Source: Candidatus Woesearchaeota archaeon
GTDB taxonomy: Archaea; Nanobdellota; Nanobdellia; Woesearchaeales; GW2011-AR4
Direction of reading: 5' to 3'
NCBI GenBank assembly: GCA_016192985.1
Contig: JACPTC010000064.1
Coordinates: forward strand, 1 to 22,802
DNA length: 22,802 bases
The notes under the pieces: model-generated
Told to the model about the DNA's origin: nothing
Seen by the model: the letters and a program-made list of their open reading frames with translations, nothing else
Databases searched by the model: none
Made by a program: the position numbers and the translations under genes
Shown: piece after piece, positions 1 through 22,802 of the stretch
Position numbering within the stretch: the stretch's first letter is position 1
Layout: the number at the start of each line of letters is the position of its first letter

Positions 1-141
1 AAAGGATTTAAGATAAAGGAAATCCCGATTACATTTACCGATAGGACAAAGGGATATTCAAAACTGGGATTGCCGCAGCTTATAGCAGGTTATTTCATGG
101 TATTAAAATTAAAGATAAAGCATTTGTTTGGAATGATATAA
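1..141 (+). CDS. 3' end of a family-2 glycosyltransferase (dolichyl-phosphate sugar synthase-like); 5' part lies outside the window
   Basis: Frame 1 is open from base 1 and reads KGFKIKEIPITFTDRTKGYSKLGLPQLIAGYFMVLKLKIKHLFGMI*. The G(F/Y)K-I-x-E-(I/V)-P-I-x-F-x-x-R-x-x-G-x-SK pattern plus a C-terminal hydrophobic helix is typical of DPM1/GtrB-like GT2 enzymes. Stop TAA at 139-141. Confidence 0.6.
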   Translation, partial: KGFKIKEIPITFTDRTKGYSKLGLPQLIAGYFMVLKLKIKHLFGMI

Positions 142-168
142 GTCATATTCAATATAAAAACCGAAATA

Positions 169-176
169 TTTAAATA
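169..176 (+). promoter_or_regulatory. Archaeal TATA-box-like element upstream of the RHH gene
   Basis: TTTAAATA lies inside ATATTTAAATATT, about 20-30 nt upstream of the candidate ATGs at 191 and 203. The same TTTAAATATT core sits upstream of the 1033 gene. Confidence 0.4.
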
Positions 177-190
177 TTACATTGTATTAC

Positions 191-469
191 ATGGATAATA
201 CTATGGAAACTGTAACATTTAAACTTCAGGAAGATGTTGTAAAGAAAATAGATTCAGTCTTAAAACCTTTGCATTTCAGCAATAGGACAGAATTTATCAG
301 GGAATCTATCAGGGAAAAGCTAAACTCGATAGAAAAAGACATTGTTCTACAACATCTAGTGGCTTTTAAAGGCACTGCAAAAAAGAAAATAAGCGATAAG
401 GAACTACACAAGATTAGGGATGGGGTTGCCAGCGAATACGCCAAAAAATTTGGTATCAAGCTAAATTAA
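191..469 (+). CDS. Ribbon-helix-helix (CopG/Arc-type) DNA-binding protein, antitoxin-like
   Basis: The N-terminus TVTFKLQEDVVKKIDSVLKPLHFSNRTEFIRESIREKL matches the beta-strand/helix/helix RHH pattern. The ORF track starts at a TTG at 182; ATG at 191 or 203 is more plausible given the TATA position. Confidence 0.65.
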   Translation: MDNTMETVTFKLQEDVVKKIDSVLKPLHFSNRTEFIRESIREKLNSIEKDIVLQHLVAFKGTAKKKISDKELHKIRDGVASEYAKKFGIKLN

Positions 470-877
470 TTCTTCTGGCTTTTTGATAGTTATTTTATCT
501 TTTAACTTTCTGAAATGGCGGTCTCTTGTCACCATAACTGCATTAGCGTCTCTAGCTAGTACCCCATGAACAGCATCTCCTAAAGGAATCTTATGCTCTT
601 TTGACAAATCAGCAGCTTCTTTTAATTGCTTTTCATTAATTTCAACTTTTTCAAGCAATTCTGATACGCCTTTGAAGAGCTTACCAATAGTTTGCTTATC
701 GTAAGCGTGTGATAATTCCTCAACAACAAAATCTGAATAAACAATTTTCTCTTTATTGGCACGTATTTTCTTGAACAATTCAAATGCCAATTCTCCAAGA
801 TTTTTGGATTTGTCTTTCCTGTTTTCATGGAGGTCTCTCCAAATTGCTGTGTCTACGTAATATTTTGATGCCATCAT
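461..877 (-). CDS. PIN-domain ribonuclease (VapC-like toxin)
   Basis: The four PIN acidic positions are in the expected order and context: YYVDTAIW (N-terminal D), VVEEL, PLGDAVHGVLA and VTRDRHF. The size (138 aa) is typical. Confidence 0.8.
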   Translation of the reverse strand: MMASKYYVDTAIWRDLHENRKDKSKNLGELAFELFKKIRANKEKIVYSDFVVEELSHAYDKQTIGKLFKGVSELLEKVEINEKQLKEAADLSKEHKIPLGDAVHGVLARDANAVMVTRDRHFRKLKDKITIKKPEELI

Positions 878-955
878 TGTTTTAGCATTGGGTTATGTAT
901 TTATAGTTTGCTTAAACTTTGATAATTAGATGTTTCAAACAGTTGTTATTAAATA

Positions 956-976
956 TAATCTAATATTATTAGATTA
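956..976. promoter_or_regulatory. Perfect 10-bp-arm palindrome in the divergent PIN / 79-aa-gene intergenic region (candidate operator)
   Basis: TAATCTAATA-T-TATTAGATTA has exactly reverse-complementary arms and a 1-nt spacer. It lies about 30 bp upstream of the TATA-like box at 1002-1009. Confidence 0.45.
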
Positions 977-1001
977 AAATTAATGGTAAATAATAGAAGT
1001 C

Positions 1002-1009
1002 TTTAAATA
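1002..1009 (+). promoter_or_regulatory. TATA-box-like element placing the transcription start at about the ATG of the 79-aa gene (leaderless)
   Basis: TTTAAATA is centred about 27 nt upstream of ATG 1033. Confidence 0.45.
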
Positions 1010-1032
1010 TTAGTTGTACATTACTGATTTAT

Positions 1033-1272
1033 ATGGTAAAAGTTAGAATTGAAAATGAAACTAAGGAAGAAAAATTTAAAAGAATAGCTGAAGCAAGGGT
1101 TAACAAATTACTCGAGCAGTTTGCCATCTTAAGAAATTGCTCAAATACTCAAGTGTATAGCTATTCTGAACCTCAAATAAACAAGATATTCAAAGCTCTA
1201 GAAGAAGAATTGAGAATAACTAAAGTAGCTTTTCAGTATAATAAGAAAGCAAGGAAAGGCATAAAACTTTAA
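1033..1272 (+). CDS. Small (79 aa) helical, lysine/glutamate-rich protein, first gene of the GHKL operon
   Basis: The ORF has a good TATA spacing. Its stop at 1270-1272 is followed 1 nt later by the ATG of the next gene. I recognise no motif. Confidence 0.5.
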   Translation: MVKVRIENETKEEKFKRIAEARVNKLLEQFAILRNCSNTQVYSYSEPQINKIFKALEEELRITKVAFQYNKKARKGIKL

Positions 1273-1273
1273 A

Positions 1274-3229
1274 ATGGAATTTGTAAAAAGGCTATTTGGA
1301 AGCAAAGAAGTTGAAACTAATGTCGATGAAACAATATTTTCAGCCAGTTTTGAAAAAGAAAAACAAATAGTTTCTGCTTTAAATATGGTTGGTGCTGGTT
1401 TTGAAGCACGAGGCGGAAGTTCATTAATGTTAACAGAAGCAGTTGAGAATGGTGTCGATGCAATTATAAAATTCAATGAAAATAAAAAAAAGAAAATCAA
1501 AGGAAAAATCAAAGTGCTGATTGACAAAGACAATGAAAGAATATTGATAATAGATAATGGCACTGGATTTTTGCAAATCAAGCACGTTTGCGAGAAACCT
1601 TTTGATTCATTGAAAGAGCTGGATATTACTCAAACAGGAAAATTTGCTAGAGGATTGCAGGGGTTTAGAGCATTTTGTGAAAATTTATATTTCATCACAA
1701 AAAGACTTCCCGAAGATATACCTTCCAATGAAACTGATGTCATACCTGCTAATGCAGGTTCTTCTAGGCTTGTAGTTAAACTTGAGTTTAATTCAATGTC
1801 CAGTAAAGTTAAAGTAAAATATATAGATAAGTCCAAATTTGATGAATATTCAAATTCAGAGCATGGTACAATTTGCATATATGAAAAATGGAAACCTGGA
1901 CTGTTTGAAAAATTTAATGTAAATATGTTGTTTAAAAGACTTCAACACCATTTTGGAGAATTAATTAGAAAAGGAGAAATACGAATACTCGTAGAATCAT
2001 ACGAAGGAAAAATCGCGGAAATAGGACCTGAACAAGAAAAATTTCAGGAAGTTGAACCAAGAGACTATTCAGGATTTACTCCCATAGTCATCAATCCAAT
2101 TCCTTATGATAAAAATGAGAAAAAAGGAGAAATAAGTTTCAATTTGCACTTGTGTGATAGGGGTAGAAGTGATAGATGGAATCAGCCCTACTTGCTTTTT
2201 CAAGGAAGACCAGTTGGAGATGGATTTGTCTCAGAAATAGATGAATTTGCAGAACGTCCTATATGGAAACATAGGTTTCTTACTGGATATGTAACATGTG
2301 ATTTTTGTGAAATTAACGAACTAAGACAAGGTTTAAAAATTAATGATGAACGTGATCTTTTATTCAAGGAACTTCTCAAAATTGAAAAATTACTTGAGAA
2401 TAAAGTAAAGGAACATTCCAAAGGATTGTATGAGTTAAAGTTACAGAGACAAGTTAGCGAACTTGTAAAGGATTTACAATTATTTTTTAAATCAAAGAAT
2501 ATATTTAATTTTAAGATAGCTAAGAGTATGGGATTTCTCTCAAAAGAAAACAATGAGATTGAAGTTGTGGAGTTAGCAAAGTCAACCGGTCAAGACCCTA
2601 ATTTGGAAGTAAAAAATCCTGCAGGAGAAGGTACAGAAATATCTGGCATGGAAAAATTTGAAAACACAAATGTAAAAAAGGAGGAAGGGGGACAAGAAAA
2701 AACATTAAACCCTGATTTAGGAACACATGGAGATGGTCATGGCCAAATAAAGGCAGGTGGTCTAGGAGAAGATGCAAAAGTTGCCGAATTGCAAGATAAG
2801 GATAAAGAGAAGGGCTTTAAAGAATCTGAAAAAGGTATTAATAAACCTACAGAACAAACACAACCTCACGAGACTGGGGGAAATGATAAAATTAAGAGAA
2901 AAGGAATGAGGCATAAACCTCGTGGATTTGGCATGGTATTTCAGGATGACGAATTTAATGAAGACCTATCATGGTTTGATGAATTGAATTCAGTTGTCAT
3001 AATTAACTCACAACATCCTAGATACTTATCAAGATTAGAAGATGAATCTCACTTTAGAGATTTAATGAATTATTTAGCAGAATTGTATGTTTGGGAAATA
3101 ACCAAACTAGTACATTCGAAAGATGATGAACTCCAAAAAGGTATGAAATTTCTCGACTATAAATTTGAATATTTTGAAAAGATGAGAAGAGACCAGCAAG
3201 AAGGTGTCTATGCAAATGATTCAGAGTGA
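1274..3229 (+). CDS. GHKL-superfamily (MORC / Hsp90 / MutL-like, HATPase_c_3-type) ATPase with a long low-complexity linker and a conserved-looking C-terminal domain
   Basis: Bergerat-fold motifs occur in order: N-box LTEAVENGVDAI (E-x-x-x-N-x-x-D-A), G1 box LIIDNGTGF (D-x-G-x-G), and a G2-like TGKFARGLQGFRAF. An acidic/lysine/glycine-rich segment spans about residues 440-545. The C-terminal block is RGFGMVFQDDEFNEDLSWFDELNSVVIINSQHPRY. Confidence 0.75.
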   Translation: MEFVKRLFGSKEVETNVDETIFSASFEKEKQIVSALNMVGAGFEARGGSSLMLTEAVENGVDAIIKFNENKKKKIKGKIKVLIDKDNERILIIDNGTGFLQIKHVCEKPFDSLKELDITQTGKFARGLQGFRAFCENLYFITKRLPEDIPSNETDVIPANAGSSRLVVKLEFNSMSSKVKVKYIDKSKFDEYSNSEHGTICIYEKWKPGLFEKFNVNMLFKRLQHHFGELIRKGEIRILVESYEGKIAEIGPEQEKFQEVEPRDYSGFTPIVINPIPYDKNEKKGEISFNLHLCDRGRSDRWNQPYLLFQGRPVGDGFVSEIDEFAERPIWKHRFLTGYVTCDFCEINELRQGLKINDERDLLFKELLKIEKLLENKVKEHSKGLYELKLQRQVSELVKDLQLFFKSKNIFNFKIAKSMGFLSKENNEIEVVELAKSTGQDPNLEVKNPAGEGTEISGMEKFENTNVKKEEGGQEKTLNPDLGTHGDGHGQIKAGGLGEDAKVAELQDKDKEKGFKESEKGINKPTEQTQPHETGGNDKIKRKGMRHKPRGFGMVFQDDEFNEDLSWFDELNSVVIINSQHPRYLSRLEDESHFRDLMNYLAELYVWEITKLVHSKDDELQKGMKFLDYKFEYFEKMRRDQQEGVYANDSE

Positions 3230-4130
3230 TCTTCAAAGCATAGTGGATTTCTATTCAACAATTATTAGTAAAGAAAGAGTAGGCTCTAGATTTGAGGCTC
3301 ATGATGTAAAAAAGATATGGAAACTTGGAGACATGATTATATCTACCATCAAACCTCTTGATTTAACAAGTTTGTTACCTAAGTTAGATCAAATTCACAA
3401 AATTAAAAGCATTCGTTATCGAGACATGCTTTACAGGGCTGCAATCACTTTTAGAAGATACTGGCAAGAGGAAACACAATACAAAGAAGTAGTAAACTAT
3501 CTTAACATATGGAGAAAACTAAGGGCATTTTATCCAGTCTGTGAAGAAATTCTTAAAGGAGATGCTAAATACACAATAAATGACGTTGATAATTTAATTA
3601 AACAATGCAAGGATAAGACTGCTGAAGAAATAATTGAATTAACAAAAAGACTGCGAAAAAAAGATGATAAAATTCTTGAAGAATTGAGAATAGATTTATA
3701 CGAGTTCAGGGAATCTCTTATTAATGTATCGGATGAATTACTCAAAATAATAGAAGAAGACTCAAAAACTGAGAATGAGTTGAGAAAAATATATTCTCCA
3801 GAACAATTACGAGCTTTTAGATTATTATTGTCTGCTTTGCAGAAGGAAGAAGTATACTTAAAACATAACCAAGGAATCAAGAAAACAGTAAAAAAAGTGT
3901 TATCTCAAACAGATTTAGAAATAGGTAATCAATTAAATGAGATTTTTAACTCTATTAATAGATTTATAAATAACGAAAAAGCTAGAATCTTAGTCAGAAA
4001 GGAAATTCCTGTTACTTTTATAGGCAATTTATCAACATATTTAAGGGCGGTAGAATCTGACGCAAACAAAGAACAATATAAAAAAAATAAGGAGATTCTC
4101 AACAAATTTATAGGAAAAATGAGTTCATAA
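3204..4130 (+). CDS. 308-aa all-helical protein of unknown function, translationally overlapped with the GHKL ATPase gene
   Basis: The long ORF has a start region (ATGs at 3204/3210/3216) that overlaps the ATPase stop (3227-3229). I recognise no catalytic motif. Confidence 0.6.
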   Translation: MSMQMIQSDLQSIVDFYSTIISKERVGSRFEAHDVKKIWKLGDMIISTIKPLDLTSLLPKLDQIHKIKSIRYRDMLYRAAITFRRYWQEETQYKEVVNYLNIWRKLRAFYPVCEEILKGDAKYTINDVDNLIKQCKDKTAEEIIELTKRLRKKDDKILEELRIDLYEFRESLINVSDELLKIIEEDSKTENELRKIYSPEQLRAFRLLLSALQKEEVYLKHNQGIKKTVKKVLSQTDLEIGNQLNEIFNSINRFINNEKARILVRKEIPVTFIGNLSTYLRAVESDANKEQYKKNKEILNKFIGKMSS

Positions 4131-4492
4131 TATTTTAAAGAAAGATGGCAATCAAATCAAAAATAGTGAAAGTCAAAATTAAGCAAAGCCCCTATTAATA
4201 TTTTTGAGTGCGTTCCTTGATTCTTGTTCTTTATTATCCATACGTTGTACAAGATTATAGTAATTAGAATATATATATTAGAATATGGATAATATGATTA
4301 TAATCACTAACAAATAGAAAAACTTTTAAATAGATGTTGCTAAACCAATATTTAAATTAGCCCCAGTTGAAGAGGAGTGATAATGAAAAAAGAGGGTTTA
4401 GGTGGTTTGAATAATTCTCAGGATTTGAAAGGTAACTTTAAAAAGAGGTACGTATTAACTCTATACTTCAAGGAAGGGGGGTGTGTTTTTTA

Positions 4493-5521
4493 ATGAAAAT
4501 AGCTATACTTACACCTACGTTTAATTACTATAGCGGTATTGATAGGGTAGCTCAAGATAGGGCAGAGCGACTTTCAAAAAAAGGTCATAAAGTAACTGTT
4601 TTTGCATTTGAAGCAAAAATTAAGCCAAAAGGTTATAAAACTATAAGAATATATATATCACAATTTTTAGAAAGGTTTTATAGGTTATTTCCATTCTTGT
4701 ATTTTAATAAAAATATTATTAAAAAACTTAAAGAGTTTGACCAAATAATATCCTTTAACGAACCGATGGATTCTATTGCAGTTCAAGCAAAAAAAAGATA
4801 TAAAATAGAATATATTGCTTGGTTTAGTGGTTTTTATGCGCGTGGTGAAAATCTGCTAGAAAAAATTTATATGACTATCTTTAGATATTTTTATCTTAAA
4901 GATCTTAAACAAGCCGATAAGATTGTATGTGTCAGTAACACTATTAAAAATAAATTAATTAATTCTGATATTGATATTAAAAAAACAAAAGTTGAATATG
5001 ATTTAAATAATATTGATAAATCTAGATTTAATAGAAATGTAAAAAAAATGAATTTAAGCAAGATAAATGAAATAATTAGAAATTATAATTTACAAAACAA
5101 AAGAGTGTTCCTGTATGTAGGTAGACTTGCCACTAGCAAAAGAGTGGATTTGTTAATTAAAATGTTCAAAATGGAAAAAAATGAACATCCAGAATATAAA
5201 CTTATAATAGTAGGAAAACCAACATTTAAAAGATATTTCAAAAAATTATTAAGTATGGCTGATGAAGATGTAATTTTTACTGGCGAAGTATATGATAAAG
5301 ATTTACCAGCTTATTATGCTGTATCTGATGTTTTTGTAACGGCATCGCAAGATGAGGGATTTAATTTGCCTGCTGTGGAAGCTCAAGCTTGTGGTAAACC
5401 AGTAGTTGCTTTTGATGTTGGATCTAATAGGGAATTAATTAAAAAAGGTACTTTAGTTCGAGAAGGAGACATAAATGGGTTCACTAGTGCTATGAATAGT
5501 TATGCTAATTCTGTCCGTTAA
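4493..5521 (+). CDS. GT4-family (Glycos_transf_1) glycosyltransferase
   Basis: The C-terminal signature EGFNLPAVEAQACGKPVVAFDVGSNRELI (E-x7-E type) and the N-terminus MKIAILTPTF are typical of GT4. I prefer ATG 4493, preceded by the purine-rich GGAAGGGGGGTG, over the track's GTG at 4481. Confidence 0.8.
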   Translation: MKIAILTPTFNYYSGIDRVAQDRAERLSKKGHKVTVFAFEAKIKPKGYKTIRIYISQFLERFYRLFPFLYFNKNIIKKLKEFDQIISFNEPMDSIAVQAKKRYKIEYIAWFSGFYARGENLLEKIYMTIFRYFYLKDLKQADKIVCVSNTIKNKLINSDIDIKKTKVEYDLNNIDKSRFNRNVKKMNLSKINEIIRNYNLQNKRVFLYVGRLATSKRVDLLIKMFKMEKNEHPEYKLIIVGKPTFKRYFKKLLSMADEDVIFTGEVYDKDLPAYYAVSDVFVTASQDEGFNLPAVEAQACGKPVVAFDVGSNRELIKKGTLVREGDINGFTSAMNSYANSVR

Positions 5522-5598
5522 AAAGACGATTTATTTAAAAATAAGCGATGAATTCTATCAATAATTTACCTAAATAACACTATCATAAAACTGCTAAA

Positions 5599-7095
5599 AT
5601 GAATTTAATCGAGAAATTAAAAAATCAGGAAAAATACACGAAATACTCAATATATCTTATTATAATTTTTTCAATTATAGTAATTACCTTGGCTTCAGTC
5701 TATCATGTTTCAGGAGACGGCTGCTGGCATATGCCCGTTGGAAAGTACATTGCAAAAGAGCATAAATTCCCGCTTTTTGAGCCGTTAGGAAGGGATGAAC
5801 CGTTCTGGAGCCCGCCTTTATACCACATCGCTATTGCGGCTGTTTACAGTATTTTCAGCATTTTCGGGGGCAATATTGCAAATTCTGCACCAAAATTCAT
5901 CCCGCCTTTTTTCGGAATATTGTCGCTTGCGTTTTCATTCTTAACTATAAGGAAGCTGCTTAACTCCAGAACAGCCTTTTACTCAATACTTTTCATGGCT
6001 TTTGTCCCAATCTTTATTGATTACAGCGTATTGAGCTATGCTGAAAGCATTCTTGTGTTTTTTGTTGTTTTGAGCGTTTACCTTCTGATCAATAACAAAA
6101 TTGCCTTATCAGGAATTGCCGCAGGGCTTTCCATACTGGCAAAATACAATGGTGTTTTTATTTTGCCTATCCTGATTTATATTCTCTACAAAAGAAATGA
6201 TAAAAAGGCTTTTCTTAAAAAATCAATGGTTCTTGCTTCATTCTGTATTTTAATAGCTATGCCGTGGCTCATAAGGAACTGGATATTGCTTGGCAATCCA
6301 ATATGGCCGTTTCTGAATTTCATTTTCAGCGGAATTGAAGCTAAATCATATTCAACACTTGACTTCAGCAGGATTGTCCATCCTAATATCATTTCATTTA
6401 CTTTGCTTGGATTTTTCGGGGTTCCTGACGGCAATTATGCCGCATTTTCATTTTTTGGCCTGCCATTGATTAGGATTTTGCTGCCATTGTGGCTTGTAGC
6501 CTCTATTGTTTTTATAACTCCTGCATTCATTGGCATTTTTCATTCAAAAAAAGCTCCAGAAGCAAAAATTTTCATTTTATGGCTTTCATCTTATTTTATC
6601 CTGTTCTTGCTTTATGTACTAAACGTTGGGTGGTCAGTGTCAAGGATGCTGCTGCCGGCTTTTCCTGCACTGGCTGTTTTTTGGGCTTTTGGATACAAAG
6701 TGCTGATGCAAAAGGCGATATTCAGAAAAACCGCATTTTTAATATTGGTTATTGCTGCCGGGCTTGTGTTTTCTGAATTTATTAAATTTATCCTGGCATC
6801 AAATGAATGGAGTTTTTACAATCATGATTTTGAATGGGTAAGGCAGAACACAGCGAAAGAATCTGTGTTCATAGCCAGCGGCCAGTGCATTCCTTACAAT
6901 ATTGAAAGAACATCATTGCATTTCAGCGAGGAAAACATAAAAAATGCGGATTACCTATGGCTCAACCAGAATTTCAGGCTTGACAAGAGGTCCGTTCTCA
7001 GTCAAAATGAAATCCAGTCAATTCATTCCAGAAACTTCAAAATTGCTTATGACAACAAATCTACCGGAACTAGGATTTACCAGATCAAACAATGA
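5599..7095 (+). CDS. Polytopic membrane GT-C-fold glycosyltransferase (PMT/ArnT, GT39/GT83-like)
   Basis: The protein has more than 10 hydrophobic segments. A first-loop acidic motif is followed by SPPLYH (GRDEPFWSPPLYHIAIA), resembling the D/E...PPL signature of PMT_2/ArnT-type enzymes. It has a soluble C-terminal domain. Confidence 0.65.
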   Translation: MNLIEKLKNQEKYTKYSIYLIIIFSIIVITLASVYHVSGDGCWHMPVGKYIAKEHKFPLFEPLGRDEPFWSPPLYHIAIAAVYSIFSIFGGNIANSAPKFIPPFFGILSLAFSFLTIRKLLNSRTAFYSILFMAFVPIFIDYSVLSYAESILVFFVVLSVYLLINNKIALSGIAAGLSILAKYNGVFILPILIYILYKRNDKKAFLKKSMVLASFCILIAMPWLIRNWILLGNPIWPFLNFIFSGIEAKSYSTLDFSRIVHPNIISFTLLGFFGVPDGNYAAFSFFGLPLIRILLPLWLVASIVFITPAFIGIFHSKKAPEAKIFILWLSSYFILFLLYVLNVGWSVSRMLLPAFPALAVFWAFGYKVLMQKAIFRKTAFLILVIAAGLVFSEFIKFILASNEWSFYNHDFEWVRQNTAKESVFIASGQCIPYNIERTSLHFSEENIKNADYLWLNQNFRLDKRSVLSQNEIQSIHSRNFKIAYDNKSTGTRIYQIKQ

Positions 7096-8053
7096 ATTTT
7101 GGCTTGAAGAGATAGGATTCATCAAAAACTTTCAGTATGTAGGAATCATCGGCTTTTCTGAATTTCTGTATGAGTTTTCTTTTTTCAATTATAGACTTCA
7201 GGCTCATGGCAACATATGCAATTGCCTTTATTCTGGATAAAGCGATGCTTATTTTTAAAGCCAAAATATCCTTAACAATCGCAATGATTCTCGCAAACAA
7301 CACATATGGCAGAAACAAGGCAATTCTTTTTATTGAAAATATCTTCAAAAAAGTTTCAAGCAGGTTCCTTTCCATAAGGAAGGTGTTGAACGATTTTTTT
7401 GCCTTTTGAGTTGTTGCGGCATGCACATGATAAATAATGGCGTCAGGCACAAATACTGTTTTCATGCCGCTCAATCTTATCCTCAAACCCAAATCCAAAT
7501 CCTCGGCATAGACAAAATAATCCCTGTCAAATAAATAACCGTACATTTCTACAAAACTCTTTCTTATTAATCCCACTCCCATGTAAGGAATTTCCCTGAC
7601 AGCATCTGGATTATTTCCCTTAATGTGGCCGTTGTAAAAAGCCCTTGAAACCCATGTTCCATTTGATTTAAGCTTTTTGTTGTAAAAGTTCGCAAGCGCC
7701 GGGGCAGCCATTGCAATATTGCCATCTGCTTCAATTGCCTTAACCATGCTCTTAAGGCAATTTTTATCGAGCTTCATGTCATTATTGAGGAAGAAGATGT
7801 ACTTGCCTTTGCAGTGCTTCAAAGCAGAATTAATGCCGCAATAGCCAATGTTCTCCTTATTTTCGACAAGTATCACATTCTTATAATTTTTCCTTATGAA
7901 CTGCTTGCTTCCATCGCTTGAATTGTTGTCAACAACTATTATTTCAAAACTGCCAAAATTGATGCCTTTTATTGAATCGAGAATAATTTTCAGCAAATCT
8001 TTCCCGTTAAAATTTACTATTACAACAGAAACTTTGATTTTTTTATCTGGCAT
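7085..8053 (-). CDS. GT2-family glycosyltransferase
   Basis: VSVVIVNFNGKDLL...FEIIVVDNNSSDGS and the later YAEDLDLGLR motif are classic GT2 (rhamnosyl/galactosyl-transferase-like) signatures. Its 3' end overlaps the convergent 5599-7095 gene by 11 bp. Confidence 0.85.
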   Translation of the reverse strand: MPDKKIKVSVVIVNFNGKDLLKIILDSIKGINFGSFEIIVVDNNSSDGSKQFIRKNYKNVILVENKENIGYCGINSALKHCKGKYIFFLNNDMKLDKNCLKSMVKAIEADGNIAMAAPALANFYNKKLKSNGTWVSRAFYNGHIKGNNPDAVREIPYMGVGLIRKSFVEMYGYLFDRDYFVYAEDLDLGLRIRLSGMKTVFVPDAIIYHVHAATTQKAKKSFNTFLMERNLLETFLKIFSIKRIALFLPYVLFARIIAIVKDILALKISIALSRIKAIAYVAMSLKSIIEKRKLIQKFRKADDSYILKVFDESYLFKPKFIV

Positions 8054-8134
8054 TTTTCCCCTTCTGGTTATGTCTTATTTAAAATTTACTAAAATAAAGA
8101 AAGGTTTATAAAAGTCGGCTATTTTTGGCGCATA

Positions 8135-8773
8135 ATGCAATTAACAATACCTTCTAGAAAGAACGTAAAAGAAACTAACGAAGGCGACCCGCTCAAATAT
8201 TATTATGTTCCCATTATAAGGTACCCTTTTCTTCTTAGGCTAAAAAACGCCGTTGATTTGCTTGACACTAAAAAGTATGACAAATTGCTGGACTTAGGGT
8301 GTGGTTCGGGCATCTTTCTGCCGGAATTAAGCAAGCATACAAATAACCTTTATGCCACAGATATGCATAATAATATGAAAGATGTTAAGAGGATGGCGAA
8401 AAATGAAGGAGTCAAAGTTAAACTTTTTCATAGCAATATACTCAAAGGCAGTTTTATAAAAGAAAAATTTGATGCAATTGTTTGTGTTAGTGTATTAGAG
8501 CACTTAGACAGGCTGGATATCGCACTTGACAACATCAATAAAATTCTTAAAGATGACGGCGTTGCGGTATTTGGCTTTCCTTCAAATAATTTCATTGTCG
8601 ATACTGCATTAAAGCTTCTTTGCTGGAATATAGAAGAGCATCATGTATCTTCGCACCAGAATATTTTAAAGGCAATTCAAAACAAGATGAATATAGTGCA
8701 ATTTAATAATATACCAAATATAAAAAATCCAAAAAGAGCCATATACATAGTATGCAAATGTGTAAAGAAATAG
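8135..8773 (+). CDS. Class I SAM-dependent methyltransferase
   Basis: Motif I is KLLDLGCGSGIF and the post-I acidic residue lies in LYATDM. FDAIVCVSVLEHL is typical of the Methyltransf_11-type fold. Confidence 0.8.
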   Translation: MQLTIPSRKNVKETNEGDPLKYYYVPIIRYPFLLRLKNAVDLLDTKKYDKLLDLGCGSGIFLPELSKHTNNLYATDMHNNMKDVKRMAKNEGVKVKLFHSNILKGSFIKEKFDAIVCVSVLEHLDRLDIALDNINKILKDDGVAVFGFPSNNFIVDTALKLLCWNIEEHHVSSHQNILKAIQNKMNIVQFNNIPNIKNPKRAIYIVCKCVKK

Positions 8774-8781
8774 CATTTGGA

Positions 8782-10470
8782 TTAGTGGTCAGTCACGACT
8801 AAGTAAATATCAAAATTCTCAAGCTTTGCGTCTGATATGGAGTATGGCAAAAACCCTCCGCCATAAGTGTAAAATCCTGCATGCGCCCGACCATTTTGAG
8901 TTCTTATTGGCAAAGACCCATCATAACTTACAGTTTCAAGCAACACTGTTCTTTTCTTGAGTTCTGATATCATTTTTCTTGGAGACGGGATTCTGGCTTT
9001 TGCTATTATATCCCCTTTTTTTGGCTCATTGCTTCCTATAAGCAGAACTTTATAATTTTTATTTTCCATGTAATACTGAAAACCATAGTGGCCCAAGAAC
9101 CATACAGTATTGTTGCTTGATTTGTATTTGTCCGCTACATTATAGGCAAAATCCTTATAAACTGTTGCAAAATTAAAATCCGCTAATGCCACAACAATTC
9201 CTGTAGCCATTGTTGCGAAGAGCATAATCAAGAGAATTGGTATTTTTTTGAGCTTATATCTTTCTGCATATTTGTCAAATAATTTCATATAGACCAATAC
9301 CAATGGCGGCAGGAACAAAGTGTTGTATTTCACTGAACCGCCTGATATGAAACCGCTGTTGAATATATAGACACCAAAAAACCAGATCAATAAAAAGAAT
9401 GTGTTCGAGTCACATCTTGAGTTTCTGAATGACAAAGTAGATTTTATGCAGGGTGTAATTTTATTGCAATATTCTGCTATCACTGCCAAAATAAAAAATG
9501 CCGAACTTGCAACAAAAACAGTAAACATCATCAGCTGGGGAATAGTGTATTGTCCTGAAATGAAATTCTCCGAGACTTGGTATAGCAGAAACGCCATTAC
9601 TACTGTTATAGAGACACAAGCTGCCAATAACATCCAGTTTCTTTTCTTGTATAAAAAAGGGTACAAAAAGAAGAATGTAAAAATAGTGGCGCCTCCGATG
9701 TAGCTTAGATTGGCTATAAAGTAAGCCACGTAAATTTCCATGCCTCCTGCAGATTGTTTTAATTGAAATAAAAACGGTATGTATCCCAAAATCAAGACGT
9801 CGTTTTGAAAAAAATAGTTATGGATTGAAAATAATGTAATCATGGCAATCGGAACAAGCGTATACGCTGTATATCTTGGCTTTTTTTTCAAGATTGCATA
9901 AAGCGCAAGCAAAGGTATTATCACTATTGCATTGGGCTTTGTAAGATAGGCGAGACCTGCTGCAAAACCTCCCAAGAACATAAGCTTATGATTTGATTTG
10001 TCAGTTCCGTATATAAAAAGTGCCGTAGCCAATAAAAACATGGAAATCATAGGAACATCTGGCATGATATTATGCGACATTACCAAATATGTGGGCGTTG
10101 ACACCATAATAAGCGTAGGTATAAGCGCATTGATTAGAAATTTTTTAGCCAAGAAATAAAAAGATATTCCAGCTAGAATTTTAAATATGATAAACGATAA
10201 GTGCACGGTTATTTCTGACTTTCCAAATAAGACAAATATCAGTGCAGCATAATAAGAAACTAGAGGCGTGTCGTCAATGTGTGATGCTTGTCCGCTTTGA
10301 GAAGACCATTCAAAATTGAATGAGTATGGCCTTAAAGGATCTTTAGTTATTTGCTCAGCAACGTACATGAAGGGGGTGTCATCAACATGATATGGCTTTG
10401 ATATAAAAGGCAGGGACAAAATTATGGATAATAGGGTTATTATAAGAATTGCTGATTTTTCACTCGCCAT
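8782..10470 (-). CDS. Second polytopic GT-C-fold glycosyltransferase (PMT/ArnT-like)
   Basis: The protein has many TM segments. The N-terminal loop carries YHVDDTPFMY and HIDDTPLVSYY acidic motifs. The soluble C-terminal domain is about 130 aa. Confidence 0.65.
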   Translation of the reverse strand: MASEKSAILIITLLSIILSLPFISKPYHVDDTPFMYVAEQITKDPLRPYSFNFEWSSQSGQASHIDDTPLVSYYAALIFVLFGKSEITVHLSFIIFKILAGISFYFLAKKFLINALIPTLIMVSTPTYLVMSHNIMPDVPMISMFLLATALFIYGTDKSNHKLMFLGGFAAGLAYLTKPNAIVIIPLLALYAILKKKPRYTAYTLVPIAMITLFSIHNYFFQNDVLILGYIPFLFQLKQSAGGMEIYVAYFIANLSYIGGATIFTFFFLYPFLYKKRNWMLLAACVSITVVMAFLLYQVSENFISGQYTIPQLMMFTVFVASSAFFILAVIAEYCNKITPCIKSTLSFRNSRCDSNTFFLLIWFFGVYIFNSGFISGGSVKYNTLFLPPLVLVYMKLFDKYAERYKLKKIPILLIMLFATMATGIVVALADFNFATVYKDFAYNVADKYKSSNNTVWFLGHYGFQYYMENKNYKVLLIGSNEPKKGDIIAKARIPSPRKMISELKKRTVLLETVSYDGSLPIRTQNGRAHAGFYTYGGGFLPYSISDAKLENFDIYLVVTDH

Positions 10471-10488
10471 AATTTATCCTTTCATGGA

Positions 10489-11220
10489 TTATTGTGCCTT
10501 TACGATTTTTTGTCTTTTATTAATATCCATCCTTAGCCTAATCAATCCCATAAGCTCGTGCAACACAATCTTTGGTATAGACTTTAAAGGAAAAACATTT
10601 GTCTTGCCGTCAAATCTTTTAAAATGCCTCACAGGAACTTCGAGTATTTTGTAGCCTTTATACTTTGCCCTTATAACAAACTCTGACGTAAAAAACATAA
10701 GCCTGCCTATGCTTGGCAGTATATCTTCAACAGCACTCTTCTTGAATAACCTAAAACCCGTATCAGTGTCGTACAACCTCAGTCTTGGAAACATCACTCT
10801 TGCCAAAATATTAAACCCTCTCGAAAGTATAATTCTATGGAAAGGGTCTTTTCTCTTGAGCTTTCTTCCAAGGATTATATCATATATTCCAGTATGTTCA
10901 TATAATTTCCAGAAATCTGGGGGAGCAAACTGGTAGTCAGAATCAACAAGAAATATCCACTCGTATTTTGCATGTTTAATCACATCTATTATAGCTTTTT
11001 GGTAGCCTTTTCTCTTTGAACTCATAAAAAGGACCAAAGGCATTTCTCTTTTCATGCGCTTAAGGATATGCCTTGTATTATCTGTACTTCCATCTTCAGC
11101 TATTATAATTTCAAAGTCTATTTTCCCTTTGAACTCATTATAATAATCATTGATGCTTTTTCCAATAGTCATCTCCTCGTTGTGTACCGGTATGACAACA
11201 GAAATTTTCGGGGTGTTCAT
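10489..11220 (-). CDS. GT2 glycosyltransferase, dolichyl/polyprenyl-phosphate sugar synthase-like
   Basis: [11 protein letters not shown]...[18 protein letters not shown] (DxD) and [11 protein letters not shown] match the GT2 DPM1/GtrB-like pattern. Its start overlaps the fcl stop as ATGA. Confidence 0.85.
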
Positions 11221-12170
11221 AAGTTATCTTTTTTATAGTTTATCTTATACCACTCAATTGTTTTTTTCAGCCCTTCTTCAAGGCTTGTGCTGGCTTGAAA
11301 ATCAAACTCCTTTCTTGCTTTATCAACATTCAGGCACCTCCTTGGCTGGCCGTCCGGCTTTGTATTGTCCCAGATTATGCTGCCTTTGAAGTCAGCTAGC
11401 CTTGCTATCAGCTGAACAAGATTTTTTATGGAAATTTCCCTGCCTGTGCCCAAATTAACAGGGTCGCTTTTGTCGTATCTGATTGCGGCAAGCACAATCC
11501 CTTCTGCAGCATCTTCAACGTAAAGAAACTCCCTTGTGGGATTTCCTGTGCCCCACACAACAAGGTCTTTTCCATTGTTTTTGGCATCAAACACCTTTCT
11601 TATGATTGCAGGTATCACGTGAGATGTTCTCAAATCAAGATTGTCGAATGGCCCGTACATGTTGGCAGGCAGCAGGAATATAGAATTAAAACCGTATTGC
11701 TTCCTGTATGCCTGCGACTGCACAAGAAACATTTTTTTTGCAAGCCCGTAAGCGGCATTTGTCTCTTCAGGATAGCCGTTCCATAAATCCTCTTCCTTAA
11801 ATGGAATATCGATTATTTTTGGGTATGCGCAGACAGTTCCAATAGCGACAAACTTCTCAACATTGGCTTTTCTTGCTTCTTCCATGAGCTGCACGCCCAT
11901 GATTATGTTGTTGTAAAAAAGCTCGCCTGGAATTTCTTGATTCAAGCCTATGCCTCCAACCTTAGCTGCAAGATGTATCACAATATCTTTATCCTTGACA
12001 ACCCTTCTGCACGCTTCTTTCTCCCTTAAATCGTCTGCTTTTGAGCTTGGAACTATTATATTAGCTTCTGAAGCGCCATGCTCCATAAGTTTTTTATGCA
12101 CAAACTTGCCTACAAATCCCTTGCCGCCTGTAAGGAGAATTTTTTTATTCCTTAGATTAATATCTGGCAT
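11217..12170 (-). CDS. fcl: GDP-L-fucose synthase (GDP-4-keto-6-deoxy-D-mannose 3,5-epimerase/4-reductase), SDR family
   Basis: The Rossmann motif is [13 protein letters not shown]. It is followed by [47 protein letters not shown] (the YxxxK catalytic pair) and [18 protein letters not shown]. These closely follow the Fcl/WcaG family pattern. Confidence 0.85.
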
Positions 12171-12235
12171 TTTTACTCCATCTGTAATATAAAATATATT
12201 AATGCCAAAGAAATTAAGAGGATATTTAAAACTTA

Positions 12236-13282
12236 CTAAGCAGGACAGTCTGGATGTTGGTTGTGCAATTCTATTATCTTGTTGATTTTATCTTGAGGGA
12301 TTTTGTTATGCGGCTTTTGAAGATTGTTTCTCCATTCTTTTAAGCCGTCAAAATCTTCATAAAGATTCATCATTCTTAAGAATTTGTTGTACTTTTCAGG
12401 GCTTAAAGTCATTAATTGTTGTTTTAATAACTTTAGATTGTTTTCTTTTTTCGATATGATTATTGATTTAAAATCACCATTTTGAATTGAATTTATGCCT
12501 AACCTTTTCAAGCATTGTTGGAATAATAATCTTTCATTCGGGTCTTTTGCTGTTATGAAAACTCTGTATCTCTTATCAGGAATATACACTTCTACATTTG
12601 ATTCTCCAGCTATTATACCTTTCATAAACCATCTAACCTCATTATCATTAAATTCAAGAATTTTATAAAAGATATTTTTAATAAAACTTTTTAATATTTG
12701 ACTAAATAAGTTAGAGCCCATCTCAATTATCAATGTTCCATAATCATAAAATCCTACTTGTATATTTTTAGTATTCTTAATGTAGCTAACCTTTTTAGGA
12801 TAAGACCACTCCAGAGATAATCCAATTTTAGAAATCCAATAATCAATGACTTTGTTTTCTACTTCTTTTTTATAATTTTCATCAGAAGGTTCGTTAATGT
12901 TGACTTTTATGTACCATTTCCAAGAATCTTTTGGTAAATCAAATTCTTTTTCAAACCATTCCATGACTTTTTTGACTAATCTGTATTCATGGTTACAGAA
13001 TACAACTTTACCATCATGCTGTTTTCCCATTTCAGCTTGCAATAATCCCAGAACTTCAAAAGTTTCCTGATTTCTTCTTACATATTTTGGGAGCAATAAT
13101 TCATATTTTTTCTTGCCAACAAGTCCTGTATGGTTATGCAGTTCGGTAAAATAAGATAATTTTATGTAATTGCCATTTTCTTCTCTATTTAAATCAAAAC
13201 TTTTTTCTGGAAAATTCTTACAGATAACTCTACTTGGAATAAATTCTTCCAAACAAATTTTTTGATTTCTATATGAGTTCAT
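12236..13282 (-). CDS. Free-standing LAGLIDADG-like (double-motif) homing endonuclease candidate
   Basis: There are two LAGLIDADG-like helices: [13 protein letters not shown] followed by VVFCN (about residues 75-95), and [18 protein letters not shown] (about 217-233). The second is followed by the typical ...[22 protein letters not shown] segment. The gene is much more AT-rich than its neighbours. Confidence 0.55.
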
Positions 13283-13537
13283 TTTTAATCATCGAGTTTC
13301 CTTGGTTGAGACTGCGTAAATGATTTTGGTTTAAGTACTTCACGTCGGGAGATGTCCAGTGCCCATTGCTACTTCAAAATATATATTAGAAAACCAAAAT
13401 CATAATTTGGCAGTCGAAACATGTTTGAGGTGATTAAAAATAACGAGCTATCAAAAAATTTGTAGAATTTCTTTTATAAGTTTAAGAATTTTCAGCAGCA
13501 GCCAAAGGATAATTAAGAAAAAATATTTGTTACTACT

Positions 13538-13942
13538 CTAGCGGTACGATTTTTGCACTTTTGCCCTAGCCTGCCCATGCCTGTTCGGTTTTGCAGGTTC
13601 TTTTCTCCTAATATCCGCTACAAGCAAGTTTCTATCATAACTCAAGAAAATCTCCTTTAATTTATCGCTTTTTGTATAATTTATCAAGGCTTTGGCTACT
13701 GCAAGTCTCAGCGCTTCTGCCTGACTTGTGATGCCCCCTCCAACAACTTTGACATCAATATCCACTTTGTTTGCAATGTCCCCTGCCAGAATCAAAGGCT
13801 CCATTAACTTAAGCCTTGAAATTTTTGGGCTAACAAATTCAAGCGGTATGTTGTTTACCCTCACAAAGCCACTCCCCTGTCTTAATGTGGCTCTTGCAAT
13901 TGCAGTTTTCCTTTTTCCAGAGGCATTAATCATTTTTGTCAT
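13538..13942 (-). CDS. rps9: 30S ribosomal protein S9 (uS9)
   Basis: GKRKTAIARA...GGGITSQAEALRLAVAKAL...RRKEPAKPNRHGQARAKVQKSYR is an unmistakable uS9 sequence with the C-terminal KSYR. Confidence 0.95.
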   Translation of the reverse strand: MTKMINASGKRKTAIARATLRQGSGFVRVNNIPLEFVSPKISRLKLMEPLILAGDIANKVDIDVKVVGGGITSQAEALRLAVAKALINYTKSDKLKEIFLSYDRNLLVADIRRKEPAKPNRHGQARAKVQKSYR

Positions 13943-14361
13943 TTCCCACCTACAGCCCTGCAGATATCTCTCACTTTGATATAGTCTGTCGACTGCAATT
14001 TTTTAGCTTCAGAGTTTTCCATAACAATTGGTTTTTCATTTATTAAGTTGTCAGGAATGCCTACGTAGCACTTAACATTTTTAAAAGCCTCTCTGCCTCG
14101 CGCCATCTTGAACGGAAGCATACCTCTTATTGTTCTTTTAACCAGCAAATCAGGCTTTTTATAAAAAAATGGAGCCTTTCCCGGGGCTTTTCTATGAAGC
14201 TTGGTTTTATACACCCCCAAAATAGCTTGCTTTTTCCCGCTTACAACACATTCTTCACAATTTATCACATGCACTTTGTTGCCTAGCAAAGCCTGTTTTG
14301 CAACAAAGCTGCTAAGCCTTCCCAAAATCGCATCTTTTGCTTCTACTATCATTTTAACCAA
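13939..14361 (-). CDS. rpl13: 50S ribosomal protein L13 (uL13)
   Basis: ILGRLSSFVAKQALLGNKVHVINCEECVVSG...KRTIRGMLPFKMARGREAFKNVKCYVGIP matches archaeal uL13. It overlaps S9 by 4 nt. Confidence 0.9.
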   Translation of the reverse strand: MVKMIVEAKDAILGRLSSFVAKQALLGNKVHVINCEECVVSGKKQAILGVYKTKLHRKAPGKAPFFYKKPDLLVKRTIRGMLPFKMARGREAFKNVKCYVGIPDNLINEKPIVMENSEAKKLQSTDYIKVRDICRAVGGK

Positions 14362-14719
14362 TTATCCTTATTCCTTTTCCGCTTGGATTTTCTCTGCTCA
14401 ATTCCAGCAATGGGATTATTTTTGCACCTGCTTTCTCAATCTTTTCTTTTGCCCCATCTGAAAATTGAAATGCGGATATTGTAAGCCTGTGATTCAGGTT
14501 GCCTGCGCCAAGAACTTTTCCAGGCACCACCACAATCTCATTCTCTTTTGTGTACCTGCTTATGCTTGATAAATTGACAACTCTTCTCTGCCTTGTGGGC
14601 TTTTCTAGGTCACTCGCAATCCTTTTCCACAAATTTACAGAATGCTCATTGCTTCTCTTTTTTAATTCATGGACCAATCCTTGTAATAGCGGATTTGTCG
14701 GTCCTGTTCTGTTTGCCAT
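14354..14719 (-). CDS. rpl18e: 50S ribosomal protein L18e (eL18)
   Basis: PTNPLLQGLVHELKK...LWKRIASDLEKPTRQRRVVNLSSISRYT...VVVPGKVLGAG matches the archaeal eL18 pattern, and the gene holds the conserved position before L13. Confidence 0.85.
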   Translation of the reverse strand: MANRTGPTNPLLQGLVHELKKRSNEHSVNLWKRIASDLEKPTRQRRVVNLSSISRYTKENEIVVVPGKVLGAGNLNHRLTISAFQFSDGAKEKIEKAGAKIIPLLELSRENPSGKGIRIIG

Positions 14720-14744
14720 TTTAATATTTTAATGATTTTTATTT

Positions 14745-15575
14745 TTATAATGCGGGGGAAGGGATTCGAACCCTCGCAGCCACTAAGGCATACGGTTTTT
14801 GCTTAGCGACCTCAACCGTATTCATTTGACCGGGCTCTGACACCCCCGCACTGAGTATGTTAGCACTTCCTTTAAGGATTTCATATCTCTGTTTGAGTGT
14901 AGTGCGAGGTGGACAGAATCCAAATCTCTTCCAAATCTCAAATTTAGTAATGTGCTTTGGATTATTTGAATCAATTAGTTTGAAGTATTTGATTACATTT
15001 TCTCCATCAATTTGTACCCTATTCAGATTATTCCAATTTTCAACCTTTTGTTTATATGATTTAACTATTATATTTTTAATTTCAAATTCTTTTAATATCT
15101 TACTTACTTCACTAATCAGTTCTTTAGATATGCTACTGATACTAATTCGTATTTTCTTGTAACTCTTTTTCTTGTTTGTGATACAATAAACTGTCCCGTC
15201 TGTATCAAAATGACCCCTCAAAAATCCTTTCATAAACTCCTTCTTTTCTAAAACCCATTCAGGAATTTTTAATTCTTGTTTTATACCTACTGGAACACCG
15301 AGCGAAACTAAGTAATTACAAATTTCTTTATTTTCTGTGCTAATTCCATAATAGGGCTTCTTACCTTTATACATTGTTGTAGGGATTTTAGCAATCATTT
15401 CATCAAATAATAGTTTAACATAATTATCATAATGTTCTCTATCTTCAATTATATGGCCCCTCATCTGAAATCTTAATTTTCCTCTATTTTTTCCGGAGTG
15501 CCTTCTTGTTAAGCTTCCATCTCCAAAACATAAACCTACAATTTCTGCTGTTTTTTCGTTTCTTATTACTTCCAT
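14745..15575 (-). CDS. LAGLIDADG homing endonuclease (double-motif); the ORF runs in frame through the whole tRNA-Leu gene
   Basis: The two motifs are IVGLCFGDGSL (about residues 12-22) and FMKGFLRGHFDTDGTVY (about 114-130), roughly 100 aa apart. A strong SD (GTGGAGGTATCAAAATG) precedes the start. The last 34 codons (14849-14748) are the tRNA sequence itself and the stop TAA lies 3 nt past the tRNA end. The true C-terminus is therefore uncertain. Confidence 0.8.
   Translation of the reverse strand: MEVIRNEKTAEIVGLCFGDGSLTRRHSGKNRGKLRFQMRGHIIEDREHYDNYVKLLFDEMIAKIPTTMYKGKKPYYGISTENKEICNYLVSLGVPVGIKQELKIPEWVLEKKEFMKGFLRGHFDTDGTVYCITNKKKSYKKIRISISSISKELISEVSKILKEFEIKNIIVKSYKQKVENWNNLNRVQIDGENVIKYFKLIDSNNPKHITKFEIWKRFGFCPPRTTLKQRYEILKGSANILSAGVSEPGQMNTVEVAKQKPYALVAARVRIPSPAL
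14751..14849 (-). tRNA. tRNA-Leu(GAG), class II (long variable arm), with a predicted ~13-nt intron 3' of position 37; no encoded CCA
   Basis: Folded by hand on the minus strand. The acceptor GCGGGGG pairs with CCCCCGC, with discriminator A. The D arm is TCA-GAGCCCGGTCAAA-TGA. The anticodon stem TACGG/CCGTA encloses TTGAGG + TCGCTAAGCAAAA + A, giving U33, anticodon GAG and G37. The variable arm is GCC-TTAGT-GGC and the T arm is GAGGG-TTCGAAT-CCCTT. Confidence 0.85.
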
Positions 15576-15702
15576 TTTGATACCTCCACAACTATTAAGT
15601 CGTAGAGTTTAATTATGATTTTTGAGCCATATATTTTTAGGCTTACCGTAGCCGACATTGCAAAGCAAGGGAAAAACATAATGAACGAAAAGTCTCCTTT
15701 TA

Positions 15703-15716
15703 TCTGCCACCCCCGC
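15703..15716 (-). repeat. 13/14-nt duplicate of the tRNA-Leu 5' end, forming a hairpin just after the rpoD stop
   Basis: The minus strand reads GCGGGGGTGGCAGA here and GCGGGGGTGTCAGA at 14849-14836, 867 bp apart and bracketing the endonuclease gene. Its first 5 nt pair with the upstream CCCGC (+ strand CCCGC-ATAA-GCGGG, 15712-15725). Confidence 0.6.
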
Positions 15717-15740
15717 ATAAGCGGGACAAATTATATTAAG

Positions 15741-16535
15741 CTATTTAGCTTTCTTTAACTCTTCTACAAACTCGTTAAGCATCTCATCAAAAATGTCAAT
15801 TGCCTTATTTACCATCTCCTTGCAGCTTAACTGACCAAATGATTCAATGTAAAACACAAAATCTGTATCGCTTGCAGTAACTTTGACATTTTTATCTATC
15901 TCTGAAAAGTTCAACGACAAATCGCAGTCAAGCACTTTGTCTTTGTTTATTGCCAGCTTTCTGTCCCTTATCTCAAAAATATTGTTGTGGTCTACCTCTA
16001 TTATAGATTCAGGATTTTTTACTTCGCCGGTGATTTCTATAATCGGCCTGTATTTGTAATAAACATGGCCTGGGCTCCATTTGATATGGTCTTTTCCTTT
16101 TCCCAAAACTGAAGTAGCCTCAAGTTCAAGAGACTGGCCTTTCAGAAGCTTTACAATAGGTATATTGCCATAAACCGGCTTCACAGCTGGATCTTTGCTT
16201 TTAATCTCAGAAGCATAAACACTGCCAATTTTTGTTGTTTTCAGCACCATCTTCAGCTGGCATCTATTGCAGCCCTTGCCTTCGCATTTGCATTTTTTAG
16301 GTATATTGTAGGATTTTAAGTCTGTCTTTAATGGAATTAACCCAAGCCTGTGCGCTACCATCTCATCGTAAAGTACAGAGTTGTTCTTTATAAACTCAAC
16401 ATCCTCAACAGCCATTGTAGGAACCTCGTCAAGGATAAGCCTTCTTAGTGTGTTCGCATAGACTGAATTAGAGTCTTTCAAAATAAAAGACAATTTGCCT
16501 TCATCCTTATTGTTGTCAAGAACCCTTATTTCCAT
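15741..16535 (-). CDS. rpoD: DNA-directed RNA polymerase subunit D (Rpo3)
   Basis: ANTLRRLILDEVPTMAVEDVEFIKNNSVLYDEMVAHRLGLIPLK plus the Cys cluster CKCEGKGCNRC match the archaeal subunit D. I start at ATG 16535 (MEIRVL), preceded by GAGGAGGCTAAA. The track's 16592 start would overlap S11 by 47 nt. Confidence 0.9.
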   Translation of the reverse strand: MEIRVLDNNKDEGKLSFILKDSNSVYANTLRRLILDEVPTMAVEDVEFIKNNSVLYDEMVAHRLGLIPLKTDLKSYNIPKKCKCEGKGCNRCQLKMVLKTTKIGSVYASEIKSKDPAVKPVYGNIPIVKLLKGQSLELEATSVLGKGKDHIKWSPGHVYYKYRPIIEITGEVKNPESIIEVDHNNIFEIRDRKLAINKDKVLDCDLSLNFSEIDKNVKVTASDTDFVFYIESFGQLSCKEMVNKAIDIFDEMLNEFVEELKKAK

Positions 16536-16545
16536 TTTAGCCTCC

Positions 16546-16944
16546 TCAAACGCGCCTTCCTCTTTTGCCGCCTTTCTTTCTGCAACCGTCATGCGGCAAT
16601 GGCGTAACTTCCTCTATAATCCCAATCCTAAGCCCCATTCTTGATAAAGCTCTTATCGCTGCTTGTGCACCTGGGCCTGGGCTTGTAGGGCCATTGTGCC
16701 CGCCTGGCGCTTTTATCTTAACATGAATGCCAGTTATACCCTTGTCCATGGCAATTTCAGCCGCTTTTTTTGCAGCAATCATTGCAGCTGTGGGAGAGCC
16801 TTCCATACGGTCGCTCTTTACAACCATTCCTCCTGAGCCAACAGCTATTGTTTCTGTGCCAGTTATGTCAGTGATGTGGATAATTGTGTTGTTGTATGAC
16901 GCATAGATATGTGCAATTCCCCACCTTTGCTGCCTTTGTTCCAT
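16546..16944 (-). CDS. rps11: 30S ribosomal protein S11 (uS11)
   Basis: [26 protein letters not shown]...[11 protein letters not shown] is the uS11 signature. Confidence 0.95.
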
Positions 16945-16945
16945 T

Positions 16946-17464
16946 TTATTCTGCTTTTAATTTCTGTTCTTTTGAATCGTTTGCGAGATTTATAGGATGA
17001 ATCAACTTTATATTAGGCTCTTCTTCAATGGAAACTAAATATGATGGAGTGGTTATCTTCCTATCACCAACTGCTACGTGCTCATGGGTTATAATCTGCC
17101 TTGCCTGCAGCATAGTTTTTGCTATCTGTTTCCTTACAACCAATGTCTGCAGCCTTCTCTCCAAAATATCTTTCAGTTTAAGGTTTAGCACCTCTTCAAC
17201 CTTTGAATCTTTTTTTAATAAGCCCAATAAATAAAGCCTGTCCAATAACTGCTTCTTTTCCAGCTCTGATTGCAGAGTTCTTTCCCCTATAACTGTTTTT
17301 GCTCTGTGGAGGAATTTCTTTAGCATAGAATCCATTTTCCAAATTTCGTACTTTCTTCTCAGGCCATAATGCTTTAGTATTTCTTTCTCAGATTCAATCC
17401 TGTCTTTCTGCCAAGGATGGCTTGGCTTTGAAAATTTCTTTCTTTGTTTTCTTGGATCTCCCAT
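16946..17464 (-). CDS. rps4: 30S ribosomal protein S4 (uS4)
   Basis: The N-terminus [18 protein letters not shown] and the S4 RNA-binding domain ([42 protein letters not shown]) match uS4. Confidence 0.9.
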
Positions 17465-17465
17465 T

Positions 17466-17951
17466 TTAGACTCTGCCTGCTCTTGTTCCTTCTTTTCTCT
17501 TAACTCCGAGCACTTTTCCCTTGTTTTTCCTGAAGTTTGATCTTGTTCTCTGGCCTCTGACAGGCAATCCCAGCGAATGCCTTACTCCTTTATAGGATTT
17601 TATTTTTTTCATCATCTTTATGTCATTATCTTGGGTAAATGTCAATGCCGAGCCTATCAAATGCTTGTCTGCGCCGTCTTCAGGGTCTTTCTTTCTGTTG
17701 AAGAACCATGACGGAATTCCAAATTTCGCAGGCTCTTTTATAATATCATCAATTTTAGCAGCCTCTTCCTCTGTAAGGTAGCCTGTCTTTTTTGCTTTTT
17801 GAATTTTGGCAACATTGCATATAGCATTAGAAAACATAAAGCTGATGCCCTTTATCTTGGTCAGCGCATTGTGCAGCAGCTTATTTCCATCCAAGTCTGT
17901 GTTTGCAATCCTGACAAAATACTTCAGTTCTTGTTTTTGCTCTTCTGGCAT
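17466..17951 (-). CDS. rps13: 30S ribosomal protein S13 (uS13)
   Basis: VRIANTDLDGNK...KGISFMFSNAIC...YKGVRHSLGLPVRGQRTRSN is the uS13 signature. It is the first gene of the operon. Confidence 0.95.
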   Translation of the reverse strand: MPEEQKQELKYFVRIANTDLDGNKLLHNALTKIKGISFMFSNAICNVAKIQKAKKTGYLTEEEAAKIDDIIKEPAKFGIPSWFFNRKKDPEDGADKHLIGSALTFTQDNDIKMMKKIKSYKGVRHSLGLPVRGQRTRSNFRKNKGKVLGVKRKEGTRAGRV

Positions 17952-17975
17952 TTTAATGAATTTATTGTTTACATT

Positions 17976-17999
17976 AATTATAAATAAATTATAAATAAA
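17976..17999 (-). promoter_or_regulatory. Tandem TATA-like elements for the S13 operon (leaderless spacing)
   Basis: The minus strand reads TTTATTTATAAT twice in tandem. The proximal copy is centred about 27-30 nt upstream of ATG 17951. Confidence 0.4.
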
Positions 18000-18250
18000 A
18001 CCGAGAAATAGGGCTTATTTTGCAACCCTAAAGCGCTCTGTTGAACTCGGGCTTATTTGTAGAGAACGGGATACTATGGCTATTTAAAAAGGTTACTGAT
18101 TTTTTGCTTTTTGCCTAGGCCTGGATTTTGGAATCCGAAGATTCTTATAAGCAATGCACACCTAAGCATGCATCGCCTCCCAGGAAGCCCCAAAAGCGTA
18201 TTTCTAATTAAACTTATTATTTGTAAACTTATAAATTTTATTATAAAACC

Positions 18251-19189
18251 CTAAACCAATAGCACAATCAAATATCCAATAAAACACCCGATGCTTAAAA
18301 CAGGCATTGCCGGATAAAACTTGTTGTGCTGGCCTTTAACCAATAAGAGTAGCAATGCAGCGCTTACACAAACAGGTATTATCAGAGTTTTAAAAAACCC
18401 TATAAGCACTGCTTCATTAAGCATCAGCCCTTTCATAACAACACCAGCAAATATCAGCGTAAACCCTATATCGCCGCCGCCAAGAACTGCTACTGAGCTG
18501 CGTGAACTGCTCTTTTGCTCGCTAGTCAATCTTGATTTTTCCGCTTTTGTTCCTGTCTTTGCTGTTGATTCCCCGACAATTACCCTGTCTTTTTGGTACG
18601 GAATGAATATTCCCGCAAAAACCTTTGAATTTGACTGGAATTTCGCCAGCTTTATCATGTGCCCTGTTTTGAAAACAGCAATAAAATCATAAACTGAAAT
18701 AACTATCAGGAGCATAAAAGCGGCAAATAAGTTGATGATTGGCACAAATATTGCAGCCAATCCTCCGTAAATGAAGATTTCAGAAATATTTTGTATCAGC
18801 ACATTAGGCTTGTGCAGTTTCAAGATGGACAGAGCCAAAGCAAGGGCTGCTGCAGCAATGCTGTTGACAAATGCTGCAAATGCAATTGAAAGCGTGAGCC
18901 ACACAGTTGCAAAAAACCAAAGCTTCCATATCAAAGGCTTGTTGAATTTTATTAAAAGCAAAACCAAAAGCGTTCCAAAAATTATTGCGATTGTTATGTA
19001 GATGAAAGAATAGGACTCATTTTCAACTTCAGGCCTTTCAAGATTGTACGGCAATGGCTGCCACTCGACTTTTTTTGTCTCAGCTGTTTTCTTATGGTCT
19101 ATATAGTGGCTTATTATCACCAATCCCACTAACTGCGCTGTCAGGAAGAAAACCACCAAAGCAACAACAACTTTCAATGTGTGCTTCAT
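18251..19189 (-). CDS. Presenilin / signal-peptide-peptidase-type intramembrane aspartyl protease (peptidase A22 homologue)
   Basis: The polytopic protein carries the two catalytic motifs in TM helices, VISVYDFIAVF (YD) and AVLGGGDIGF (GxGD). A C-terminal PAL-like FYPAMPVLS follows. A hydrophilic Ser/Lys-rich loop separates the two motifs, as in archaeal PSH. Confidence 0.8.
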   Translation of the reverse strand: MKHTLKVVVALVVFFLTAQLVGLVIISHYIDHKKTAETKKVEWQPLPYNLERPEVENESYSFIYITIAIIFGTLLVLLLIKFNKPLIWKLWFFATVWLTLSIAFAAFVNSIAAAALALALSILKLHKPNVLIQNISEIFIYGGLAAIFVPIINLFAAFMLLIVISVYDFIAVFKTGHMIKLAKFQSNSKVFAGIFIPYQKDRVIVGESTAKTGTKAEKSRLTSEQKSSSRSSVAVLGGGDIGFTLIFAGVVMKGLMLNEAVLIGFFKTLIIPVCVSAALLLLLVKGQHNKFYPAMPVLSIGCFIGYLIVLLV

Positions 19190-19263
19190 CTAAAGTCTAA
19201 AATTGCATGTTTTAATAAAACTATGTTTTTTGCCATATTACATAAGATTAAAAGATTATATTT

Positions 19264-19484
19264 CTTATATAATAATATATTTTACTGTTTTAATAGGAAT
19301 TTTATCTTATATAATAAGTATTTAAACTTAAATAATAGGATATTATTCTTATATAATAAGTAAAATTTAAAAACTTCACACTATTTTTTCTTATATATTA
19401 AGATTATTCTCTTATTTAATAAGATTATAAATTTAATTTTTTAGCAAATAGAAAGATTTATATATTAATTTCTTACATAATAGG
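19264..19484. repeat. Phased array of a 13-bp palindromic motif CTTAT-NNN-ATAAG within the promoter-upstream region of the double-HTH gene
   Basis: The sites are 19264 CTTATATAATAAT, 19306 CTTATATAATAAG, 19348 CTTATATAATAAG, 19390 CTTATATATTAAG, 19411 CTTATTTAATAAG and a weaker 19472 CTTACATAATAGG. The first four starts are exactly 42 bp apart and the fifth follows at +21. The units at 19292-19322 and 19334-19364 also share flanks (AATAGGA..TTAT.CTTATATAATAAGTA). Confidence 0.7.
19452..19467 (+). promoter_or_regulatory. BRE/TATA-like promoter element AAAGATTTATATATTA, shared with the paralog at 22215-22230
   Basis: There is a 16/16 identical match between 19452-19467 and 22215-22230. Both lie upstream of paralogous genes. 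Confidence 0.5.
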
Positions 19485-19522
19485 ATAAAAAATAGGATAA
19501 AAAAGCAATAAAAGAGGCAAAG

Positions 19523-20044
19523 TTGGAAAAGAGTGAAAATATTGATTTAATTCTTTCAAAATTTAAAGAGCTTTCCAAGGAAGACAAAATTAGATTAACT
19601 TCTTATTTCATGGATGAGCTTAAAAAACTGCACGATGTTTCTGAGCATGAGGTATTTGGGAAAAAAGAACTCAGCATTCCTGTTGGCATTTTTGCAAATG
19701 ATGAGCTAAGCTCGCTTGAGTCAATTGTAAAATACATGAAAGAGGAATTGAAGCTCAGGTTTGCAAAGATTGCAAAACTGCTTAACAGAAGCAGCAAGAC
19801 AATATGGGCGACTTACAGAAATACTGCAAAAAAAATGTCATCTCCTTTTGGCGCAATGTCAAAAGAGATAATGATGCCTGTATCTGCCCTGTCAAACAGG
19901 TCTTACTCAACTCTTGAAAGTGTTGTGGGATTTATCAAGGATATTGGATTCTCAAACCACGAGGTTGCTGAAATGCTGCATCTCGATGACAGAACAATAT
20001 GGACAGTTTATCACAGAGTAAAGAAGAAAAGAGGCACTAGCTGA
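19523..20044 (+). CDS. Small protein made of two tandem helix-turn-helix (sigma-70 region-4 / LuxR-like) repeats
   Basis: The internal duplication is SIPVGIFANDELSSLESIVKYMKEELKLRFAKIAKLLNRSSKTIWATYRNTAKK versus MPVSALSNRSYSTLESVVGFIKDIGFSNHEVAEMLHLDDRTIWTVYHRVKKK. The start is a TTG preceded by AAGAGG, so start confidence is moderate. The stop overlaps the next ATG as TGATG. Confidence 0.6.
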   Translation: MEKSENIDLILSKFKELSKEDKIRLTSYFMDELKKLHDVSEHEVFGKKELSIPVGIFANDELSSLESIVKYMKEELKLRFAKIAKLLNRSSKTIWATYRNTAKKMSSPFGAMSKEIMMPVSALSNRSYSTLESVVGFIKDIGFSNHEVAEMLHLDDRTIWTVYHRVKKKRGTS

Positions 20045-22023
20045 TGCCAACAAACCTGCATAGAATTGAATTATTAATGCTTTTGATAGCTGGAATTATG
20101 GCAATTACAGGGCTTTATTACCTAGGCCCTTCAATAACAGCTTTTGTAATAAAAGAATCCAGTTACGCTGACGGCTTAAGCTTGGTTGTCACAGCAAACG
20201 GAAATTATACATGGCATCTTGGAAACGCAGGCAGCTTAAAGTCTGCAAAGATTAGCGGGAAAGTAACAACACATGGAAAGGCAAGAGTCTATCTTGAAAA
20301 TAATGGGCTCAGATATTTGATATTTGACAGCGCAAAGAATGAATCAAATGAAACAATCAATGCTTCCGGCAATTTGATAACTGGCTTTGCCGTCAAGGAT
20401 GAAGAAAGCGAGAGTGATAATGATAAGAAAAAGAAAAACAAAAAGCCAAAGTGGAGCGGGCCAGACGAATTTGTTGCAAATGGAACAGATTTAATCAACT
20501 TGTCACAATACTTTACTGATGAAGATGGAGATGCATTGGCTTATGCTGCTTCTGGAGCTGAAGGATTGAAACTTACAGTCAATAACGAAATAATAACATT
20601 AAAACCGATAAAAAACGAAAGCTTCAATACAACAATCACATTCACAGCATCTGATGGGATTGACATCAAAAGCCACACAGTTGATTTAATTGTTTTAATG
20701 AATGAGGAATTTATTGAGACTGAAAAAGCAAAAAATGAAACAAACCAATCATTAAACATCACAATAATAAGTGATGCTAATGCAACACAAGATATAAACA
20801 AAGTAATAGCAATAAACCTGAGCTATAACTCTGGAACAATTTACGATGCGAATGACAATGGCGAAGAAAGCGTCAATGGCGTTGTTGATGTTACAGTTGA
20901 AAATTCCATGCTCAGCTGGAATGCCGATGAAAGCAGGCTTTGCGCAAGATGGGAGCTTTATAGCATTGAAAATGACGCATTAACAACAACCTGCAACGGC
21001 AATCAAGACTGCTGCGCATTTTTGAATTTGCTGCCAACTGGCAACAGCTGGAGCGAGCCCTATTATGCAGTATTTGGCAAAGACAGCGCTTCTTACAGCA
21101 ACATAATCTCAGCCCAAGTAATGTATTATGATGTGAACATAAGCTTGGAAAATACAAAATCTGAAATCTATTATTCCGGATGGGGCAATTTAAGCGCAAA
21201 ATTTTTCGAAGAGGAGATTGAGTTTAATAGCTTTTGCATAGACACTTGCTCATTAAACGGCTTGAACAAAAGCTCTTATGACTTGGTTTTTGAGATTGAA
21301 AACAGCGCTGTTTTGAGAATAGACAAAATAGAATATGATATTCTGATTGATGCAAAAAACAAAGCGCCTTTGCTCCTGCAGAATTTCAGCGCTGTCCATA
21401 TAGGAAAAGATGGAAATGTTGTCATAAACCTTTCCCAATACTTTGCTGATCCTGACGGTGATGTTTTAAATTATAACCACTATAAGGCTGACAATATCAC
21501 AATATTATTTGACAAAAACACAGCAACTATAACGCATGACAGTGGCTTTGCAGGGGAAAGGCTTGTGTATATAGCTGCAAATGACTCTGAGCTTTCTGCA
21601 TTTTCAAACTTATTCCTTATTAATGTATCCGGCTTTGAAGCGGTTGATGTGGCATCAAATATTTCTCCACTTTATTTCTTTGAGATAAGGAACATTAAGG
21701 ACAACAAGCTTGCAGTGTTTGACAGCTTGGGCAACTTAAGGCTTAAGGGCACATTAAGCCAAAACATTGAGCCGATAGCTGATGAGAATGACTTTGCAAT
21801 ACAAAATTCAGATGGCTCATTAAATGCTGTAATTAAGAATCCTGAGGGCAATATGCTTATTAAAGGCAGCTTGAATGAAAACCAAAGCTTACTGATAGCA
21901 ACTCAAAATTCATTCATAATCCAAGACAAAAGCAATGAAACTGTTGCTTACATCAACAGCACAGGCAGCTTGTTTTTGAAAGGCGCTCTGACAGATAACG
22001 TGCTGTTCGAAGATTTTGCTTAG
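20044..22023 (+). CDS. Secreted/anchored repeat-containing surface glycoprotein candidate (adhesin or S-layer-like)
   Basis: An N-terminal hydrophobic anchor/signal is present (LLMLLIAGIMAITGLYYLG). I count about 25 N-x-S/T sequons. There are two cadherin/dystroglycan-like domains with the motif INLSQYF(T/A)D(E/P)DGD(A/V)L(A/N)Y at residues 151-167 and 461-477. A central Cys-rich module and three C-terminal ~35-aa repeats ending G(N/S)(L/M)x(L/I)KGxLxxN follow. Confidence 0.7.
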   Translation: MPTNLHRIELLMLLIAGIMAITGLYYLGPSITAFVIKESSYADGLSLVVTANGNYTWHLGNAGSLKSAKISGKVTTHGKARVYLENNGLRYLIFDSAKNESNETINASGNLITGFAVKDEESESDNDKKKKNKKPKWSGPDEFVANGTDLINLSQYFTDEDGDALAYAASGAEGLKLTVNNEIITLKPIKNESFNTTITFTASDGIDIKSHTVDLIVLMNEEFIETEKAKNETNQSLNITIISDANATQDINKVIAINLSYNSGTIYDANDNGEESVNGVVDVTVENSMLSWNADESRLCARWELYSIENDALTTTCNGNQDCCAFLNLLPTGNSWSEPYYAVFGKDSASYSNIISAQVMYYDVNISLENTKSEIYYSGWGNLSAKFFEEEIEFNSFCIDTCSLNGLNKSSYDLVFEIENSAVLRIDKIEYDILIDAKNKAPLLLQNFSAVHIGKDGNVVINLSQYFADPDGDVLNYNHYKADNITILFDKNTATITHDSGFAGERLVYIAANDSELSAFSNLFLINVSGFEAVDVASNISPLYFFEIRNIKDNKLAVFDSLGNLRLKGTLSQNIEPIADENDFAIQNSDGSLNAVIKNPEGNMLIKGSLNENQSLLIATQNSFIIQDKSNETVAYINSTGSLFLKGALTDNVLFEDFA

Positions 22024-22214
22024 CGATTTGGTTGAATAAATAACACAAATCGTGAATTTTTAAAACAATTTTTCGATTATTTTTCTTAGTTTTTTATAAC
22101 TTATAGCTTAATTTATTTATTTTCTATAATGAAAATAATTTAAAATTGATTTTCTGAACTAGCGATTAAGTTGAGTTTTAAACACAAAATAAGATTTTTA
22201 CCAACTTTAAATGA

Positions 22215-22250
22215 AAAGATTTATATATTAGTATATTAATTTATATATTA
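22215..22250 (+). promoter_or_regulatory. Two TTTATATATTA TATA-like boxes 20 bp apart upstream of the second double-HTH gene
   Basis: AAAGATTTATATATTA (22215-22230) is identical to 19452-19467. The second TTTATATATTA at 22240-22250 is centred about 27 nt before ATG 22272 (leaderless spacing). Confidence 0.45.
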
Positions 22251-22271
22251 AATTAGTTATTTGTATATCAA

Positions 22272-22802
22272 ATGGATATAGAGAAAAAGAGGGATATTAT
22301 TGGAGGCGAGCACGAAGAGCACTTTCTTATTGACATGTTTAGCCAGATTACAGAAAGGCTCAAGCAAAAATACAATTATTCTGACGAAGAAATTCTAAAG
22401 CTTTGGAATAATCAAGATAACCTATCAGTTCCCGTTGCTATATTTTCAGGAAAGCTGAGCCCTGCAGAAGCGCTTACTAAATTTCTAAAGGAAAATTATG
22501 AGATGGAGTATGATGACATAGCTAAATTGATTGGCAGAGACGAAAGAAGCGTTTGGGCAAACTACAAAAGGGCCGTAAAAAAAATGCCATGGCCGCTTCA
22601 GGTTAATGGCTCAATTTCAGTGCCTGCTTCTATATTCAATTCTCAAAAAAGCGTGCTTGAAGCCCTTGTGAGCTATCTCAAGGATGTCAAAAAACTGCGC
22701 AACAGGAAGATTGCAGAGCTGCTGAACAAAAACCCTGCAAACATCTGGACTGTGCACAACAGGTCAAAGAAGAAAGAGGATAATGGTAATAAAAATGAAT
22801 AA
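22272..22802 (+). CDS. Paralog of the double-HTH protein (two sigma-r4/LuxR-like repeats)
   Basis: SVPVAIFSGKLSPAEALTKFLKENYEMEYDDIAKLIGRDERSVWANYKRAVKK and SVPASIFNSQKSVLEALVSYLKDVKKLRNRKIAELLNKNPANIWTVHNRSKKK align motif-for-motif with the 19523 protein. The ORF is complete and its stop falls on the last base of the window. Confidence 0.6.
   Translation: MDIEKKRDIIGGEHEEHFLIDMFSQITERLKQKYNYSDEEILKLWNNQDNLSVPVAIFSGKLSPAEALTKFLKENYEMEYDDIAKLIGRDERSVWANYKRAVKKMPWPLQVNGSISVPASIFNSQKSVLEALVSYLKDVKKLRNRKIAELLNKNPANIWTVHNRSKKKEDNGNKNE

What the first reader, a model, noticed from the sequence alone, without database searches (positions are those of the whole stretch)
1033..4130. Tightly coupled three-gene operon built around a MORC/Hsp90-type GHKL ATPase: candidate uncharacterised conflict/defence system
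Three same-strand genes are packed for translational coupling. There is a 1-nt gap between the 79-aa and 651-aa genes, and the 308-aa gene overlaps the 651-aa gene by about 14-26 nt. The central protein has an intact Bergerat ATP-binding fold (EAVENGVDA, DNGTGF, GKFARGLQGF). No histidine-kinase, gyrase/topo, MutL-endonuclease or chaperone partner domain is recognisable. Stand-alone HATPase_c_3/paraMORC-type ATPases in prokaryotes are known to cluster with restriction-modification and other anti-invader genes (Iyer, Abhiman and Aravind analysis of MORC/MutL homologues). Here the ATPase sits beside a PIN toxin gene in an AT-rich insert, a typical defence-island context. I do not recognise either partner, so the gene combination may be undescribed. 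The function is an inference, not something the sequence shows.
Basis: partly seen in the sequence, partly recalled or inferred. Interest (0 to 1): 0.78.

Follow-up and report, generated by a model that had tools for sequence, protein, structure and literature searches.

The report
Archaeal GHKL ATPase module, methylase-linked
A rare archaeal gene pair sits here: an Hsp90/MORC-like ATPase plus a helical partner of unrecognised fold, preceded by a small basic protein; in relatives this pair almost always lies next to a DNA methyltransferase in defence islands, so it is probably an undescribed methylation-linked anti-invader system, though this copy has no methylase next to it.

Summary
Three intact, tightly packed + strand genes (79, 651 and 306-308 aa) lie at 1033-4130, and the 651-aa protein has all the Bergerat ATP-binding motifs. 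Its model resembles Hsp90 N-terminal plus middle domains (Foldseek E 1e-13). It then has a disordered linker and a C-terminal domain that matches nothing. The partner gives a confident all-helical model with no PDB or viral structural match.

The family is rare and almost entirely archaeal. No trio protein, relative or partner tested matches PADLOC; none of the three window proteins matches PHROGs, and their Pfam and NCBIfam hits are all below the curated cut-offs.

The conserved unit is the ATPase plus partner: 50 of 51 assessable loci, co-evolving at r=0.93. A DNA methyltransferase (C5 or N6/N4) is present in 36 of 41 loci. It is usually convergent with the partner gene and often comes with Vsr, a HhH-GPD glycosylase or a UvrD-type helicase-nuclease. 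The methylase is frequently swapped (r=0.30).

The 79-aa gene is one of several alternative upstream genes. It lies behind a conserved palindrome and TATA box.

The window's clade has no linked methylase, yet it is under purifying selection (dN/dS about 0.1).

Best reading: a new archaeal variant of the paraMORC-type, methylation-linked conflict systems. The mechanism is inferred.

The parts
956..976 (+). Operator-like palindrome TAATCTAAT-ATT-ATTAGATTA: two perfect 9-nt arms with a 3-nt spacer, 57 nt upstream of the start of the 79-aa gene.
   Evidence: Read directly from the sequence. The core CTAAT-N3-ATTAG lies at the same offset in L019, L001 and L024 (-314 from the ATPase start) and at -303 in L023, although the flanks have diverged. 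Across 727 kb of fetched loci, the pattern with N3-5 spacing occurs only 7 times, always just upstream of this ATPase gene. Which protein binds it is not known.
1002..1009 (+). TATA-box-like element TTTAAATA, about 24-31 nt upstream of the ATG at 1033. This implies a leaderless or near-leaderless archaeal transcript.
   Evidence: The block TTTAAATATTAG / TTTATATAATAG is the best conserved stretch of the aligned upstream regions of six loci. Its promoter role is inferred from general archaeal promoter architecture. The sigma-70 scan gave no more matches than shuffled sequence.
1033..1272 (+). 79-aa basic protein (pI 9.8), probably two helices joined by a loop (my reading of the sequence; no structure prediction was run). 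It is a clade-specific upstream gene and a candidate regulator or adaptor.
   Evidence: ORF. Homologues precede the ATPase gene in 10 non-redundant loci. dN/dS is 0.08 against L019. There is no meaningful match in Pfam, NCBIfam, PADLOC, PHROGs or PDB sequences. It is not homologous to the alternative upstream genes.
1274..3229 (+). 651-aa GHKL ATPase, the core component.
   Evidence: 89 homologues were found, with invariant Bergerat motifs. AF2 model pLDDT is 74.7.
1391..1969 (+). Bergerat-fold ATP-binding domain (about aa 40-232): N-box E55/E58/N59/D62, G1 D94-G96-G98, G2 G122...G127-Q129, and G198.
   Evidence: Invariant columns in 40 sequences. HATPase_c hits 15 of 40 members and HATPase_c_3 hits 8 of 40. 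PDB profile hits are to the Hsp90 N-box/G1 region.
1970..2494 (+). Middle (transducer-like) beta-rich domain (about aa 233-357), with invariant R312-P313, followed by a 50-residue helix (aa 358-407).
   Evidence: Foldseek aligns 385-486 columns to Hsp90 N-terminal plus middle domains (E 1.4e-13) and to the SMCHD1 ATPase module (1e-10). A role for R312 as the gamma-phosphate sensor is inference.
2495..2833 (+). Acidic, Gly/Glu/Lys-rich disordered linker (about aa 408-520).
   Evidence: pLDDT is below 50 at 415-427 and 459-517. Length and sequence vary in the alignment. pI is 4.9.
2834..3226 (+). Family-specific C-terminal domain (aa 521-651). It has a basic R-x-x-P-R-G-F patch and conserved E560, S566, N578, H581, R583, Y605 and W607. 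It is a candidate dimerisation and/or catalytic domain.
   Evidence: Conservation is shown. Nine diverse C-terminal domains gave no Pfam match. The more distant HATPase_c_3 relatives match only profile positions about 42-390, so this domain defines the core family.
3210..4130 (+). 306-aa basic (pI 9.2) all-alpha partner protein (308 aa if the GTG at 3204 is used), translationally coupled to the ATPase gene.
   Evidence: It follows the ATPase gene in 50 of 51 assessable non-redundant loci. It is homologous across all clades at 20-56% identity. Its distance matrix correlates with that of the ATPase at r=0.93. The AF2 model has pLDDT 89.9 and pTM 0.86, with 19 helices. There is no structural match in PDB (best E 1.3) or BFVD (best E 1.2).

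Best explanation
The locus encodes a stand-alone copy of a rare, horizontally mobile archaeal conflict (anti-invader) module. It belongs to the 'paraMORC' kind, that is, GHKL ATPases that work with DNA methylation.

Proposed mechanism (inferred):

1. The 651-aa protein is a constitutive dimer held together by its unique C-terminal domain.
2. ATP binding closes the N-terminal Bergerat domains, as in Hsp90, MutL and MORC. This forms a clamp that captures DNA.
3. The basic all-helical partner binds the clamp and supplies DNA or target recognition, or couples the clamp to an effector.
4. In most relatives a neighbouring, separately transcribed DNA methyltransferase marks host DNA, so that only unmarked (foreign) DNA is acted on.
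5. Damage to the target is done by accessory nucleases where these are present (a UvrD-PD-(D/E)xK helicase-nuclease, or a phage-type exonuclease). Otherwise it may be done by the uncharacterised C-terminal domain or the partner.
6. The 79-aa basic protein, encoded 1 nt upstream and behind a conserved palindrome plus TATA box, is probably an autoregulator or adaptor. It would be analogous to the controller (C) proteins of restriction-modification operons.

In this window the methyltransferase is missing from the neighbourhood. Either an unlinked methylase serves the module, or this clade works without self-marking.

What is shown: the gene structure, the fold class, conservation, co-evolution, the methylase linkage and the island context. 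What is inferred: DNA clamping, self/non-self logic, and the roles of the partner, the C-terminal domain and the small protein.
For: - Intact ATP-binding motifs are invariant across the family.
- The fold resembles Hsp90 N+M and the SMCHD1 ATPase module. Relatives hit HATPase_c_3, the Pfam GHKL model that also hits the more distant 550-630-aa relatives.
- The partner is present in 50 of 51 loci and co-evolves with the ATPase (r=0.93).
- A DNA methyltransferase is present in 36 of 41 non-redundant loci. Two unrelated families are used (26 C5, 9 N6/N4, 1 both). In 22 loci it is convergent and within 700 nt of the partner stop, often within 1-30 nt. This is the classic layout of R and M genes.
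- Vsr or HhH-GPD T:G repair genes accompany the C5 methylases.
- UvrD-PD-(D/E)xK helicase-nucleases (GajB-like in PADLOC), a BrxD-like ATPase and a phage-type exonuclease are recurrent accessories.
- Neighbourhoods hold integrase, T4SS, transposase, Mrr, HsdM, SIR2 and AAA_21+RloB genes.
- The family is rare and patchy: 27 clusters at E<1e-30. It occurs in Woesearchaeota, Methanosarcinales, Methanocellales, Thaumarchaeota and Bathyarchaeia bins.
- One copy is decayed (L055).
- The trio has low GC3.
- The promoter palindrome is conserved.
- Iyer et al. 2008 (PMC2292703) predicted this role for GHKL+S5 ATPases next to cytosine methylases, Vsr and helicases.
Against: - No nuclease or other effector domain was recognised in any of the three window proteins.
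- The window, L019, L022/L015 and L081 have no methyltransferase within 5-18 kb and no remnant of one. Yet the genes are under purifying selection. A restriction activity would not tolerate this unless a methylase is encoded elsewhere.
- Methylases have been swapped between closely related ATPase-partner pairs. In L020 versus L080 the ATPases are 77% identical and the methylases 36% identical; overall r=0.30. This is hard to reconcile with an independent, sequence-specific restriction component.
- There is no experimental evidence for any member.
- No homologue was found in the phage, plasmid or IMG/VR collections that could have given annotated context.
Confidence: 0.55

Rival explanations
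1. It is a MutL-like repair module. The ATPase would act as a matchmaker and the partner as a lesion or mismatch sensor. Together they would coordinate T:G-specific incision (Vsr or HhH-GPD) and excision (UvrD-type helicase-nuclease) to repair deamination of 5-methylcytosine made by the linked C5 methylase. This would be an archaeal analogue of E. coli Dcm-Vsr-MutL-UvrD very-short-patch repair.
For: - The architecture is MutL-like: a GHKL domain, a middle domain, a disordered linker and a C-terminal domain.
- Vsr or HhH-GPD genes are often in the same operon, directly after and overlapping the partner gene (L006, L008, L011, L025, L028, L035), sometimes followed by UvrD-PD-(D/E)xK.
- In some loci a HhH-GPD domain is fused to the C5 methylase.
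- A generic repair role would tolerate methylase swapping.
- Iyer et al. raised this possibility.
Against: - Nine clades pair the module with N6/N4 methylases and have no T:G repair gene.
- Several copies, including the window's, have no methylase, Vsr or glycosylase nearby.
- There are no MutL_C or DNA_mis_repair Pfam hits.
- The distribution is sporadic and island-borne, and one copy is decayed. This fits a mobile conflict element better than a repair function.
Confidence: 0.15
2. It is a nuclease-free DNA-compaction or silencing module, or a mobile-element maintenance module. The clamp and partner would coat or loop DNA to silence or stabilise it, as eukaryotic MORC and SMCHD1 do. The target would be unmethylated incoming DNA or the element itself. 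No cleavage would occur.
For: - No nuclease is detectable in the minimal cassettes (small protein, ATPase, partner, methylase).
- There is fold similarity to the SMCHD1 and Hsp90-type ATPase modules.
- The partner and the small protein are basic.
- Copies lacking a methylase survive under purifying selection, which a non-lethal activity would allow.
- The module occurs on integrative or conjugative elements.
Against: - Helicase-nucleases and exonucleases are recurrently recruited in other clades.
- There are no SMC-hinge, coiled-coil or CW-type reader domains.
- Nothing here tests DNA compaction.
Confidence: 0.12
3. It is a signalling or protein-directed GHKL enzyme: either a protein kinase of the anti-sigma-factor or CapK type, or an Hsp90-like chaperone. 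It would act on the partner or the small protein to regulate neighbouring genes.
For: - There is a weak NCBIfam hit to SpoIIAB (E 0.01), and JGI labels one homologue 'anti-sigma regulatory factor'.
- The top structural matches are Hsp90 chaperones.
- GHKL kinases that control immune operons exist (CapK/CapS, PMC13373217).
- There is a conserved operator-like palindrome.
Against: - There is no STAS, HisKA or HTH domain.
- The protein has the middle domain typical of DNA- or client-clamping GHKL ATPases, which small GHKL kinases lack.
- The Pfam HSP90 model does not hit, and identity to Hsp90 is 12-17%.
- The linkage to DNA methyltransferases and DNA-repair enzymes points to DNA as the substrate.
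Confidence: 0.08

Closest known systems
MORC / paraMORC1-5 GHKL ATPases of prokaryotic restriction-modification neighbourhoods (Iyer, Abhiman & Aravind 2008, PMC2292703)
   Same: - An N-terminal GHKL domain with intact ATP motifs, followed by a middle domain and a family-specific C-terminal extension.
- Neighbourhoods with cytosine (rarely adenine) methylases, Vsr endonucleases and helicases.
- A sporadic, laterally mobile distribution.
   Different: - This family is almost entirely archaeal.
- It has its own C-terminal domain: no PD-(D/E)xK, TIR or HxH motif, and no Pfam match.
- It is always coupled to a ~300-aa all-alpha partner of unrecognised fold.
- The associated helicase is SF1 UvrD-type rather than SF2.
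MutL with Dcm, Vsr and UvrD (E. coli mismatch and very-short-patch repair; from established knowledge)
   Same: - The order GHKL domain, transducer, disordered linker, C-terminal domain.
- Genomic company of a C5 methylase, Vsr or a T:G glycosylase, and a UvrD-like helicase.
   Different: - No DNA_mis_repair or MutL_C domains and no DQHA(X)2E(X)4E endonuclease motif.
- No MutS.
- It is also linked to N6/N4 methylases, or to no methylase at all.
Hsp90/HtpG and the SMCHD1 ATPase module (closest solved structures)
   Same: Best Foldseek matches run over about 385-486 columns covering the N-terminal ATPase and middle domains (E 1e-13 to 1e-10).
   Different: - 12-17% identity, with TM-scores (normalised to the query) of only 0.24-0.38.
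- The Pfam HSP90 model does not hit.
- The C-terminal domain differs.
- The context is a rare genomic island rather than a housekeeping location.
[not shown]
   Same: These are GHKL-ATPase-containing anti-phage systems. In VcSduA the ATPase is proposed to gate a nuclease.
   Different: - There is no DUF4263 / PD-(D/E)xK domain fused to the ATPase.
- The window proteins and their relatives give no PADLOC hit to any Shedu, Mza or other model.
Controller (C) protein-regulated type II restriction-modification operons (from established knowledge)
   Same: - A small basic protein is encoded immediately upstream of, and coupled to, the 'restriction-side' gene.
- A conserved palindrome lies just upstream of the promoter.
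- The methylase gene is convergent in relatives.
   Different: - No HTH or other known DNA-binding fold is detected in the 79-aa protein.
- Binding to the palindrome is untested.
- In other clades the slot holds unrelated genes: a 207-212-aa protein, a TFIIB-like protein or an exonuclease.
BREX / DISARM-type multigene methylation-based defence
   Same: The larger relatives (L004, L008, L028 and others) combine a methylase, a BrxD-like AAA ATPase, a helicase-nuclease and several proteins of unknown function in one cluster.
   Different: - There are no PglZ, PglX, BrxL, DrmA/B or DrmD hits.
- The core ATPase-partner pair has no counterpart in those systems.
- The window carries only the three-gene version.

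Membership tests
GHKL (Bergerat-fold) ATPase superfamily | Motifs I-IV: the N-box E-x-x-x-N-x-x-D, G1 D-x-G-x-G, the G2 glycine-rich lid, and the motif IV G-T. | tested here: met
   E55/N59/D62, D94/G96/G98, G122/G127/G130 and G198-T199. All but G130 (nearly invariant) and T199 (conservation not reported) are invariant in 40 homologues. HATPase_c or HATPase_c_3 hits occur in members. The fold matches Hsp90 and GyrB.
paraMORC-type R-M-associated GHKL ATPases (Iyer et al. 2008) | A GHKL domain followed by an S5-like transducer domain. | tested here: inconclusive
   Foldseek aligns the N-terminal and middle domains to Hsp90 and SMCHD1, and the region is beta-rich. I did not verify an S5 domain-2 topology as such.
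paraMORC-type R-M-associated GHKL ATPases (Iyer et al. 2008) | A conserved neighbourhood with DNA methylases, Vsr or restriction-type nucleases, and helicases. | tested here: met
   This is met for the family: 36 of 41 loci have a methylase, with Vsr, HhH-GPD and UvrD-nuclease recurrent. It is not met in this window or its nearest relatives.
MORC family proper | The MORC-specific signature motif, or membership by phylogeny. | not testable with these tools
   Only 8 of 40 members reach HATPase_c_3 (best E 8e-8). MORC structures were not among the top 50 Foldseek hits.
MutL | A DNA_mis_repair (S5) domain and a MutL_C dimerisation/endonuclease domain. | tested here: not met
   No Pfam or NCBIfam hit to either domain. 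The C-terminal domain has no Pfam match.
Hsp90/HtpG chaperone | Sequence membership (Pfam HSP90) and housekeeping conservation. | tested here: not met
   Only the N-box/G1 region matches Hsp90 sequences, at E 0.015 or worse. There is no HSP90 Pfam hit. The family is rare and island-borne.
Topoisomerase VI-B / type IIB topoisomerase | A transducer domain plus a Spo11/Toprim A-subunit partner. | tested here: not met
   No Topo VI-B Pfam hit. The partner is all-alpha with no Toprim or winged-helix match.
Known anti-phage systems in PADLOC 2.0 (including Shedu, Mza, Hma, BREX, DISARM and Gabija) | A profile match to a system component. | tested here: not met
   None of the three window proteins, the distant homologues or the relatives' partners gives a hit. 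Only accessory genes of relatives hit generic models (BrxD weakly; GajB/UvrD; MTase_II/DrmMII).
Classical restriction-modification system | A cognate methyltransferase together with an endonuclease. | tested here: inconclusive
   A methyltransferase is linked in most relatives but absent here. No endonuclease domain was identified in the core proteins.
C-protein-type controller | A small HTH protein that binds a palindromic C-box upstream of its own gene. | tested here: inconclusive
   The position, the coupling and the conserved palindrome are present. No HTH was detected and binding is untested.

The most novel reading that the evidence does not exclude
The ATPase-partner pair is a nuclease-free, ATP-gated DNA clamp. 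It would read the methylation state set by whichever methyltransferase lies beside it, and then compact or silence unmarked DNA. That would make it an archaeal functional counterpart of eukaryotic MORC/SMCHD1 epigenetic silencing, built with a partner protein of a previously unseen fold. This would explain three observations: methylases can be swapped freely, no nuclease is detectable in the minimal cassettes, and methylase-less copies such as this one persist under purifying selection.
Probability: 0.12. Interest if true: 0.85.

Novelty: new variant of a known kind. Interest (0 to 1): 0.58.

Why it matters
GHKL ATPases beside restriction-modification genes were predicted in 2008 to be DNA-manipulating engines and the source of eukaryotic MORC proteins. 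Almost none has been studied, and hardly any archaeal member was known.

This family gives a compact and well-defined test case:
- an ATPase and its partner that co-evolve tightly;
- a partner with a confidently predicted but unrecognised fold;
- an exchangeable methyltransferase;
- natural variants with and without the methylase, nucleases and regulators.

Working out how it tells marked from unmarked DNA, and whether it cuts, clamps or repairs, would add a new archaeal immune or genome-maintenance mechanism. It would also show what GHKL clamps do with methylated DNA outside eukaryotes.

Tried and rejected
- **Housekeeping identity (MutL, Hsp90, topo VI-B, histidine kinase).** Rejected: no Pfam or NCBIfam domain hits, the family is rare, and it lies in genomic islands.
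- **Known defence systems.** PADLOC was run on the window proteins, on distant HATPase_c_3 relatives and on the larger relatives' components. There were no core hits.
- **Viral or plasmid origin.** No relatives were found in IMG/VR, INPHARED phages or PLSDB plasmids. PHROGs gave nothing for the trio.
- **Partner as a nuclease or known fold.** Foldseek against PDB and BFVD gave nothing below E=1. A PDB sequence profile search found only a weak coiled-coil-like IncA match.
- **79-aa protein.** PDB profile hits to de novo TIM barrels are artefacts of repeated designed helices, with per-domain E above 100. hhalign showed no relation to the TFIIB-like, exonuclease or 207-aa alternative upstream genes.
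- **C-terminal domain of the ATPase.** Nine diverse sequences scanned against Pfam at E up to 5 gave only scattered noise.
- **Methylase remnants in the window and close relatives.** tblastn at E up to 1 found none.
- **Palindrome search.** My first search used the wrong spacer (N4) and found nothing in the window. The correct spacing is N3. The N4 version inside the 207-aa ORF of L022/L015 may be coincidental.
- **Sigma-70 promoter and terminator scan.** Uninformative for an archaeon.
- **Literature.** The supplement of Iyer et al. is not held as text, and the MANTIS preprint could not be opened.

Full report
**Observation**

The + strand carries three ORFs at 1033-1272 (79 aa), 1274-3229 (651 aa) and 3204-4130 (308 aa from GTG). 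NCBI annotates the last as 306 aa, starting at the ATG at 3210. The first stop and the second start are separated by a single base. The third gene overlaps the second by 14-26 nt, depending on the start used.

The window is a 22.8-kb contig of a Candidatus Woesearchaeota MAG. The proteins are annotated as hypothetical (HYY70_07130 and HYY70_07135).

These are E55, E58, N59 and D62; D94, G96 and G98; G122, R126, G127, Q129 and F131; and G198. Pfam gives only a sub-threshold HATPase_c match and no accessory domain. NCBIfam, PADLOC and PHROGs give nothing meaningful for any of the three proteins.

**The ATPase**

An AlphaFold2 model built on the family alignment has pLDDT 74.7. It shows:
- an ATP-binding domain (about aa 40-232);
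- a beta-rich middle domain (233-357) containing the invariant R312-P313;
- a 50-residue helix;
- a disordered acidic Gly/Glu/Lys linker (about 408-520);
- a compact C-terminal domain (521-651).

Foldseek against the PDB aligns about 385-486 columns to Hsp90 N-terminal plus middle domains (E 1.4e-13) and to the SMCHD1 ATPase module (1e-10). Sequence profiles reach only the Hsp90 N-box/G1 region.

The C-terminal domain carries a basic RxxPRGF patch and conserved E560, S566, N578, H581, R583, Y605 and W607. It matches no Pfam family.

A profile search of 1.84 billion cluster representatives found only 27 clusters at E<1e-30. A wider halo of 550-630-aa HATPase_c_3 proteins shares only the N-terminal two domains. 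So this is a rare, distinct family inside the Hsp90/MORC-like branch of GHKL ATPases. It is not an orthologue of MutL, Hsp90 or topo VI-B.

**The partner and the small protein**

The ~300-aa protein is basic (pI 9.2). It gives a confident all-helical model (pLDDT 89.9, pTM 0.86, 19 helices). It has no significant structural neighbour in the PDB (best E 1.3) or among viral models (best E 1.2).

The 79-aa protein is basic (pI 9.8) and probably forms two helices (read from the sequence; no model was made). It has no recognisable relatives.

**Comparative genomics**

I gathered 81 related loci from metagenomes and MAGs. I classified their ORFs with seed-based phmmer searches. There are 61 non-redundant ATPase groups.

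- The partner gene directly follows the ATPase gene in 50 of 51 assessable groups.
- Pairwise distances of the ATPase and the partner correlate at r=0.93. The two are therefore an obligate, co-evolving pair.
- A DNA methyltransferase is present in 36 of 41 groups: 26 C5 (PF00145), 9 N6/N4 (PF01555) and 1 with both.
- In 22 groups the methylase is convergent with the partner gene and ends within 700 nt of its stop, often within 1-30 nt or overlapping it.
- C5 methylases come with Vsr or HhH-GPD T:G repair genes. These lie sometimes in the methylase operon and sometimes translationally coupled after the partner. In some loci the glycosylase domain is fused to the methylase.

Four architectures recur:
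- A: small protein, ATPase, partner, then a convergent C5 methylase (with or without Vsr).
- B: C5 methylase, BrxD-like AAA ATPase, a 321-aa protein, a TFIIB-like protein, ATPase, partner, sometimes HhH-GPD, sometimes a UvrD-PD-(D/E)xK helicase-nuclease. This type is found in Thaumarchaeota, Bathyarchaeia and unclassified archaeal genomes.
- C: a phage-type exonuclease (phrog_298, E 8e-58), an ATPase with an N-terminal zinc ribbon, a 347-aa partner, then a convergent N6/N4 methylase. This type is marine.
- D: ATPase, partner, then a convergent HhH-GPD::C5 methylase fusion.

Methylases are exchanged often. ATPase-to-methylase distances correlate at only r=0.30. In L020 versus L080 the ATPases are 77% identical but the methylases only 36%.

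Flanking genes include an integrase, a T4SS, transposases, Mrr, HsdM, SIR2 and AAA_21+RloB. No relatives were found in viral, phage or plasmid collections.

**The upstream slot**

The 79-aa gene precedes the ATPase gene in 10 non-redundant groups. In other loci the slot is taken by unrelated genes:
- a 207-212-aa protein in L022, L015 and L080, including a locus whose ATPase is 89% identical to the window's;
- a TFIIB-like protein;
- the exonuclease.

Upstream of the 79-aa gene lies a 21-nt palindrome, TAATCTAAT-ATT-ATTAGATTA (956-976). A TATA-like TTTAAATA follows at 1002-1009, about 24-31 nt before the ATG. Both blocks are conserved at the same positions in L019, L001, L023 and L024 although the flanks have diverged. 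This suggests a regulated, leaderless operon. The arrangement resembles C-protein-controlled restriction operons, but which protein binds the palindrome is unknown.

**This window's copy**

The window, its syntenic relative L019 (84% identity, sharing the RHH and PIN neighbours), L022/L015 (89%) and L081 lack any methyltransferase within 5-18 kb. tblastn finds no remnants.

The genes are intact and under purifying selection, with dN/dS 0.08-0.15 within this clade. A related copy in L055 is truncated.

The trio's GC3 (0.22-0.25) is below that of most neighbours (0.34-0.42). This is consistent with horizontal acquisition but does not prove it. Downstream lies a glycosylation gene cluster unrelated to the system.

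**Interpretation**

The fold, the co-evolving partner, the linkage to two unrelated methylase families in the convergent R-M layout, the recurrent nuclease and helicase accessories and the island context together best fit a methylation-linked conflict module. This is the paraMORC kind predicted by Iyer et al. (PMC2292703).

I propose an ATP-gated dimeric DNA clamp, with the basic partner as DNA- or target-recognition subunit or coupling subunit. The methylase would mark self DNA. The 79-aa protein would act as regulator or adaptor. I put this at 0.55.

Three facts argue for caution:
- no nuclease is recognisable in the core proteins;
- methylases are swapped between close relatives;
- methylase-less copies persist.

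Each of these fits the rivals at least as well. The rivals are MutL-like coordination of T:G repair (0.15), a nuclease-free silencing or compaction or element-maintenance role (0.12), and a kinase or chaperone-type regulator (0.08; compare CapK, which has a different architecture).

**Novelty**

The general class is known from prediction. Related GHKL fusions such as VcSduA (Shedu type I-D) have been shown to defend. This archaeal family has its own C-terminal domain, an obligate partner of unrecognised fold and modular upstream and downstream genes. It is absent from PADLOC 2.0, reaches no curated cut-off in Pfam or NCBIfam, and does not appear in the literature I could search. I rate it a new variant of a known kind.

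Noticed in passing
window 182-469 (+) and 461-877 (-): The RHH gene and the PIN gene are convergent and overlap tail-to-tail by 9 nt. This is not the usual co-directional antitoxin-toxin operon. The PIN gene has no upstream antitoxin ORF and shares a 155-bp divergent promoter region with the GHKL operon. The same arrangement is conserved in L019.
   Followed up: partly
window 14751-14849 (-): Rfam finds a 99-nt tRNA (41 bits) that ARAGORN missed. It is probably an intron-containing archaeal tRNA. It overlaps the 3' end of the 276-aa ORF at 14745-15575 (-), so that ORF call may be wrong at its end.
   Followed up: no
window 4481-12170: A glycosylation gene cluster follows the trio: GT1, two PMT_2 glycosyltransferases, two GT2, a SAM methyltransferase and an NAD-epimerase. 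The GT1 gene has a very low GC3 (0.16), so it may also be recently acquired.
   Followed up: partly
L004 5116-13568; L008 3055-14309; L028, L035, L040, L054: A conserved 6-8-gene cluster occurs in Thaumarchaeota, Bathyarchaeia and unclassified archaeal contigs. It comprises a C5 methylase, a BrxD-like AAA ATPase, a 321-aa protein of unknown function, a TFIIB-like protein, the GHKL ATPase, the partner, sometimes HhH-GPD, and sometimes UvrD-PD-(D/E)xK. It looks like a larger, undescribed methylation-based system built on the same core.
   Followed up: partly
L012-L014, L067, L068 (Tara and other marine contigs): A marine clade has a treble-clef zinc ribbon at the ATPase N-terminus and a 347-aa partner. 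A phage-type exonuclease (phrog_298) lies directly upstream and a convergent N6/N4 methylase downstream. The contigs are full of short ORFs and may be viral or plasmid-like.
   Followed up: partly
L015 (MAG labelled Methanosarcinales) versus the window (Woesearchaeota): The ATPases are 89% identical, yet the bins are assigned to very different archaeal lineages. This points to either recent horizontal transfer or mis-binning of a mobile island.
   Followed up: no
L055 10001-11181: This is a decayed copy. The ATPase is reduced to a 138-aa N-terminal fragment (90% identical to the window's) and the partner is truncated to 234 aa. No methylase is nearby.
   Followed up: partly
L011 5218-7975: Directly upstream of the GHKL-partner-HhH-GPD-C5 methylase set lie a 721-aa protein with HATPase_c_3 plus histidine-kinase-type ATPase domains and a response-regulator gene. 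This resembles the two-component-like elements linked to paraMORCs and R-M systems by Bellieny-Rabelo et al. 2021 (PMC8011034).
   Followed up: no
L022 2894-4778 (-): An AAA_21 (AbiEii/OLD-like) ATPase plus RloB pair lies immediately upstream of the 207-aa, GHKL and partner genes. Archaeal Hef and glutamate dehydrogenase lie downstream. This is a small defence islet inserted among housekeeping genes.
   Followed up: partly

Follow-up and report, generated by a model that had tools for sequence, protein, structure and literature searches.

A LAGLIDADG homing-endonuclease gene with a duplicated tRNA 5' end inside an archaeal tRNA-Leu gene: a probable mobile cassette that would need no splicing

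How can a homing-endonuclease gene sit at the 5' end of a tRNA gene in an essential ribosomal-protein operon and leave a complete tRNA gene behind? We address this question at the S13-S4-S11-RpoD-tRNA-L18e operon of a Woesearchaeota contig of 22,802 nt, the whole of which is referred to as the window. A previous sequence-only reading of this DNA had proposed three explanations: insertion of the endonuclease gene at the tRNA boundary with target duplication, survival of an older tRNA relic whose body had been replaced, or a giant intron or leader that is processed out. All of the elements on which it built were recovered in their places. We consider it probable that the locus is a mobile endonuclease cassette inside the resident tRNA-Leu gene, which spreads by cleavage and repair, does without splicing, and descends from a BHB intron.

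Composition of the locus

Read along the minus strand, rpoD is followed by a 14-nt tRNA 5' fragment, a 127-nt leader, the LAGLIDADG ORF, tRNA-Leu(GAG), and L18e (Table 1); the gene order S13-S4-S11-RpoD is common to all related loci. The cassette comprises 867 nt (15702-14836) and contains a structured leader, the endonuclease gene, and a fresh copy of at least nucleotides 1-14 of the tRNA. This copy is in register with the tRNA body, so that the endonuclease gene is followed by a complete tRNA gene.

Table 1. Features of the rpoD-L18e interval in the window and the corresponding endonuclease-free site.
Feature	Position	Strand	Basis and remarks
rpoD (RNA polymerase subunit D/Rpo3)	15741..16592	-	Pfam RNA_pol_A_bac, RNA_pol_L; the site is flanked on the left by its 3' end with the stop codon
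Native pre-tRNA spacer and leader	15717..15740	-	Empty site L010 has taaCCCGCttatgct immediately 5' of the tRNA
Relic of resident tRNA-Leu nt 1-14, G10 allele, GCGGGGGTGGCAGA, non-functional	15703..15716	-	13/14 match to functional 5' end; native position relative to rpoD
Conserved non-coding cassette leader	15576..15702	-	Homologous among cassettes
LAGLIDADG homing endonuclease, coding region (242 aa true protein)	14850..15575	-	Pfam
Cassette-borne replacement of tRNA nt 1-14, T10 allele, GCGGGGGTGTCAGA	14836..14849	-	T10 pairs with A25 of the tRNA body
Complete tRNA-Leu(GAG)	14751..14849	-	Rfam tRNA, full length, 41 bits; anticodon 14813-14811
L18e (right flank)	14354..14719	-	Pfam Ribosomal_L18, L27A; 3' of the tRNA in related loci too
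G10 empty site, L010 type, CCCGCTTATGCT-GCGGGGGTGGCAGAGCCTGGTCAAATGCACAAGG			

The ORF (15575..14745, minus strand), which is the sole long coding-strand ORF of the insert, matches the Pfam families LAGLIDADG_1 (residues 12-91, E 1.1e-4) and LAGLIDADG_3 (residues 113-201, E 4.8e-13): two LAGLIDADG domains in a single chain, as in the monomeric double-motif type; the double motif had been noticed from the start. The structures closest to the profile of the endonuclease family are 2DCH, PI-PfuI, and I-DmoI. Because both catalytic aspartates, D19 (in G18-D19-G20) and D126 (in D124-T125-D126), are retained without exception in 21 homologs, the most distant of which share 30% identity, the protein is likely to possess endonuclease activity. 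Its ORF has a GC content of 29.9%, compared to 38.3% for rpoD and 40.4% for L18e, and the spot counts that had first drawn attention to the AT-richness of the cassette (10 G+C in 15061-15120, 30 in 13561-13620) are exact. While the gene is thus present as described, its 3' end required correction: The ORF has no stop codon ahead of the tRNA and reads through the entire tRNA to a TAA at 14747-14745, which means that of its 276 residues the C-terminal ~35 are tRNA sequence read as protein. Processing of the tRNA 5' end would leave the endonuclease mRNA without a stop codon, a point that counts against the reading proposed below.

The tRNA gene scores 41 bits in Rfam against a cut-off of 29 bits and has a 16-nt insertion in the anticodon loop, with an intron of ~13 nt at about 14809-14797; the same 99-nt intron-bearing tRNA is found at empty sites such as L014. 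ARAGORN misses the gene in default mode and misreads it as Phe(GAA) with the option -i. We assign it to Leu(GAG) on account of the loop UUGAGG, the long variable arm, and the Leu(GAG) calls that ARAGORN returns on close relatives.

The two copies of the tRNA 5' end, GCGGGGGTGTCAGA (14849-14836) and GCGGGGGTGGCAGA (15716-15703), are the only matches in the window when up to two mismatches are allowed. In shuffled sequences 0.03 matches are expected and two matches occurred in 0 of 100 shuffles, by which the 13/14 direct repeat noticed from the letters alone is borne out. The hairpin CCCGC-TTAT-GCGGG reported with it is also present, CCCGC and TTAT lying just 5' of the upstream copy. Could the repeat nevertheless be a coincidence, or a general rpoD terminator hairpin that has nothing to do with the endonuclease gene? 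A C-rich complement of the tRNA 5' end does precede some endonuclease-free tRNAs (17% compared to 5% in shuffles). However, apart from the low chance expectation in the window, homologous relics occupy the same place in eight other cassettes, and in empty sites the sequence at that position is the tRNA 5' end itself. The comparison of filled and empty sites effectively refutes this possibility, to which we attach next to no weight. As a conserved rpoD terminator, the CCCGC hairpin was rejected, the enrichment of leader-acceptor complementarity in endonuclease-free loci being only modest.

In the leader (15576..15702), one hairpin occludes the ribosome-binding site GGAGGT; two small hairpins and two oligo-T tracts are present besides. 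RNAalifold folds it into a long stem around two hairpins plus the ribosome-binding-site hairpin, with three compensatory pairs. Across nine loci its mean column identity is 79%, whereas the endonucleases of these loci are only 51-77% identical where computed; conservation of the leader thus exceeds that of the protein, for which a purely selfish-element model gives no account. A search of known RNA families in Rfam with the leader yielded no match beyond chance level (VrrA, ceN48). We also considered and discarded the leader as a coding region: A 50-aa ORF at 15718..15566 is broken by a stop codon in L004 and is not conserved.

Filled and empty sites

An orthologous comparison of the rpoD-tRNA-L18e interval, which the sequence-only reading had suggested, proved informative: Among 80 related species representatives of Woesearchaeota/Nanoarchaeia, 77 have an empty site and three carry the endonuclease. 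In most of the empty-site relatives the tRNA begins ~10-140 nt after rpoD. The empty locus L010 reads taaCCCGCttatgct followed directly by GCGGGGGTGGCAGAGCC..., and the window reads CCCGCttat followed by GCGGGGGTGGCAGA and then TAAAAGG.... The native leader and the first 14 nt of the tRNA in L010 therefore match the upstream copy of the window, which identifies this copy, as judged from sequence comparison, as the relic of the resident tRNA; by the same comparison, the functional 5' end is the one that came with the cassette. A second such pair is formed by L017 (filled) and L086 (empty). Within the native spacer, CCCGC pairs with GCGGG of the relic, and an AT-rich stretch of ~11-15 nt, CTTAATATAATTTGT, is missing in aligned empty-site relatives.

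Consequently, the first two explanations offered at the outset, insertion with duplication and a relic of an older tRNA with a replaced body, are together essentially right, and the native leader precedes the upstream 14-mer. "Target duplication" does not hold if it is understood as a transposase-style staggered cut, since the repeat has no constant length: The relics of homologous cassettes measure 0, 8, 12, 13, 14, 17, and ~24 nt. Relatives that have the endonuclease gene and lack the flanking repeat, named in the sequence-only reading as a finding that would speak against it, do exist (L172 and L005); their missing relics reflect erosion of a dispensable sequence, not a chance repeat.

The two copies differ in an informative position. 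In relatives, the D-stem covaries between G10/C25 and T10/A25, and relic and functional copy differ at nucleotide 10 in 7/7 informative cassettes, in both directions and with each copy corresponding to a natural allele; the pattern stems from only ~3 independent clades, and its chance probability is ~0.06 if two alleles are drawn at random. The window relic is identical to the commonest natural allele (27/53 endonuclease-free loci), and the functional window tRNA carries another natural allele, in which T10 is paired with A25. Within the first 34 nt, this linked tRNA differs from a common endonuclease-free allele (L014) by a single base; resistance to cleavage would therefore have to come from the G10/T10 difference together with its D-stem partner. 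That the linked tRNA moves along with the endonuclease gene is also indicated by the allele GCGGGGATGTCTGAG, which is confined to loci with the endonuclease (L170, L172, L173, and, as read-through tails, P0002, P0006, P0013, and P0017) and is seen in 0/53 endonuclease-free loci.

These alleles also bear on the third explanation, by which the whole 867-nt insert would be one giant, functional intron: On this view the genuine 5' exon is the upstream 14-mer, which the archaeal splicing endonuclease or self-splicing joins to nucleotide 15 of the tRNA, and the downstream 14-mer belongs to the intron. That this endonuclease family has distant members located within tRNA genes (in L137, where the BHB is canonical, and in L106) and that the lineage has non-canonical tRNA introns, such as an extra one of 31 nt in the L005 tRNA, lends this idea some plausibility. 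In the window, however, it finds no support. A custom helix-bulge-helix-bulge-helix scan gave a best BHB score of 12, the commonest value under the null (range 9-18); nothing above null was found in the window or its close relatives, while L137 was recovered. Likewise, no group I or other Rfam match was obtained at E<=10 in 14650-15800; the non-coding part of the insert amounts to only 127 nt. The relic is, moreover, unfit as an exon: Its G10 would face A25 in a mispair, and the acceptor strand of the L001 relic, GCGAGGG, is unable to pair with CCTCCGC at the tRNA 3' end. The complete tRNA downstream of the ORF, the relic-less loci L172 and L005, and the lack of conservation among cassettes just 5' of tRNA +1 likewise argue against an intron, which we regard as very improbable.

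Spread of the cassette and proposed mechanism

At least nine other lineages, in more than ten assemblies, carry the cassette at this site (L001-L006, L015, L017, L027, L170-L173, and two further contigs). All data are metagenome assemblies, and the architecture recurs in more than ten independent ones. Its sporadic distribution at one conserved site is accompanied by signs of horizontal spread: L017 and L027 share 88% identity in RpoD and 53% in the endonuclease, whereas L001 and L027 share 58% in RpoD and 77% in the endonuclease. From this disagreement between the endonuclease and RpoD trees we conclude that the cassette is mobile. With the window leader as query, nhmmer (E<=0.01) retrieved matches only at endonuclease-positive loci. 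The spacers of L016, L022, L024, and L026 resemble the leader visually, a similarity that is not significant.

The same observations allow an assessment of whether the LAGLIDADG protein has instead been domesticated, i.e., is a vertically inherited host factor (for instance a regulator or maturase that acts on the tRNA or on the ribosomal-protein operon) next to which the relic merely records an old accident. Intact ORFs with invariant motifs across deep divergence, the extreme conservation of the non-coding leader, and the fixed position within an essential operon would fit such a role. They are opposed by the presence of the gene in only 3/80 related species representatives, by the conflict between the two trees, by a composition that is foreign to its surroundings in its AT-richness, and by the copy in L015, which matches as two separate overlapping alignment pieces only, suggestive of a frameshift and decay. 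Sporadic presence, tree conflict, the apparent frameshift, and AT-richness point to a selfish element that is gained, decays, and is lost again, and we deem domestication improbable.

Elements of the pNOB8 or SSV type, which integrate into tRNA 5' ends by means of a recombinase, pose a further alternative: The repeats could be the attL/attR scars of such an element that has later shrunk, with the endonuclease as cargo. The architecture is indeed the same as that of a recombinase-bearing insert in Caldiarchaeum, where a tRNA-Thr fragment lies 1.8 kb upstream of the intact tRNA-Thr (PMC3293823). Here as there, a 5' tRNA fragment, an insert with an adjoining and co-oriented gene, and a reconstituted tRNA follow one another, the window has direct repeats of a tRNA segment (13/14), and positions at which the fragment and the reconstituted copy disagree are passed on. 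Yet neither the window nor any of more than ten homologous loci has an ORF for an integrase or recombinase within the cassette or next to it; the insert always consists of leader and endonuclease gene alone; the repeat of 0 to ~24 nt is not a fixed att core; and adjacency to tRNAs follows the LAGLIDADG family across many different tRNAs. An integrase scar is improbable in our judgment as well, and spread of the cassette is attributed to double-strand-break repair, not att recombination.

For the mobile cassette we propose the following mechanism: Judged from the sequence, the enzyme would cut tRNA-Leu alleles that lack the endonuclease within the first third of the tRNA gene, and the break would be repaired from an endonuclease-positive chromosome, with rpoD and the relic as left homology arm and the tRNA body and L18e as right arm. 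Repair would copy the cassette together with the linked tRNA allele, which is putatively resistant to cleavage. The host would tolerate the insert because no splicing is required: The endonuclease mRNA would form a long 5' leader of the pre-tRNA within the operon transcript, and normal 5' processing at tRNA +1 would free the tRNA. The most likely origin would be an endonuclease-bearing BHB intron in the D-loop or anticodon arm of a tRNA, comparable to L137 and possibly L106, for which duplication of the 5' exon would have removed the need for splicing.

A tRNA-associated endonuclease family and its known counterparts

The association with a tRNA, which the sequence-only reading had called unusual, is so, and it is true of the whole protein family. 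The wider family comprises 236 clusters at E<=1e-30 (given as a range, 236-2067 clusters). At 67/88 evaluable loci (>=76%), a tRNA on the same strand, mostly Leu or Arg, starts ~0-50 nt after the endonuclease gene; Rfam confirmed a tRNA at the same start in 10 of 20 submitted loci. No stop codon precedes tRNA +1 in 72% of the family ORFs. Relics of 14-32 nt occur in other clades of the family; the null distribution of the local alignments used to find them is heavy-tailed, with whole tRNAs in some upstream regions, and three loci passed the 99% threshold, so that the others were judged by a start at tRNA nucleotide 1 and continuation into D-arm sequence. In the distant member L137, a canonical BHB encloses the ORF precisely, with an outer helix of 12 bp, a central helix of 4 bp, and AAA as the sequence of both bulges (score 19, serving as positive control for the window's 12): L137 is a true BHB tRNA intron, and L106 is possibly another endonuclease-bearing intron of this kind. 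We tentatively entertain, as a reading with somewhat less in its favor than the cassette itself and indeed short of an even case, that DPANN archaea harbor a large LAGLIDADG family specialized in tRNA-Leu and tRNA-Arg with interconvertible states, namely the BHB intron, the splicing-free cassette with a duplicated 5' segment as in the window, and a relic-less form abutting tRNA +1. Each lineage might then possess its own cleavage-resistant allele, with nucleotide 10 and its D-stem partner discriminating.

Free-standing endonucleases of phage T4, e.g., SegB in a tRNA gene cluster, drive the inheritance of a linked resistant allele. By analogy, the logic proposed here would be the same: A sensitive allele is cut, and repair co-converts the endonuclease gene and the linked uncut allele. 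The T4 enzymes differ in being of the GIY-YIG type, act in phage co-infection, and leave no relic of the target gene. A similar layout is known from fungal mitochondrial cob and atp6, where free-standing endonuclease genes stand beside duplicated C-terminal segments (PMC6279837). As in the window, the intact host gene and a partial copy of it are separated by an endonuclease gene, there of the LAGLIDADG or GIY-YIG type, and the host gene is functional without an intron or intein. There, however, the duplicate is the 3' (C-terminal) part of a protein gene in an organelle. In the window, a tRNA gene of a chromosomal archaeal ribosomal-protein operon is duplicated at its 5' end, and the endonuclease ORF continues into the tRNA. 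Archaeal BHB introns with LAGLIDADG genes (I-DmoI, I-Tsp061I) share the enzyme superfamily and a conserved stable-RNA gene as target, but reside in rRNA genes; the window cassette is in a tRNA gene and has neither a BHB motif nor a need for splicing. For endonuclease ORFs in archaeal introns, only rRNA introns are mentioned in the searchable papers (PMC4496867), and 39/39 archaeal group I introns are in rRNA genes (PMC6125680). In these searchable papers we found no description of LAGLIDADG genes beside or inside archaeal tRNA genes.

For annotation, it follows that gene callers fuse the ORFs of this family with the tRNA. If the cassette reading is true, it adds a third way, besides introns and inteins, in which an essential stable-RNA gene can be occupied harmlessly: The element carries a spare copy of the part that it displaces. 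It would also offer a mechanism for stray 5' tRNA fragments, non-canonical tRNA introns, and disrupted archaeal tRNA genes, which have so far been without an agreed cause; if the three-state reading of the family holds as well, repair set off by the endonuclease would give rise to orphan 5' tRNA fragments and non-canonical introns, and potentially to split tRNA genes too. The family would amount to hundreds of small monomeric endonucleases, probably active, and their targets, the D-arm regions of tRNAs, could be read from pairs of relic and functional copy, so that their specificity would be directly testable and potentially useful in enzyme engineering.

Anatomy of the insertion site

The sequence-only reading had placed a LAGLIDADG gene beside a tRNA whose 5' end is duplicated, and every part of this arrangement could be located on the minus strand of the window (see table). 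The first half of the endonuclease ORF matches LAGLIDADG_1 and the second half LAGLIDADG_3; no stop codon precedes the tRNA, through which the frame remains open to a TAA at 14747-14745. The two 14-mers are the sole matches with up to two mismatches across 22.8 kb, where 0.03 would be expected. Spot counts of base composition proved exact on recount, and the ORF is AT-rich relative to its neighbours (29.9% versus 38-41% GC). ARAGORN missed the tRNA by default and misread it with introns allowed; we assign it as Leu(GAG) from its anticodon loop UUGAGG, its long variable arm and the ARAGORN calls on relatives.

Features of the window around the insertion site and behind S9
Feature	Position	Strand	Remark
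rpoD end	15741	-	left flank of site
Spacer, 24 nt, with CCCGC-TTAT	between rpoD end and relic	-	
Upstream 14-mer (relic) GCGGGGGTGGCAGA	15716-15703	-	
Non-coding leader, 127 nt	15576-15702	-	between upstream 14-mer and ORF
Endonuclease ORF start ATG	15575	-	GGAGGT ribosome-binding site ahead
Full-length tRNA	14849-14751	-	Rfam, 41 bits, single match, anticodon-loop insertion
L18e	start 31 nt downstream of tRNA	-	
348-aa AT-rich ORF	12236-13282	-	GC 0.283, just after S9

The mini acceptor-like hairpin noted previously behind rpoD is indeed present: A C-rich stretch complementary to the first five tRNA nucleotides (CCCGC...GCGGG) is frequent in the pre-tRNA leader, with the window copy lying within 15721-15740 (-). 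Such complementarity of at least 5 nt occurs in 17% of 53 endonuclease-free loci versus 5% in shuffles, which marks the hairpin as a native pre-tRNA leader feature. The same segment of the window holds a TATA-like stretch of ~11-15 nt, CTTAATATAATTTGT, that is absent from the aligned empty sites L010 and L014.

The 348-aa ORF carries LAGLIDADG-like motifs, but its Pfam LAGLIDADG_3 match is sub-threshold (E 0.053). It occupies the position of RpoN in related loci, and no RpoN candidate of at least 50 aa was detected in the interval that separates it from S9. The ORF may represent another endonuclease insertion, one that has diverged strongly.

Filled sites, empty sites and the intron reading

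An RpoD-based scan with one genome per species yielded 80 Woesearchaeota/Nanoarchaeia loci, only three of which carry a gene related to the endonuclease (L015, L017 and L027); in most others tRNA-Leu(GAG) begins ~10-140 nt past the rpoD stop codon. The empty site L010 reads taaCCCGCttatgct followed by GCGGGGGTGGCAGAGCCTGG, the window CCCGCttat, then GCGGGGGTGGCAGA, then TAAAAGG. Since the window reads like L010 at the same place, the upstream 14-mer occupies the empty-site tRNA start behind the same native leader; its sequence, moreover, is that of the most frequent natural allele, present in 27 of 53 loci without the endonuclease. A second pair, L017 (filled) and L086 (empty), displays the same relationship. 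These alignments identify the upstream copy as a remnant, or relic, of the resident tRNA gene and the functional 5' end as part of the insert.

The window and L004 share a relic length of 14 nt; the relic is shorter in L027 and L015 (12-13 nt) and in L017 (8 nt), longer in L170 (17 nt) and L173 (~24 nt, with a deletion of 3 nt), and missing from L172. L005 lacks relic and leader alike. A length varying from 0 to ~24 nt fits neither a functional exon nor a fixed att core, and is explained by a dispensable remnant under erosion.

We also considered whether the insert is an intron that is spliced out between the two 5' ends. Rfam returned tRNA as the only family above threshold in the window and no group I intron match at E<=10. 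A scan for bulge-helix-bulge (BHB) motifs, which paired the relic/leader side with the ORF-end/tRNA side and took random region pairs within the window as null, gave a best score of 12, the mode of the null distribution. In the spliced product, G10 of the relic would oppose A25, whereas the D-stem of relatives covaries as G10/C25 or T10/A25; in the homologous locus L001, the relic starts with GCGAGGG versus a tRNA 3' acceptor strand CCTCCGC. As the tRNA downstream of the insert is additionally complete, we rejected this reading for the window.

Modules built as GCGGG...GTTCGGGAACCCGC occur in the rpoD-tRNA spacers of L028, L030, L086, L023 and L034 (~50-70 nt) and also upstream of the relic in L015 and L017. 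They look like an acceptor 5' strand, then a T-arm-like segment, then an acceptor 3' strand, and may be much older tRNA remnants of earlier rounds of invasion and loss.

Mobility, leader and a proposed linked tRNA allele

Protein homologs of 44-70% identity stem from DPANN metagenome-assembled genomes; many share a translated-tRNA tail (AGVSEPGQ, AGMSELGQ, AEVAEPGQ), and the order rpoD, endonuclease, tRNA, L18e recurs on their contigs. The cassette leader is common to nine loci with 79% mean column identity (alignment A3) versus 51-77% pairwise identity among their endonucleases where computed, the leader being better conserved than the protein it precedes. Its predicted fold comprises a long stem, in which two oligo-T tracts pair with two oligo-A tracts, enclosing two hairpins in a three-way junction, and an extra hairpin over the ribosome-binding site after the long stem. 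Only three compensatory pairs are seen because the sequences barely vary, and no Rfam family matched the leader.

RpoD and endonuclease identities conflict between loci: L017 and L027 share 88% in RpoD and 53% in the endonuclease, L001 and L027 58% and 77%, and L005 and L170 47% and 64%. The L015 copy (4512-5239) aligned to the query in two overlapping segments, suggesting a frameshift. Its identity to the window protein is 80% over the first half and only 41% over the second; the copy may be in decay, or may have arisen by recombination that exchanged half-site domains between lineages. Taken together, the conflicting identities, the sign of a frameshift in L015, the presence in three of 80 loci and the foreign composition correspond to the pattern of gain, decay and loss typical of homing endonucleases. 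The enzyme is probably active, since both catalytic aspartates are invariant across the family; the nearest solved structures, 2DCH, PI-PfuI and I-DmoI, are archaeal intron and intein LAGLIDADG enzymes.

Seven cassettes have a relic long enough to include nucleotide 10, and in each of them the relic shows one natural allele and the functional copy the other: G in the relic and T in the functional copy in the window, L170 and L173, the converse in L004, L015, L027 and L001. With G in 38 and T in 15 endonuclease-free loci, random pairing would produce this with a chance of ~0.06 at about three independent clades, which makes the pattern no more than suggestive. The allele GCGGGGATGTCTGAG, with its matching 3' acceptor strand TCCCCGC, is stronger evidence: it is found in L170, L172, L173 and the tails of the homologs P0002, P0006, P0013 and P0017, and in none of the 53 endonuclease-free loci. 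The endonuclease would accordingly bring along a tRNA allele of its own, which it probably leaves uncut, and replace the resident tRNA body, so that the resident 5' end alone would survive as the relic.

The tRNA-Leu(GAG) of the endonuclease-positive locus L005 (4760-4888) has an apparent second, non-canonical intron of ~31 nt in the 5' strand of the anticodon stem, besides its anticodon-loop intron. Insertions in the D-arm region are seen in several empty-site tRNAs (L013, L043, L055 and others).

The wider family and known systems

The duplicated arrangement described from the window is real, and the scope first given to it was too narrow. Scanning metagenome contigs with the family alignment gave 80 more loci (30-58% identity), and a same-strand tRNA starts ~0-50 nt after the endonuclease gene in 67 of 88 evaluable loci; several further loci show an adjoining tRNA by eye, with intron-rich tRNAs. 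Of 20 loci submitted to Rfam, 10 had their tRNA confirmed with an identical start. Nearly all adjoining tRNAs are Leu (GAG, AAG, CAA or TAA) or Arg(TCG). The ORF reaches tRNA +1 without meeting a stop codon in 50 of 69 distinct loci (72%), and gene callers therefore report proteins with a translated-tRNA tail; tRNA 5'-end processing would leave the endonuclease mRNA without a stop codon, which sits beyond the processing site. Relics from tRNA nucleotide 1 recur in other clades (L007, 14 nt; L108, ~26; L130, ~21; L120, ~23; L167, ~32; L168, ~24).

An exhaustive profile search gave 236 clusters at E<=1e-30 and 2067 at E<=1e-10. Two family members interrupt the tRNA itself. In L137 (32% identical; ~190-1090, endonuclease gene on +), a canonical BHB brackets the ORF exactly inside tRNA-Leu(TAA), with a 12-bp GC-rich outer helix, a 4-bp central helix CTCT/AGAG and two AAA bulges; we are aware of no further case in which a BHB intron of an archaeal tRNA carries a LAGLIDADG gene. 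This tRNA seems to hold further introns, nested or adjacent. In L106 (~2445-3290), the gene splits the D-loop of tRNA-Leu(GAG): The 5' exon GCGGGGATTGCCAAGCCTGGTCAAA (acceptor and 5' part of the D-arm) lies upstream, the portion from the D-stem 3' strand to the acceptor strand, TCCCCGCA, downstream. There is no second tRNA 5' copy; a 9-bp helix, GTATGCGTA/TACGCATAC, joins the start-codon region with the insert end, and a clean, convincing BHB motif was not found in this locus.

A second recurrent context, seen in L009 (P0040) and on the P0024 contig, has the order GatD, small ORF, VIT1, endonuclease gene. Here family members lie beside another class II tRNA, and the called N-terminal extension of P0024 is a translated GCGGGGGTGG-like relic.

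Recombinase-bearing elements in Archaea have been described with the arrangement seen in the window, namely a tRNA fragment, the insert and a reconstituted tRNA (PMC3293823); in fungal mitochondria, endonuclease genes are described that separate a host gene from a partial copy of it (PMC6279837). In the searched literature, archaeal LAGLIDADG genes are placed in rRNA introns and inteins (PMC4496867), and in PMC6125680 every one of the 39 archaeal group I introns resides in an rRNA gene. Our literature search, whose coverage was incomplete, turned up no report of a LAGLIDADG gene inside an archaeal tRNA gene or next to one, which is absence of evidence only. As regards architecture and mobility, we consider it probable that a mobile LAGLIDADG cassette in the window invaded the tRNA-Leu gene and rebuilt it; our confidence in the resistant-allele mechanism is lower. 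The cassette would represent a variant, not previously found in the searched literature, of known homing-endonuclease biology that extends beyond one locus.
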